A stretch of DNA of 64,000 bases, taken from contig CAVWUU010000002.1 of the NCBI GenBank assembly GCA_963758295.1, forward strand, positions 230,555 to 294,554, given 5' to 3'. The position numbers were made by a program, and so were the translations under genes. Origin of the DNA: Candidatus Eremiobacteria bacterium (GTDB taxonomy: Bacteria > Vulcanimicrobiota > Vulcanimicrobiia > Vulcanimicrobiales > Vulcanimicrobiaceae). Every line of letters begins with the position of its first letter. The stretch's first letter is position 1. The notes under the pieces are model-generated. The model saw only the letters and a program-made list of their open reading frames with translations, was not told where the DNA came from and ran no database searches. Shown here one piece after another: positions 1-64,000 of this stretch.

Positions 1-1598
1 AATGTCAGGCTCGCGTTGGTGAAGATGTCACTTTGGTGCGCCGCTCCGCTGCGGTCCATGTAACGGTCGGCACCGAACAAAAGCTGATACGACTTTAGCA
101 CGCCGTCTTTTGGACCGTTACCGCTGTATTGATAGAAAAACTGTGGGCCGCGCAGATCGTTCTCTTGAATGTAGCCGTCGAGCGGGTTGTATTCCGGCCC
201 GATGTCGGCGTATTTCAGAATCGCGAGCGTGTGCGCGTTTTGGACGCCGCCGCCGAACTGGAGATCCTCCGCCTGGCCAGGGGCATCGACGTCGGTGCCG
301 CGATCCATGGTGATCTTCGCCAAGCCGAACACGCCGTTACGCGGGTTCGTGGTCGCTACGCCGTAGCCGAACGTGTTGTCGCGAATGCCGGTATGATTGG
401 CATTCACGCCGTCTACGGCTAGAGTAAGCGAATTATCCGATTTATTCCAGGCGTAACCAAACGCCGTGTCGTCGAACCCGTCGCCGATCACGTTGAGCAA
501 GCCGACTTGACCGAGGCCTTGCGTTCCCTCGAGCTTCAGACCGCGATTGAACACGCCGATGCGCGGCGAGTAGAACTGCAAGTCATTCGAATTGATGTTA
601 ATCCCCGGCAGGGCATTGATGTAGTTGGCACCCTGCGCGAAGAACGGACGGTACTCATTGTACTGGCGCTGGAACTCTTGCGGAGCGATCGTCGTCTGAT
701 CTTGCTCGACATTCGAGAAATCCGGATTCAACGTTCCCACGAACGCCATCGTATTCGTCACCGGCACCGTCAAATCGATGCCGTACGGCCGCGCCTTCAT
801 CGGCTCGAATTGGCCGATCCCATTTTGGAAGACGCCGCGGTCGAGGCCACCGGACCCCAAGGCGTAGAGGTCGGCGTGCGGTTTCGGACGCGAGGCGTTC
901 TTCGGAATTTGAAGCCCGACCATGTGCGGCCAGTACTGCGAGGAGCCTACGGCCTGCATCGTCGAGTCGTATGCCCAGGTGTACTCGTCGTTGGTAGCCG
1001 CGACGAAGCGGACGATGTCGATCTGCCAATTTTGCTTGTCGCCGCCTTGCGCGCGAATGACACGCAGCGGAATAACCATGACGAGATTCCAGTCGCCGTT
1101 CGGAAGGATCGACGTGGTGCTCTGCCAGTCGGGCGCGTACCGCGAGTTTTCGCTTGAATACTCATCGTGGACGCCACGCGGATTGGCGCGGAACTGATAC
1201 ACGCGCGCGCCGCTTCCCGAGGTTTCCAGATTCAGCGAAACGTGATCGTCGGTTGCGACGCCGGCATGGTCAACGTTCTGCGTTGCGGTAATCGGCGTCC
1301 CGGCCTGTTGACAATGCACGGCAACATACAGGTTCGTATCGTCGTAGAGGACGTACGCAACCGTGTTCTGCTTGGCGGGTTGGTGGTTCGTGAAGTCGTA
1401 GAAGCGATCGAAGACCAGACCCTTTTGCCACGTCGGATCGGACAGCGACGCGTCGAGTTTCGGCGGCGTCGCCGTCTTCACCGCATCGACGTTCGCGGTA
1501 TGGGGAACCCAAGCGAACGCCGGTGATGCCATTACCATCATGGGAAGGGATAATGCCACTGCACCGAGCGCTAAGCGCCGGATGATCGAACGGTTCAT
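1..1598 (-). CDS. Secreted carbohydrate-binding family 9-like / DUF5916-type protein (3' end runs off the window)
   Basis: Not in the ORF track because it has no stop in the window. Hand translation from ATG 1598 gives signal peptide MNRSIIRRLALGAVALSLPMMVMASPAFA, then PKLDASLSDPTW..YVLYDDTNLYVA..FRANPRG and TLNPDFSNVEQD..EYRPFF, typical of CBM9-like plus DUF5916 proteins. Confidence 0.75.
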   Translation of the reverse strand, partial: MNRSIIRRLALGAVALSLPMMVMASPAFAWVPHTANVDAVKTATPPKLDASLSDPTWQKGLVFDRFYDFTNHQPAKQNTVAYVLYDDTNLYVAVHCQQAGTPITATQNVDHAGVATDDHVSLNLETSGSGARVYQFRANPRGVHDEYSSENSRYAPDWQSTTSILPNGDWNLVMVIPLRVIRAQGGDKQNWQIDIVRFVAATNDEYTWAYDSTMQAVGSSQYWPHMVGLQIPKNASRPKPHADLYALGSGGLDRGVFQNGIGQFEPMKARPYGIDLTVPVTNTMAFVGTLNPDFSNVEQDQTTIAPQEFQRQYNEYRPFFAQGANYINALPGININSNDLQFYSPRIGVFNRGLKLEGTQGLGQVGLLNVIGDGFDDTAFGYAWNKSDNSLTLAVDGVNANHTGIRDNTFGYGVATTNPRNGVFGLAKITMDRGTDVDAPGQAEDLQFGGGVQNAHTLAILKYADIGPEYNPLDGYIQENDLRGPQFFYQYSGNGPKDGVLKSYQLLFGADRYMDRSGAAHQSDIFTNASLT

Positions 1599-1751
1599 TT
1601 GCCTTTACTTACGGAATTAGGAGATAGATGTTTCAAGCCGCTTGCGATATAAATCGCGGCTGCTATCTATTGATATAGCCGCTAATAACGTCGCGTGCCG
1701 AACGAGGACGTTCCCCCTAGGTAGCTCGCTGCCTCGGCAGAAGCTTTAAGT

Positions 1752-2234
1752 ATGGCAACCGTACAACGCGTAAATTGGGGCAGCGTCTTTAAAGAAGCTG
1801 TCGCCGCCGGCATCGCCGGTGCAATTCTGATCGAACTCTATCTCGTGCTAACCACCGTGCTGCCGCAACACGGCAGTATAATGGGCATGTTGCAGTGGAC
1901 CGCATCGACGGTGATCGGCAAAGTAGCCTTCACCGGCGCAGCGTACGCGTGGCTTGGGCTCTTAATCCATTTTTGCGTGAGCATCGCTTGGGCCGGCGGC
2001 TACGCGTATCTCGCATCGCAACAGAAATTCATGAACCACCGCTGGGCGATCTCCGGGCTTGTGTACGGGCTGGTCGTTTACGGCTTCATGCAACTGATTT
2101 TGCTGGGCGACAACAACTTGAAGCCGCCCCCGACACCCAACGACTTCATCAATGCGCTGATCGCACACGCCGTGTTCTTCGGCTTGCCGGTTGCATTCGT
2201 CGTGTCGCGTTTCAATCGCACATTCTCGCGATAA
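1752..2234 (+). CDS. Integral membrane protein (about 4 TM helices)
   Basis: 160-aa ORF with four hydrophobic segments. Confidence 0.7.
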   Translation: MATVQRVNWGSVFKEAVAAGIAGAILIELYLVLTTVLPQHGSIMGMLQWTASTVIGKVAFTGAAYAWLGLLIHFCVSIAWAGGYAYLASQQKFMNHRWAISGLVYGLVVYGFMQLILLGDNNLKPPPTPNDFINALIAHAVFFGLPVAFVVSRFNRTFSR

Positions 2235-3000
2235 ACTCTTTTGCGAACTTTGCAGCGACCGTTGCGGTGATGCCGCCGATGTCTTGATCCGGATTGTATT
2301 CCACGACGTCCGCGCCGACTACGTCGCCCGGGATTCGTTTGACGATCTCGAGCACGTCGCGTACGGAAAGACCACCCGGTTCACGATGCGACACGCCTGG
2401 CGCAAACGCGGGATCGAGGCCGTCAAGATCGAGCGATACGTAAACCGGACCGGACGGCAACGCCGCACCCGCCGCCTCTATTTCCCAAGCGCCGAAAACT
2501 TTTACGCCAAAGCCTTCGGCGATTGCTTTTTGCGGCGGGCTCATCGTTCGAATGCCGATCTGCACCAATGCGCTTACCGGCGTGTCTTCCAAAATCCGCG
2601 CGAACGGAGACGCATGTGAGAAGCGATTGCCCTGGAAGCTCGGATACATGTCGGGATGCGCATCGAAATGAACGATGCTCAAATTCGGATAGCGCCGTGC
2701 ATACGCGCGCACGATCGGGTACGTGATCGAGTGGTCGCCGCCGAGCGATAGCACTCGGTTGCCTCGCGCCAGTTCGGCCGCGACGGCAAATTCGATCGTC
2801 GCCCGGTCGCTCTCGTCTTCTTGCAGCGCGACGTCACCGCCGTCCGACATAACGCCCGGAGCCCGCAAGTTGACGCCCGACTCAGCGTACGGATTTTGCG
2901 CGTCGGTTAGGAACTCGGCGCGGATCGCGGCGGGGGCCTTCGCCGGGCCGCGCAGATGCGAGGAGTTCGAGTCGGTCGGAAACCCGAGCATCGTTACCAT
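2212..3000 (-). CDS. speB: Agmatinase / ureohydrolase (arginase family)
   Basis: Motifs GGDHS, DAHPD, SHASPF, DLDGLDP and VEYNP of Mn-dependent ureohydrolases. Substrate is inferred. Confidence 0.8.
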   Translation of the reverse strand: MVTMLGFPTDSNSSHLRGPAKAPAAIRAEFLTDAQNPYAESGVNLRAPGVMSDGGDVALQEDESDRATIEFAVAAELARGNRVLSLGGDHSITYPIVRAYARRYPNLSIVHFDAHPDMYPSFQGNRFSHASPFARILEDTPVSALVQIGIRTMSPPQKAIAEGFGVKVFGAWEIEAAGAALPSGPVYVSLDLDGLDPAFAPGVSHREPGGLSVRDVLEIVKRIPGDVVGADVVEYNPDQDIGGITATVAAKFAKEFIARMCD

Positions 3001-3041
3001 TACCGGCCCTTCCCGGGCGCTCCACCGGAACCCGCTGCACG

Positions 3042-4194
3042 TTGAGCGAAGGTTTGCGCGTGATCGGCCGGTTGTGCATTTCGCTGGGAGCGCTTAAACG
3101 AAACGCCGAAGCCCTGCGCGCGCTCGTCGCCCCCAAACGGGCGGCATTCGTCGTGAAGGGCAACGCATACGGACACGGGCTGCTCGAATGCGCCCTCGCA
3201 GCCGAGCCGTTTGCCGCAAAGCTGTGCGTATATTCCGTTGACGAAGCGGTCGTCTTACGCGACGGCGGCGTCACTGCGCCGATTCTCGTCCTCGGGCCGG
3301 TGGAACCCGTAGAACTGGATGTGGTTGCGGCGTTTGAGCTAGAAGTCGCGCTTTGGGATACAAGTGCGTTCGTCGCCCAACTCGCGGCGAGCCGCGCGTA
3401 AGCACCACACGCGCATCAAGGCGCACGTGAAGCTGAACACCGGCTTGAATCGCCTCGGCTTGGAGCCCGACGAACTAGCCGACGCAGTGGAAGACTTTTT
3501 GCACATTGCGGACCTCGAAATTGCCGGCATCTTTTCGCACCTCGCCTCCGCCGAGGAAATTGATTCGCCCTACACGATGCAGCAACTCGATCGCTTCCGC
3601 CACGCATACACGCATGCGGAACCCATCCTCGCGTCGCATGGCGTAGCGCCGGTCCAGCACATCGCGGCGTCCGCTGCCGCAATGCTCTGGCCGCAAACGC
3701 GTTTGGACATGTCACGGTTCGGGATCGCGCTCTATGGGCTGTGGCCATCGCCGCAAACTCGCGAAGCGATGAACGGCGGCCGGCTGCCGCTCGAACCGGT
3801 CATGCGTTACGAAACCGCGCTAACCGTTGTGCGAACGGTCGCCGCCGGATCGCCCATCGGATACGGCACGAGCTTCCACGCACCGCGCGAACTGCGCGTC
3901 GGCATTGTTCCGCTGGGCTATGCGGACGGCATTCCGCGCGCGCTCTCCAATCGCGGCGCGGTCCTCATTGATGGCGCCCGCTGCCCCATTATCGGACGCG
4001 TGGCGATGAACATGTGCTACGTGGATGTCACTCATGCGCCGCACGCGCAGCCCGGCGCAAAGACGACGCTGCTCGGCCGCGACGGCGACGCTGAAATCAC
4101 CGCTGATGACTGGGCGCAATGGGCCGACACGATCAATTACGAAATCATAACCCGCATGCCCGCGCACTTGCGACGTGACTTTATCGATGATTGA
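3042..4194 (+). CDS. alr: Alanine racemase (split by one apparent extra base near 3389)
   Basis: ORF 3042..3401 has the PLP-Lys motif VVKGNAYGHG. ORF 3364..4194 has KLNTGLNRLG, FSHLASA, IGYG, GYADG, GRVAMN and TINYEI. Confidence 0.9.
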
Positions 4195-4209
4195 AGCGTT
4201 AATAGGAAT

Positions 4210-5145
4210 ATGATTGGCACGCCGGCCGCCGTTGTCGTTGCCGCGGTAAACAACCGCCCGCCCGCCGTGGTCGCGGCGCCGCAGCCTATCGCCACCATTG
4301 CGCCGCCGGACGGCAGCAGAGAGTCAACGGCATTCCCCACGATCGCCGCAAACGTGAAAGCGCCGTTCGGTGTGAGGATTGCGAAACTCCGGATGCTACT
4401 CGATACGATCGACGTAACGCACGACGTCTCGTTCGGCGGAACGTCAATCACGTACATACCGCGCCAGGGATTGCTTGTCGGCACGCATACGGTACAAATC
4501 GCCGGGTCGCTTTCGAACGGTCAGGCATTCGCGCAATCGTGGGCGTTCGAAACCACGCAACCCGCTTTGCAAAGTATCGGTCCGCCAAGCAGTTCGTTCA
4601 ATTCATACGGATCGCTCACATTGAGCGTTTCCGGGTCCGTCTTCGGTCCGAATCAGATCATGCCGGTGCAACTCGTGGCTCCGCCCGGCGGCCAAGCCTA
4701 CGCGTTCGTTTGCAATTCGCCGTGGCAGTATCCGATGTACGCATCGCCGTCGTCGCCGTTTTATTCCGTTACGCTGCAAGCACCGTGGGGCCGGCAACTT
4801 TCGCAATGTCCGGTCACGGCAATGTACATTGGCCCGAACGGTGAAGTGCTCTACGCACCTTTCCCCGTGTTCGTAACGTTTGCGCCGGTGGCACCCTATC
4901 AAACGCCCGCGCCACGTCAGCAAACTCCCACGCCGTCACCGCTTCCCATGTCCCCATCGCCTGCAGTATCGTCACCACCGCGTCACATCCGTCCGATTCC
5001 CGTGGTGACACGAACGCCGCAAACGCCCGGGCCCGTTACGCAAACGCCTGCGCCGGAATCGCATCCGATAGCCCGTCCGCCCGTGCGCGTAACGCCGCGG
5101 CCGTTACCTATTCGTACGAAAGCGCCGGATTCTCGTAGCGCTTAG
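4210..5145 (+). CDS. Hypothetical Pro-rich exported protein with Ig-like region
   Basis: 311-aa ORF directly after alr, with a beta-rich core and a Pro/Thr-rich tail. Confidence 0.6.
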   Translation: MIGTPAAVVVAAVNNRPPAVVAAPQPIATIAPPDGSRESTAFPTIAANVKAPFGVRIAKLRMLLDTIDVTHDVSFGGTSITYIPRQGLLVGTHTVQIAGSLSNGQAFAQSWAFETTQPALQSIGPPSSSFNSYGSLTLSVSGSVFGPNQIMPVQLVAPPGGQAYAFVCNSPWQYPMYASPSSPFYSVTLQAPWGRQLSQCPVTAMYIGPNGEVLYAPFPVFVTFAPVAPYQTPAPRQQTPTPSPLPMSPSPAVSSPPRHIRPIPVVTRTPQTPGPVTQTPAPESHPIARPPVRVTPRPLPIRTKAPDSRSA

Positions 5146-6341
5146 GCGCCGTCCCACAACACGACGACCGGTACGTCGATTCCCAGAGCGCTCTTGTCGC
5201 GATCCACGACAATGCGTTTGGACGTTTTCGGAATTCCACGCAACATCGCGTGCACGTCCGAAATGCGCCGGCCGGTCACGGGCGTTCCGTCGATCGAAAC
5301 TAACTGCGAACCGATAAGTTTCGAACGCAGTCCGCTGTATGCCGGATCGTCCAAGACCTGAGCAATGGCATACGTCCCATCGTCGTTCGGCGTTACCGTC
5401 AGCGCAACGATCGCAAGCGGATGCATGGGTTCGCCGGGCGTGGCGAAGTCCAAAAACAACTTGGCATTCGGATAATCCAGGGTGACGTTAAAACGGCGCA
5501 GCACATTTCCGGCCAACGCGCCGACGATCGGCCCCGTTGTCAACGAACTCATCCAGCGTTCGAATGTGCCTTCGGGACGTGAAACAGTCGCTACGTTTTC
5601 CACCGTCGTGCCGCCAAGTTGTAATGCCGGCAAGAATAGTTCTTGCGCGTTTGCTTCAAAAGAACCGCCGAGCATATTGGCATCGTCGTATGCGCCGCGC
5701 ACGATGCGCCAGCCCGGATGTTTTGCACGTAAATCGCCGATTACCGCTTGCGAAAGCATGGTGCACGAAGCGCCGCTATCAAGCAACACGTACAACCGCT
5801 GATCCCCAATGGTCACCGGAACGCGAGCGAATCCCGAACGCGGCGCGATCTCTACGGCGAGCGGCGTCCCTTGCGGCGGATCGACGTCGATCCCAAATCG
5901 ATGCGCGGGATAGTCGAACGTTACGGCGTGATCGCGAAGCAAACGCACCGGAAACATGACGTCGGCCTCGACGCCGGAGGTCATGCGATCGGAATCAAGC
6001 ATCATCACGTCGCTTGGCGCGAGCGGTACTCTCACGTCCGAAGCCATGACGTGGGGTGGGTCGACCGGAACGAGACGTTCGCCGTTTTCCGTAACGGCTT
6101 TGCCGCTTTCGCGCAGGCCAAGCTCTCGCGCGAAATCACGCCGCAGAACCAGCTGTCCGCCGCCGGTATCCAGCCAGCAAATGCCGGTACGAGATCTTCC
6201 GCTCGGTCCCATAAACTCGAGGGCGACGAATGCGCGACTCATCCCTACGTTCATTGGCAGCCACGTCGCCTTCGACGTCGCTACAGCCGACGGCGCGGCG
6301 GCAAATGCTGAAACGAGCGAAAGAAAAGTCGCGCGATCCAG
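5142..6341 (-). CDS. Tandem retropepsin-like aspartyl protease with C-terminal PDZ domain
   Basis: Two catalytic motifs (WLDTGG, LLDSGA), GALAGNVLRRFNVTLDY and a PDZ-like LVSIDGTPV segment. The start is uncertain; a signal-like LDRATFLSLVSAFAAAPSAVA begins near 6341. Confidence 0.75.
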   Translation of the reverse strand: MDRATFLSLVSAFAAAPSAVATSKATWLPMNVGMSRAFVALEFMGPSGRSRTGICWLDTGGGQLVLRRDFARELGLRESGKAVTENGERLVPVDPPHVMASDVRVPLAPSDVMMLDSDRMTSGVEADVMFPVRLLRDHAVTFDYPAHRFGIDVDPPQGTPLAVEIAPRSGFARVPVTIGDQRLYVLLDSGASCTMLSQAVIGDLRAKHPGWRIVRGAYDDANMLGGSFEANAQELFLPALQLGGTTVENVATVSRPEGTFERWMSSLTTGPIVGALAGNVLRRFNVTLDYPNAKLFLDFATPGEPMHPLAIVALTVTPNDDGTYAIAQVLDDPAYSGLRSKLIGSQLVSIDGTPVTGRRISDVHAMLRGIPKTSKRIVVDRDKSALGIDVPVVVLWDGA

Positions 6342-6343
6342 AA

Positions 6344-7525
6344 TTAGGTCCCCGTTGCGACCGCTCCGCCGGTGCGTTGTTCCACCGGAACGTACGGTCC
6401 GGCCGGCGGGCCGACGTAGGAAGCTTGCGGACGAATCAAGCGATTGTCGCGCAGTTGTTCGAGGACGTGCGCGCTCCAGCCGGCTATGCGGCCGCAGGCA
6501 AACAAGCACGTGAATTCATCACCGGGAATGCCGAGATCGGCGAGAACCGGCGCGGTGTAAAAGTCGACGTTCGCGTAGATCTTACGATCGGGCTTTGCTT
6601 CTTGAAGCACCTTGTTGCTGGCTTCTTCGAGCTCACGCGCAATGGCGTACCATTGCGTGTCGCCACGGTACTCAGAGAGCTTCTTGGCAATTGCATCGAG
6701 ATGCTTGGCACGCGGATCGCGCACGCGATACTCGCGGTGGCCCATGCCCATGATGCGGTGGCCCTTGGAAAGTTCGTCGCGAGCGAACTTCTCCGCGTTC
6801 TCGGGACGGCCGATCGAAACAAGGTTCGTATACGAAGCACTCGCTGCACCGCCGTGAAGGTCGCCGGTGAGCGTTGCAAGTGCGGCCGTAATAGCCGCGT
6901 AGATATCGGCGCGCGTCGACGCCGTTACGCGTGCGCTGAACGTGGAGGCATTGTACGAGTGGTCCGCCAGAAGCACGAGGTACGTATCGACGGCGTCTTC
7001 CTCGATGGCCACCGGCACTTTTCCGGTTCGCATGTACAGAAAGTTCGCCGCATGCGACAGGTCGCCACGCGGTTCGATCGGATCGAGACCGCGGCGAATG
7101 CGATCCCACGCGGCAAGAATCGTCGTCATCTTCGCGATTAGCTCGATCGCGCTGTGAACGTCGGAAACGTGTTCGCCCTTTCCGTTCACCGGCGAAAAGA
7201 GCGCAAGTCCGCTCACGATGGTGCGCATCACGTCCATCGGCCACGCCGTTTTCGGCACGCTCTGCATGGCGCCGATCAGCGGTTGCGGCAGCGCCGCGCG
7301 CGACGAAAGCTCGCGCTTGAGCGATTCCAGCTCGTCGGCGGTCGGAAGATGGCCGTAGAGCAACAGATGGATGACTTCTTCGAACGATGCATTCGGTGCG
7401 AGATCATCGATGTCGTAACCGCGGTAGGTTAAGCGACCGATCTGGCCTTCGACGTTACTAAGCACCGTGGATCCGACGACAACACCCTCGAGCCCGCGAT
7501 CGACGACCGTACCAGTGGTAGACAA
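6344..7525 (-). CDS. gltA: Citrate synthase (citrate/2-methylcitrate synthase family)
   Basis: Motifs GLEGV, LTYRGY, DHSYNAST, LHGGA, GMGHREY, NVDFY and RIAGW. TTG start at 7525 is preceded by SD GGAGG. Confidence 0.9.
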   Translation of the reverse strand: MSTTGTVVDRGLEGVVVGSTVLSNVEGQIGRLTYRGYDIDDLAPNASFEEVIHLLLYGHLPTADELESLKRELSSRAALPQPLIGAMQSVPKTAWPMDVMRTIVSGLALFSPVNGKGEHVSDVHSAIELIAKMTTILAAWDRIRRGLDPIEPRGDLSHAANFLYMRTGKVPVAIEEDAVDTYLVLLADHSYNASTFSARVTASTRADIYAAITAALATLTGDLHGGAASASYTNLVSIGRPENAEKFARDELSKGHRIMGMGHREYRVRDPRAKHLDAIAKKLSEYRGDTQWYAIARELEEASNKVLQEAKPDRKIYANVDFYTAPVLADLGIPGDEFTCLFACGRIAGWSAHVLEQLRDNRLIRPQASYVGPPAGPYVPVEQRTGGAVATGT

Positions 7526-7539
7526 GTGTTCCTCCAACG

Positions 7540-7563
7540 AAAACCCGCCCGGTTGCGGACGGG
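7540..7563 (-). terminator. Intrinsic terminator-like hairpin immediately upstream of the citrate synthase RBS
   Basis: Minus strand reads CCCGTCCG-CAAC-CGGGCGGG-TTTT. Confidence 0.6.
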
Positions 7564-7578
7564 TAGCCAAAGAGAGTT

Positions 7579-7679
7579 AAAGAGTTGCCGGGGACGCGCC
7601 TCCCTGCGACTTTTCAGTCACTGGAAGGCGAGCTCCCGCTCGCTGAAGCTGCAGCTCGAGGTTGGAGTGCGACAGCTTT
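7579..7679 (-). ncRNA. Candidate structured leader RNA (unassigned)
   Basis: Long hairpin CGCCTTCC-A-GTGACT-GAAA-AGTCGC-A-GGGAGGCG with a GNRA loop, a second hairpin, and a possible closing stem TGTCG/CGGCA. Confidence 0.4.
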
Positions 7680-7882
7680 ACACAAAAACCGCCGGATCGA
7701 GCCGCTTGCCGCCGAGCATGAGCAGGGACGGGCTCTTTTTCATTACCGAGATATCCCGCAGTGGATCGCCGTTGAACGCCACGATGTCGTCCAACTTGCC
7801 CGGCGCTAACGATCCTCGATCGGTTACGCCGATTAGCGCGGCGGCGTTGTGCGTTGCGGCACGCAGGCGCCATTCGTTGCAA
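7678..7882 (-). pseudogene. C-terminal remnant of a metal-dependent amidohydrolase
   Basis: LRAATHNAAALIGVTDRGSLAPGKLDDIVAFNGDPLRDI is the typical amidohydrolase C-terminus. No N-terminal HxH domain is present. Confidence 0.65.
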
Positions 7883-7910
7883 CGCGCGGTTCTACTTGCG
7901 CCCGCGAGCC

Positions 7911-8855
7911 TTAAGCGACGTTGGCAACTTCGGCGCGCGAAAGTGCGTAGCCGATAAGGCGATCCACCAACGCTTCGTACGAAATGCCGACCGAGGCGCA
8001 TGCGTCGGGAATCAAACTGGTTGGCGTCAATCCCGGAAGCGTATTGACTTCCAAAATTTGCGGGCGGCCTTCCTTGCTCACGATGAAATCGGTCCGTGAG
8101 TAATCGCGCAAGCCGAGCAAACGATGCGTGGAAAGCGCCAACATTTGCAAGCGCGCAGCGAGATCTTCATCAATTTTCGCCGGCACGATGTGCGTGCTTC
8201 CGCCCGGTGCATATTTTGCATCGAACGTATAAAACTCGTCTTGGTTCGGCACCACTTCGATCACGGGGAGTGCTTCTTCGCCAAGCACGCCGCACGTAAA
8301 CTCGCGGCCTTCAATAAACTCTTCAGCCATGATTTGGGCGTAAGACTTTGCCGCGTTAATCATTGCCGACGTCCACTGCTCGTGCGTCTTCACGATGATG
8401 ACGCCTTGCGAAGAACCTTCGAAGCGCGGTTTGATGACAAGCGGAAGATCGAGCGATCCCGGCAGCAACGGCAGCGTGCCGCCCGAGAGATCGAACAAGT
8501 CCCAAGCTGCGGTAGGCAACCCTTCCGCCGCAACAAGCTTCTTCGTTAGATGCTTGTCCATAGCAAGCGCCGAGGCTTCAACGCCGCTACCCGTATACGG
8601 GATGCCGAGATAATCGAGAATCGCCTGCGCGTGGCCGTCTTCACCACCCGGTCCGTGCAGCGCGTTGAACACTACGTCGGGCGCGACTTCGCGAATGGCG
8701 TCGACGAAGCGCCGGTCGTAATCCAGCGACTGCGTGTCGTAGCCAAGCGACTGTAACGCGCGCATAACTCCCGATCCGGTTTGGATCGAGATCTCGCGTT
8801 CGGCGCTGCTTCCGCCCATAACGACGGCTACTTTAGCTTTTCTATTCATTATCAC
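7911..8855 (-). CDS. ddl: D-alanine--D-alanine ligase
   Basis: Motifs GGSSAEREIS, ALHGPGGEDG, GSSQGV, FDAKY and EVNTLPG. Confidence 0.95.
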   Translation of the reverse strand: MIMNRKAKVAVVMGGSSAEREISIQTGSGVMRALQSLGYDTQSLDYDRRFVDAIREVAPDVVFNALHGPGGEDGHAQAILDYLGIPYTGSGVEASALAMDKHLTKKLVAAEGLPTAAWDLFDLSGGTLPLLPGSLDLPLVIKPRFEGSSQGVIIVKTHEQWTSAMINAAKSYAQIMAEEFIEGREFTCGVLGEEALPVIEVVPNQDEFYTFDAKYAPGGSTHIVPAKIDEDLAARLQMLALSTHRLLGLRDYSRTDFIVSKEGRPQILEVNTLPGLTPTSLIPDACASVGISYEALVDRLIGYALSRAEVANVA

Positions 8856-9814
8856 GCTTGCGCTTCATCGATAAAAACACCGACTAGATGCACTTCCAGC
8901 TGCAGTTCTACACCGAATTGTTCGCGAACGGCGCGGCGGACGCGTGCAAGAAGCGACGCGACGTCACGCGCACTCGCTCCACCGGTATTATTGATGAAGT
9001 TGGCGTGCAGGTGGGACACTTCCGCGCCGCCTACCCGCCATCCCTTAGCGCCGGCCGCTTCGATGAGCCGGGCCGCCTTGTCGCCCTCGGGATTGCGGAA
9101 ACAAGATCCGGCGTTCGGAAGGGCGATGGGCTGCGTGCTCTTGCGGCGCACGAGGCGCGTCTGCATTTCACCGCGCACCTGCTTAGGGTCGCCTCGTTCG
9201 AACGAAAGCGTCACCCGAGAAACAACCGCGTCGCGCGCCAGCGTGGTGTGGCGATAGTAATACTGAACCGTAATGGGATGCGGATCCGGCTTCGCGGGCG
9301 ACTGGACCCAAACTTCACGGACGAAATCGCCCATCTCGCGGTCCGTCCCGGCGTTCATGCGAAGCGAGCCGCCTACGGTCCCCGGAATACCCGAAAGGGA
9401 GCCGATGCCGATCGCGCCCAGGCTCGCCGCTTTGGCCGTGACGAGTGCCATGTTGGCAGCCGCCCCGGCTTCTACGATCACACGATCGCCCTCAATGCGC
9501 GCGTCGATCGCGGTGAACCCGACTCCCAGGCGCGCAACGATGCCACGCATGCCGCCGTCGCCGATCAGCACGTTGCTGCCCGCACCTAAAACGAACCACG
9601 GGAGGCGGCGCTTGAAGCAGAGGCGCATCGCGGCTGCAAGTTCGGCTTCACTTTCCACCAGGAGCAACGCATCGGCCGGACCACCGACTTTCCACGAGGT
9701 GTACGGGCCCAACGGCGCATCGAAAGCCGCGCGCCCGGTAAAGATCTCGCGCAGCTGCGCGCGGTCGTCGTCGTTGAGGAGCGATTCGCAGGCCTGCGCC
9801 GTGGTGAGGCTCAC
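8852..9814 (-). CDS. murB: UDP-N-acetylenolpyruvoylglucosamine reductase
   Basis: Motifs KVGGPA, GAGSNVL, GIPGTVGG..MNAG, GSCFRNP and HANF. Confidence 0.95.
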   Translation of the reverse strand: MSLTTAQACESLLNDDDRAQLREIFTGRAAFDAPLGPYTSWKVGGPADALLLVESEAELAAAMRLCFKRRLPWFVLGAGSNVLIGDGGMRGIVARLGVGFTAIDARIEGDRVIVEAGAAANMALVTAKAASLGAIGIGSLSGIPGTVGGSLRMNAGTDREMGDFVREVWVQSPAKPDPHPITVQYYYRHTTLARDAVVSRVTLSFERGDPKQVRGEMQTRLVRRKSTQPIALPNAGSCFRNPEGDKAARLIEAAGAKGWRVGGAEVSHLHANFINNTGGASARDVASLLARVRRAVREQFGVELQLEVHLVGVFIDEAQA

Positions 9815-11187
9815 GCCCGGATGCCCGCCTCTTCCACTCGGTGCGCCAGCTTTGCGGCGATGTCGGTGATGTTTCCGGCGCCGAGCATGAGCACCAGCGA
9901 TCCGCGCGGTGCTTCGTCGAAAATGCGTTCTTCCAAATCGTCGACGCGCGGCACGTACGTCACCCGCGTTCCGGCATTTGAAAGCGGTTCGCCGATAGAA
10001 CGTTCGCTCACCCCGGGAATCGGCGTCTCCGACGCAGCATAAACGGGCGCAAGATACACTCGATCGCCGCCGCGCAGCGCGTCGGCAAAATCACGCGCCA
10101 GATACGCGGTGCGCGAGTAACGGTGCGGCTGGAACGCCACGATCACCGGTCCTTGATGGTATTGACGCGCCGCAGCAATCGTCGCGCGGACAGCGGTTGG
10201 ATGGTGCGCGTAATCGTCAACGACGATAAGCCGGTCGTTGCGCGTCAAGATGTCGAAGCGGCGGCGCACCCCGCGAAACGCGCGCAACCCATCGACGATT
10301 TGAGGGAACGGCACTTCGAGCTGCCGAGCCACGGCAATCGCTGCCAGCGCGTTCTGCACGTTGATCGCTCCGGGCACGGCAAGCTCGACCGTTCCGAGGC
10401 ATACGTCCCCCACGATCGCATCAAACCGCATTCCTAATCCTTCGAAATGCATGTTCGCAGCGCGAACGTCGGAACGAGGCCCGAAACCGAACGTTATCGT
10501 AGGTGCGCGGCGCGCGCGTTCGATGAGCGACGCAGCGAGCGGGTCGTCAACGCCGACGATGGCTGCACCGTCTTCGGGAAGTTTCGCGAGAAATTCACTA
10601 AACGCGTTGACGAGTTGCGGCAGTTCGTCGTCGCTCTGAAGATGATCGTTTTCGATGTTCGTGACGATCGCGATTGCCGGATCGAGCAACGCAAACGACC
10701 CATCCGATTCGTCGGCTTCGGTGACGAACCACGGCGAGCTTCCGTCGTGAGCGTTCGTTCCTAATGCGCCGTCGATGCCGCCAAGCACGAGGCTCGCGTC
10801 CACTTTACCGGCGCGCAGCACACTGTGGACCATCGCGGTGGTTGTCGTTTTTCCGTGCGTTCCGCAAATCGCGATCCCGCGACGTTCGCGGACGAGTTTT
10901 GCCAGAAGTTCGCCGCGATGCAGCATCTGGACGCCGAGCCGCTGGGCAGCCACGTACTCGGGATTGCGCCGGTCGATAGCGGAGCTTACCACCACGGTCG
11001 CCGTGCCGTCGACATTTGCAGCGTCGTGACCGATCGCGATCTGAACGCCTTCTTTTCGCAGCCGTTCGATCAGCGGGGTTGCGCGCACGTCTGAACCCGA
11101 CACCGCATCGCCGCGAAGCAGCAGAATGCGCGCGATTGCGCTCATTCCAATGCCACCGACTCCCACGAAATGCCAGCTCTGTGCCAT
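9811..11187 (-). CDS. murC: UDP-N-acetylmuramate--L-alanine ligase
   Basis: Motifs GVGGIGMS, GTHGKTTT, EADESD, DDYAHHP and FQPHRY. Confidence 0.95.
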   Translation of the reverse strand: MAQSWHFVGVGGIGMSAIARILLLRGDAVSGSDVRATPLIERLRKEGVQIAIGHDAANVDGTATVVVSSAIDRRNPEYVAAQRLGVQMLHRGELLAKLVRERRGIAICGTHGKTTTTAMVHSVLRAGKVDASLVLGGIDGALGTNAHDGSSPWFVTEADESDGSFALLDPAIAIVTNIENDHLQSDDELPQLVNAFSEFLAKLPEDGAAIVGVDDPLAASLIERARRAPTITFGFGPRSDVRAANMHFEGLGMRFDAIVGDVCLGTVELAVPGAINVQNALAAIAVARQLEVPFPQIVDGLRAFRGVRRRFDILTRNDRLIVVDDYAHHPTAVRATIAAARQYHQGPVIVAFQPHRYSRTAYLARDFADALRGGDRVYLAPVYAASETPIPGVSERSIGEPLSNAGTRVTYVPRVDDLEERIFDEAPRGSLVLMLGAGNITDIAAKLAHRVEEAGIRA

Positions 11188-12305
11188 TACGCGCCGGTCT
11201 TTCGCGCCGTCATGGCCGCAATCCGGGCGAGAATTGTCGCAATGGGATCGATCTCTTGGAGCCTCTGCGCAGCGCTTTGCATCTTGGCCAACCGTTCGCT
11301 TGCGGTGACATCAGCGAGGATTCCGCGCAGCTTGCCGGCTTGCAATTCGCGATCGTTTACCACGACGGCGGCGCCTGTTTCGGCCAAGCGTTCAGCGTTG
11401 GCGCGTTGATGATCGTCCGCTGCATGCGGATACGGTATGAGAATCGACGGTTTTCCGGTTGCGGCCAGTTCGCCGAGCGTCGATGCGCCGGCCCGCGCCA
11501 GTACGAGATCGCTTGCCGCGAAGGCATCCGAAAGATCGTGCAGGTACGGACGAACGCCGCCGGATTCGGTATCTTTCCCCAGCGCGGAACGCACGCGATC
11601 GTATTCGCGCTCGCCCGTAACGTGAATCAATTGCCAGCCGTCCGGCAGCCCGTCGCTTTTCACAATCGACGTCAACGCATCGTTGATGGAGCGCGCACCC
11701 TGGCTTCCGCCCATCGCGAGCAACGTGCGTCGTTTCAACGAAAGCCCTAGACGCTCAAGCGCCCTTTCACGCTCGGGCAGCGCACGAAGCGACGCGCGCA
11801 CCGGGATCCCCGTGTGCACGTACTTTCGCGCGAAACGTTCGTCGGCTTGCGGGAACGCACCCCACACTTCGTCGACGAGCGGCGCTAAGAGCCGGTTCGT
11901 CAATCCGGGATGGGCGTTGGGCTCGAGCAGCACGATCGGTGCGATGATTCGCTTAAATGCACGAAGCAAACGCGCTGCCAGCACGACCGGAAAGCAGACG
12001 TATCCGCCGGTCGCAATGACAAGCGACGGTTTGATGCGCGAAAGAATCGCAATGCTTTGCAGCGTTCCGCGCATGTTCGCGGAAAACGTCCTGATAAGTT
12101 CGAGCGACGGTTTGCGCGTGAGCGGCCGGCTGGAAACGGTCCGCAGCGGATACCCGGCTTTCGGCACGATGGTCGCCTCGAGCCGGTCGGCCGTCCCGAC
12201 GAAGGTTACCGCAACTTGCGGGTCATTCAGCTTGAGCGCATCCGCAATCGCAATCGCCGGATAGAGGTGCCCACCCGTTCCTCCGCCGGTGAATACGACG
12301 TTCAT
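11187..12305 (-). CDS. murG: Lipid I N-acetylglucosaminyltransferase
   Basis: Motifs GGGTGGHLYP, GGSQGA, RAGAST and HQRANA. Confidence 0.95.
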   Translation of the reverse strand: MNVVFTGGGTGGHLYPAIAIADALKLNDPQVAVTFVGTADRLEATIVPKAGYPLRTVSSRPLTRKPSLELIRTFSANMRGTLQSIAILSRIKPSLVIATGGYVCFPVVLAARLLRAFKRIIAPIVLLEPNAHPGLTNRLLAPLVDEVWGAFPQADERFARKYVHTGIPVRASLRALPERERALERLGLSLKRRTLLAMGGSQGARSINDALTSIVKSDGLPDGWQLIHVTGEREYDRVRSALGKDTESGGVRPYLHDLSDAFAASDLVLARAGASTLGELAATGKPSILIPYPHAADDHQRANAERLAETGAAVVVNDRELQAGKLRGILADVTASERLAKMQSAAQRLQEIDPIATILARIAAMTARKTGA

Positions 12306-12306
12306 G

Positions 12307-13480
12307 TTACTTTGCGCCGACGCGACGATACCGGCCGACGTTTACGATGAGCGCAACGGCCACCAAGTTGACGATCAGCGAACTGCCGCCGAAGGAGATG
12401 AATGGCAGCGGCACGCCGGTAACGGGCCACGACGACGTCACGACGCCGATGTTGATGAAGGCTTGAATCATGATCAACGCAGTGCATCCGAGCGCAAGGA
12501 AAAACCCGAAGCGGTCCGGCGCCCCAATGGCAATTTTCACGGCACGGTACGCGAAGAGCACGAAGAGCGCGAGCACCGCAACGGTTCCCATCAAGCCCAG
12601 CTCTTCGCCGAGAACGGAGAAGATGAAGTCGGTGTACTGCTCGGGGAGATAAAAGAACTTCGCACGCGAAGCGCCGAGGCCCATGCCGAAGAGGCCGCCG
12701 CTTCCCAACGCAAGCAGCGACTGCACGATGTGGAAGCCGGTGTTCTGGGCGTCGCGCCACGGATCGATGAAGGCGAAGATGCGCGCGCGCTTATAAGGGC
12801 TCGCGATAATCGTCAAGATCACCGGCGGCACCGTCGCCGCAAGGATCCAAACGAGATGCATTACTCGTGCGCCGGCCGCAAAGAACATCGTGAATGCCGT
12901 CATCGCGAGCAAACTCGCGGTGCCCATATCCGGCTCGGCGAGCACGAGCACCGCCATAAGAAAGACGGGCAGGCATAAGGGAAACAAGCCCGTTCGGCAA
13001 AGACGTGATACGCTCACCACGCTGCGAAAGCTTCGCGCTCAAGTAGACGATGAGCGCAAGCTTCGCAAATTCGGATGGCTGAAAGCTTACGGACGACGCG
13101 CCGATCCAACGGCGAGCGCCGTTGACCACGATGCCCAGGTGCGGAACAAGCACCATCAGCAACGTGACGATGGACGCGACCAATAGATACGGCGCCGCCT
13201 TTTTCAATTTGTGGTAGTCGATGCGATACGCGCCGTAGGCGCATATGCCGCCGGCGATTAGCCACACGAACTGACGCTTGGCGTAAAATGCCGTGTCGTG
13301 ATGTTCGGAGTACGCCGTCGCGCTCGATGCCGAGTAGATCATCACGAGGCCAATGCCGACGAGCGCGGCGACCGCCGCAAACAACAGCGTATCGGGCGGC
13401 GTCGAAATGTAGGAACGCAGGCCCGAGCTCTCCCGAGGCTCGTACCGCGGCCGTTCGGCAATGCTTCGCGCGTTACGCAC
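12307..13480 (-). CDS. ftsW: SEDS peptidoglycan polymerase FtsW (split by one apparent extra T near 12983)
   Basis: The N-terminal ORF has GARRWI..FQPSEFAK. The C-terminal ORF has EPDMGT, YLPEQYTDFIF and PFISFGGSS. Removing one T from GTTTCCC restores GLVPLCLP. Confidence 0.9.
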
Positions 13481-14874
13481 CGGCAGGTTCCCGCAATGCG
13501 GCTACGGCCGCGACGAATTTTTCGCCCCGGTCTTCGGCCGAACGGAACATGTCGAACGAGGCGCATCCCGGCGAAAGCACCACCACGTCGCCGTGTTTCG
13601 CGAGTTCCCTCGCTTTGCGAACGGCATCGTCCATAGATGCGGCCTGAAGCGTCTTCACGCCGTTTGCCGCTTGGGAAATTTCGCCGGCTGCTTCGCCGAT
13701 CGCAATCAACGCTTTCGCGCGTTGCTTGATCGCGACGCCAAGCTCGATGAAGTCCGTGCCCTTCGAGCGGCCACCGGCGATCAACACGACGGGACGATCG
13801 TACGAGTGAAGCGCCGCGATCACCGAACCCGGATTCGTCGACTTCGAGTCGTCAACGTAGAGCACGCCGTCGATTTCGCCGACCGGTTCGAGCCGGTGCG
13901 GCATCGGCCGGAACGATGCGAGCGCATCGCGCAGCTGAACGGGATCGCATCCAACGGCGAGCGCGGCAAGCATCGCCGCCATGACGTTTTGCACGTTATG
14001 TTCGCCGGCAAGCGGAATATCCGAGCGGCGCAGCAGCCGCACCGGCCGCGGGTCGCCCACAATAGGCGCATACGTAAGCGTCCTCGCCGTGCAAATACAT
14101 CGTCGCATTGTCGTAACGGTCGTGCAGCGTGAACCACAGCTGTCGCGAACGCATGCGCGGTTCGCCCAGCGCTACGTCCAGTGAAGCTACGCGCGCATCA
14201 TCGAGGTTTCCAACGAAAAAATCGCCGGCCGATTGATTGGCGAAAATGCGATACTTCGCTTCCGCGTATTCGTCCATCGAGTGGTAGCGGTCGAGATGGT
14301 CGGGCGCCACATTGAGCAGGACAGCCACGCGCGGCTTGAACGAGCGAATGGTCTCGAGTTGGAACGACGAGACTTCGGCGACAACCCAATCTTCCGGTCG
14401 GGCGCCGAGCACTTCGTTGATGAGCGGATTGCCGATGTTTCCGCCTACGTAAACGGTGCGCCCACACTCCCGCAACAGATGCCCGATGAGCGCCGTCGTC
14501 GTCGACTTGCCTTTGGTACCCGTCACCGCAACGATGGGCGCCTTGCAGAGGCGGTAGGCGATTTCGATCTCACCGAATACGGGAACGTTGTGCTGTTGAA
14601 CGACACGAACGACCGGCGACGTCAACGGAACCCCAGGCGATAGCACTGCCGAGGTAAGCCTTTCGACGATCGAAGAAAGTTCGGACGGCTCGATGAACGT
14701 CGCGCCGCATGACTCGACCGTAGCGATCGCGTCTTCGAGCTCAGCGGGAGGCTTCTCGTCGGTTGCAAACACGGTTACGCCGCGGGAACGCAGGACTTGC
14801 GCCGAGGCAAGTCCACTCTTCCCAAGGCCGATCACGAGCATCGTTTGTTCTGCGTCGAACGTGCCGAGATTCAT
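13473..14874 (-). CDS. murD: UDP-MurNAc-L-Ala--D-glutamate ligase (split by one apparent extra G near 14082)
   Basis: GLGKSG, GTKGKSTT, GNIG, EVSSFQ and DHLDRY are in one frame. HRLE, DDSKSTN and LSPGCASFD are in the next frame. Confidence 0.9.
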
Positions 14875-15833
14875 CGAACGAGTACCCATCCCAGGAGCGA
14901 ACAAAAGAGCGATGCGAACCAAAACCGCGCGGTGACTTTCGTTTCGGGCCAACCGCCGAGTTCAAAGTGATGGTGCAGGGGCGACATGCGGAAGATTCGC
15001 TTTCCGCGCGTCGCTTTGAAATACCCGACTTGCAGAATGACCGAGAGCGCTTCGGCCACGAAGACGGCGCCGATCAATATCAGCAGCAGCATCTCGCCTT
15101 CGAGAATCGCAACGCCCGAGAGCAATGCGCCGAGCGCGAGCGATCCCGTATCGCCCATGAACATTCTCGCCGGGTGGCGATTGTAGATGAGAAATCCGAG
15201 ACACGCGCCGATGCCGAGCAACGAGGCGATACCGGCTGCCGGCATGGTAAGCTCAAACGCGATGGCGGCAAGCACCGCGAGCGGTGGAAGCATCGTTCCC
15301 GTCGCGAGTCCGTCCAAGCCGTCGGTCAGGTTTACCGCGTGGATCGTCCCGGTTACCGCGATGATGCCCAGCACGAGCCAAAGCCAGTGCGGCGCCACAA
15401 GCGCGTACGTTCCGGCGTGAAACAGCACGTCGCGCGGAAAGAGATTGTACGAATCGCCAAGCGCGCGCAAGAAAATAATGGCAAGCAGCGCCGTCGCAAG
15501 ATATTTCGTGCGCGCGCTGAGTCCGAGATTACGGCCGCGACGGATCGCCAGATAATCGTCGATACATCCAACCGCACCACAACCGAGCACCAGCACCGCG
15601 AGCGCCGGCGCAAAAGGCGTATGCCACATCGCAGCCAGCGGCAACATCGCAAGTCCGAAGAGGATACCGCCCATTGTCGGCGTGCCGGTCTTCTTCTGAT
15701 GGGTTTCAGGCGCGTCTTCATAGGCGTGCTGGCGGAACTGCATGCGGCGCAGAAGCGGCAACAGTACTGCACCGCCCGCAACCGCAATGGCGAAGCCGAT
15801 GACGAGGGCTAAAGCCATGGTCGAAAGCGTCAT
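14871..15833 (-). CDS. mraY: Phospho-N-acetylmuramoyl-pentapeptide transferase
   Basis: Motifs KTGTPTMGG, IDD, NLTDGLDG, FMGDTGS and PLHHHFE. Confidence 0.95.
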   Translation of the reverse strand: MTLSTMALALVIGFAIAVAGGAVLLPLLRRMQFRQHAYEDAPETHQKKTGTPTMGGILFGLAMLPLAAMWHTPFAPALAVLVLGCGAVGCIDDYLAIRRGRNLGLSARTKYLATALLAIIFLRALGDSYNLFPRDVLFHAGTYALVAPHWLWLVLGIIAVTGTIHAVNLTDGLDGLATGTMLPPLAVLAAIAFELTMPAAGIASLLGIGACLGFLIYNRHPARMFMGDTGSLALGALLSGVAILEGEMLLLILIGAVFVAEALSVILQVGYFKATRGKRIFRMSPLHHHFELGGWPETKVTARFWFASLFCSLLGWVLVR

Positions 15834-16543
15834 GCGGCTGCGCCCTCTTCACGCAAGAGCGGGTTGCGGCCGCTTGCGCGCCACTTCAAGACGACGATCG
15901 GCGTTTGCTCGTCGCCATTGCCGTGCGGATTATCCAGCAGGGCGCGTTCCACGGTTTCACGATCCACGCCGGTGGATGCGCCGAGCACTTTCGCCTTCTC
16001 CAAATCGTTCGCGTCGACGACGACGCATGCAACGCCCGTTCGTTCGAACACCGCCTGCGAAAACGCATCGGGCTCCCGGGGCGCAAACACGATCGCGCGT
16101 TCGTACGGCGGCAACGTTCCGGTGTACCCGTCGAGCGCCGTAATCGCTTCGCCCATCACTTCGTAAAATACGCCACGCCGGCCGCGCAGACGTCCCAGTA
16201 CGTGCATCACGGCGGCATACACGACCTTCGCCGGGCCGACTTCGTCGATGACGAGTTGCAGCGATTCCGGTTGATTGACTGTGGCCAGCGCCCCCGCACG
16301 GCGCGACAGCGCATAGGCGAGTTTGGAAGGGCGCACGTACTCGGCGGGAACGAACTCGCCTTGCGCGATGGCGACGGCTGTTTCCGAAATGGCGATCGCG
16401 TCGCCGGGACGCGCGATACCGTTCACGGCATCCGAAACGATGGAAAGCAAATCATCGCCCGGACGAACCAAACGCGTACGAACCGGAATTGCGACGAGTC
16501 CTGGCGGGACTTCGGGACGGGTAACGGCAAGCGTGCGGCTCAT
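15830..16543 (-). CDS. CofE-like (coenzyme F420-0:gamma-glutamyl ligase family) amide ligase of unknown substrate
   Basis: Motifs TRLVRPGDDL, AISETAVAIAQG, LDGYTGTLPPY, VVVDANDL and LLDNPHGNGDEQTPIVV resemble the F420_ligase family (recognised from memory, not searched). ATGA overlaps with murF and mraY. Confidence 0.7.
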   Translation of the reverse strand: MSRTLAVTRPEVPPGLVAIPVRTRLVRPGDDLLSIVSDAVNGIARPGDAIAISETAVAIAQGEFVPAEYVRPSKLAYALSRRAGALATVNQPESLQLVIDEVGPAKVVYAAVMHVLGRLRGRRGVFYEVMGEAITALDGYTGTLPPYERAIVFAPREPDAFSQAVFERTGVACVVVDANDLEKAKVLGASTGVDRETVERALLDNPHGNGDEQTPIVVLKWRASGRNPLLREEGAAA

Positions 16544-17916
16544 CCGCGGAACTCCTCGACGATTTCTTCTAATTTGTATTTTCGGGAGCCCTTAAGCAAA
16601 ACCGCATCACCCCGACAAGCATTTACGCGCAGCCACTGCGCCGCTTCGCTATTCGAGCCAAATCGGAAAATGCGCTCCGAGGCAAGCCCTGCATTATGCG
16701 CGCCGAGCGCAAGCTCGTCTGCGAAGTCGCCGCCGAATAGCGCGACGTCGACGTGTATCGCCGCGGTATGCGCGCCGACGCGGCGATGCAGTTGTGCCGC
16801 TTCGTCCCCAAGCTCGGCCATACTGGAGAGCAAAGCAATACGCCGTCTCGCCGGCTCGGCAGCAAAGGCATCGAGCGCTGCAATCGTACCGCTTGCATTG
16901 GCGTTATACGCGTCGTAGATCAGCCGGATACCGTCCACGTCGATCGCTTCGTAACGCCCTTTCGGCAGCTCGATCGTTTCCATTGCGTGCGCAACCTCTC
17001 CAAAGTCCGCACCGAGTTCCAACGCTGCAGCGGCGGCTGCCGCCAAGTTGGAACGGTTGTGATCGCCTGGAACGGTAAGGTTTACCGCGCACTCGCGAAC
17101 GACGCCGTCGAAGCGGTGCACGAACCAATCGCGGCCCAACAGGGCGGTGAGTCTCGAACGTAACGGCATGGTCGCGCCCGGCGCGCCGGCCAAAAACCAG
17201 TGCGGCGCTTCCGGCAACGTCGACGCGCGCGCGCGCGATGCTCGATCGCATTCATTGACGATCGCACGTGCGCCCGTTTCAAAGATCGACCACTTCGTCG
17301 TTTCGAGCCGCTCGCGCGAGCCCATGATTTCCAAGTGCGCGTCACCGACATTCGTGAGGACCGCAACATCCGGTTTCGCAATTTCGGTAAGGACGGCGAT
17401 GTCGCCGTAGTGGCGCGCGCCCATCTCCACGACGAGTACGTCGTGATCTTCGTTCGACGCGTTCAGCAATAATTTGCTTACGCCGATTTCATTGTTTTCG
17501 TTCGCCGGCGCGGCCAAAACCCGATCGCCGTAACGCGTGGCGAGCAGTTGCGCGGTGAAAAACTTCGTCGTCGTCTTGCCGGCGCTGCCGGTGATTGCGA
17601 CGACCCGGCCGGTGAAACGGTCACGCGCCAAACCTGCAAGCGTCATGTACGCTCTCAACGTATCTTTAACTAGCAGCGCCGTTGCACTGGGCGGCAGCAC
17701 CGACGCATCGTCGACAACGAATGCAGCTGCACCCTTCTCCGCCGCTTCCGCAACGAAGGCATGACCGTCAAAGTGTTCGCCTCGGAGCGCCAAAAACGTA
17801 TCGCCGGGTTGCAACGAACGCGTGTCCGTCGTAATACGAAGCAACGCCGGTGCGCGATCGGCGTTGATGACGGAGGCACCCGCTGAAGCACGCGCATCTT
17901 CGAACGCCAGCTTCAC
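16540..17916 (-). CDS. murF: UDP-MurNAc-tripeptide--D-Ala-D-Ala ligase
   Basis: Motifs TDTR, FDGH, ITGSAGKTTTK, NNEIG, EMGA, DAYNAN and KGSR. Confidence 0.95.
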   Translation of the reverse strand: MKLAFEDARASAGASVINADRAPALLRITTDTRSLQPGDTFLALRGEHFDGHAFVAEAAEKGAAAFVVDDASVLPPSATALLVKDTLRAYMTLAGLARDRFTGRVVAITGSAGKTTTKFFTAQLLATRYGDRVLAAPANENNEIGVSKLLLNASNEDHDVLVVEMGARHYGDIAVLTEIAKPDVAVLTNVGDAHLEIMGSRERLETTKWSIFETGARAIVNECDRASRARASTLPEAPHWFLAGAPGATMPLRSRLTALLGRDWFVHRFDGVVRECAVNLTVPGDHNRSNLAAAAAAALELGADFGEVAHAMETIELPKGRYEAIDVDGIRLIYDAYNANASGTIAALDAFAAEPARRRIALLSSMAELGDEAAQLHRRVGAHTAAIHVDVALFGGDFADELALGAHNAGLASERIFRFGSNSEAAQWLRVNACRGDAVLLKGSRKYKLEEIVEEFRG

Positions 17917-19370
17917 GCGTGGGTCTCCCGCCGAATCAACGCGCGCCGCGCCACCGCGACGTCATCGAACGGCAGCGTTTCAGCACCGACGATCTGGTAC
18001 GTCTCATGCCCTTTGCCGGCGATCAGCACAACGTCACCGGGGTGTGCTTCAAGAATGGCGCGTTCGATTGCTGCACGACGATCGGGTTCAACCGTATGGG
18101 CGCGACGGCCCAAACCGCCTTCGATTTCGTGGATGATCGTCAACGGGTCTTCACTGCGCGGATTGTCGTTGGTCAAATAGATACGATCGGCCGTAGCGGC
18201 TGCGACCCGTCCCATTTCGGGGCGCTTTCCGCGATCGCGATCGCCGCCGCAGCCGAACACGACCGAGAGATGATGCGGATGCGCCTCGCGCAAAGCCTTA
18301 AGCGCATGCTCTAATGCATCGGGCGTGTGCGCGTAGTCGACGACGACGTCGACGTCCGCCACCCCAACGTGTTCCATACGCCCCGGGACGCGTTCCAACG
18401 TCGCAAGCCCATGCGCGCTGCTCTTGTCTTCGATGCCCAGCGTGCGCGCTACGGCGATAGCCGCGAGCGCGTTACTTATGTTGAAGCGGCCGGGCATCGC
18501 AATTGAAAACTTCGTTCTGTCCAGATCGAAGCGGCTGCCGCTCGTCGTGGCTTCGACTTGCGACGGGACCAAATCCGCACCTAGACGCAGCCCATATGTC
18601 GTCACCGGAATGCGTCCGCGCAGTTGGGCCGCCCATCGTTCACCGTACGGATCGTCGGCATTCAATACGGCGGCTTCGGTCATCGCGAAGAGCCGGTGCT
18701 TTGCTGCGGCATAGGCTTCGACCGTCTCGTGAAAGTCGAGATGGTCCCGCGTAACGTTCGTTAGCGCGGCAACGCGGAAGCGAATATCTTCAACGCGATC
18801 GAGCGCCAGCGCATGCGAGCTTACTTCCATTGCAACGCCTTGCGCGCCCGCGTCGCGCATCTGTGCCAAGAGCGAATGAAGTTCCGGCGGCAGCGGCGTC
18901 GTATTCGCGAGGGGCCAGGTTCGCTCGCCCAATTCCGCGCCGACCGTTCCGATAACGCCGCACGGACGTCCCGCGGCGTTACAGATCGCCGCAATCATCC
19001 GCGTTACCGTCGTCTTGCCGTTGGTTCCCGTCACGCCCGCTACATCAAGTACGTGCGAAGGATCGCCGTAAAACGCGGCCGCGATCGTAGATAACGCGCG
19101 GCGCGTATCGGGAACGTAGACGACCGTTGCATCGCCTGGGGGTACGGCGCGGCCTTGCTTTACAACGATAGCCGATGCGCCATTCGCAATGGCTTGCGCT
19201 ACGAAGGCGTGGCCGTCGGCGTGCTCGCCGGCAATCGCAACAAAGAGCGACCCGGGACGAACTTCGCGCGAATCGAGCGTCACGGCTTCAATCTTGATTG
19301 AGGTATCACCGGCAAATTCCGTTGCCGCCGGTAAACGGCCCACGAGCGCTTGGAGTTCTACCGCGCTCAC
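17913..19370 (-). CDS. murE: UDP-MurNAc-dipeptide--meso-DAP ligase
   Basis: Motifs VTGTNGKTT, MEVSSH, DHLDFH, VDYAHTPD, FGCGGDRD and GKGHE. DNPR is the meso-DAP specificity motif. Confidence 0.95.
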   Translation of the reverse strand: MSAVELQALVGRLPAATEFAGDTSIKIEAVTLDSREVRPGSLFVAIAGEHADGHAFVAQAIANGASAIVVKQGRAVPPGDATVVYVPDTRRALSTIAAAFYGDPSHVLDVAGVTGTNGKTTVTRMIAAICNAAGRPCGVIGTVGAELGERTWPLANTTPLPPELHSLLAQMRDAGAQGVAMEVSSHALALDRVEDIRFRVAALTNVTRDHLDFHETVEAYAAAKHRLFAMTEAAVLNADDPYGERWAAQLRGRIPVTTYGLRLGADLVPSQVEATTSGSRFDLDRTKFSIAMPGRFNISNALAAIAVARTLGIEDKSSAHGLATLERVPGRMEHVGVADVDVVVDYAHTPDALEHALKALREAHPHHLSVVFGCGGDRDRGKRPEMGRVAAATADRIYLTNDNPRSEDPLTIIHEIEGGLGRRAHTVEPDRRAAIERAILEAHPGDVVLIAGKGHETYQIVGAETLPFDDVAVARRALIRRETHA

Positions 19371-21118
19371 GGATGCTTAGCCGCCATTTTGGGAACGGGC
19401 GACGGCGCGGGCAGAACGCCGCTGTGCAACATGGCCGCACGCGCAATCTTCGTAAACGCGGGCGCCGCCACGATGCCGCCGTAGTAGGCGCCGACCGGCC
19501 GTTCCACTTTTACGTAAACCACGTAACGCGGATGCTCCGCGGGAATCATTCCAATGAACGACGCGGCGTAGGCGCCCGGTTCGTAACGGCCATCTACCAC
19601 CATCTGCGCGGTACCGGTCTTTCCGGCGGTTGTGTAGCCGGGAATTTGCGCGGACGGATTTCCCGTGCCCGCGACCACGACTTGACGCAAATACTGGCGC
19701 AGAATTGCCGCGGTCTTTTCCGAAAACACGCGCCGCTCGACTTCGCGCGGATATTGGTAAATCGTCTTGCCTTGCTGATCGTCAATAGCGCGCAAGATGT
19801 GCGGCCGCAGCAAAATGCCGCCGTTCGCAATCGCGCAATAGAAGCGTGCCATCGCAACCGGCGTAACCGAAACGCCTTGACCGAACGACATCGTCGCAAG
19901 CGACGAGTCGCTCCAATCGGCCGGCGCCGGAACGATGCCCGGATTCTCGCCTGGAAGACCAACCTCCGTCGGCGTGCCGAATCCGGCTCTGCGCTCCATC
20001 TCGTAGAATTTCTGCGAACCAACGTACATGCCGACTTCCGCGGCGCCGACGTTGTGCGAATATTGAATGATCTGTCCGAGCGTTTCGGTGGGGCCGGTAT
20101 CCGGCATGTCGTCGTCGGCATTGTGAATGACGTTGCCGCCGACGAGCAACGTCTCACGTGCCGGAAAACGCATCGAGGGCGTCACTTTGCCGGAGTCGAG
20201 CGCGACCGCCGCGGTGAGAAGCTTGAACGTGGATCCCGGTTCGTACGCGTCCATAACGGCGCGATCGCGGCGCGCGGAGTCGCTGAACTTCCAGAAGCGA
20301 TTTGGATCGAACTTCGGCATGTTCGACATGGCGAGAATTTCGCCACTCCACGGATCCATCACGATGGCGGTTCCGTCGAGCGCGTGAAACTTCGTTACTT
20401 GCTCCGCGAGCGCCGACTCGGTGACGTACTGCAGATACGAATCGAGCGTCAGCTGTAGATTCAATCCGGGCTGGGCCGCTTTCACGACGGTTTCGTGACC
20501 GAACGGAATCGGGCGCCCAAATTCGTCGGTTTCAAGCGTGACGCGTCCGGACGTGCCTTTCAGCAGGTTGTCGAACTCGTACTCGAGGCCGTCCAGTCCA
20601 TTTTCGTCGGTACCCACAAAGCCGAGAAGCGTGGACGCCGTGTCACCGACCATGTCGATGCGGCGGCCGGTGTCTTCTTCTTTCAGTTGCACGCCGGCGA
20701 GGTCGAGCGCGCGAACCTTGTCGGCAACGTCGCTTGGAACCTTGCGAGCGATCCACACGAACCACCGGGAGCGATCGTGCATGGCACTCACAACAGTTGG
20801 ATCGAGCTTCCCGAAGAAGCCTTGGAGTTTCTGAACTGCTGCGTCGGGGTCTAAGAGGTCGTGCGGAACGACGTAGACGCTTTCGGAGGGGAGCGATCGC
20901 ACCAGCACTGAGCCGTCGCGATCAGTGATGTTTCCGCGGCGCGCAAAAACTTCAACCGTGTCCGAACGTTGCGCGAGAGCCTCGCGTGCGTAGACCGGCC
21001 CCTTGAAGACCTGCACGAAATAGAGCTTTGCCGTTAAGAAAAGCCCAATTGCCAAGCACACATAGAAAAACACTTTCGCGCGCGTCGGGGCGACGCGCGC
21101 GAAGGTCCGTTGATGCAT
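19367..21118 (-). CDS. ftsI: Class B penicillin-binding protein (FtsI/PBP3)
   Basis: N-terminal TM, RGNITDR, EPGSTFK (SxxK), SHN (SxN) and KTGT. Confidence 0.92.
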   Translation of the reverse strand: MHQRTFARVAPTRAKVFFYVCLAIGLFLTAKLYFVQVFKGPVYAREALAQRSDTVEVFARRGNITDRDGSVLVRSLPSESVYVVPHDLLDPDAAVQKLQGFFGKLDPTVVSAMHDRSRWFVWIARKVPSDVADKVRALDLAGVQLKEEDTGRRIDMVGDTASTLLGFVGTDENGLDGLEYEFDNLLKGTSGRVTLETDEFGRPIPFGHETVVKAAQPGLNLQLTLDSYLQYVTESALAEQVTKFHALDGTAIVMDPWSGEILAMSNMPKFDPNRFWKFSDSARRDRAVMDAYEPGSTFKLLTAAVALDSGKVTPSMRFPARETLLVGGNVIHNADDDMPDTGPTETLGQIIQYSHNVGAAEVGMYVGSQKFYEMERRAGFGTPTEVGLPGENPGIVPAPADWSDSSLATMSFGQGVSVTPVAMARFYCAIANGGILLRPHILRAIDDQQGKTIYQYPREVERRVFSEKTAAILRQYLRQVVVAGTGNPSAQIPGYTTAGKTGTAQMVVDGRYEPGAYAASFIGMIPAEHPRYVVYVKVERPVGAYYGGIVAAPAFTKIARAAMLHSGVLPAPSPVPKMAAKHP

Positions 21119-21145
21119 CAGGACGCGACCCGTGATACCGCTCCG

Positions 21146-21598
21146 CTACCGCGCTCGCACGCGTGGAACGCCGCCGCCGCCGAACCAGCCGGCAACCGAC
21201 AACCAGGGTGCAAAACGATCGTTCGTAACGGTGGGCAAGCCGAGCTTGACGACGGCAAACTGTTGCGCTTCGTGCATGCCAAGCTTCGAGGCGACACGGG
21301 CGAGGCGTTCGTCGGAACGCAGCACCGCGATGCGGTCGTCGAAACGCGCGGTTTCTTCTTGGAGATCGTCGCGCTGTTGATGCGCTTTAGCAACGGCATA
21401 ACTGAGGCTGGTTACATTCGACGTGAGCATCACATACCCAAGCAGAGAAACGAGCACCACGCCGAGCACGGCGCATACGCGAAAGATTCCATTGTAGCGG
21501 GCGCGCGAATTGCGAACGATACGCACGCTGGTTGCGGTGCGCGCGCTTCGTGGGTTCTTGATGCGGGGTTGTGACTCAATAAGTTGTGGCTGGATCAT
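21146..21598 (-). CDS. ftsL: FtsL-like cell division protein
   Basis: Single TM followed by a coiled coil ending ARVASKLGM. Canonical position between rsmH and ftsI. ATG 21598 follows AGGACAAGG. Confidence 0.7.
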   Translation of the reverse strand: MIQPQLIESQPRIKNPRSARTATSVRIVRNSRARYNGIFRVCAVLGVVLVSLLGYVMLTSNVTSLSYAVAKAHQQRDDLQEETARFDDRIAVLRSDERLARVASKLGMHEAQQFAVVKLGLPTVTNDRFAPWLSVAGWFGGGGVPRVRAR

Positions 21599-21605
21599 CC
21601 TTGTC

Positions 21606-22479
21606 CTAACTGGCCTTCCGTTGCGCCGCGCGCATCTTTGCACTCCGTGCGCGCGGATTGTTCGCCATTTCTTGATCGCTGGGAAGTAGCGGCTTCTTGG
21701 TGAGAACGTTCAGCCGCTCGTCGCCGCGAAAGGTTTGCTTCACGATGCGATCCTCAAGCGAGTGAAAGCTTATGACCACCACGCGCCCCGCGCCTCGAAG
21801 CTGATCGATGGCCGAGGTGAGCCCTTCGCGCAGAACGTCTAGCTCGTCGTTCACGGCTATGCGCAACGCCTGGAAGACGCGCGTCGCCGGATGAATACGC
21901 TCGCGCTTGCCCGGACGGTGGACGATGCCGGCCACCATCTGCGCGAATTCCGTCGTGGTCGTCGGCAAGCGGCCCCGAGTTGCGCCGTTCCACGATGGCG
22001 TGCGCAATCCGACGCGCGGCGCGCTCTTCACCGTAGTAATAGAAGATGTCCGCGAGCTCGCTCTCGCTCGCCGTGTTCAGGACTTCGTAAGCACTCTGCC
22101 CCTTATGCGGATCCATTCGCATGTCGAGCGGAGCAGACTCACGGAAAGAAAAGCCTCGGCTTGCATCATCCAGCTGCATCGACGAAACCCCCAAATCGAA
22201 AAGCACTCCGTCCACGAACTCCACGCCGCACTCGTCGAGGACGCGACGAAGCTCCGAGAAGTTGGCTTGAACGAAGGTGAACGACGGATGCTCGATTGCC
22301 CGTGCGCGATCCACCGCGTGCGGATCCGCATCGATGGCGATGAGGCGTCCCGTATCCAAGCGGTCCAAGATCGCTCGCGTGTGCCCGCCCGCACCAAACG
22401 TCGCATCGACGTAAATCCCATCCGGCCGGATCGCCAGATACTCCAGCGCCGGCTCCAATAGCACCGAAACGTGATTCAT
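21606..22479 (-). CDS. rsmH: 16S rRNA m4C1402 methyltransferase (split by one apparent extra G near 21975)
   Basis: HVSVLL, DATFGAGGH, DLGVSSMQLD and PLDMRM are in one frame. HPATRVFQALRI, SFHSLEDR and NPRARSAK are in the next frame. Confidence 0.9.
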
Positions 22480-22491
22480 GCACACATACCA

Positions 22492-22935
22492 TTAGTAGAT
22501 GCCGAGGTCGGCCATGAACTCGGCCACCTCGCCCTCCGGCGCGGCATGTTCCGCGTAGCGTTCTTTGGCCCAAATCTCCACGCGCGTCAGAGTGCCGACC
22601 GAGACGACCTCCCGGTCGATGCCGGCATACGCCCGCAAAGCGGCGGGTATCAGAAGGCGGCCCTGGGCGTCGCACGCGACTTCCTCGGTGTTGGCGAAGA
22701 TGTGGCGGACGAGCTGACGATACCGCTGGTCTTTACGCGGCGCTTCCTCTAAACGTGCGCAAACCTGACCCCAAGTAATGCTCGGGTAGAGAGCAAGGCA
22801 TGGGTCCGGCTCGGCGATCGTGATAAAGAAGCCCGCACCAAGCCGCTCGCGGAAACGCGCAGGAACGATAAGCCGGCCTTTATCATCTAAGGCATGCTCG
22901 ACCGAACCCGTAAAGCGCGGGAGATCCGCGTGCAC
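22492..22935 (-). CDS. mraZ: Division/cell wall cluster transcriptional repressor MraZ
   Basis: Two DxxGR motifs (LDDKGRL, CDAQGRL) and VEIW. First gene of the dcw cluster. Confidence 0.95.
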   Translation of the reverse strand: MHADLPRFTGSVEHALDDKGRLIVPARFRERLGAGFFITIAEPDPCLALYPSITWGQVCARLEEAPRKDQRYRQLVRHIFANTEEVACDAQGRLLIPAALRAYAGIDREVVSVGTLTRVEIWAKERYAEHAAPEGEVAEFMADLGIY

Positions 22936-22952
22936 AATTCCCCTCCCTGCGA

Positions 22953-23005
22953 CACCACCTTACACCACTTTGCACCACTATACGCCCTCAGGTAGGGGAA
23001 GGCAA
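22953..23005 (-). promoter_or_regulatory. dcw promoter (TTGCCT-17-TATAGT) with three MraZ-binding repeats
   Basis: Minus-strand GTGGTG occurs three times with a 10-bp period at 22953-58, 22963-68 and 22973-78. The -10 is at 22977-82 and the -35 at 23000-05. Confidence 0.8.
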
Positions 23006-23140
23006 GGGCGATTTCCTTACGCCGACCGGCGAAATATCTAATTTTGGAAGTCGATGTCCCAGGCTGGAAAAGGCTCTTTTGCGACAGTGGATGTCTGAAT
23101 CTATGAAGGCGCAGCGGGACACCCCGCCGCTGGCCCTGGG

Positions 23141-23167
23141 TGGTATACTGACTAGACGAACTAGTTA
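23141..23167 (+). promoter_or_regulatory. Extended -10 promoter and palindromic operator of the toxin-antitoxin operon
   Basis: TGgTATACT followed by the inverted repeat TGACTAG-ACGAA-CTAGTTA. Confidence 0.55.
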
Positions 23168-23177
23168 GGGGGCCAGC

Positions 23178-23534
23178 ATGGCGGAACGTAGGACTCTTCG
23201 TATGGCGGCCGGCGTCAGACTCATCAAATCCCTCACCGGGTTCACGAGCGTTCGCTCAAAATTGTGGCAAGCTGTCGCAAACGCCACTGATCGCTGGCAG
23301 CTGCAAGACGCCAAAGCACAATTTAGCGAGGTCGTGCAGCGCGCGCTCGACGGCAAACCGCAGTGCGTAACGAAACACGGACGAGACGCGGTACTCGTTA
23401 TTGCGTACGACACTCTCGTCGACGCGGTTCGCCCAAAGCAGAACCTTTTCGACTTCTTCCAATCGTCACCATTGGTCGCGGTTGATCTCGATTTGGATCG
23501 CTTACCTGGCGACGTTCGCGAGATCGACCTTTGA
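23178..23534 (+). CDS. Phd/YefM family antitoxin
   Basis: WQLQDAKAQFSEVVQRA..PQCVTKHG. Overlaps the start of the PIN toxin gene. Confidence 0.85.
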   Translation: MAERRTLRMAAGVRLIKSLTGFTSVRSKLWQAVANATDRWQLQDAKAQFSEVVQRALDGKPQCVTKHGRDAVLVIAYDTLVDAVRPKQNLFDFFQSSPLVAVDLDLDRLPGDVREIDL

Positions 23535-23959
23535 GCGGGTTCCTCGTGGATACGTGCGCTGTTTCCGAAGCGATTAAACCACGTCCGGATCAAGGCTTAG
23601 CGGCATGGCTTCGCGGCGTAGATCCTGAGCAGGTTTACATCAGTGTAGTTACACTTGGGGAGATTCGCAAAAGGATCGAGTGTAGCACGGATGGCGCTAA
23701 AAAGGCGCCACTCGAAGCATGGCTTACAAACGACATCGCGCAGCAGTTTGCCGGTCGAGTTCTTTCGTTTAATGCTGATGTTGCCGATCGATGGGGCCGT
23801 TTAGTCGCAACACTGAAGCAAAGCGGCATAAGGCCGGCTGCGATCGATTCGCTGATCGCTGCGACTGCGCTGCAGCACAACTTGAGCATCATTACCCGGA
23901 ACGAAAAAGACTTCAAGACGATGGGTGTAGGCGTGACGAACCCCTGGTCGACGACGTAA
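23531..23959 (+). CDS. vapC: VapC family PIN-domain toxin
   Basis: FLVDT, LGEI, IDSLIAATA and TRNEKDF carry the PIN acidic residues. Confidence 0.9.
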   Translation: MSGFLVDTCAVSEAIKPRPDQGLAAWLRGVDPEQVYISVVTLGEIRKRIECSTDGAKKAPLEAWLTNDIAQQFAGRVLSFNADVADRWGRLVATLKQSGIRPAAIDSLIAATALQHNLSIITRNEKDFKTMGVGVTNPWSTT

Positions 23960-24152
23960 CGAAAAGCCAACGTCTGCAGCTTCGATTTTCAAGAGCGGCG
24001 CGGATTGCAGCGGACCTCTACTTTAAACGCTGGGCTCCTGAATCTACAGTGTCGGCACAATGAAGTTGTTGACAAGCCTACCTGCCAGTCAGCTTCCACG
24101 CCTGAACAAACGAAGCCACCTCCTGGGATGACGCCGAAGGCCTCGCCTAATG

Positions 24153-25358
24153 TGTGTAAACCGAGATTTCGTCTGACAGTTGGCGCATGATCGCGTCGCT
24201 GAGTGTCAGATGGTTCCAATGGCGCTAAACTCAGGCTGCAAATAGCTTCTCCTTGGCGAGTTCCAAGCTGTCGAAAAATGTCTGCATCGGCGTCTTGCCG
24301 TAACACCAGCGCCCTTGATGCGTACGTTCTATGTTGTACTCGCGCATCCATGCATCGAGATCGGCTTGCAGCTCGTCGACCGTATGGTAAATCTTCTTGC
24401 GGAATGCCACGCGGTAGAATTCGTTAAGCATTGTCTTATGAAGGCGTTCAACGATGCCGTTTGTTTGGCGGCTCTTTGCCTTGGTGCGCGTGTGATCGAT
24501 GTCTTCGATTGCGAGGTACAACTCGTAAGGATGTTTCTGGACGTCTCCGCAGTACTCGGTTCCACGATCGGTGAGGATTCGGCTCACGCGAATATCGTGC
24601 TCTTCGAAGAATGGAATGACCCGATCATTGAGCAGATCTACTGCAGTGATTGGCGTCTTTTGCTGGTACAGCTTCGCGAATCCAACTTTGCTATACGTGT
24701 CGACGAAGGTCTGCTGATATACACGGCCAACACCTTTGAGCGTGCCGACGTAGAACGTGTCTTGTGCGCCGCAATAACCGGGGCATTCACTCTCGAACTC
24801 GCCGTGCGCGTCCTTCTCGTTCTGCGCCTTCTCAAGTGCTGCGAGCTGCGCTTCGGTCAGAACCAAACCTTCCTGTGCGCTTTTTGCTTCTAGTGCTTTC
24901 AATCGTTTCTTCATCGTCTCAAGATCGTGCCGCTGCCAAACGCAGCGCACGCCGGCGGGAGAAACGGTCATTGCACGTTTTTTGAGTTCATTGGCGACGC
25001 GCACTTGGCCGAACGCCGGCTGTTCTATTGCGAGCGTCACGATCGCATCTTCGATCGTTGGATCGATTCGGTTCTTCAGGATCGGTTTTCGGCGGGAGAT
25101 TTCCGCGAGCGCTGCCTCACCGCCGGTTTCATAGAGCTCTTGGAAGCGATAGAAACTATCGCGACTAAACCCCATCATCTTGCAAGCCTGCTGCACGTTC
25201 CCCAACTGCTTTGCAAGGTTGAGCAGGCCGACTTTGGCACGAATGACTTTGCGTTCGGTGGTCAAGATCGTCTCCTTCGTCGCCGACGTCACGCTCAGTG
25301 ACGCGGCAGGATGCGATGCGACCTTCGCCAACTGTCCGATTAAGTCTTAGCTAATACA
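24153..25358 (-). mobile_element. IS481-family insertion sequence, apparently complete
   Basis: Ends TGT...ACA with an imperfect 29-bp IR (TGTGTAAACCGAGATTTCGTCTGACAGTT versus TGTATTAGCTAAGACTTAATCGGACAGTT). Flanked by direct repeat CCTAATG at 24146-52 and 25359-65. Confidence 0.85.
24231..25265 (-). CDS. IS481 family transposase
   Basis: N-terminal HTH and DDE residues (AQDT, TDRGTEY, NGIVER). TTG start follows AAGGAG. Confidence 0.9.
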
Positions 25359-25359
25359 C

Positions 25360-25740
25360 CTAATGTTGAGTGAGCAATCGTCTGCAACCGTGCTCCGGGT
25401 GCGCTTGAGCAACTTCCGTCAGCCTTGTCGCGACGCGGGCATCTTGTTCTGCTTTGAACGTGGCGATCTCGCGCGGCGAGCGCCGGCGTGCGCGTGCGCT
25501 TTTGCACGCTTCACGTTGAGAAAGGCCGAGCTGTTGCAAGGCCTTCACGGCTTCGGCTCGCCGGGAAGGCTCCAGGAGCTTTTTCGCATCAACTCTTCGA
25601 TTGCGTCGATCTTCACGGTTTGTCGCGCGATGATCCGCTGCATCTGCACGTTTTCGGATTCAAGTTGTTGAGCCGCTCGAGATCGCTCGCATTCATCCCG
25701 TGGTATTTCGAGCGCCGAAGCCGGATCGTGTTCGCGTGAA
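25360..25740 (-). pseudogene. Degenerate IS3-family remnant (orfA C-terminus, orfB N-terminus)
   Basis: SKYHGMNASDLERL, then after a frameshift QLESENVQMQRIIARQ, then LGLSQREAC..AQAHPEHGCRR, truncated. Confidence 0.65.
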
Positions 25741-25744
25741 CGCC

Positions 25745-26060
25745 GTGACGACCCGCGTTAGCGGGTAGCCGTTACGGGAGTTGTGGCGACGAACTTCGCG
25801 GTCGCCGTAGGGAGCGCCGCCGCGCCCCTCAACATCGGCTTCCATTATGCGGTGCGCGATAAACTGGAGCATCTCGAGCACAAAATCAACGTCGCTGCCC
25901 TTTTCAACGAGTTCGGCGGGTGCCATACTGTGGTTGGTCATCGTGTCCTTTCGTGTCGGTGTTTCTTTTGCAAGAACAACCTTCGCCGAAAGCCACGGTG
26001 GCAGCTCTCGTTTATGCTACAACGACGGTCCTGTCATGCACCACGCCGTGGGACACGATC
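25745..26060 (-). pseudogene. IS256-family transposase 5' fragment with a probable IS end
   Basis: ELVEKGSDVDFVLEML..RIMEADVE..GAPYGDR..RHNSRNGY is an IS256 N-terminus. Probable end sequence GATCGTGTCCCACGGCGTGG. Confidence 0.7.
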
Positions 26061-26097
26061 CACGCAGTCCGCACACGAACGGGTCGTGCCCCCGTTC

Positions 26098-26964
26098 TTA
26101 CTCCGCCGGGTCTCCAGGAATCGCGACGTTTTGAGTGAGCTGTTTGGCACGGCGAGCGAACTCGTCAGGCGATAAATTGCCGAGGGAACTGTACGGGTGA
26201 TTCGCGTTGTAGTCGCGTCTCCATGCCGCTGCTTGGTGTTGGGCGTCGGCGAGCGATCGGAACCAATTCGGATTGAGCAGTTCTTGACGAACGCGATTGT
26301 TGAACGATTCGCAAAATGCGTTGTCTGATGGCCGTCCTGGCCGCGAGAAGGCGAGTTTAACCTTCGTCCAGTGCGCCCATTGGTCGAGATGTAGTGAAAT
26401 GAATTCAGGCCCGTTATCGCAGTGAATTCGGTGGGGCGAGCCGCGTTCTGAAACGAGGCGGCGCAATACGTCGACGACTTGGGGCGATTTGAAGCCATAG
26501 GCGGCTTCCAGTGCGAGGTTCTCGCGGCTAAAGTTATCGACTACAATTAAGAGACGGATCTTCGTTCCGTCTGCGAGCAGATCGTGCATGAAATCCATCG
26601 ACCAACTCTGGTTAGGGGCCGTCAATGTTATGGGCTCTTCGCGAATGAGTGCAGCACGCCGGCGTTTGGGCGCTTTAACCCGCATAGAAAGACCTTCTTC
26701 ACGATAGATACGGGCGACGCGCTTCACGTTTGCAAGCCAACCCTCGCGGCGAAGAAGCACATGTATGCGTCGATATCCAAAACGGACGCGCGTCGTCGCG
26801 ATTTCCCTGATTCGCATGCGCAATGCAGCATCGTCGCGCTTAACGGACTTATAGTTGAGCGTTTTTCGATTGACGTCGAGAATCGCACACGCGCGGCGTT
26901 CGCTTAGGCGCCACGCCTGGCGAACGTGCGGCAGCACCACCTTGGCGCGTACTTTTCTCACCAC
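26098..26964 (-). CDS. IS3 transposase OrfB (fused to OrfA by programmed -1 frameshift)
   Basis: FGYRRI and DDE motifs WSMDF, DNGPEF and ESFN. In the -1 frame relative to orfA at the A8G run 26964-72. Confidence 0.9.
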   Translation of the reverse strand: MVRKVRAKVVLPHVRQAWRLSERRACAILDVNRKTLNYKSVKRDDAALRMRIREIATTRVRFGYRRIHVLLRREGWLANVKRVARIYREEGLSMRVKAPKRRRAALIREEPITLTAPNQSWSMDFMHDLLADGTKIRLLIVVDNFSRENLALEAAYGFKSPQVVDVLRRLVSERGSPHRIHCDNGPEFISLHLDQWAHWTKVKLAFSRPGRPSDNAFCESFNNRVRQELLNPNWFRSLADAQHQAAAWRRDYNANHPYSSLGNLSPDEFARRAKQLTQNVAIPGDPAE

Positions 26965-27224
26965 TTTTTTTTGAGCACGTCCTGGAGCACATGGCGGTCG
27001 AGCGTCAGATCGGCGACGACCTGCTTAAGCTGTGCATTTTCAGCGCGCAGTTGACGCAGTTCGCGGATTTCGGGCGTCCCAAAGCTGCCGAACCGTTTCT
27101 TCCAGGTGTAAAACGTCGCTTCGGAAATGCCCAGCTTACGGGTGATTTCGGCGACCGGCGTTCCGGTTTCGGCTTGCCGCAGGGACGCGGCGATCTGTTC
27201 ATCGGAGTAACGTGATTTACGCAC
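26958..27224 (-). CDS. IS3 transposase OrfA
   Basis: MRKSRYSDEQI..LGISEATFYTWKK..LRAENAQLK. Ends in the slippery sequence AAAAAAAAG-TGG-TGA. Confidence 0.9.
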   Translation of the reverse strand: MRKSRYSDEQIAASLRQAETGTPVAEITRKLGISEATFYTWKKRFGSFGTPEIRELRQLRAENAQLKQVVADLTLDRHVLQDVLKKKW

Positions 27225-27483
27225 GGGCGAACCTCCTTGAGGTTGGGAGTTCGCCGCGATTTTCTAGATTTCCGTGGCGTAAGATTTGGGGAGAAGACCC
27301 GAACGAGAACAAGCCGTGACGGAAGGACGCAGGCATTTAAAGTTCTTTGTCTTTCTAGGTACTAAAGAACTACGGAGATACAGAGGCAAGGCGACAAGCG
27401 ATCGGCAATAGATGCCACCTGATCAATAGAACGCCTGATGAATACCTGTTCCTTGGCGTTCGCTTCTATAAGGGTGTGAACTT

Positions 27484-28725
27484 TTGTGCGACCGTCATAG
27501 GGTCTTTTTTAGGCTCTTTCTTGCTTTTCAAATCATCGCAACAACGCTTCTCTTACAGGGATGTGCCCAAGGCGTTGTGCCAAGTCATCTAGACAAAGTT
27601 GGCGCTCCCGCAAACACCTCGTCGACTAGCGGAAAGCCACAATACGGCAATGACTGCAATGAGTTGCCTTTATACGGAAAACCGGTCATCCATCGTATGA
27701 CATCGATAGTTGGCTGCACACCAATTGGCGGTGGCGGCACGTCGAATACATTCGACGGCTGCGAGCCCGGCATGTCGGATTTCGGATGCGACGCTCCGGC
27801 CGGCGGAAACGGTTCAACAGACGGGACGGGCTTTGCCTGGGTTCCGGGAGGTTGCGCCCGAGCTTACGAGCCTACGTGGAATTGCATGCCGGGGTTTTGG
27901 GGCAACGTCATCGGATGCGACGTTAATCCTTCAATCTGTATGCTTGGATATACGCCGCCCGATGCGACGTCGACCCCTTCGCCAACGCCAATTCGGGTAC
28001 CAGCGTACCCGATGTGCGGGCCGAACGCTGGTGCCCCTAGTGCCCGTCCAGCGTTGGCTGATCCTCGTGTTTCAGCCCTAATAAACGCCTTAGTAAATCA
28101 ACTTAAAAATACGCCCACGATGGTGAACGATCCCGGCCTCGATGCAGTGGCGCAAGCGAAGCCATCAACGTCGGTCATTTATTGGAATCCCAACCTAGTT
28201 ACTAATTACACTACGATGGAGGTGGCGCAAAGCTTGTTTCATGAAGCTGATCATCTGTTTTGGAACGCTCCACGACTGAATGGAACGGCCGCGCCACTAG
28301 GAGTCGAACCCACCTCCCCGGTGAGCGAAACGCTGTACGCTAGTGGTGGCTATGTGCTAGTAGTTAGGTATGGCAATGGATACATCGATGCCTACAATCA
28401 CGCTCAAACGCATAACGACATTGTTGCTGTTTTCGGTGCGTCGGCAGGGGATCAAACCAGTGCTTTGCAACAGGTTTATCAAGACAACGAAACGACAGTT
28501 TACTACAACGCAGCAGTCGTGACCGACAAAGCTTCGCAGATGGACGACTTTTTAACAAAGAACAAGAGCACAATCTTGACTGGTGGAAACCTCTCCGATG
28601 GCTCTGCGGTCAAGGCGTTTATGAATGCGTATGGCAGCACCTGTGGATCTAGAGGCTATACTGCTGCTTATACGATCGCGCAATATTATAGCGCTAGCGA
28701 AGCGTCCTGGACGGGAACCTATTAA
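27484..28725 (+). CDS. Cys-rich lipoprotein with HExxH zinc-metallopeptidase-like motif
   Basis: Lipobox LLLQGC, a Cys/Gly-rich N-terminal half, a Pro/Thr linker and QSLFHEADHL. Confidence 0.6.
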   Translation: MCDRHRVFFRLFLAFQIIATTLLLQGCAQGVVPSHLDKVGAPANTSSTSGKPQYGNDCNELPLYGKPVIHRMTSIVGCTPIGGGGTSNTFDGCEPGMSDFGCDAPAGGNGSTDGTGFAWVPGGCARAYEPTWNCMPGFWGNVIGCDVNPSICMLGYTPPDATSTPSPTPIRVPAYPMCGPNAGAPSARPALADPRVSALINALVNQLKNTPTMVNDPGLDAVAQAKPSTSVIYWNPNLVTNYTTMEVAQSLFHEADHLFWNAPRLNGTAAPLGVEPTSPVSETLYASGGYVLVVRYGNGYIDAYNHAQTHNDIVAVFGASAGDQTSALQQVYQDNETTVYYNAAVVTDKASQMDDFLTKNKSTILTGGNLSDGSAVKAFMNAYGSTCGSRGYTAAYTIAQYYSASEASWTGTY

Positions 28726-28727
28726 CT

Positions 28728-29177
28728 ATGCTGCCCTTAGTTTCGCATGAGTTAGTGGCTGGCGCCGCCGTGAGCGCCACAGACATAATCCAGCCATTTC
28801 TGCCGGACCCGCTGAATCGCGTCGGAGAGTTTCAATACTGGACAGGGTACATCACAGCTTATGAACCGCTAGACATTAATTCCCCGTTAGCAGCCGGCTA
28901 TCCGCGCGTGCAGATGGTTTTTCTGCGCGACGGGCAGAAAAAGACGTATTACGTATATCTTGCGCCCCATGCAGTCTTTAATTCCGAGCCTATCGGATGC
29001 GCCACGCCGATGCTTGATACAACTTACGGCCCTGCTGCGATGTGTGACCACTTGCCCATCGGCATCAAATTGGGAATCACTCATGTAAGGTTAAAAGTTT
29101 GGTTTGAGATCGGGATGATTGGCCTAGGATATCAACTGCTCCCGGCCACGAATAATATCGAGACCGCACCTCTATAG
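28728..29177 (+). CDS. Hypothetical protein, partner of the upstream lipoprotein
   Basis: Starts 2 nt after the upstream stop, has two Cys, and shares the downstream terminator. Confidence 0.55.
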   Translation: MLPLVSHELVAGAAVSATDIIQPFLPDPLNRVGEFQYWTGYITAYEPLDINSPLAAGYPRVQMVFLRDGQKKTYYVYLAPHAVFNSEPIGCATPMLDTTYGPAAMCDHLPIGIKLGITHVRLKVWFEIGMIGLGYQLLPATNNIETAPL

Positions 29178-29247
29178 GAAGAATCGCCGAAGGTATAAGT
29201 ACGCTACCGGCGCGCCTTATTAGTGCATCGAGGTAAATTCGACAGAT

Positions 29248-29284
29248 AGCAAGAGCTCGTATGAAAATACGGCTCTTGCTTTTT
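29248..29284 (+). terminator. Intrinsic terminator
   Basis: AGCAAGAGC-TCGTAT-GAAA-ATACG-GCTCTTGCT-TTTT. Confidence 0.75.
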
Positions 29285-29386
29285 GATCGAAGGCTGGGTC
29301 AAGTCCAGGTCTAACGCATGTTTTACGGTTAGGACAGCGTCGTCGCTAGCATTCGGGAAATAGGCCTTCAAACGCATTCCACTTAG

Positions 29387-29434
29387 ATTCCTAGTTGACA
29401 GCTTCGCATAGCGCTGTTATTGTCAACTAGGAAT
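29387..29434 (+). promoter_or_regulatory. Sigma70 promoter (TTGACA-17-TATTGT) inside a perfect 14-bp inverted repeat, probable BlaI-type operator
   Basis: ATTCCTAGTTGACA-N20-TGTCAACTAGGAAT. The -35 is at 29395-400 and the -10 at 29418-23. Confidence 0.75.
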
Positions 29435-29446
29435 GTAGGAGGTACG

Positions 29447-29833
29447 ATGTCTAGGAAAAGGGCGCTGGTACTCACCGATCATGAGTTGCGGCTGATGGAA
29501 GTGCTGTGGAAGCGCGGGCCGTCAACGGTCTCCGAAGTGACTGCGGCCCTTGCGCCTCCGCCTTTGGCGTACAACACTGTGCTCTCTACGCTGCGCACGC
29601 TTGAACAAAAAACGTACGTGGGACACAAAGAAGCCGGCCGCGCGTTCGTCTATCATGCTCGAGTCGAACGAGATGAAGCGGCAAAATCGGCGGTCAGCCA
29701 CGTGATATCGCGTTTCTTCAGCAACTCTCCGAATGCACTGGCGCTGGCATTGCTCGACGAAGTTCCCGTAAGCGAAGCCGATCGCAAGCGCATTCGCAAA
29801 CTTCTCGAACATCCGGCAGAGGAATCAAGATGA
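29447..29833 (+). CDS. BlaI/MecI/CopY family repressor
   Basis: LTDHELRLMEVLW..LAYNTVLSTLRTLEQK..GRAFVY. ATG follows AGGAGG. Confidence 0.9.
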   Translation: MSRKRALVLTDHELRLMEVLWKRGPSTVSEVTAALAPPPLAYNTVLSTLRTLEQKTYVGHKEAGRAFVYHARVERDEAAKSAVSHVISRFFSNSPNALALALLDEVPVSEADRKRIRKLLEHPAEESR

Positions 29834-31590
29834 GTGACGCTCTGGGCCAGGCGGGTTTGGCAATTTCCGGCATGCTCTTTGCGAGTTTCTGGGAGGGCGC
29901 GATTATCGTCGTCGTGGTGTCGCTCTTCTTGCGCGCCTTCCCGAGACTGGGCGCATCAACGCGCTATGCAATCTGGCTGACCACGCTCATCATGCTCGTT
30001 GCAGCGCCGGTCTTCACCATCGCGTTCTCCGGGCAGCACAGCTCCGTCGCTTCGACGACTATAAATGCACCCGGAAGTGCAGAATCACGATCGGTTGCGA
30101 GCGCGACGCCAGTCACTTCGCCGCAATCGACAGAGAAGCGAGAATCGTCCGTCGCTACGGTTGCGCCCGTGCTGCAAACGCAGCGTATCGACATTCCGCT
30201 CGGTTTTTCGCTCGCGATCGCCGCGTTGTGGCTGACGCTCGGCGCAATACGCTTGGCGGTTTTATGGACGCACTTGAGAGAACTCGCCATTCTGCGCCGC
30301 GGCGCCGAACAATTGCGCAACGCGTTCGGCTATCCGGTTTTGGCATCGGAGTGCGCCAGCGTACCCTTGGCTATCGGCTTCATGCGCCCGGCTGTCGTGC
30401 TTCCCTCGTCTTTGATTGAGGAAACGTCGGCGCAGGCGCTCGATGCAATCGTAATGCACGAAGTCGCGCACCTAGGCCGTTACGATGTCTGGACGAACGC
30501 GTTGGCTCGCGTCCTGGAGGCATTGCTCGCACTAAATCCTCTGGCGTGGTTCGTGCTTGCAAGGCTCTCGGTAGAGCGCGAAATCGCCTGCGATGATTGG
30601 GTCGTCGCGCGGCTCGACGCGGGAGAAGTTTTTGCAAACGCGCTTGCGAAACTCGCTTGCCGTCCGGCGGCGTTCCGGTCGATCGCGGCGCCCAGCGCGA
30701 TTGGCTCAAGACATTCCGTCGTCACGCGCATCGAGCGACTACTAGACCGGCGCCCGCGTCGCTTACGACTTTCCGCCGTGGCGGTGGGCAGCGTGCTCAT
30801 CGTTCTGACGCTGTTCGCAACCGTCGTGCCGAATTTTTCTCCCGTGCTGGCATTTTCGCCGCATGCGTCTATCCCGCCATTCCCGCGCTGCGACCATCCG
30901 GCGCTTGTCGAAGGAACGAACTTGAACCTCCAGCCTACGGGCCGGTGGGCTCCCATCACGTTCGGTAATCAGGATCGGAAAGACCCGAAAAACACCGTGG
31001 TCGACGTGACGATCGATGCTCGAGGACACTTGACCCAAACGACTGTGCTGTCATCTCCGCATGAACGCGATGCCATGGCTGCAAGACGATTTCTGGCGAT
31101 GATGCACTATCGGCCTGCGGTCGTCAATTGCAAAGCCGTCGCCTCGACGAACCACCTTGCCTTCTATATCAGCCTCGCGCCCCCGGCCACGATCTCGGTT
31201 GTCCGCGCAGAGTATCCATTCGGATGGAGCAGCGGCCATCCGGAATCGTGCCGCGTGCCGGATCTCGTGCATAGCGGTATACCGGACGTACCGCTCGTTA
31301 CCACTAAGCCCGTAACGGCATCCGCACTCGTGCGCGTCGATGGGAGCGGCAAAGTCGTCAATGCAACGCTCACGCACGCGAGCGGCAATGCGAAGTATGA
31401 CAATGCATTACTTTCGGCAGCTCGAAGCGACACCTATCCGCTAGATGAGAGCACCGGGTTCAAACCGGTTCGTCCGAGCGGCGCATCGCTGTCGTGGAAT
31501 GCGACGCACGGCTACAGCGCGTATTCGAAATGCACGCCGCGCCCACGCGAGTACACTTGGACGACCACGTTCCCCGCTAAGGGCGATTAA
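29830..31590 (+). CDS. BlaR1-like M56 metallopeptidase with two TonB C-terminal-like domains
   Basis: TM helices, MHEVAH, WF..EREIACD and RIERLL. The C-terminus has VDVTIDARG..YRPA and ALVRVDGSGKV..SGNAKYDNALLSAAR. Confidence 0.8.
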   Translation: MSDALGQAGLAISGMLFASFWEGAIIVVVVSLFLRAFPRLGASTRYAIWLTTLIMLVAAPVFTIAFSGQHSSVASTTINAPGSAESRSVASATPVTSPQSTEKRESSVATVAPVLQTQRIDIPLGFSLAIAALWLTLGAIRLAVLWTHLRELAILRRGAEQLRNAFGYPVLASECASVPLAIGFMRPAVVLPSSLIEETSAQALDAIVMHEVAHLGRYDVWTNALARVLEALLALNPLAWFVLARLSVEREIACDDWVVARLDAGEVFANALAKLACRPAAFRSIAAPSAIGSRHSVVTRIERLLDRRPRRLRLSAVAVGSVLIVLTLFATVVPNFSPVLAFSPHASIPPFPRCDHPALVEGTNLNLQPTGRWAPITFGNQDRKDPKNTVVDVTIDARGHLTQTTVLSSPHERDAMAARRFLAMMHYRPAVVNCKAVASTNHLAFYISLAPPATISVVRAEYPFGWSSGHPESCRVPDLVHSGIPDVPLVTTKPVTASALVRVDGSGKVVNATLTHASGNAKYDNALLSAARSDTYPLDESTGFKPVRPSGASLSWNATHGYSAYSKCTPRPREYTWTTTFPAKGD

Positions 31591-31620
31591 CGGCCAGAAA
31601 TCATTCGAAAGGGCGGTCAA

Positions 31621-32160
31621 ATGGAGCATGACGGCTCGGACTATTGCCCGATACTTTACGGCGAACGCGTCGTGCTTCACCCGCTGCGTGCCGAGCATGC
31701 CGAGGTGCTCTTCCCGATTCTGAGCGACGTTGAACTCTGGCACTACGCGCCCGCGCCACAATCCAAATCGGTCGATGAGCTGCGCGCTCGCTTTGCGCGC
31801 CTCGAATCAAGACGCAGTCCTGATGGTCGCGAGCACTGGTTCAACTGGGTCATCGAAGACAAGGCGAGCGGGAGTATCCACGGATATGTCCAGAGCACGG
31901 TCGATGAAGCATTGGGCGAGGCGAGCGTCGCCTACGTGCTTGGGCGCGCTTCTTGGGGCCGAGGCTTGGCGTCGGATGCCGTTGGCCCGATGCTCGGACA
32001 CCTGAAAGGGATCGGCGTAACGACGTTTCTGGCGAACGTCGACTCGCGCAATCACCGCTCGACCCGGCTGCTCGAGTCCTTCGGATTCCGCATAATCGAC
32101 GCGCAGGACCCGGCCACCGTCCGCTACGCTCTTGCGGCGTCCGATCTCAGGCCAAGCTAA
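31621..32160 (+). CDS. GNAT (RimJ/RimL-like) N-acetyltransferase
   Basis: VAYVL..WGRGLA and NHRSTRLLESFGF. Confidence 0.85.
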   Translation: MEHDGSDYCPILYGERVVLHPLRAEHAEVLFPILSDVELWHYAPAPQSKSVDELRARFARLESRRSPDGREHWFNWVIEDKASGSIHGYVQSTVDEALGEASVAYVLGRASWGRGLASDAVGPMLGHLKGIGVTTFLANVDSRNHRSTRLLESFGFRIIDAQDPATVRYALAASDLRPS

Positions 32161-32205
32161 CAGTCACTATATAGTGACGTTGCCGGCGCGCATACGCCAA
32201 GGGAC

Positions 32206-32919
32206 TCACTGCACTCGTTCGTGCGGCGCTGAAACCAAAGCCCCGAAAGGCATGCCGTCGGAAATGCCGCTAATCGCAGCAATGCGCTCTAAAACTCGCG
32301 GAGCCTCGGCGCCTAAAAGTGCGTACGCGCGACAAAGTTCTTGCACTTCACGTATCTGCACTTGCAGACGCTGCATCAGGATGACATCGAGTTGGATTGC
32401 GACGTGCTCGAGCGCGTAGCTCATCGCCTCCGTCTCGTCGGGCGTGTACGTTTCTCGTACGCGGCGCTTGCCGCATGCTGCGAACCCGATCAACTCGCCT
32501 CGCGCAAGCATTGGAAATACAAGCTCGGCCACAACCGAAGATTTGCCGTCAGGGACGTATTGCGGTGTGCGGGTGTCCTTGAGCGCGAGTACGGTTGAAT
32601 CGTCGCCGGACACGTGTGAAACCGCGGAATTCTCGGGCCAGCTGGCGCCCAGCGCAAAATCGCCGTCGCTTCGCGCTAAGTAAAGCGCAGCGTGCTGCGC
32701 TCTCGCGTAGTCGGTGAGTGCGCGAACGGTACGCTCTTGCAACGTAACCTCGTCCGTGATAAAGGCAGCACGGCGCCCGAACGAGCGAAGCGCCTCCTCC
32801 GCTTCGTATCGTGCACGGAAGATTAGGCGATCGGCAAAACCGCCGACATGCCGGTGCAGCGTGCGCATTCCCACTCCGATTGCGAGAGCGGAGCCCAGCG
32901 TGATAATCGTCCCGGTCAA
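32206..32919 (-). CDS. GAF-domain membrane protein, possibly N-terminally truncated
   Basis: One TM, then ELVFPMLARGELIGFAACGKR..YTPDE. Confidence 0.6.
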   Translation of the reverse strand: MTGTIITLGSALAIGVGMRTLHRHVGGFADRLIFRARYEAEEALRSFGRRAAFITDEVTLQERTVRALTDYARAQHAALYLARSDGDFALGASWPENSAVSHVSGDDSTVLALKDTRTPQYVPDGKSSVVAELVFPMLARGELIGFAACGKRRVRETYTPDETEAMSYALEHVAIQLDVILMQRLQVQIREVQELCRAYALLGAEAPRVLERIAAISGISDGMPFGALVSAPHERVQ

Positions 32920-33032
32920 TCGGTGCGTTCAATATTCGGAGCGTTTCGCTACGCACGATCAGTCGAGCCCTCGGCGAACAGAAGATTGCGATCGCCGTCG
33001 ACATTAGAAGCCTCAATGTTTTCAACAAATAC

Positions 33033-33704
33033 TTGATTACGAGTTTGGCGCAGCTCGCGGACATATGGAACGATCCATCGGCCATGATGTCGCAAGCTGA
33101 ATTCAGTTCGCTCTACTCCTATTTAAAGTCATGCGGCGTCTATCTTAAAGTAAACGCGGACCAGAAGTCTGGTGTCCTCATCGGCACCGCGAACTCCCTC
33201 GCCGGTGTTTCGGCAGGACAATTAACCGACGACGGGCTTCACATTCTCGAAGGCGACGGGGGAGCGCAATTCAAGACTGGACTGACCGAAGCTGGCGATG
33301 CCATGATCGGATTTGGCGGCGCCCTGGCCGCTGCAGGTGCCGTTCCCGAACCGGCGTCGCCCGGTCTCATCCTCGTCGGCGGTGGAATTGCAGCTTTCGG
33401 AGCCGGTATCGTGGCCACCGTCGCAATCTTCGACCTTCTTCAAGGCTACCAAAATACGCCCGCAAAAAAGCCGACATCGAGCAACGATAGCACCGACGAT
33501 ACCGAGCCCGACGGTGAGGACGTCAGCGTTCCTGATGGAACGGTTTACGGTGAAGTTGAGGGAGATGCTCAGCAATTGGCGGACGGAATCGTATCCTTAG
33601 ACCTAACAGGCATGCCTGACAACTTCAATGATGGACAGACAATCTCGATCCCCGGCTTCTCTGGCTCTGACAGTGGAGGCGATGGTGAGGGGGGCTCTGG
33701 CTAG
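33033..33704 (+). CDS. Hypothetical protein with Gly/Ala hydrophobic hairpin and acidic tail
   Basis: GFGGALAAAGAVPEPASPGLILVGGGIAAFGAGIV followed by a D/E/G-rich C-terminus. Confidence 0.55.
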   Translation: MITSLAQLADIWNDPSAMMSQAEFSSLYSYLKSCGVYLKVNADQKSGVLIGTANSLAGVSAGQLTDDGLHILEGDGGAQFKTGLTEAGDAMIGFGGALAAAGAVPEPASPGLILVGGGIAAFGAGIVATVAIFDLLQGYQNTPAKKPTSSNDSTDDTEPDGEDVSVPDGTVYGEVEGDAQQLADGIVSLDLTGMPDNFNDGQTISIPGFSGSDSGGDGEGGSG

Positions 33705-34085
33705 GGCGATTTCGGTGATGACGGCGGTGATGGAAGCTGGGGCGTTGGTTGAGTAACGCAATTCGGAGCGGGATCAGCGCGCGCTACGCGACTCGAGTAG
33801 ACACACTTAGTAACTCGTCGATCTTTGTGTTTCCCAACGCTCGAAGAGCCTTTCCAGGTGTATCCATCGTTGACCAAGCTCTTGGCGAATTCGACGTCTA
33901 CCAGCTCGTAACGAGCCGCATCAGCTAACCGGTAAGTAACTAAGAAGTCGGGAAATCCGCGGCGATTCACAGTGCCGACTGAGACGGCCAAGGACCGGCA
34001 TTTCCGCTTCCCAACAACGCGATTAACGTAAGTCGATGATGAGCGCGACCCAGGAACCGCGAGTACCCCAGTTGGAGCACACGCC

Positions 34086-34712
34086 ATGCCGTTTCAAAAC
34101 CGTGTTACGCCCGCCGGCGCCATTGTGGCCCTTCCGGGCCGCGGAATGTTTATGGGAAACCGGGGCGTCTTGCACGACGAGCAAAAATGCATCGTCCGCC
34201 CCTGGCAAGTGAAGCGCTGGATTTGCTGCGTAACGGAATTCCGCGGACGCCGGCGCGAAATTATGGCACCGCACCGGTGGACCGAGCTCTTTTTTCTGGA
34301 CGAAGCCGCGGCATTGGCGGCCGGCCACCGCCCCTGCGCCGAATGCCGGAACGCCGATTACAAACGCTTTCGAGGCGTTTGGGAAGCGGAGTTCGGTAAG
34401 GTCCGGAGCGTGGACGAGATCGATGCAGTGCTCCATGCGGAGCGGCTTAACGGGCGTGCGAAACGCACGTACACGGCCGATATTGGCCTGCTACCGGACG
34501 GCACGTACGTCTCGCACGACGGCAGGTCGTATTTACTGTGCGGAGGTAAAATGGCGGCGTGGACGGACGCCGGATACGAAAAACCGCTCGCGCGTCCCGC
34601 GAACGGTTTCGTTGAAGTTCTCACGCCGAAGTCTATCGTGACCGTGTTGAAGTCCGGCTACACCCCGTGCGTGCATCCGACGTTTCTGCGGCGCGATCGA
34701 ACGCCCGCTTAG
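34086..34712 (+). CDS. Conserved hypothetical protein with Ada-like Zn-binding motif
   Basis: MGNRGVLH, WICC and FFLDEAAALAAGHRPCAECR. Confidence 0.7.
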   Translation: MPFQNRVTPAGAIVALPGRGMFMGNRGVLHDEQKCIVRPWQVKRWICCVTEFRGRRREIMAPHRWTELFFLDEAAALAAGHRPCAECRNADYKRFRGVWEAEFGKVRSVDEIDAVLHAERLNGRAKRTYTADIGLLPDGTYVSHDGRSYLLCGGKMAAWTDAGYEKPLARPANGFVEVLTPKSIVTVLKSGYTPCVHPTFLRRDRTPA

Positions 34713-35506
34713 AACTCGATGTAGAAGTTTACGTTCGGAAGCGATTTGGGGAACGTCGGTCCAACAAGCACGTAGATCACTTCATGCGAGTAGATTGCGA
34801 CGGAATGCGGATCGGCGGTGTACAACTTCAGCGTCGTCCACGGCACGGTCAATTTCGAACCGCCGCCTCCGCGGAAAACTTGTCCCGACGTGTACACACG
34901 TACCGGGCCTTGGAACGGCCCGAATTGATTCGCGTTAACCGTTAAGCCCCAAACATCGAGCAAGTCGCCGAGCTTATGTAGAGAAACCGAGTTCGGTTGA
35001 TGCGCCTCGTTGATGTCTTCGACGTGGATGATCCCGCTCGAGTCGTGAATGTGCGTGTAGTAGTAGCACTTCGCCGTATCTACGAAACCGCGGGAATCGG
35101 GATGGCTAGGCATTCTCATGCCGACGCCCCACGGCAACGCGTATTGCACGCCGTTGACGAAGACGCCGAGATAGGCGTGCACGTGGTAGCCGTTGTCGTA
35201 CATCACCGGCGCGCAGGGCATGCCGTCGACGGTCTGTCCCTGTCCGCCGCTGCTGGTGTTTCCGGACGCGGGAGAAAACTTGTCGGCAACGCCTTCCGTT
35301 ACGCCGAGTTGCGTATCGATCGTGGAAGTCGCCGGCAGCAGCGGCGCAGGCGTTGGCGTGGGTGTAGCGGGCGACGAACTTGACGGCGTTCCGCCGGGCC
35401 CGTTAGGCACTGTTGAGGATGGACCGCCGCCGCCGCCACCGCCGCACCCAACAAGCAATGCCGTTGTTGCGCCGAACAACGCGGCACAAAATAGGATTTG
35501 CTTCAT
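34709..35506 (-). CDS. His-rich lipoprotein
   Basis: Lipobox LLVGC plus poly-Gly, YHVHAYL and CYYYTHIHDSSGIIHVE. Confidence 0.7.
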   Translation of the reverse strand: MKQILFCAALFGATTALLVGCGGGGGGGPSSTVPNGPGGTPSSSSPATPTPTPAPLLPATSTIDTQLGVTEGVADKFSPASGNTSSGGQGQTVDGMPCAPVMYDNGYHVHAYLGVFVNGVQYALPWGVGMRMPSHPDSRGFVDTAKCYYYTHIHDSSGIIHVEDINEAHQPNSVSLHKLGDLLDVWGLTVNANQFGPFQGPVRVYTSGQVFRGGGGSKLTVPWTTLKLYTADPHSVAIYSHEVIYVLVGPTFPKSLPNVNFYIEF

Positions 35507-35623
35507 GACGTCCCATCCTGGCTCCGACCCAGTGACCGGGGCAAGAGCACCCTCGGGCAGTTGTTTTGGGACTTTAGTCACGCCGTTCAGAGTTTCTTCA
35601 TATCCGAGCGCGAAGGTACAAGC

Positions 35624-36022
35624 ATGAGGTACATTGCTTTAATAGTTGCCGCGGCTTTCGCCGTGCTGCCCGCGGTTGGGACTGCCGGAGACGTGCAAGC
35701 GCTAAAAATTCCCATGCATGCCCTCAACGGCAGCAACGAAAATGGGACGGCGGTCCTTACGCAGGTCTCCGGCGGCGTCCGCGTCACCGTCGAACTCGAG
35801 AATGCGCCCGATCAAGCTCAACCGACGCACATCCATATTGGGACGTGCGCTGCAATCAACAAAGCTCCGGAATACGCGCTGGAGTCCACCGTCAAAGGGC
35901 GGTCGACAACCGTCGTACGCGGTGTTTCGCTGAAAGATCTGCTAAGCCAGCACTACGCCGTAAACGTTCATAAGAGTGCCGACGACCTCGGCACCTACGC
36001 TTCCTGCGGCGATATTCAGTAA
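35624..36022 (+). CDS. Secreted CHRD / Cu-Zn SOD-like domain protein
   Basis: Signal peptide, QPTHIHIGTC, YAVNVH and ASCGDI. Confidence 0.65.
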   Translation: MRYIALIVAAAFAVLPAVGTAGDVQALKIPMHALNGSNENGTAVLTQVSGGVRVTVELENAPDQAQPTHIHIGTCAAINKAPEYALESTVKGRSTTVVRGVSLKDLLSQHYAVNVHKSADDLGTYASCGDIQ

Positions 36023-36033
36023 AAAAAGAACTG

Positions 36034-37770
36034 CTACGACGCAGCCAGTCGCAGTCCGAAAGATTGCGGCTGGCGATCGTCCGCGGTTTCGCGCTTGCGC
36101 GCATCGCCATGGACCGGAAGCGTTACGGCGATATGGCTGCCGCGGCCGGGGAGGTGTTTGACTTCAACGGATTCTGCGAGCATGGTAATAAGGAATAAGC
36201 CGCGTCCGGACTCGCACCAAATATCCACCGGAAGCTTCGGATCGTAGTTAAAGCCGGCGCCTTCATCGATTACGTGCAAATGCACATCATCGCCCTCGCA
36301 CTCGAGCGTCAGGCTCAGTGCGCCGGGCGCATGCCGTACGCAGTTTCCGATAAGTTCAGCAAAGATCAACTCGCATGACTGTAGATCGTCCACCGAGATA
36401 TCGGGGACGGCCTTCGCAAGCGTATTCAAGAAATCGGCTTTCACCGCGTAAGCGGCACGCGGGTCACCGGCATCCAATCGCCAGCGGAACGCTTCGGAGC
36501 CGAACCGCACCGCCATAATGGCGATGTCGTCTCGCGGAACGTCCCCGCAAAGCGCACGTTCTACAAAGCGTGACGGGTTCGCCGCATGCAAAACGCTGTC
36601 GTAGCCGAGCACCTCTTTGAGCATCGCTTCGCCTGCCACGGCATCGCGCCGAATTTCGGTAACGCCGTCCGTGTACAGCACGAGCAGTGACCCGTCTTCC
36701 ATTTGCATGCGATACGTTTCCGGCACAAAGTCGTGATCGATGCCGAGCGGCGGCGACGCCTGCGCCAATTGTTCGATGCTTCCGTCGGGGCGGCGGCAAA
36801 ACGGCGGCGTGTGACCTGCCGACGCGTAATTCACTTCATGGGTACCCGGATCGATCACGCCAATGAACGCTGTCGCCAATTGCTGGCTCGGGTCGATCAA
36901 CAGCGCTTCGTTAACCAGCTGCAACATTTGCGCCGGATCTTCCGACGCCACCGATGCGATGCGGATTGCCTGGCGGATCTGCACCATCATGCGCGCGGCT
37001 TCGACGCCTTTGCCGGCGACGTCGCCTATGGTCATAAGGATCTTTCCGTTGCGCATTTTGAACGCGTCGTACCAGTCGCCGCCAAGCTCCGCTTCGCTCA
37101 AGGCCGGACGATATATCGCGTAAAAATGCAGGGTCTCGTTATTTGGAAATTCGCGCGTTAGGAAGGCGCGTTGAAGCGTCGCCGCGACATGCTGCTCCCG
37201 TTGATATTGCTTCGCGTTCGCGATGGCGATGCCGGCGCGACGCCCAAGCTCCTGCGCTAACTCCACGTCCGAGTCGTCGAACCGTCCACCCTCGCGCGTA
37301 AGCACGAACGTTAAAGCGCCAAAGATTTCACCGTGCGCCATGACGGGCACGACGATCTTCGACCGATATCCGAGTTCCCGCATGTACTCTGCGTGCTGGC
37401 GTGAGGCGGCGTGCGCAACAATAACTTCTTCGTTCAGCTCGGGAAGATAAAAGACGTGCCCGGTGCGCGAGACTTCGAGAACCGGATGCGTGCGGAACTC
37501 CGAATTGTAGAGCAGGCCCTCGACCTTTTTGATCAGGCGCTCCAGCTTAGGGTCGTGATGGGCTCCCGCGGTTACGTAGAGGCGGTCCGATCGCTCGTCG
37601 ATCAAATCGAAAAGACACAGGTCCGAAAACGACTCGACCGCAAGACGGGCGACGTTGTAGAGCGTTTGCTCGATGTCAAGCGACCGGTGGAACATTTCCC
37701 CGGCCCGAACCAAGAGCATTAAGCGCTCATGCGTACGCTCAGCGGCCGTACGAGTCTCAACTACGGACAT
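36034..37770 (-). CDS. GAF + SpoIIE/RsbU PP2C phosphatase + RsbW-like HATPase fusion
   Basis: GAF region, then GGDWYD, GDVAGKG, SAGH, YTDGV and DDIA, then ELIGNCVRHA, DEGAGF and ESGRGL. Confidence 0.85.
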   Translation of the reverse strand: MSVVETRTAAERTHERLMLLVRAGEMFHRSLDIEQTLYNVARLAVESFSDLCLFDLIDERSDRLYVTAGAHHDPKLERLIKKVEGLLYNSEFRTHPVLEVSRTGHVFYLPELNEEVIVAHAASRQHAEYMRELGYRSKIVVPVMAHGEIFGALTFVLTREGGRFDDSDVELAQELGRRAGIAIANAKQYQREQHVAATLQRAFLTREFPNNETLHFYAIYRPALSEAELGGDWYDAFKMRNGKILMTIGDVAGKGVEAARMMVQIRQAIRIASVASEDPAQMLQLVNEALLIDPSQQLATAFIGVIDPGTHEVNYASAGHTPPFCRRPDGSIEQLAQASPPLGIDHDFVPETYRMQMEDGSLLVLYTDGVTEIRRDAVAGEAMLKEVLGYDSVLHAANPSRFVERALCGDVPRDDIAIMAVRFGSEAFRWRLDAGDPRAAYAVKADFLNTLAKAVPDISVDDLQSCELIFAELIGNCVRHAPGALSLTLECEGDDVHLHVIDEGAGFNYDPKLPVDIWCESGRGLFLITMLAESVEVKHLPGRGSHIAVTLPVHGDARKRETADDRQPQSFGLRLAAS

Positions 37771-37830
37771 CTCACCCCGGCACGAAACAACGCGCGGCAA
37801 GCCAAAATGAATGCCATGCTAAACGATCTT

Positions 37831-37856
37831 ATACCCGCATGCGCTTTTCGGAAAAC
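37831..37856 (-). promoter_or_regulatory. SigB-type promoter candidate
   Basis: GTTT-N16-GGGTAT upstream of the PP2C/HATPase gene. Confidence 0.55.
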
Positions 37857-37924
37857 CCCCGGAACCAGAAAAGCGGCTGCCGGCTAGTCGTTTCGGCTCG
37901 CGCTTATTACGGAAATGGTAGCGG

Positions 37925-38173
37925 ATGGCACAAATCGCTTTCGAGTACAAGATCGTCACCGGCCGGGCGAACGACGAGCTCGCGCACCAGCTGGGCGCCT
38001 TGAGCGGTGCCGCCGGCTGGCAAGTCGCCGCTATGTCTGCGCTCGAGAAGGAACTTGTGGTGCTTTTGAAGCGTGAGAAAGATTTCGAGGTCGCGCAGTC
38101 CCTGCAGCAAGCCTTAGAAGACGCGATCGAAGAGCCGCCCGGCGTCACGGACGCCGTGGGCCACGAGCGTTGA
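37925..38173 (+). CDS. Small hypothetical protein
   Basis: 82-aa ORF (FEYKIV..GWQV) followed by a terminator. Confidence 0.55.
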   Translation: MAQIAFEYKIVTGRANDELAHQLGALSGAAGWQVAAMSALEKELVVLLKREKDFEVAQSLQQALEDAIEEPPGVTDAVGHER

Positions 38174-38193
38174 ACCTTAGCGAAAGGATGGGC

Positions 38194-38221
38194 GAAGGCC
38201 CGGCGATTACGCCGGGCCTTC
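38194..38221. terminator. Hairpin between convergent genes
   Basis: GAAGGCCCGGCG-ATTA-CGCCGGGCCTTC. Confidence 0.7.
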
Positions 38222-38230
38222 TTGCCGGCA

Positions 38231-39511
38231 TCAGGAAATCTTGGCGTCTTGTCTCGTCGCTTCTCTAGAACTTGAAGTAACCTCGCCGCGCTCTGAAGTT
38301 TGGCCTTTACGTAGGCCCGGTTTAATTACGACCTTGGTATACCCGTCGCTTCGCAGATCGAACTTCTCGTAGGCCCCCGGCGCGTCCTCAATGGCGATGC
38401 GATGACTGATTATCATGCTCGGCTTCGCGAGCCCCGCGACGATCGATCCACGCAAATATTCGTTGTAGCGCTTCACCGGCGCCTGTCCGGTCTCAAAGGA
38501 CAGGCCTTTATTCCAGGCTTGCCCCAGTGCCAACGTAAACTTGCCTTGCTTTTCGTTTTCATCGACGCCGCGCGGATCTTCTTTGAAATAGACGCCGATG
38601 ACGCCCACGTGTCCGGTTGGATTCGTGACGGCGATGCAGTTGTTGAGGACTTGTTGCGGATCCTGGCGTTGTCCGGGAGCATCGTCGGCATACGATTCAT
38701 AGCCGACCGCATCAATACTGCACATCACGCCCGGCATTTTGTCGCCGGCGCCGGGTCGCAAATTTTGCACTTGTTGCCGGTGCGGCTTGCGCATTTCGAC
38801 GATCTGCTCGACGGGATTTCCTTTTGAGAAATCGACCGGCACCGCGCCTTCGATCTTCTTCACCAGCGCCAAACGCTCGGGGACGCAGTCGACGATGTAG
38901 ATTTCCGACGCCCCTTTGAGTCGCGCGCTCAACCCGGCCATGAGGCCGACGGGACCCGCACCGAAGATTGCAACCGTATCGCCCTGCCGCACGTGCGCCT
39001 GTTCGGTTGCGTGAAATCCTGTGGGGAACACGTCGGCGAGCAGCACGAAATCATCTTCCAATTCGTCGCCCGGCGTGCCCGGTAATTTGAGGCAGTTGTA
39101 ATCCGCGTAGGGAACGCGGACGAAGTCGGCTTGTCCGCCGGGATACGGGCCCAAGCCGGAGTAGCCGAAGCCGCCGCCGTGCGATTGCGGGTTGGTCGTG
39201 AGACACGCATTTGAGTACCCGCGCTCGCAATTGAAACAGAAGCCGCACGCAATGTTGAACGGCAGCACCACGCGGTCGCCTTTTTTGACTTGGGTCACCG
39301 ACGGACCGATTTCTTCGACGATGCCGAGGTTTTCGTGACCGAAAATCGTACCGGGCTGCACGGGTGTTCGCCCTTCGTACATATGCAGATCGCTTCCACA
39401 AATCGCGGTGGTAGTAAGACGAATGATTGCGTCGTTCGCGTCTTGAATTTTCGGGTCGTCGACGTTTTCAACGGCGACTTTTCGTGGTTCTTTCCAGACA
39501 ACTGCGCGCAC
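38231..39511 (-). CDS. fdhA: Glutathione-independent formaldehyde dehydrogenase family Zn-dependent dehydrogenase
   Basis: ICGSDLHMY, GHE, CGFCFNC..C, LADVFPTG, GAGPVG and IDAVGY. Confidence 0.85.
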   Translation of the reverse strand: MRAVVWKEPRKVAVENVDDPKIQDANDAIIRLTTTAICGSDLHMYEGRTPVQPGTIFGHENLGIVEEIGPSVTQVKKGDRVVLPFNIACGFCFNCERGYSNACLTTNPQSHGGGFGYSGLGPYPGGQADFVRVPYADYNCLKLPGTPGDELEDDFVLLADVFPTGFHATEQAHVRQGDTVAIFGAGPVGLMAGLSARLKGASEIYIVDCVPERLALVKKIEGAVPVDFSKGNPVEQIVEMRKPHRQQVQNLRPGAGDKMPGVMCSIDAVGYESYADDAPGQRQDPQQVLNNCIAVTNPTGHVGVIGVYFKEDPRGVDENEKQGKFTLALGQAWNKGLSFETGQAPVKRYNEYLRGSIVAGLAKPSMIISHRIAIEDAPGAYEKFDLRSDGYTKVVIKPGLRKGQTSERGEVTSSSREATRQDAKIS

Positions 39512-39575
39512 TTTTTAGCTCCTAAAACGTTTAGATGCCGCCATATGCCCGCGACTTTGGAAAAATGCACGCAAC

Positions 39576-39600
39576 GTTCGGACGAACGAACACCGGGTAT
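39576..39600 (+). promoter_or_regulatory. SigB-type promoter candidate
   Basis: GTTC-N15-GGGTAT upstream of the phosphoesterase gene. Confidence 0.45.
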
Positions 39601-39632
39601 ATGAGCGTTCGGAAGGAAACAACACCAGCGGT

Positions 39633-40982
39633 ATGACGATGAAACGCTTGCTCACTACCGGCTTGCTCGCGCTTGCGGGTTGCGCGATTCCTATAGCCGG
39701 CATTGCACGCCCCATCAACCTAAGCGCTGAAGCGGAACGGCAATACATCGAAAATTTGCATCGTTACGTCAAGCACGTCGTCATCGTCATCCAAGAAAAT
39801 CGCAGCGTCGATAATTTGTTCAACGGATTCCCGGGCGCCGATACCGCGACGCAAGGCATGAGCCATGACGGGCCGGTGACGCTTCGGCCCGTTGACCTCG
39901 GCTATCAAGCAGACGTCGATCATCAGCACAAGGCCTGGGTGCGCGAATATGACGATGGACAAATGGATGGCTGGGATCGCGTTGATACGCTTCCCAAGCA
40001 AGACCCCGATTTTCCATACGCTTACGTCCCACGGGATCAAGTCCCTCAGTACTGGCAGATGGCGCAGCAATACACCTTTGCCGACCGCATGTTCCAGTCG
40101 AACACCGGACCGACGTTTCCGGCGCATCTCTATTTGATTTCCGGGCAGTCCGAGTATACGGCGAACAATCCGAACCATCTGGAAACTACGGAGTTCGCAT
40201 GGGGATGTGACTCCCCAATCGATGCGCGTGTGAGCGTCATAGATGCAGAAGGCGTCGAACAACCTGGTCCATGGCCGTGCCTCAACTTTCCAACTCTGGC
40301 CGACACGGCGCTTTCGCAAGGCGTGACGTGGCGATACTATGCCCCCGGATTGGATAGCCTTGGAAACATTTGGTCGGCCTTTGATGCGATCCGGCACATC
40401 CGCTACTCGCCTGAATGGGGCAATGTCATTTCACCAGAAACCAAGTTTTTAGAAGACGCTAAATCAGGGAACCTGGCCGATATCACCTGGGTTGTTCCAA
40501 GCGCACAAAACTCCGATCATGCGTTTCCGCCGAAGAAGACGACGTCCGACATTTCGGTGCAGAGCATCTACGGGCCGGAGTGGGTAGCATCGGTGGTAAA
40601 CGCAGTTGGACAAGGCCCGCTCTGGAGCAGCACGGCGATCTTCATTGTATGGGACGACTGGGGCGGCTGGTACGACCACGTAAAGCCTCCACAACTCGAT
40701 CGCATGGGGCTCGGATTTCGCGTGCCGTTTATCGTTATTTCGCCCTACGCAAAGCGACACTACGTTTCGCATGTGCAGCATGAGTTCGGCAGCCTTGTGA
40801 AGTTCAATGAACTGACGTTCCGGTTACCATCTCTGCATACGACGGACGAGCGCGCCGACGCATTGCGCGATTGCTTCGACTTCACTCAGAAGCCTAAGAA
40901 GTACGAAGAGTTCCCGACCTTGCGCCAAGCTGCTTTTTTCGAGAATAGCCCAATGGACGCCGAGCCGGATGACGACTACTAG
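39633..40982 (+). CDS. Secreted phospholipase C / acid phosphatase (phosphoesterase family)
   Basis: HVVIVIQENRSVDNLF, GPTFPAH, WDDWGGWYDHV and GFRVPFIVISP. Confidence 0.85.
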   Translation: MTMKRLLTTGLLALAGCAIPIAGIARPINLSAEAERQYIENLHRYVKHVVIVIQENRSVDNLFNGFPGADTATQGMSHDGPVTLRPVDLGYQADVDHQHKAWVREYDDGQMDGWDRVDTLPKQDPDFPYAYVPRDQVPQYWQMAQQYTFADRMFQSNTGPTFPAHLYLISGQSEYTANNPNHLETTEFAWGCDSPIDARVSVIDAEGVEQPGPWPCLNFPTLADTALSQGVTWRYYAPGLDSLGNIWSAFDAIRHIRYSPEWGNVISPETKFLEDAKSGNLADITWVVPSAQNSDHAFPPKKTTSDISVQSIYGPEWVASVVNAVGQGPLWSSTAIFIVWDDWGGWYDHVKPPQLDRMGLGFRVPFIVISPYAKRHYVSHVQHEFGSLVKFNELTFRLPSLHTTDERADALRDCFDFTQKPKKYEEFPTLRQAAFFENSPMDAEPDDDY

Positions 40983-41018
40983 GTTACGGTTACCGGCTTT
41001 GCCGGGCATAGGAGCGGT

Positions 41019-41210
41019 ATGAACAACGACGACGAGCGCAACGTCGATCAGCAGCTCGACGAGCAACAGGCTAAGCTGGAGGAGAACCGGCGCCGACCAC
41101 CCGTAGAGAACCATACGAACAACGCTCGGATCGACCCGCCTCCAGCGGGCGACCCACGAGCAGGGCAACCGCGGGAAGAGTCATCGTCAACGCGGAACCC
41201 CGCCCCCTGA
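41019..41210 (+). CDS. Small hydrophilic hypothetical protein
   Basis: 63-aa ORF preceded by SD AGGAG. Confidence 0.5.
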   Translation: MNNDDERNVDQQLDEQQAKLEENRRRPPVENHTNNARIDPPPAGDPRAGQPREESSSTRNPAP

Positions 41211-41233
41211 TATTCACGTTACGTCGAGGTACC

Positions 41234-41707
41234 ATGAAACGTCTGCTCGGGATTTTGTCTCTCCTGAGCCTGCTCTACGGATGTAGCGACGCGGGCTATT
41301 TGCCCTATGCGCCGCACGCCCTGAATCCGGCTGAAATCCACACGCTCGTGAGCGACGCGTCGCAAACCAACGGCGTGCCGGCCGGACTCGTGCAAGCCGT
41401 GGTCATGGCAGAATCGGCCGGGGATCCCTCGGCGATCAGCGTCGCCGGCGCGCAAGGCCTTATGCAGCTCATGCCCGGAACCTCCGCGCGTTGCGGCGTG
41501 ATCAATGCCTTCGATCCGAACGAAAACGTGCAGTGCGGAAGCGCTTATCTAAAGCAGCTTCTAGATCGCTACCACGGCGACACCACGCTCGCCGTCGCGG
41601 CGTACAACGCCGGTCCGGGTGCCGTAGATAAATATCACGGCATTCCTCCGTACCCCGAAACGCGCGCTTACGTCGCCCGCGTCATTTCGGCGTACCGGAG
41701 TTACTAA
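41234..41707 (+). CDS. Lytic transglycosylase (SLT domain) lipoprotein
   Basis: Lipobox LLYGC, catalytic AES, GLMQLMP, AYNAG and ETRAYV. Confidence 0.9.
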   Translation: MKRLLGILSLLSLLYGCSDAGYLPYAPHALNPAEIHTLVSDASQTNGVPAGLVQAVVMAESAGDPSAISVAGAQGLMQLMPGTSARCGVINAFDPNENVQCGSAYLKQLLDRYHGDTTLAVAAYNAGPGAVDKYHGIPPYPETRAYVARVISAYRSY

Positions 41708-41724
41708 GCGTAGCGCCGGAACGC

Positions 41725-42879
41725 ATGGCGACGTATAGCGAACGTCAGCCGGTCCCTCGTGTCTCGGCGTGGGGATGGCGCCCGCCGATTCTGGATTTCT
41801 ATCTCGGCCGCGAGATGGTCGGGCCGTTTCTTTTTGCGTTTCTAGCCTTTCTGTTGTTCTGGGGCCTGAATATTTTCTTCTTGGCCGCAGACTACATCAT
41901 CAATCAGCACGCGCCGTTCTTCTTGGCGCTGCGATTCGTGATCTTCCGGATTCCGCAGGCTATTCCGATGGCGTTTCCGTTCGCCTCACTCTTTGCGGCA
42001 TTGCTCGCAATGGGGCGCGTGATGGGCGACAACGAGATCACGGCGATGCGTACCTCGGGGATCACGGTCTGGCGAATCGCCGTAACACCGTTACTCTTCG
42101 GCTTCCTGATGTTCGTTATTGCGTACGCCATGAACGAATACGTTGCGCCATGGTCGGTCGACGTCTCGACTCGCACGTTCTATCAAATCATTTATCACAC
42201 CGACGCGCTGCCGGTTGAACCGCAATTTTTCCGGAAAGATCCCGACACCGGGAACGTCTTTTACGTAACGCAGGTCGCGCCGGACAATAAAACGATGCAA
42301 GGGGTCCAGATATTCAAACCGGCGCGGTTCGGGCCTTGGACCGAAACGCTGCAAGCGAAGACGGCGACCGTGAACAATAGCGCGCTTACGCTGCACGACG
42401 TGATCGATACGCGCTATAACGCGGAAGGGTTCATGACAAGTCAGCAGCGCGTGGCCGACGTGACGATCGGCTTGCCGCTCGCGGAAACCGCCGCGTCGTT
42501 CATGAGCAACGTCAACTCCGACCCATGGACCATGTCCAGCAAATCGCTCTCAACGGCGGTGAAGGCCGATCAAGCGCAAGGCATTGGCGGGAGCGCACTC
42601 GGCGGGCTTCAGATCAGCCTCGCGAACAAGCTTGCTTGGCCCTTTGCCTGCTTCATCGGCGTGCTGCTTGCGTTTCCGCTGGCGCTGCGCTTTGGAAAAC
42701 GTGGCCGCACCCTCGGCATTGCCATGGCAATCCTAGCATTCTTTGCTTATTACTTAATGACGTCGGCTGCGGCGGCGTTCGGCCGCAACGGCGCGATCAA
42801 TCCGTACTTGGCCGCCTGGCTTCCCAACATCATCATGGGGACCGCGGGGCTGCTTCTGCTCTGGTTGGAAGAACACTAA
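41725..42879 (+). CDS. LptF/LptG family permease
   Basis: LDFYLGRE, DNEITAMRTSG, a periplasmic beta domain and AAWLPN. Confidence 0.85.
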   Translation: MATYSERQPVPRVSAWGWRPPILDFYLGREMVGPFLFAFLAFLLFWGLNIFFLAADYIINQHAPFFLALRFVIFRIPQAIPMAFPFASLFAALLAMGRVMGDNEITAMRTSGITVWRIAVTPLLFGFLMFVIAYAMNEYVAPWSVDVSTRTFYQIIYHTDALPVEPQFFRKDPDTGNVFYVTQVAPDNKTMQGVQIFKPARFGPWTETLQAKTATVNNSALTLHDVIDTRYNAEGFMTSQQRVADVTIGLPLAETAASFMSNVNSDPWTMSSKSLSTAVKADQAQGIGGSALGGLQISLANKLAWPFACFIGVLLAFPLALRFGKRGRTLGIAMAILAFFAYYLMTSAAAAFGRNGAINPYLAAWLPNIIMGTAGLLLLWLEEH

Positions 42880-42883
42880 TCGC

Positions 42884-45376
42884 GTGAACCTTGGACGACT
42901 GAACCATCGCGCATGTGCCGCGATCGCCTGCCTTGTTGCGTTCTCCGGCGGCCTCGTACCGGCTTCGGCGGCACAGCCCGTGCAGAGCGACGATGCTCGC
43001 GCCATGGCTTTGTTGAACGGCCAAACGTGCGCCCAGATCGAGGCGAAGCGCTTACGACCGGATGGTGGCGCAAACCACGCCTCCGCCGGTCATCGTCCCG
43101 CCCACCACCTCCCGGCGCCCGGCACGAGTCCAACGCCGCTCGCAACGCCCACGTTCGGGGCGTTTCCGAATTCGACGACGACGCTCTATGCGACGCCGCG
43201 CCCCGCAGGCAGCCCGCTCGAAACGCCGCTTCCGGTTCCGACGGCGACGGCGGCTACGTACGATGAAAACGCGCCCGTATTCGTGCAACGGGGCGGCGAG
43301 ACACCGCCGCCCGTCACGCCCGCGGGTCAGGAGCCGCCGTCGCCGACGCCTGAGCCGACCGGCGTTCCAACGTTGCCGCCCAACCACATCGCTATCCTTG
43401 CCGACAGCGTTTCCGGCAACACCACTCAAGGCCAGCCGGGCGACGCCGACGGCAACGTACACATTCTCTATCAACAGGAAGAGATCGTCGGCGATCACGC
43501 CCACTACGACGGCTTGCGCACCGTAACGGTCGAAGGACATCCGTTCATCATCGATCACGCCCGCAACTCGATCTTGCAAGGCGATCAAATCTTGTTCGAC
43601 ACGATCGATCAAACGGCGAAGATCATCAACGGCAAGGGCACCAGCGCGCAGGGGCTCGAGCGTGGGCTCGTGCACTTCCAAGCCAAAGATCTACACACCG
43701 ATGCCGACGGCATCGGTCACGGGCAAGCGCCGTACCTCACGACGTGCGAAAATCCGCGCGGCGGCTATCACATGACCGGAAAGAACATGGACGTCTATCC
43801 GGGCGATAAGATCGTCATTTACAAGGCGATTCTGTGGCTCGGCGCGGCAGCTATTTTCTTTCTTCCGAAAGTCGTCATTCCGCTTCGCAGCGTCGAGAAC
43901 GAATCGCAGCGCCCAAAATATTTTCCGGACGTCGGATACGATCAATACGAAGGGTACTGGATCAAAACACGCGTTACGTTCGGCAAGGATCAGTACTACT
44001 ACGGGTACTACCGCCTAAATTATTTCACGAAAGTCGGCCTTGGGCTTGGCTACGTCGGCTTTTATCAAAAGAAGAACGGACGCCGCAGCGCGAGCGCCGA
44101 CGTCTACGGCATCCACGACCGCCGGACGCAGTCCTCGACGTATACGCTCTCGCTGCAAGAGATCGAAAATTTCTCGCAGGCGCTGCGCGGAAATTTCGCC
44201 TACAACTATCAGTCCAACTACGGCCCGTTCACGAATCTGCCGCCGAACACGAGCTTCACGAGTACGATCGCGCACCAGTCCTTGCACACGTCGCAAAATT
44301 ATGGCTTCAGCCGCAGTTCCGTCGGCTCGCAATCGAGCAGCAACACGTTCTCGTTCACCGATAACCGGCAGCTCACGACGGCGCTGAGCCAAGCCGTGAA
44401 CTTCAACTTGTCGAGCAGCCAGTCGAGTTACGGCGGCATCGGCTCGTCGAACTCCACGGCTACGTTCAACTCGCTGACTCATTTGACGACGTCCGGCGCG
44501 GACTATCAAATGACAATCGACAAGACCTTCGCGCAAACGCCGTACGGCATCAATAAACTTCCCGAATTCCAAGTGCGGCCGACGCAGTTCTTCCAGCACT
44601 TCATCATGCCGCTCTCGGCGCAATTTACCGCCGGCGAATACAGCGAACCGTCGAACGCCTTTTCGACCACGCGCGCCGACATGGCGTTCGTGCTCGGTCC
44701 GGAGATCGCGAAGGTTTTCGGCAGCGACTTCCAAGGCACCGTAAACGTCAATCAATACTACTACGGTACGGGCGATGAAAAAGCGTCGATCCAGCAAATC
44801 CTGAACCTGACGACGCCGGTTGGAAATCACGTCGTCAACACGATTTCCTACAACGAATCCAACTACAACGGCCCCGCGTTCGTGCCGTTCCAGTTCCTCG
44901 ATCAACAACCGAATCAAAATCTGAAGAACGCGCAAGATCTCGTGCGGCTCTTCAACGGCGACGTCTATACTGCGTCGCTCGGCTTCTCAACGAATTTCGA
45001 TCGCATGGCGCAACCGGTGAGCTACCAGCTCACAATGCGTCCGTCGGCACGTTCCATTCTGTTGCTCGGCGGCTCGTTCGTTCCCGGAGCCGGACAAGGC
45101 TTCTACACGACGAACGCGCAGGTCGGCATCCCGTTCGGTAAAGACGCATCCCTGCAAATGGTGACGGACATCGACTGGAAAAGCAAAGGCCGCCTCGAGA
45201 ACAAAGTGCTCTACTACACGAAGACGATCGGCGATTGCTATCAAGTGCAAGCACTCTACAATCAAGCCGAAAAACTCGTCACCGTCTCCATCAACCTCTT
45301 AGCGTTCCCCTCACGCTCCGCAACTTTCGCCGTTGGACAAAGCGGCCCACTCGTTCCCACCACTTTCAACTTCTAG
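42884..45376 (+). CDS. lptD: LptD-like LPS assembly outer membrane protein
   Basis: Signal peptide, Pro-rich linker, OstA-like beta-jellyroll, YLTTC..YH, a beta-rich C-terminus ending in F, and position next to lptF/G. Confidence 0.7.
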   Translation: MNLGRLNHRACAAIACLVAFSGGLVPASAAQPVQSDDARAMALLNGQTCAQIEAKRLRPDGGANHASAGHRPAHHLPAPGTSPTPLATPTFGAFPNSTTTLYATPRPAGSPLETPLPVPTATAATYDENAPVFVQRGGETPPPVTPAGQEPPSPTPEPTGVPTLPPNHIAILADSVSGNTTQGQPGDADGNVHILYQQEEIVGDHAHYDGLRTVTVEGHPFIIDHARNSILQGDQILFDTIDQTAKIINGKGTSAQGLERGLVHFQAKDLHTDADGIGHGQAPYLTTCENPRGGYHMTGKNMDVYPGDKIVIYKAILWLGAAAIFFLPKVVIPLRSVENESQRPKYFPDVGYDQYEGYWIKTRVTFGKDQYYYGYYRLNYFTKVGLGLGYVGFYQKKNGRRSASADVYGIHDRRTQSSTYTLSLQEIENFSQALRGNFAYNYQSNYGPFTNLPPNTSFTSTIAHQSLHTSQNYGFSRSSVGSQSSSNTFSFTDNRQLTTALSQAVNFNLSSSQSSYGGIGSSNSTATFNSLTHLTTSGADYQMTIDKTFAQTPYGINKLPEFQVRPTQFFQHFIMPLSAQFTAGEYSEPSNAFSTTRADMAFVLGPEIAKVFGSDFQGTVNVNQYYYGTGDEKASIQQILNLTTPVGNHVVNTISYNESNYNGPAFVPFQFLDQQPNQNLKNAQDLVRLFNGDVYTASLGFSTNFDRMAQPVSYQLTMRPSARSILLLGGSFVPGAGQGFYTTNAQVGIPFGKDASLQMVTDIDWKSKGRLENKVLYYTKTIGDCYQVQALYNQAEKLVTVSINLLAFPSRSATFAVGQSGPLVPTTFNF

Positions 45377-45539
45377 CCCAGTCGATCGCTACAGTAGCGG
45401 CGCAATGAAAGCGGGTGGGGTATTGGCCTGGGTCGCCGCCCGAGAACGCACATCGTGTGCGTTCTCTGCTCGCGCCACTTTTGCGCCAACCATTTTGGCG
45501 CATCGTGCGCGTTGGCGCAAAAGCTGGAGCGAGCGGAAG

Positions 45540-45725
45540 TTACTGGGGCTCGTCGCAGGGTGGGTGGGCGCAGGCACAGGCTTCGCCTTCGATGCCGCCC
45601 TGGTCGGCATTTTGACAGCTGTCGCTGCAGTAAACGGCGCCGGCGGTTGGACCCATTAGCGTACAGCGGCAAATGTCGTGCGCGCAGCCGGTTAGTTCCT
45701 GAGTATCGGTAACGTCGCTGATCAT
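45540..45725 (-). CDS. Bacterial metallothionein-like protein
   Basis: 61 aa with CAHDICRC..YCSDSC..CACAHPPC (8 Cys, 2 His). Confidence 0.7.
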   Translation of the reverse strand: MISDVTDTQELTGCAHDICRCTLMGPTAGAVYCSDSCQNADQGGIEGEACACAHPPCDEPQ

Positions 45726-45739
45726 AGGGCGTTCTTACC

Positions 45740-47077
45740 CTACTCCGGCTTGGTCGCATCCTCGCGTTGCGCTAGTGCGGATCGGAGAACGTCGAGCGCT
45801 CGGGTCAGCTGCGCGTCTTTCCCGGGCGTGCCGAAAACCGCATGATTGTTTTCGTCTACGACGACATTTGGAATGATTCCGTGGCCGTTGATGTCGTGGT
45901 GCAGCGGCGTGTAATAACGGCCCGTGGTGATTTTGATTGCGGAGCCGTCGGGGAATTTCGTAACGCTTTGCACGACGCCTTTGCCGAAGGTTTTCGTCCC
46001 GATGAGTACGCCGGTTCCGGATTCTTGCAACGCAGCGGCCGTGATTTCGGAAGCAGATGCGCTATAGCCGTTGACGAGGACGGCGAGGGGTTTGGGATCG
46101 ATGGCCGTGTTGTCGGCTTCGAACGTATCGATTTCACCGCCGTTCGATTCGATCGAAACGATTGGACCGCTCATGATGAATTGCGAAGAAACGGAAAGCG
46201 CCGTGCCGACGCGCCCGCCACCGTCGTTGCGCAGATCGAGCACATAGGCTTTAGCGCCGGCCGTTTCGCTGCGGGAGATGGCGGTGCGAAATTCTTTCGG
46301 CGTTGCATCACCGAACGCGGCAATGTATACATAGGCGACGTTATTCGGAAGCATCGTGAAATAGACGGTGGGCGGCTGCACTTCGGCACGCGTCAGCGTT
46401 AGATCGCGTGCACCGTCGCCGCCGCTTTGCACCGTCACATGCACGGCCGTGCCGCTCTTCCCAAGCAGATACTTTCGTCCGTCGGGGACCGTAAATCCGT
46501 GGGTTGAGTGGCCGTTAATCGTCTTGATGTCGTCGCCGCTCTTCATGCCCGCGCGATCGGCCGGGGTATCGGGAACGACGAAGAACGCCCGCAGATACTT
46601 CGTCGACGGATCCGAATCCATCAGCACGCCGATGCCCGAGAGCTTTGTCGGGTCGAGAATCTCGTCGAACGCCCGATACTCTTTCTTTGTAAAATAGGTC
46701 GTGTAGCGATCGTGCGCGGCCGCCGTCATTGCCTTAACGGCGATCGCCACGGCATTATCGGGAGAGACCTTCCCGGTGGCCAACGCGGCATCGACCTCGC
46801 GCGAGGCGGCATCACCGGCTGACTTGGCGTCGACGCCGTCGGGAACTGCGGGCAGCGTCGCCGTGGGATCGCCGTGGGCGTGAACGTATGCGGTAAGGGC
46901 ATCGCGCTCGCTCGAAATCATCTGCTCCGGCGTCAGCTTGCGATAGAACGTCGTCAAAAGCAGCGACGCACTCTGGCGCACGACGTACTGTTGGGACGGC
47001 GCGGTTTCGAGGGGGGCGGCAATTGCTGAACCACCCGCAGTCAAAAGGGCGAGGATACAAAATGCGGCGCGTACCAT
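45740..47077 (-). CDS. ctpA: S41 C-terminal processing protease with PDZ domain
   Basis: GIGV (PDZ), LDLRNDGGG, SASASE, TFGKG and GIIP. Confidence 0.9.
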   Translation of the reverse strand: MVRAAFCILALLTAGGSAIAAPLETAPSQQYVVRQSASLLLTTFYRKLTPEQMISSERDALTAYVHAHGDPTATLPAVPDGVDAKSAGDAASREVDAALATGKVSPDNAVAIAVKAMTAAAHDRYTTYFTKKEYRAFDEILDPTKLSGIGVLMDSDPSTKYLRAFFVVPDTPADRAGMKSGDDIKTINGHSTHGFTVPDGRKYLLGKSGTAVHVTVQSGGDGARDLTLTRAEVQPPTVYFTMLPNNVAYVYIAAFGDATPKEFRTAISRSETAGAKAYVLDLRNDGGGRVGTALSVSSQFIMSGPIVSIESNGGEIDTFEADNTAIDPKPLAVLVNGYSASASEITAAALQESGTGVLIGTKTFGKGVVQSVTKFPDGSAIKITTGRYYTPLHHDINGHGIIPNVVVDENNHAVFGTPGKDAQLTRALDVLRSALAQREDATKPE

Positions 47078-47148
47078 GGGGTGATTGTACGCTACGGCGC
47101 TGAGCCGCGCTATCAAACGCGGCTCAACGTGAAGTCAAAGCGCGGGCT

Positions 47149-47850
47149 TTACGGATTGTTCGCGATCTCGCCGCCCTGAATGTTATCCGGCCCTTGGTCG
47201 CTCGGATGATTTCCCGCCATAACCGTGATCGTCGTATCAAATTGCGTCGTCATATCGAGCGACGGCGAGCTGTACGTCGTATCGTTCGGACCGCCAGAGC
47301 CCAACGAATCGACGGGGATCAAACTTGTCAAACTCCCCGAGGCGACAAAGAAATTGAAGTTCCAATTCGGCGCGGGCGGGGGCGGCGTCGCACCGGTGGG
47401 GGGCGTGATGCCGAAAAATAGGGTGCGATCGATGATGACGGTGAACTCGGTGCCCTGCCCGTTCGTATTCGGGTAGAACTGAATCTGTTGTTGCGTGGCC
47501 GGAATTTGCAGAAGCTGCGGCACCGTGTATCCCGGCTGACGGTAATACTGGAACATCTGCGCCGTGGCCGAACCGGTCGTTCCCGTAACGAGAATCGCGA
47601 AGTAGTAGCCGGCATACGCGGTCTGGGTACCGTTGGCGCGCGGCGTCACCCCGTTGCCGGAAGTGTTCAGGACCACCATATAGGAGTAATTTTGGAAGTT
47701 GAACGGCTGCACTACGCGGAACTTGACGCTCATATAGCCGGGCGGAAGTCCGGAACCGTTGGTGCCCGGGCGATCGGGCGTCACCTGGTGTCCGCACGCT
47801 GAAACGATGAGCGCCAATACAAGAACTACGAATCCAGATCTGCGAATCAT
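47149..47850 (-). CDS. Hypothetical lipoprotein
   Basis: Lipobox LIVSAC and SD GAGGAG. Confidence 0.7.
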   Translation of the reverse strand: MIRRSGFVVLVLALIVSACGHQVTPDRPGTNGSGLPPGYMSVKFRVVQPFNFQNYSYMVVLNTSGNGVTPRANGTQTAYAGYYFAILVTGTTGSATAQMFQYYRQPGYTVPQLLQIPATQQQIQFYPNTNGQGTEFTVIIDRTLFFGITPPTGATPPPPAPNWNFNFFVASGSLTSLIPVDSLGSGGPNDTTYSSPSLDMTTQFDTTITVMAGNHPSDQGPDNIQGGEIANNP

Positions 47851-49342
47851 GCTCTCCTCAACCCGCTTGCGCGGCTTAACCGCCGTTGCGGGAGCGGCGG
47901 TATTGCTTGCCCTAGCTTTCCCGCGCGCCGGTGCAGCTTGGCTTGCGCCGTTGGGCGCCGCCGGGCTGTTCTGGGCTTGGGAAACACCATCCTGGAAACG
48001 CGCTTTTGCTTATGGATGGTTCGCCGGCTGGGTCTTTTTCACCATCAGCTTCTGGTGGTGGAGCAACACGATCAAAGACGACGTCGGGGTTTTCGCCTAC
48101 GTGGCAGTCATGGCCGGCGCCGCGATCGAGGCGCTGGCAATTGGCGCAACGGGCGTGCTTGCCGCGATCGCGCGTCGCCGCGTACCCGCCGCTATTTTTC
48201 CCCTCGCCGTTGCATGCGCGTTCACTGCGACGGAATGGCTGCGGTCGATCGGGCCGATCGGCGTACCGTTTGGACAACTCGGTACGACGCAAGCCGGCAC
48301 GCCGCTCAAAGTGCTGGCCGCGTACATCGGCACGAGCGGTGTTACGCTCGCGATTTGCATCCTCGGATTCTACCTGATGGATTCGCTCATGCGAAGGACG
48401 TGGCGCCGATTTGCTATCGCGGTCGTTGTCCTTTTCGTTGTGACGGGCGCAGCGTGGCTATTTTGGCCGGCGCGACATGTTCCGCCGCCCTCGATTCCGG
48501 TCGCGGCAGTTCAAGGCAACATCACGCAAACGCTCAAGTGGCAGCCCGGCATGGCACAAAAGGCTGCCGCGCTCTACACGCAAATGACGATGCAGGCTGC
48601 GCAACAGAAGCCGCAGCCGAAGTTGATCGTATGGCCGGAAACGGTCATTCCGCTCGCACTGAACACGGATCCAAAGCTCGTCGCACAATTCACGCAGCTC
48701 GCAAAGATGGCCAATGCCACGGTCGTTGTGGGCAGCGTTCAAGTAACGAACAAAAGTACGTATAACACGCTCTTCTTCTTTACGCCGAACGGCTTGCAGT
48801 CGACGTACGACAAGCGGCAGCTGGTGCCGTTCGCCGAAGATTTTCCAGGTAAGGCGTTTCTTTGGTGGCTTCCGTACATCGGACAACTCAACGGTGCGTT
48901 TTCTGAAGGCGCCGCTGACGGCGTCTACCCTACGACCGCCGGATTATCGGTAGCACCGCTCATTTGTTGGGAATCGGCGTTCGGCGATCTCGCGTACCGG
49001 CAAATTCGAAGCGGGGCTCAGGTGCTGCTCGTAACGACCGACGATGCGTGGTTCGGAACAACATCCGGGCCGTATCAACACGCGCAAATCGCCCAGATGC
49101 GAGCGATAGAATCCGGTGAGTACGTCGTACGCGCAGCGGCAACGGGAATCAGCGGCGTGATTGCGCCCGATGGCCGGTGGACGTCTTATGCCGGTCTCGA
49201 ACAACAGACGGTCGTTGCGGGCGAGATCGGGCCGCCCGTTGGTTCTGTTTTTGCGCACATCGGCCCAAACGTGATTTTCGGCGGGATCGCTTTGGTATAT
49301 ATCATTCTTGTAGCGTATCCATGGAGGCGGCGTGCGTACTAG
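47849..49342 (+). CDS. lnt: Apolipoprotein N-acyltransferase
   Basis: TM region, VQGNI, WPET, YDKRQLVPFAE, ICWE and DDAWFG (E-K-C triad). Exact start uncertain. Confidence 0.9.
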   Translation: MLSSTRLRGLTAVAGAAVLLALAFPRAGAAWLAPLGAAGLFWAWETPSWKRAFAYGWFAGWVFFTISFWWWSNTIKDDVGVFAYVAVMAGAAIEALAIGATGVLAAIARRRVPAAIFPLAVACAFTATEWLRSIGPIGVPFGQLGTTQAGTPLKVLAAYIGTSGVTLAICILGFYLMDSLMRRTWRRFAIAVVVLFVVTGAAWLFWPARHVPPPSIPVAAVQGNITQTLKWQPGMAQKAAALYTQMTMQAAQQKPQPKLIVWPETVIPLALNTDPKLVAQFTQLAKMANATVVVGSVQVTNKSTYNTLFFFTPNGLQSTYDKRQLVPFAEDFPGKAFLWWLPYIGQLNGAFSEGAADGVYPTTAGLSVAPLICWESAFGDLAYRQIRSGAQVLLVTTDDAWFGTTSGPYQHAQIAQMRAIESGEYVVRAAATGISGVIAPDGRWTSYAGLEQQTVVAGEIGPPVGSVFAHIGPNVIFGGIALVYIILVAYPWRRRAY

Positions 49343-49889
49343 GTTCGGCTGGAAACACTTGGCGTGGATTGCGGGCATCGCACTCGCGGTCTGGGTCGTA
49401 GTCGAAGTCGTGATCGCCGGACACGACTTGCCGAACATCCCCACCGCTTCGCAGTCGATCGATTTGCGCGGCGGCCACGTAACCGGGAATCGCATCACCA
49501 CGAAATCCTGGACGTTCGATTACCAACACGCACAGCTTTCGCCCGACGGAAGCGTCGGCACGGTTGACGGCGTGCGCAACGGCATCGTGTTCCGAAAAGG
49601 AAAGCCCTATCTCCGTATTGCGGCTGAACACATCAGCATCAACACGCAGACGCTTGACTTCACGGCGCTCGGGAAGGTTCACGTCGAACGGATCGGCGAC
49701 TCACAGCAACGTTCGTTCGATACCGATCTCGTGGTCTGGACGAATATGGCGAAATTGCTGCGTATGGATCACCCGAGTTATTTGCACACCGGCGATCAAA
49801 CGCTGAAGCTCGAGACCATTTCTATCGATTTCGGCACCGAACAGGTGCATTTAGGAAAAATCGACGGCGCAGCGATCATTCAACGCTAA
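49332..49889 (+). CDS. LptC-like periplasmic protein
   Basis: Single N-terminal TM and a beta-jellyroll-like repeat pattern. Confidence 0.55.
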   Translation: MRTRFGWKHLAWIAGIALAVWVVVEVVIAGHDLPNIPTASQSIDLRGGHVTGNRITTKSWTFDYQHAQLSPDGSVGTVDGVRNGIVFRKGKPYLRIAAEHISINTQTLDFTALGKVHVERIGDSQQRSFDTDLVVWTNMAKLLRMDHPSYLHTGDQTLKLETISIDFGTEQVHLGKIDGAAIIQR

Positions 49890-49920
49890 ATCGCTTGCTC
49901 GCTCGGCCGATAATCGGGAC

Positions 49921-50424
49921 ATGCGGCTTTTTCGCGCTCTTTTTGTCAGTGCGACGATTGCCATGCTCGCCGCCTGCGCGCATGGTTCGAAGCCTGCTCT
50001 CAGCCCGCGGCCATCCTTGCCACCGTTAATGATCGACGATCGCGGTGTCACCATGCCGCTGGAAGAGGTCGTGACGAAAATATCGTACCGGCCGTGGATT
50101 CCGCCGAATCAGGTCTTGAAATTCGCCGTGATTCCGCCGCTGGGCGACCTTGATACGCCCGAGCATCGCGGTGTCGCGGTGGAATATGTTTCCGGCAATA
50201 AGCCGATGCTGCTTTCCGAATGGCCGAAACAGAACTTCACGTTGCTGTTCTTGCACCAAGACATTTCGGTGCGGCCATGCACTGTCGCGCATTATAAAGC
50301 CGACGGTGTTGCGTGGACGTCTCGCACGAAATTGGCGATGACGTTGCAACCCGACGGCACAATGGGCGCAAAACAAGTTGAAGCAGAAGCACGGCGGCTT
50401 ATCGCCGCCGGCGCCTGCAAATAA
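49921..50424 (+). CDS. Hypothetical lipoprotein
   Basis: Lipobox LAAC. Confidence 0.65.
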   Translation: MRLFRALFVSATIAMLAACAHGSKPALSPRPSLPPLMIDDRGVTMPLEEVVTKISYRPWIPPNQVLKFAVIPPLGDLDTPEHRGVAVEYVSGNKPMLLSEWPKQNFTLLFLHQDISVRPCTVAHYKADGVAWTSRTKLAMTLQPDGTMGAKQVEAEARRLIAAGACK

Positions 50425-50433
50425 ATTCGATTT

Positions 50434-50763
50434 TTACTTTTCGCCTTCGGACGATGCTTCGTCTTCCAGCTTTTTCTTTGCCTCGGCGATCAGCTTCTTG
50501 ACCTTTTGACCGCCCTTGTGGCCGATTTCTTCGTAAAAGTCGGGGCCGTACTTATCCTTGACGACTTTCCCGCCTTTTTGGCCGATTGATTCGTAAAACT
50601 CTACGCCGTGACGGTCGCGCGTTGCTTTGCCGCCTTTTCGACCAATCTCTTCATAGAACGTCGACCCGTAACGATCCCGTACGGTGTCGCCACCCTTTTT
50701 GCCGGCTTCGCGAACGGACATCTCCTTTCGTTCATCCGCGTTACCGCTTTTCTTATCAGCCAT
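50434..50763 (-). CDS. KGG-repeat general stress protein (GsiB/YciG-like)
   Basis: Four 20-aa repeats of the type FYEEIGxKGG. Confidence 0.85.
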   Translation of the reverse strand: MADKKSGNADERKEMSVREAGKKGGDTVRDRYGSTFYEEIGRKGGKATRDRHGVEFYESIGQKGGKVVKDKYGPDFYEEIGHKGGQKVKKLIAEAKKKLEDEASSEGEK

Positions 50764-50807
50764 AAACCCCGAAAGTCGCTATGCAGCGATGAGCGCCCAA
50801 GTAATTG

Positions 50808-51026
50808 CTATGACGACGAGCCCGTCTTGCGCTTCGGTTTCTGTCCGCCTTTTTGGCCGATGACTTCGTAAAACGACGGGCCGTACTTGCTCTTGGTGGC
50901 TTCCCCACCCTTACGTCCTATCTCTTCATAGAATTCGGTGCCATACTTGGCTTTCACGCGCTCGCCGCCACGCCGGCCTGCTTCGCGAACGCTCATCCCG
51001 CCCTGCGGGTCTTCTTGCATCGCCAT
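50808..51026 (-). CDS. KGG-repeat general stress protein
   Basis: MSVREAGRRGG plus two FYExIGxKGG repeats. Confidence 0.85.
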   Translation of the reverse strand: MAMQEDPQGGMSVREAGRRGGERVKAKYGTEFYEEIGRKGGEATKSKYGPSFYEVIGQKGGQKPKRKTGSSS

Positions 51027-51070
51027 CGTCTGCTCACTTCACCTCGAAAGAAAAGGATACAACCGTAAAG

Positions 51071-51095
51071 ATACCCATCCGACCGCTCGGTAAAC
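51071..51095 (-). promoter_or_regulatory. SigB-type promoter of the KGG genes
   Basis: GTTTA-N14-GGGTAT matches the Bacillus SigB consensus. Confidence 0.65.
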
Positions 51096-51111
51096 CCAGG
51101 ATTCGATTAGC

Positions 51112-52572
51112 ATGATCGACACGATCTTGTCGGGCGGCACCATCGTCGACGGTAGCGGGCGGCCGCGTTTTGCGACCGACATCGGCATCGTCGCGAATCA
51201 AATTGCCTTGATCGGCAATTTACAATCGCGAGAAGCCGTGCGCCGGGTCGACTGCCGGGGCACGGTGCTTGCCCCGGGCTCTATCGATGCTTGTTCCCAT
51301 ACCGACGCCGGATGGCTCACGCTTCCAAAGATTCCATCTAAAATTGCGCAAGGCATAACGTCGGAAATAGCCGGAAACTGCGGAAAATCACCGCTTTATG
51401 CCCGAGGCGAATGGACTAATGCCGACGAATTTTTTAGGTCGGTTGACCTGCACGGCATTGGAGCAAACGGCGCAATGCTCGTTGGGCTATCCGACGCATC
51501 GTCTTGCGAAGATCGGCTCAGTGCCATTCGCAACGCATGCGAAGCGGGCGCTTGCGGTGCGAGCATCGATATGCGCGCTACGTCATCGGATGAAGCCTTC
51601 GCAGCAATGAACGCCGCGCGCAGCGGCGGCGCAGCTCGCGCTACGGTAAGGCTGCGTGACGATGCAGACGACGTGTTGACGTCGCTTGACGAGGCCATTG
51701 CGTGCGCGCAACGTGCAGACGTAACGCTTCACGTATCACATCATCGCGTGCCGCGTTCACATGCGGGCCTGATGGAGCGCACGCTGGAGCGCATGGACGC
51801 TGCTCGCGCAGCCGGAATAGCCGTTACGTGCGACGTGTATCCGTACGTAGCCACATGGATGGAGTTGAGTTCGTTACTCCCGGCGAGCGTGCGCGAACGC
51901 GACGATCGAACGGCGTTGCTCGGAGATCCGGCGGCTTGCTCGGCGATGGCAATCGAGATGCAGGCGCGGCTCGGTGCGCATTGGCACGACTACATGCTCG
52001 CGGAAGTCGGCAATGAAAGAAACATGGCATGGTGCGGCATGCGCCTTGACGAGATCGCGCGGCAACGCCGGCTGCCGGCGTCGCACGCCGTTTTGGAGCT
52101 GCTGCGCGATGAAGGAGAGCGGGCGCGCATCTTTGCCTTTACGCTGGACGAAGAAGACCTTGCGATGGCGCTCACTGCCGGCTTCACAGCGGTTGGAACG
52201 GCGGCGGCCGCATATGCGCCCGATACGATCGTTTTTGGAAACCCGCATCCGCGTACGTTCGGGACGTTCCCGCGTGTGCTACGCCGGTTCGTTGCGCAAC
52301 GCAAGACGCTTGCGCTGGAAGAGGCGATCCGGCGCATGTCGTCGTTACCTGCACGGATTTTCGGCCTCGAGAAGCGTGGCGAAATCAGCGAAGGCTTCTT
52401 CGCCGATATCGCGATTTTCGACGAACGCACCGTCGCCGACACCGCGACGTATCATCGCGCGATGTCCTTCCCGGCCGGCATTAAGCACGTTTTCGTAAAT
52501 GGGACGACGGTGGTTTCTGATGGGACGTTGTCGAACGCTCGTCCCGGCCGTATCTTACGTGGAGGAGCTTGA
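51112..52572 (+). CDS. N-acyl-D-amino-acid deacylase-like amidohydrolase with degenerate active site
   Basis: GGTIVDGSG, QGITSEIAGNCG, DVYPY, PHPRTFGTFPR and VFVNG are present, but several metal ligands are substituted. Confidence 0.8.
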   Translation: MIDTILSGGTIVDGSGRPRFATDIGIVANQIALIGNLQSREAVRRVDCRGTVLAPGSIDACSHTDAGWLTLPKIPSKIAQGITSEIAGNCGKSPLYARGEWTNADEFFRSVDLHGIGANGAMLVGLSDASSCEDRLSAIRNACEAGACGASIDMRATSSDEAFAAMNAARSGGAARATVRLRDDADDVLTSLDEAIACAQRADVTLHVSHHRVPRSHAGLMERTLERMDAARAAGIAVTCDVYPYVATWMELSSLLPASVRERDDRTALLGDPAACSAMAIEMQARLGAHWHDYMLAEVGNERNMAWCGMRLDEIARQRRLPASHAVLELLRDEGERARIFAFTLDEEDLAMALTAGFTAVGTAAAAYAPDTIVFGNPHPRTFGTFPRVLRRFVAQRKTLALEEAIRRMSSLPARIFGLEKRGEISEGFFADIAIFDERTVADTATYHRAMSFPAGIKHVFVNGTTVVSDGTLSNARPGRILRGGA

Positions 52573-53180
52573 TGCTTAGCGCGATTACGCTGAGCCTGCA
52601 ATTGCAGCGGACGACCTACGACTTGCTCGATGCGCTAAGCATTGAAGTCGCGGCACATAACACCGGCAAAGCGCCGGTGAGCGTTCGCTTTCCCGCACCG
52701 CCCGAATATCGAATCGACGTGCTGCACAACGGCAACGTCATCTGGAGTTCGATGACCGCCGCTACAGCAACGGCCATCCCTCCGCACGCGAAGCTCCTAA
52801 TGCCCGGTCCTACGGTCCTTGCGGTGTACGTTTGGAACGAAACCGCGAAGGACGGCGCAAGCATTGCTCCGGGCGATTACACGATACACGCGCAGATGTT
52901 GGGTGAAGCGGCCTCTGCGGAAAGCTCGGTGCGCGTGAAATTCGCGTCGCCGACGCCCGTGAGCGTTCTTAGCTCCTTGCACCAAGGCGACCAAGTGACG
53001 ATCGTAGGGGCGCTCGACGCGACGCGCGCTTCGTTAACCGATTCAAGCGGCACCATTCCGCTCGCGAGACGCCTCCTGGGCGCGCCCGACGGAACGGTTG
53101 CCATTCGTGGGTACCTGACGACCCTCGCCGATAAAACGCACGCATTCTTCGTCGAACGCTGGGCACCGCTCGAGAAGTAA
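52569..53180 (+). CDS. Hypothetical protein with BsuPI-like Ig domain
   Basis: AHNTGKAPVSVRFP..VIWSS..PGDYTI. Confidence 0.5.
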   Translation: MMLSAITLSLQLQRTTYDLLDALSIEVAAHNTGKAPVSVRFPAPPEYRIDVLHNGNVIWSSMTAATATAIPPHAKLLMPGPTVLAVYVWNETAKDGASIAPGDYTIHAQMLGEAASAESSVRVKFASPTPVSVLSSLHQGDQVTIVGALDATRASLTDSSGTIPLARRLLGAPDGTVAIRGYLTTLADKTHAFFVERWAPLEK

Positions 53181-53181
53181 C

Positions 53182-54999
53182 GTGGAATTGCTTCGCTTCT
53201 CCGGACTCGAACAACATTACGGCGCGCGAGAGATTTTCAGCGATGTCTCCGGCGTCCTCCGTGATGGCGAACGCATTGCGCTTGTCGGTCCAAACGGCGC
53301 CGGCAAATCGACACTGCTTCGCATGCTCGCAGGCGTTACCACACCGTTCGGCGGAAGTATCACGCGCGCGCGCGACGCGCGCTTGGGCTACCTTGCGCAA
53401 GGCGTTGCCGATGAAACGCAAACAACGCTCCAGGAGCTGATCGACGCAGCCCTTTCACGTGTTGCCGACGCGGAGTGGGGCATCACCAACAAGCGCCTGC
53501 GGACGATGCTCGATGCGTTCGGTTTTACATCCGACGATTATGCTCGTCCGCTGCGCGAATTCTCCGGCGGCCAACGCGCGAAAGCAGCATTAGCGCATCT
53601 GCTAATCGACGAACCCGATTACCTCATCCTCGACGAACCGACGAACCATCTCGATATTTCCACGGTGCGTTGGCTGGAAAGCTTTATCGCCGGCGACAAG
53701 CGGGCATATATCATCGTTTCACACGATCGGTACTTCATCGACCGTGTCGCAACCCAAGTATGGGAGATGGATCGCGCAAAGCTTCACGTCTATGCGGCCG
53801 AACGTCCCGCGTACACGGGTTACCTTCGGCAGCGCGAGATTCGACATGCGGAAGCGCGCGAAGCCTATACGAGGTACGTCGAAGAGCGGGACAAAGCACG
53901 CGCGACGGTCGCAGGCTTACGCGCCACGCACACGTCGAGCGACTACAGCCAGGTCCGAAGCCGCGAAAAGCAGCTTGCGCGTTTGGAAGAGCAAATGCTC
54001 GCGCCGGAACCGCCGCCCGAGCGCCGCGCGATTTCGGTACGCCTGGACGCTACACGCCGCGCTACTCAAGGCTTTGCCTTCGAAGCGAAGGACGTAAGCA
54101 AAAGATATTCGATGCCACTTTTCGACGACGTAACGGTCGACGTGCAGCAGAACGACCGGCTCGCGATCGTCGGGCCGAACGGCGCCGGAAAGTCGACGTT
54201 GCTGAAAGTGTTGGCGGGAGATCTCGAGCCGGATCGCGGCGCCGTACGTTACAATCCCGCCGTACGACACGCGTACTTCGCCCAAAACGCGCACGACCAG
54301 CTGAACGTATCGCAAACGGCGGTCGAAGCATTGCTTGACGGCGCGCGAATTACCGAAGAAGAGGCGCGCGCCTTGCTTGGCCGCATGCGGATCTCCGGTG
54401 AAGCAGCGGACAAACCGATCCATTCGTTCTCAGGGGGCGAACGCCGCCGTATCATGCTCGCGCGCCTGATGGCGCAAGCGTCGGACGTGCTGCTGCTGGA
54501 CGAGCCGACGAATGACCTCGACATGCAAAGCCGGGAAGCCTTGGAAGACGTGCTCAGCGAGTACGCCGGCGCTATCGTGGTCGTCTCGCACGACCGCTAT
54601 TTGCTCGATCGTCTGAGCGACCGCGTTCTTTGGATTGAAGACGGCGCATGGGGCCTGCTCGAAGGCGGCTACAGCGCCTACGAAGCGCAGCAGCGCGAAC
54701 GCGAAGCTTCCAGTCGTGAACGCGCGACGGGTGAGGAACGCAAAACCCAAAGCTCGCGCATGACGCCACTTAAAGTGCGTTCCCAACTTACGGCCAAAGT
54801 CGCCCGCATAGAACGCGACATCGAAAAAGTCGACGCGCGCAAAGCGCAAATCGAAGAACTGTTTTCACAGCCGGATCTCTACGAGGATCGGCCTCGCGTC
54901 AAAGCGCTTCAGGCCGAATTGGAATCGCTGGCGGCAAGAGGCACGACGATGCTCACCCAATGGGAAGCAGCAGTGGAAGAACTGGAATCCCTCGCATGA
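53182..54999 (+). CDS. ABC-F family ATPase (Uup-like)
   Basis: Two ABC cassettes (GPNGAGKST, FSGG, LDEPTN, SHDRY), no TM, and a C-terminal coiled coil. Confidence 0.9.
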   Translation: MELLRFSGLEQHYGAREIFSDVSGVLRDGERIALVGPNGAGKSTLLRMLAGVTTPFGGSITRARDARLGYLAQGVADETQTTLQELIDAALSRVADAEWGITNKRLRTMLDAFGFTSDDYARPLREFSGGQRAKAALAHLLIDEPDYLILDEPTNHLDISTVRWLESFIAGDKRAYIIVSHDRYFIDRVATQVWEMDRAKLHVYAAERPAYTGYLRQREIRHAEAREAYTRYVEERDKARATVAGLRATHTSSDYSQVRSREKQLARLEEQMLAPEPPPERRAISVRLDATRRATQGFAFEAKDVSKRYSMPLFDDVTVDVQQNDRLAIVGPNGAGKSTLLKVLAGDLEPDRGAVRYNPAVRHAYFAQNAHDQLNVSQTAVEALLDGARITEEEARALLGRMRISGEAADKPIHSFSGGERRRIMLARLMAQASDVLLLDEPTNDLDMQSREALEDVLSEYAGAIVVVSHDRYLLDRLSDRVLWIEDGAWGLLEGGYSAYEAQQREREASSRERATGEERKTQSSRMTPLKVRSQLTAKVARIERDIEKVDARKAQIEELFSQPDLYEDRPRVKALQAELESLAARGTTMLTQWEAAVEELESLA

Positions 55000-55080
55000 T
55001 CGCGCTCATACAAGCCTCGCGCGCTGCATGATGTAGAGTTGCTAGCATAAAGCAAAGACAAGCATGGGAAGAATCTCAAC

Positions 55081-55617
55081 ATGAAGATCTCGCACCTTGC
55101 TACCGGTTTGTTGCTCGCGACAGCGCTGCTTTCTTCGCCGGCACTGGCGCATACGGTCTACGCGCCCAATGCAACGGGCGACCTCGTGCAAGCCGGCGGA
55201 GGCGCAGGGAGTTTTTCCATCGTACGCGCCTTTTCGAATCTTGTCGGACAAACAACGTATCAGAGCGTTTTGCTGCAAGAGCGCAATCGCTTCGGCGCGG
55301 ATGCGGTCGATCAGTTCGTTGAGATTTTCGATTACGCGATCGCGGACGGCTGGCAACGCGCAGGAAAGGCCGACGTTGCGGTTCGCACCGATTCGTTATC
55401 GGGATCGCAGCTCGTCAACACGCTACTCCAGCTGGGAACGGGCAAGAACGGGCGATTCGATAGCGGGACGCTCTTCAACGCGCTCTTTACGCCCAAGGTG
55501 AGCGCGCAAATCGCAGCCGACGTCGCAAAGAAATACGGCAACCAGGCAATGGGGTCGTTTTACCGCGTCGGCGATAACTTCTTCAACGATCTTCGCTCGA
55601 CGCTATCAAACGGCTGA
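55081..55617 (+). CDS. Secreted hypothetical protein
   Basis: Signal peptide ending PALA. Confidence 0.6.
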   Translation: MKISHLATGLLLATALLSSPALAHTVYAPNATGDLVQAGGGAGSFSIVRAFSNLVGQTTYQSVLLQERNRFGADAVDQFVEIFDYAIADGWQRAGKADVAVRTDSLSGSQLVNTLLQLGTGKNGRFDSGTLFNALFTPKVSAQIAADVAKKYGNQAMGSFYRVGDNFFNDLRSTLSNG

Positions 55618-56190
55618 TTTGAGCGCCTCGTAGACCGAACGAACGCGCTCGCGCAGATGCGCGAGATTCCCGTCGTTCTCAACGACGTAGTCGGCACGCT
55701 TCCGAGCCTCTTCGGGATCGATCTGCGCCTCCATGCGCGCGCGCACGTGTAACTCGTCGATGCGATCGCGCAGCGTGACACGTCGAATGCGGTCTTCGTC
55801 AGGCGCGATGACGAGAATAGACTTATCGACTAGCTCGCCATAGCCGGTCTCGAAAAGCAGCGGCACGACGTGAACGATAAGCTGTCCCGGCTTCGCGTGC
55901 TTCTCGCGCTCTTGCGCCAGACGGCGGATGAACGGATGGACGATCGAGTTTAGGCGCTCGCGAGCGAGCGGATCGTGGAAAACGACTTCCGCCAAAGCCG
56001 GCCGGTCTAGCTGACCGTGCCGAATGACGTTCGGCCACACGCGCGCGATGGCCATGAGCCCGTCGCTATGGGGTGCGACCGCCTCACGCGCTAAGACGTC
56101 GGTATCGACGATGAAGGTGCCAAGCTCTTCGAGGATGCGCGCAACCTCGCTTTTGCCCGAGCCGATTCCGCCCGTGAGCCCAATTCGCAT
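55606..56190 (-). CDS. coaE: Dephospho-CoA kinase
   Basis: IGLTGGIGSGKS, IVHP and PLLFE. Confidence 0.95.
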   Translation of the reverse strand: MRIGLTGGIGSGKSEVARILEELGTFIVDTDVLAREAVAPHSDGLMAIARVWPNVIRHGQLDRPALAEVVFHDPLARERLNSIVHPFIRRLAQEREKHAKPGQLIVHVVPLLFETGYGELVDKSILVIAPDEDRIRRVTLRDRIDELHVRARMEAQIDPEEARKRADYVVENDGNLAHLRERVRSVYEALKSAV

Positions 56191-56270
56191 GAGGCCGTTT
56201 TCGCCGCGAGAATCGCTGACGCCTTATGTTTTCGATCCATCGATCGCTAACATCGAATACGCTCGGTGGA

Positions 56271-56305
56271 AAAACAAAGGAGCGCGGAAGATCCGCGCTC
56301 CTTTG
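56271..56305 (-). terminator. Intrinsic terminator after rpsA
   Basis: CAAAGGAGCGCGGA-TCT-TCCGCGCTCCTTTG-TTTT. Confidence 0.8.
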
Positions 56306-56322
56306 CCGTAGCCGTTAAGCCG

Positions 56323-57477
56323 CTAGTTAGTGCTGGGGATGCCGACCGCGTCGCCAATCGTGCCGAGGCCTTCATCGTCGATCGTCAGCGCTTCCAGCTC
56401 CGAAGGATCGACATCTGCGACGTGTTGGATCGACGCAGTGATGCGGCGTGTGGCGTTGTTGATCGTCAACAGCGTCACTTCGACGTCCTGGCCCGGGTTG
56501 AACTGCGCGTTCGGGTCGAACTCGCCCTTCGGGACCATCGCGAGGATGCCGGGAACGATTTCAACGAGCAGGTAGTTCGGCGTAACCTTGACGACTTGCG
56601 CGGTGAGTTTGTTCGTTTCGAAGAGTTTGTCCGAATGTTCGTCCCACGGATCCGGCAGCGCATGCTTGAGCGACAGGCTGACCTTCTTCGCTTCGGAATC
56701 GAACTTCATGATTTCGACCTGAACGACATCGCCGATCTTCACCACTTCAGAAGGGTGCTTGATACGGGCGTAGCTCAGTTCGCTGTTGTGGATCAAGCCA
56801 TCGATGCCGCCGAGATCGACGAACGCACCGAAGTCCGCGAGACGCACGACGACGCCTTCACGAATCTGGCCGACTTCCAACGTGTCGAGCAGCTCCTGTT
56901 TCTTCGCCTGCAGTTCTTCTTCGAGCACGAGGCGCTGCGAGAGGACGACGCGATGGCGTTTGTGGTCGAGATCGATCACTTTCAAACGAAGTTTCTGACC
57001 GACCAGTTCGTCGAGATTGCCCACCGGCTGGCGGCGGATCTGAGACGCCGGCACGAAGCCGCGCATTCCAAGGTCGACAAGGACGCCGCCCTTGACGACT
57101 TGCGTAACGGTCGCTTCGATGACTTCGTCGCGATCGTGCGCTTCAATGACTTTCTCCCACGTCTTGAGCGCGCGTGCGCGGCGCTCGGAGAGGAAGAGCG
57201 TGCCATCCATGTCGTCGATGCGGTGAATCATCACCTCGAGGGTGTCACCGACTTTGAGGGCTTTGGGTTCGACCGCCAGCGAGAGCTCGCGGAAAGGAAG
57301 AACGCCTTCGGATTTACCGCCGACGTCGACAAGCAGCTCGTCCTTATCCTTTTGGACGATCATGCCGTTAAGCACTTGGCCCTCGTCGAGGACCTTAAGC
57401 GACTCTTCATAGAGACGCTGTTCGAGCGCGAGTTGATCTTCCTCGTCGTGAGCGGGAGCGATTTCAGTCGTAGAGAT
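56323..57477 (-). CDS. rpsA: 30S ribosomal protein S1 (four S1 domains, probable ATC start)
   Basis: [32 protein letters not shown] and VSLSLK. The frame stays open 5' of GTG 57375 up to a TAA at 57493-95. Confidence 0.88.
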
Positions 57478-57516
57478 GTTGAAGTTCCTACCTTAATTTA
57501 TATTTTCTTTTGCGGA

Positions 57517-58329
57517 TTAACGCTGGCACTTTCGGCACCACCACGTTCCTCGTTGCGCGAGCACGGTTCTTTGAATCGGGCCTTTGCAGCGTGGGCACGC
57601 TTCACCGGATCTTCCGTAGACCGCGAGCACGTTTTGGAAACCGCCTCGCAAGCCTTCGGCATCCACGTAGTCGTCGACGCTCGTCCCGCGCATATCGATT
57701 GCGCGTCTCAAGACATCTACGATTGCGCGGTGTAACCGGCGAATCGCTGGTTTGGTCAACGCCTTCGCAGGCCGGTCGGGTTTTATCCCAGCCTCCCACA
57801 ACGCTTCGCATGCATAGATGTTTCCGATGCCTGCTATGCGCTTTTGGTCGAGGAGCAAAGCCTTGACCGGCGTCGTCCGCCCGATGAGCATACAGATAAA
57901 GCCTTCCGGTGTAAAGCCTGAAGAAAGTGGCTCTACGCCGAGACTTATGTCCCATGGCTCGCCTGGTTCCACGAGCCGCATACGGCCGAAAGTGCGAACA
58001 TCCGCGAAGCTTAACCGCGTCTCGTCCGTAAAATACAACACGATATGCGTGCCCTTGTATTCGGGGGCATCCGCCGGACCGGCCACCAAGCGACCTGTCA
58101 TCCGCAGGCTCGTTACCAGGGTCCGGCCCGATTTCAGCCCGATCAGCACGTATTTGCCCCGGCGTCCCGTAGCGGTAATTTGCTCGCCCACCAGCGAGGC
58201 GGCGAAGTCTACGCCGGGCGGCGCGACTGCCATTTTCGGCAGCCGCACTTCCACCGATTCGATTGTTTTTCCGACGACGGCGTGAGACAAGCCATGCGCT
58301 ATCGTCTCGACTTCAGGCAGTTCGGGCAT
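57517..58329 (-). CDS. mutM: Formamidopyrimidine-DNA glycosylase
   Basis: MPELPEVET, RRGKY, GIGNIY and a C-terminal zinc finger CPRC..CRKCQ. Confidence 0.95.
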   Translation of the reverse strand: MPELPEVETIAHGLSHAVVGKTIESVEVRLPKMAVAPPGVDFAASLVGEQITATGRRGKYVLIGLKSGRTLVTSLRMTGRLVAGPADAPEYKGTHIVLYFTDETRLSFADVRTFGRMRLVEPGEPWDISLGVEPLSSGFTPEGFICMLIGRTTPVKALLLDQKRIAGIGNIYACEALWEAGIKPDRPAKALTKPAIRRLHRAIVDVLRRAIDMRGTSVDDYVDAEGLRGGFQNVLAVYGRSGEACPRCKGPIQRTVLAQRGTWWCRKCQR

Positions 58330-58373
58330 CCCAAGTGAGAAGAACCCGCCCTCGCCCTTAACGGATGCGTCGG

Positions 58374-58742
58374 CTAGTCGCCGTGCGCGAAGAGGTCTAC
58401 GATCACGGTCTTTCCGTCCTGAGGCGTGACCGACGCGCTATATTGCGGGAGACCGTCTTCGAATGCATCGAGGATGTAGATTTGGTTCTTCAATCCGTTG
58501 AAGCAGTACGACCCGTCCAGATTGACTGTCGTGCGATGCTCGTCGCCGGTTGACGATCTTGCGATGATAATGTTGTCGTGCGTCGGAGACTGCTGCAAAC
58601 GCAAGATCGCAAGCGCGGGAGCATCCACGCGGCCGCATACGCTGCCGCTGCCGCCGGATTGCGCGTTTTGTGCGGCCTGGGCGTGGAAAGGCGCCGCGAT
58701 TGCTAGACCGAGCGCAATCGCAAGAGCATATCGTTTTTGCAT
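58374..58742 (-). CDS. Small secreted protein (carboxypeptidase-regulatory-like fold)
   Basis: Signal peptide, DGSYCFNGL and two Cys. Confidence 0.55.
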   Translation of the reverse strand: MQKRYALAIALGLAIAAPFHAQAAQNAQSGGSGSVCGRVDAPALAILRLQQSPTHDNIIIARSSTGDEHRTTVNLDGSYCFNGLKNQIYILDAFEDGLPQYSASVTPQDGKTVIVDLFAHGD

Positions 58743-58790
58743 GCTCGTTCAACGCTCGCTTCGTAAACGTCGTGACTTTTTTGCGATGTG

Positions 58791-59975
58791 TCACAAAACG
58801 CATGGCGCCGAATCCGTAAGACCAGTGAAGAGCAAATACGGCTTCGACGTGTCGAATGCACCGGTCGCCGTGAACGTTGAAGCGTTCGCGTCGGGCCGCC
58901 AGCTGAGGCCGTAGCCGTGGTAGATGCAGCTCGCATAAGCGGTCTTCCACGCGCCCGTGTCCTGCTTGATCCTCAAGTTCGAAACGGTTCCCGCCGGTTT
59001 ATCGCCTGGGCGAGAAACTTCCGTGCCGACTTCGAAAAACAGCGCTTTTCGCTGCGGAAAAAACGTTGACACCGGCGCGGAACAAAGCGATGCTCCGTCG
59101 ACCGCGAAGATGACGCTGTCGCCGTCGACCGCAATGGCCAGTTCATGTGGATCGTCGTTAACGAAAAGGCCGGTGTCACGGTACACCAGCTCGCCGTCGG
59201 GCAGCGCCCACGTCAGCGCAACTTCATTCCGGTACGAATACTTCTTCCAGCGCATTAGTTCGAGCTGGACGAAAGCATTGTTACCCTTCAGCTCTTTGAG
59301 CAAGAGCCAATTGGAATAAAATAAGCCTTGATTTCCGTCGACCCTAGGCAGCGTGAAAGTCCCCGCAAGGCCAAAGCTCGACGCAAAGGCTCCGGCAAAA
59401 TCGAGATCGGACTGGGCGCTCTCCGATTTCCCAACGTCCTGCCAACTGATCTTGGCTGTCGTTGCTCCGGGAGCGGGATCGCTAATCGGCATCGAACAGC
59501 TGAACGGCCCGTCGGCATACGGAGTGGACGGCGGCGGCGGAAGCGATGGAATTACGAACCGCAGCTTCGTACCGGCGACGATTCCGTCGGCGCGCGCTTC
59601 GCCGGCCGGGAGTTCCACGACGAATTTTCCGACGCCGCCGCGACGTGGAATTTTTTCATCCGGCGTATCGAGCGGTACGACGGGAACTTTCGCAGCGACG
59701 GAATGCACCGTTCCATCGGCACCAACGAAGACCATATCCAGCGGCACGAGCGTGTCTTTCATCCAAAACTCTACCGGCTGCTCGCCGTCGAATACGAACA
59801 CCATGCCCGTGTGCCGGGGCAAGTTCGTCACGCTCATCAAGCCCCGTTCACGTTCTTCTTCACTTTGTGCGACCTGCAGCGTTAAAACCGCCTTAGGCGC
59901 TTGAACCACGATTTTTTCTAATTGTTGCGGCGGTGGCGTCGCGACGGCGGCGGCAAGCGCGAGGGCAGCGATCAT
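58791..59975 (-). CDS. DUF192 domain protein with extra C-terminal beta domain
   Basis: ERERGLM..GMVFVF..FWMKDTLVPLDMVF..VVELPAG, then a Pro linker and about 240 aa of beta-rich sequence. Confidence 0.75.
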   Translation of the reverse strand: MIAALALAAAVATPPPQQLEKIVVQAPKAVLTLQVAQSEEERERGLMSVTNLPRHTGMVFVFDGEQPVEFWMKDTLVPLDMVFVGADGTVHSVAAKVPVVPLDTPDEKIPRRGGVGKFVVELPAGEARADGIVAGTKLRFVIPSLPPPPSTPYADGPFSCSMPISDPAPGATTAKISWQDVGKSESAQSDLDFAGAFASSFGLAGTFTLPRVDGNQGLFYSNWLLLKELKGNNAFVQLELMRWKKYSYRNEVALTWALPDGELVYRDTGLFVNDDPHELAIAVDGDSVIFAVDGASLCSAPVSTFFPQRKALFFEVGTEVSRPGDKPAGTVSNLRIKQDTGAWKTAYASCIYHGYGLSWRPDANASTFTATGAFDTSKPYLLFTGLTDSAPCVL

Positions 59976-60077
59976 CTAGAACATTCTCCGGTACACGGCC
60001 ACGTTTTGGTAACGGCCTATTTCTGGCAACTTCCCCGCTTCGACCTCGCGCCGAATGAAGGGGAACATTTGCGCGTT

Positions 60078-62731
60078 CTAGCTTTCCGTCATGGCCTCCA
60101 CGTCGTACCAATTCGAACCGGTCTTGACCGTCACTTCGAGTGGGACCGAAAGCGCGATAGCATTCTCCATCTCCGTGCGTACCAGATGCGCAAGGCCGTG
60201 CAGGTCCTTACGCGAAACTTCGAAGATCAACTCGTCGTGAATCTGCAAGAGCATCGTCGCGTCGAGCCTCGCATCGTGCAAGGAGCGCGCGATCTTCACC
60301 ATTGCGAGCTTCATGAGGTCCGCCGCACTTCCTTGCAGCGGCGCGTTAGTCGCCTCGCGTTCGGCGGCCGAGCGCAACATATAGTTGCTCGAGCTTAGCG
60401 CCGGCATATACCGTCGCCGCCCCAGAATCGTGGACACGTAGCCGTTGCGCCGGCCCTCGTCCAACGTGCGTTCTATGTAATCGCGGACCGAGGGGAATCG
60501 CGCGAAATAAGCGGTAGTGATTTCACGCGCTTCGGCGCGGCCGATCTCCAAGCGTTGGGCCAATCCAAAATCGGACATGCCGTAGAGCAGACCGAAGTTG
60601 ACGCTCTTTGCCATGCGACGCTGATTGCCGTCGACGACGGTACCACTCGGCACTTCGAAGATCTGGCGCGCCGTGAAGTCATGGATGTCCTGGCCTTCTT
60701 CGAAAGCGTCGCGCATCGCTTCGTCACCGGAGAGATGCGCCATCAAACGAAGTTCGATTTGACTGTAGTCGGCAGCGAGCAACACATGCTCGTCGAATCT
60801 TTGCGCCACGAACGCGCGCCGAATGCGCCGCCCGAGTTCGCCCCGCACCGGGATATTTTGCAAGTTGGGATTGGTCGAAGAAAGGCGTCCCGTTGCGGTT
60901 GCGGTTTGATTGAAGACGGTATGCAGCCGCCTGTCGCGCGGATCGACGAGCTGCGGAATGACGTCGACGTACGTGTTCTTGAGCTTGGTGACTTCGCGCC
61001 ATTCGAGCACGAGCGCGCAAATCGGATACTCGCGCGCCAGGCCCTGCAGCACTTCGACGCCGGTCGCCCAGCCGGTTTTCGTTTTTTTCCCGCCGGGAAT
61101 TTGCAGCTTGCCGAAAAGGACGTTTCCCGAGCTGCATGTGGCGAACCGATGTTGAACTCTTCGCCCGCGAAATCGTAAGATCTGCCGTTGCAAGCGCGTT
61201 GCGGCTTGCGTCGATCTCTTCGCCGAGCACGCGCAGCTCGCTCGGGTCGATTGCGACGCCCGCCGCTTCCATCTTCGCGAGAATCGGCGCAAGCGGCACT
61301 TCGACGTCTTCGTACAGACGCGAATTGCTCGCGTTCTTCGAGCTCGTTCGCGCGCCTCGCAGTGCAATTTGCAACGTTGCATCGGCGTGAGCGGCGGCGT
61401 CGTCGTGCAAGCGCGCGTCTCAAGCAGCCTCGCCGCGCAGCGTCTTCGATGTCGGCAAACGTGCGGGCTGGATCCAGCAAATGCGCCGCAATCATCGGAT
61501 CGTCGGTCAAAACGCGCGTTGCGCTATCTCCGCTTCGCGCAATGCATGGCGCAACGCGCTTCGCGTCGTACGCAACGACGTGCGATCGCGCTTCGAAGTG
61601 CCGCTTTGAGCGCCGTCACGCACGTCCGGTCGTGCCGCAGCGCGGCGCGCGTAAACGTAATTCCTGTCCCGGACTTGCCGCTAATGCCGAGCGCGTCACC
61701 GCGCAGCGCAATGGCGATGTGTTCTGCGGTCGCAAGCGCGCGAAGTTCCTCGCCGAGCTTTGAAGTTCCGGCGGATCGACCGACGCGACGAAGGAACGGT
61801 AGGTTCCCTTCGAGCTTCTTTTCCGTGTCGAAGAGCGGCAGGTCGTTGACCGGGGGCTGCAGCTTTGCGAGCAGCGTTTTGAATTCGAGTTCGGAGTACA
61901 GCCGGTAGAGTTCGCCATCGACCGGCGGCGTATACGACGCGGTGTCCCAATCGAGATCGAGCGGCAGATCGCGACGGACGATCGAAACGTCGCGATAGGT
62001 TTTCGCGGCTGCGCCGTATGTTTCGATCAGCTTCTGCAGTTTCGGTGTACCGGCAAGCGACGGATCCGCCACGAGCGCATCGAGCGAGCCCGCAGCTTGC
62101 AACAGTTTGGTTGCCGTCTTTTCGCCAACGCCCGGAATGCCGGGAAGTTGTCGGATGGATCGCCTTTGAGACCGCGATAATCGGGCAGCTGCGACGGCTC
62201 GAGTCCGAACCGTTCGCGACGGCGGCCGGATCGTACCGGCCGAGTTCCGTGATGCCGCGGCGCGTGGTCAGCACGGTCGTCTGTTCGTCGACGATTTGCA
62301 ACAGATCGAGATCGCCCGTGACGACAATCGTTTGCTCGCCGGCTTCTTCGGCTTGACGCGCAAGCGTCGCAATCACGTCGTCGGCTTCTTGGCCTTCCAT
62401 TTCGACGACCGGAATGTCGTGCACGTCGAGAATCTGGCGCACGAGCGCGAATTGGCTGCGCAAATCGTCGGGCATGGCGTCGCGCTGCGCTTTGTAATCG
62501 CCGTACAGCTCGATGCGCGCGGCCGGCATGCCTTTATCGAACGCGGCGATGACGTGCGTCGGTTTTTCGTCGGCGATGATCTTGTTCAGCATCATCGTAA
62601 AGCCGTACACGGCGTTGATCGGCATGCCTTTGGTCGTGGTCAGCGCGCGGAAGCGCAAAGAACGCACGGTACACCAAGCCGTACGTATCGAGCAGCATCA
62701 AGCGCGCAGCGCCTGCTTTAAGCTTCGCCAT
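60078..62731 (-). CDS. polA: DNA polymerase I (multiple frameshifts)
   Basis: Fragments in six ORFs: LLDTYGLVYRAFFA, EADDVIATL..TGDLD, TGRLSSTNPNLQNIP, ADYSQIELR, AKSVNFGLLYG and QIHDEL. Confidence 0.9.
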
Positions 62732-62732
62732 T

Positions 62733-64000
62733 TTATTGCACCACAACCGTAGAGGAGCCGGCGATCACACGACCGTCGTCGGAAATCTTCAACACGGAAA
62801 CCGTATACCGCCCTCGCGTTACCGGCAGTTGCACCGCGAGCGGAGCGCCGTCGTCATGCACGATATTCCAGGAAACCGCCTGCGTTTGCGCTTGCGCCAG
62901 CGTAAGATCCGGCTGAGGCGCGCCGCGGCGCTCGAAACCTATAACTTGCGCGTGTTGGCCCGTCGAATCGACCCAGGGATGCCACGTTTGCCCTGCGGGC
63001 GCGCTCACTTCGGTTGCGGTGAGGCCGACGGCGAGCAGCGAGGGTGCAGTATCGAAGAGTGCGCTTCCCGACGGCGCCCCGCGGCTTACGCGAACGACGA
63101 CCGTCCCGGGACCGGGTCGCGTATCGCGCAACGCGACGTTTGCCGATGCGCCCGGCGCAAACTCGGTGCCGCCCAAATCCAATGGAACGAATTGCGGACG
63201 CCCGGGGCATCGACTTCGAGCCGGACACTCGTCCATTCGATTGCTCCCGTCGTGCACGAACGCGGCGCCGACGCGAAGATCGCCCGGCGCGTCGTTCACG
63301 CGAAATTGCGTTCCGGCGTGTCCCTCGCCGGCGCGGAGGACCGATGTTTGAACCTCGAGCGCGCTTTCGAGCGTAACAAAAGCATCGCCGTTTGCCCCCG
63401 CAAGGGACGCGTTTGCCCGAACGTCTTCGCCGGCATGATACGTGCTGCGATCCAGCGCGATGCGCGCATTGGCGCTTCCCGAATCCGCGTCATCGTTCGT
63501 CGCTTGCGAAACGACCGTCACCTGGCCGGCATCTTCGGCTTGACGTCCGCCGTTGTCAACTGTCGCAAGGATTAAGTTGGTGCCGAGCTGCGGCGAGCTG
63601 AACGTTCCGTGCGCGTGCCCGTTCGCATCGAGATGCAGCGTTTGCTGCTGCACGGACGGCCCGTGCGAGAGTTGCGCGGTTACCGTCCCGTTCGCGAGGG
63701 GCTTGCCGCTGTTCACTTCGTTAACATACACTTCGAAGTTCGCCGGCGTGCCGATCGTCTGTTCGGCCCGGTCCAAACGCAAACGCGCCGCGACGGGTGC
63801 CGTCGGAACGACGATACGCGTATCGGCCGTCGCGCCCCCGGAATCGACGGCGACTCCGTACGTCGAGGCAAGGCCGTCGGTCGGATGCGGAATTTCGATC
63901 GTAGCGCGGCCATTCGCATCCGTCGTCACCGTCGTATCCACCCACTTCGTCGTCGCCCACGGCGTTGTCGCCGGCGTAAATCCGATGAACACGTGCGGCG
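62733..64000 (-). CDS. Large Ig-like / alpha-2-macroglobulin MG-domain-like protein (5' end outside the window)
   Basis: TTDANGRATIEI and LDRSTYHAGEDV beta-sandwich repeats. Apparent compensating indel pair near 63205-63247. Confidence 0.55.
   Translation of the reverse strand, partial: PHVFIGFTPATTPWATTKWVDTTVTTDANGRATIEIPHPTDGLASTYGVAVDSGGATADTRIVVPTAPVAARLRLDRAEQTIGTPANFEVYVNEVNSGKPLANGTVTAQLSHGPSVQQQTLHLDANGHAHGTFSSPQLGTNLILATVDNGGRQAEDAGQVTVVSQATNDDADSGSANARIALDRSTYHAGEDVRANASLAGANGDAFVTLESALEVQTSVLRAGEGHAGTQFRVNDAPGDLRVGAAFVHDGSNRMDECPARSRCPGRPQFVPLDLGGTEFAPGASANVALRDTRPGPGTVVVRVSRGAPSGSALFDTAPSLLAVGLTATEVSAPAGQTWHPWVDSTGQHAQVIGFERRGAPQPDLTLAQAQTQAVSWNIVHDDGAPLAVQLPVTRGRYTVSVLKISDDGRVIAGSSTVVVQ

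Follow-up and report, generated by a model that had tools for sequence, protein, structure and literature searches.

We propose that a gene of 237 codons, here called gene X, which lies between murF and mraY in the dcw cluster of the window (the whole 64-kb stretch of DNA analysed here), encodes a putative NTP-dependent ligase that probably links an amine through an amide bond to the alpha-carboxyl of D-Glu in a peptidoglycan precursor. That the protein acts on peptidoglycan precursors in some form is the safer claim, and we regard it as highly likely. X is a real gene, core to its class, and it is no F420 enzyme. A role in attaching an amine is likely because its relatives track bacteria that carry a polyamine or glycine on cell-wall D-Glu. 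The genome holding the window (G000, 82% complete) has its closest named relatives in the Vulcanimicrobiota (Eremiobacterota), a phylum of soil bacteria.

The dcw cluster is encoded on the minus strand of the window, on which all features given in this paragraph lie. Here, murE (17913..19370; TIGR01085, 511 bits; NF001126 and NF001124 also above cut-off) has meso-DAP-adding models as its top matches, and murF (16540..17916) and mraY (14871..15833) were identified by TIGR01143 (350 bits, cut-off 288.6) and TIGR00445 (268.8 bits, cut-off 192), respectively. Gene X itself (15830..16543; 237 aa, ATG start) was assigned as a CofE-fold putative amide ligase from the ORF, its PF01996 match and the predicted structure. 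The murF stop overlaps the start of X and the mraY start overlaps its stop, in each case by ATGA, so that the arrangement given in the preliminary description agrees with the coordinates. An RBS-like GAGGAG (16552..16557), as read from the sequence, is found within the 3' end of murF, 8 nt ahead of the X start. The F420_ligase-like motifs claimed for this ORF (SETAVAIAQG, LDG, VDAND and DNPHGNGDEQTP) are present in the translation, and the conserved motifs of X comprise S53-E54, D138, D177-x-N179-D180 and N205-P-H-G-N209.

Within the phylum, a match to X was obtained in 151 of 151 genomes, a tally that counts the unpublished genome G110. Of 119 related loci, the best 80 all place X immediately between murF (upstream) and mraY (downstream), with the 4-nt overlap kept at 74 upstream and 61 downstream junctions; since this order holds throughout, the arrangement is not due to chance, and the dcw linkage on which the original proposal depended is conserved in relatives. 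Mean identity to the proteins of G000 in these best 80 loci is 76.8% for X, 67.6% for MraY and 57.7% for MurF, a gap that is inflated because the loci were picked by similarity to X. The same gene order is kept in eight of eight more distant loci of the class. Two of these eight, from genus g41, are fusions of MurF with X (L095 and L096, 739 and 744 aa), and a third (P0124) came from the search of representatives. In the other classes of the phylum, all 12 fetched loci hold a form of about 400 aa that carries an extra N-terminal domain and lies outside the dcw cluster, with no mur genes nearby; G000 yielded no match to this N-terminal partner domain.

The AlphaFold2 model of X (pLDDT 92.3) was compared with 48,161 chains by VIA, where CofE (2PHN) alone scored above Z 5 (Z 14.2, rmsd 3.3, 182 aligned residues, TM ~0.58), and Foldseek matched the two at E 5.6e-10. 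A CofE fold, as asked for in the preliminary description, is therefore predicted, in common with the CofE/FbiB N-terminal domain (PF01996, TIGR01916; PDB 2PHN, 2G9I, 7ULD). The profile match to CofE has a probability of 97% over 143 columns and places the acidic motifs at equivalent positions, although identity is only 18–23%. When alignments with Archaeoglobus fulgidus CofE were compared by eye, D138 corresponded to D109, D177-A-N179 to D150-T-N152 and G208-N209 to G207-E208; in CofE, these motifs hold metal ligands. D138, D177, N179 and D180 are retained in at least 90% of 44 X sequences (27–64% identity), whereas CofE K45 is not kept (I59 in X) and E208 is replaced by N/Q in the X family. 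Moreover, X is about 28 residues shorter than CofE between the equivalents of D150 and G207, i.e., after D177, and the missing stretch takes in CofE G153-C155 and probably also the domain-swapped hairpin, which the available text of PMC10861534 describes as F420 contacts. By comparison of the sequences, X appears to lack these F420-binding elements (the G153-C155 segment, the hairpin and R234), and loss of the F420 site is predicted. No match of X to a Mur-ligase fold or a MurT_C domain was obtained in Pfam and NCBIfam searches.

X matches Pfam PF01996 (E 2.6e-13, 50.5 bits, cut-off 25) over profile positions 2–112 of 218 only, which bears out the family assignment made earlier, and it is the sole PF01996 match in G000; among 14 control genomes, matches were confined to three archaea, and some forms of X escape this profile. 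Scores against the equivalog models stay far below their cut-offs (TIGR01916, 28.1 bits against 180.65; NF009809, 28.2 against 274). CofC was not found in G000, and its single CofD-family match was rejected as an F420 CofD, being YvcK (377 bits, cut-off 196), next to a gene that we read as rapZ. True CofD was found in none of 100 genomes searched of the same class, but in 31 of the 51 remaining genomes of the phylum sample, and all five CofD-bearing genomes tested own a separate CofE above cut-off. A complete F420 pathway with X as its only ligase is thus not seen, as searches found no CofC in the 82% complete G000 and no CofD in the class.

The distribution of X can be set against known wall chemistry. 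All 111 Negativicutes genomes, including Selenomonas ruminantium and Anaerovibrio lipolyticus, encode one full-length copy, and a conserved feature of this class is that the D-Glu alpha-carboxyl carries polyamines, according to the accessible parts of PMC5020339 and PMC10628300; the portion available of a preprint (10.1101/2021.05.31.446380) agrees on this linkage. Because the Negativicutes are kin, 111 of 111 may represent a single event. Fusions of AsnB with X were found in Intrasporangium calvum, Terrabacter and Knoellia, and the wall of I. calvum carries glycine on the D-Glu alpha-carboxyl (PMC3035309, in the part available); here, the attached glycine could be what the AsnB domain amidates. 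Two taxa that substitute the D-Glu alpha-carboxyl, the Negativicutes and I. calvum, thus carry X, and the phyletic match extends beyond diamines to a glycine-substituted wall. The match to diamine-linked walls suggested earlier consequently stands for the Negativicutes, S. ruminantium among them, but not for glaucophytes, of which, as of angiosperms, no copy was seen among the named eukaryotic rows. These rows include the streptophyte algae Closterium and Klebsormidium, mosses, liverworts, a lycophyte, ferns and the conifer Cryptomeria, as well as the prasinophyte algae Chloropicon, Micromonas and Pycnococcus. Plastid peptidoglycan is described from glaucophytes through ferns, with N-acetylputrescine on residue 2 of the stem in glaucophytes and unmodified UDP-precursors in moss (PMC9434261, as far as its text was available).

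Elsewhere, X is patchy, occurring in 28 of 121 Cyanobacteriota and 27 of 221 Actinomycetales genomes, 19 of the latter 27 in long fusion frames. In four of the Actinomycetales fusions (L204, L207, L208, L209) the X match begins at profile position 43, and no Asn_synthase match was obtained in the portion of L204 that was scanned. Copies are also present in Erysipelothrix tonsillarum, in 53 of 61 Microbacterium genomes and in 16 of 111 Microbacteriaceae. Microbacterium and Erysipelothrix build group B walls in which Gly comes first in the bridge, a trait that several other Microbacteriaceae genera do not share. A literature search on group B or Gly-first walls of X-bearing genera returned nothing, and X as a general group B bridge enzyme was rejected because it is found in just those 16 of 111 Microbacteriaceae. 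A link to diderm Bacillota as a whole was likewise dropped, with X in 27 of 61 LpxC-positive genomes (no association, p 0.18); a query from Selenomonadaceae matched nothing in five LpxC-positive genomes that lack X. In the literature searched, no report on the wall chemistry of Vulcanimicrobiota was found.

For the neighbourhoods of distant relatives, a two-domain query retrieved 79 loci; murB lies downstream of X in 13 of these, and mreC and mrdA flank it in four, all from Cloacimonadota and set within mreBCD-mrdA-rodA. Two records, titled Calditrichales (L111) and Caulobacteraceae (L169), show a Clostridia-type X-murB neighbourhood and are possibly mis-binned. Three further sets were inspected, the genomes within each being kin. 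Near X, 40 hand-picked Bacillota loci hold a wall amidase in 16 cases, murI in ten, a GatD-like gene in six and, in two, a decarboxylase for basic amino acids; 80 Selenomonadaceae loci hold murI in 49 and a partner gene of 180 aa in 79; and in 80 cyanobacterial loci mltG is found in 45 and a weak GNAT match after X in 61. The latter belongs to a conserved protein of 444 aa (L387:5410-6741), which could make an N-acetylated polyamine. The partner domain (about 180 aa; L240:5623-6171 and the N-termini of L092 and P0392) has a hydrophobic N-terminus and the motif R-x-D-[GD]-Y-[WF]-E, and it is a separate gene in Negativicutes and fused to X in cyanobacteria, plants and the other classes of the phylum. 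It has no match in Pfam or NCBIfam, and an Atlas search returned only unnamed clusters; nor does NCBIfam offer a family above cut-off that names the domain in the Negativicutes, cyanobacterial or other forms of X. A plasmid search with X gave no match, nor did a genome scan in which an algal homologue served as query. In Leucobacter and Microcella, ATPgrasp_ST genes adjoin X (L122:6069-7127 and L117:3912-4931) and could be the genes through which group B bridges receive their diamino acid.

Fusions were surveyed in 49 relatives, mostly longer ones, taken from the 150 representatives listed of 738 at E 0.001. X was fused to TPRs in nine, to AsnB or GATase in eight and to Amidase_3 in six, and once each to MurF, PlsY, GNAT, an HD domain and a deacetylase.

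On the preferred reading, X would activate the free alpha-carboxyl of stem D-Glu with the help of a nucleoside triphosphate and a divalent metal. By analogy with CofE, for which the available text of PMC10861534 gives GTP- and Mn-dependent activation of a carboxylate to an acyl phosphate, an acyl-phosphate intermediate would then be attacked by the amine. Gene context suggests the finished pentapeptide as substrate, in the form of UDP-MurNAc-pentapeptide or lipid I/II, and the taxa with known walls point to D-Glu at stem position 2 as the target. The target carboxyl and the precursor stage would be the same as those of the lipid II D-Glu amidotransferase MurT/GatD (PMC3266927, in the part accessible), although MurT has a Mur-ligase fold with an ammonia-supplying glutaminase and is not homologous to X. 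Strict competition of X and MurT for one carboxyl would therefore lead to mutual exclusion, which is absent: across 301 Bacillota genomes, X is present in 109 (leaving out G512 with a partial match), MurT in 112 and both in 37, so that MurT occurs in 37 of 109 X-positive and 75 of 192 X-negative genomes and the two are independent (p 0.39). Where both are present, MurT might amidate leftover sites or the added residue. MurT was found in none of 61 genomes of the class of G000 and in none of four Selenomonadaceae. The earlier suggestion of an amine ligated to the stem peptide is thus partly supported, by the predicted fold, the class in which no F420 pathway was found, the dcw linkage and the match to Negativicutes, but the exclusion of MurT expected from it failed.

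This free co-occurrence with MurT is one of the points in favour of the strongest alternative, in which X ligates an amine or amino acid to another carboxyl, such as the meso-DAP side chain or the terminal D-Ala, or to stem peptides released by amidases during recycling. AsnB homologues amidate meso-DAP in other taxa, and the AsnB/GATase and amidase fusions described above, together with a MurE of DAP type in this cluster, would suit such a role. We nevertheless consider it unlikely, since the taxa with documented walls carry their extra group on D-Glu, murI is linked to X in 49 of 80 Selenomonadaceae loci and, as noted, the AsnB domain of I. calvum could instead amidate an added glycine.

Still less probable is a ligase for a substrate other than peptidoglycan (a polyamine conjugate, a secondary wall polymer or a lipid) that was recruited to envelope operons. 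The TPR, PlsY, GNAT and deacetylase fusions, the two basic amino acid decarboxylase neighbours and the 12 two-domain loci of the phylum lying away from mur genes are in line with it, and a CofE-like gene, qimC, is known from a wall-carbohydrate operon of Streptococcus pyogenes (PMC12803152, as far as available). QimC, which was set beside X by description only, shares with it a CofE-like nature and an envelope operon, but its operon makes a carbohydrate-type modification. Against a substrate of this kind stand several separate insertions of X into peptidoglycan operons and its persistence in those plant lineages for which plastid peptidoglycan is reported.

A regulatory role of X, as a non-catalytic CofE-fold nucleotide binder acting as a precursor sensor or as a scaffold for MurF and MraY, appears similarly improbable to us. 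The replacement of K45 and E208, the tight translational overlap and the MurF fusions would fit, and YvcK offers a precedent within G000 itself, YvcK/GlmR being a wall regulator related to CofD. However, the high retention of D138, D177, N179 and D180 and the fusions of X to other modifying enzymes speak against such a role. A true F420-0:L-glutamate ligase, finally, in keeping with names such as 'coenzyme F420-0:L-glutamate ligase' borne by the source records, the PF01996 match and the predicted fold, is largely refuted and was rejected on account of the TIGR01916 score of 28 bits against 180.65, the missing CofD (0/100) and CofC, the separate CofE in five of five CofD-positive relatives and the absence of the F420-contact elements.

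Returning to an amide ligase acting on D-Glu, the identity of the amine was approached through sequence types. In a tree of 76 X sequences, a group of 30 members (support 99/95) holds Microbacterium, Erysipelothrix and Intrasporangium and mostly shows E-K, a long GIGL loop and DG-P, whereas the other type, with E-S/T and a short loop, comprises Negativicutes, cyanobacteria, plants and the query. The E-S/T type is also that of all 120 close relatives of X, none of which has E-K. The query clade (100/100) joins amidase- and decarboxylase-linked forms of Bacillota (95/91) on a long branch, and AU tests rejected neither its placement with the glycine type (p 0.29) nor with Negativicutes (p 0.18). 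Since X shares the E-S/T short-loop type with the Negativicutes and not the E-K type of the glycine taxa, a polyamine or diamine is favoured here over glycine: within the D-Glu reading we hold the former to be somewhat likelier, both assignments being tentative, with a polyamine slightly favoured, not established. G000 encodes SpeD, a SpeE-like protein and an agmatinase, which scores above cut-off for TIGR01230 and whose gene (2212-3000 of the window, minus strand) lies some 13 kb from X; a search for AsnB in this genome found none.

A polyamine-based tether for SLH proteins was considered as the purpose of X in this class and is weakened by the distribution of envelope genes. CsaB is present in five of five class genomes (four above cut-off; split in G000) and SLH domains in 24 of 41 relatives, a count that includes the unpublished G1071, but SLH was not found in G000. 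A polyamine tether is thus not needed for the envelope here, CsaB being present and SLH not found in G000. Three relatives (L458, L460, L461) encode large OmpM-like proteins with a single SLH domain in frames of 550–1000 aa, which gave no tblastn match in G000.

On a broader scale, we put forward, with considerable reservation, that this CofE-fold family, mislabelled as F420 ligase, might be the missing D-Glu alpha-carboxyl ligase of bacteria and plastids, with a polyamine and a glycine branch. The polyamine branch could account for the outer-membrane tether of Negativicutes and for a modification so far overlooked in Vulcanimicrobiota, in some cyanobacteria and in the chloroplast walls of mosses, ferns and algae; the glycine branch could account for the substitution in Intrasporangium and for the residue that starts the bridge in Microbacterium and Erysipelothrix. 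The chemistry proposed for X is the same as that of the polyamine transfer in Negativicutes and the N-acetylputrescine transfer in Cyanophora cyanelles. In the former, X is accompanied by a partner gene that G000 is without, while for the latter the cyanobacterial order of X followed by the weak GNAT match (61 of 80) compares with the lack of a glaucophyte copy among the named rows. No gene for transfer of a polyamine or N-acetylputrescine to D-Glu was named in the literature searched, and a search thin on subscription and older papers found no report of a CofE-like protein linked to peptidoglycan. That polyamines are attached to peptidoglycan was already known in 1981 (see the references cited by PMC10628300, in the part available). 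Polyamine on peptidoglycan underlies outer-membrane anchoring in Negativicutes, for which the X family provides a single candidate gene. It likewise provides a candidate for the glycine substitution of D-Glu in actinobacteria and predicts a stem-peptide modification in plastid peptidoglycan, a step conjectured, not identified, in the text of PMC9434261 as far as it was available. Moreover, thousands of 'F420 ligase' annotations in F420-less genomes would need correction.

Apart from gene X, the window shows frameshifts in murD (14050-14078), ftsW (12977-12993) and an rsmH-like gene (21967-21974), all of which are intact in the related locus L003; together with the split csaB of G000, they are probably assembly indels. 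Directly upstream of the dcw cluster, between positions 23178 and 26964, the ORF list reads as a Phd/VapC-like toxin-antitoxin pair and two transposase-like ORFs.
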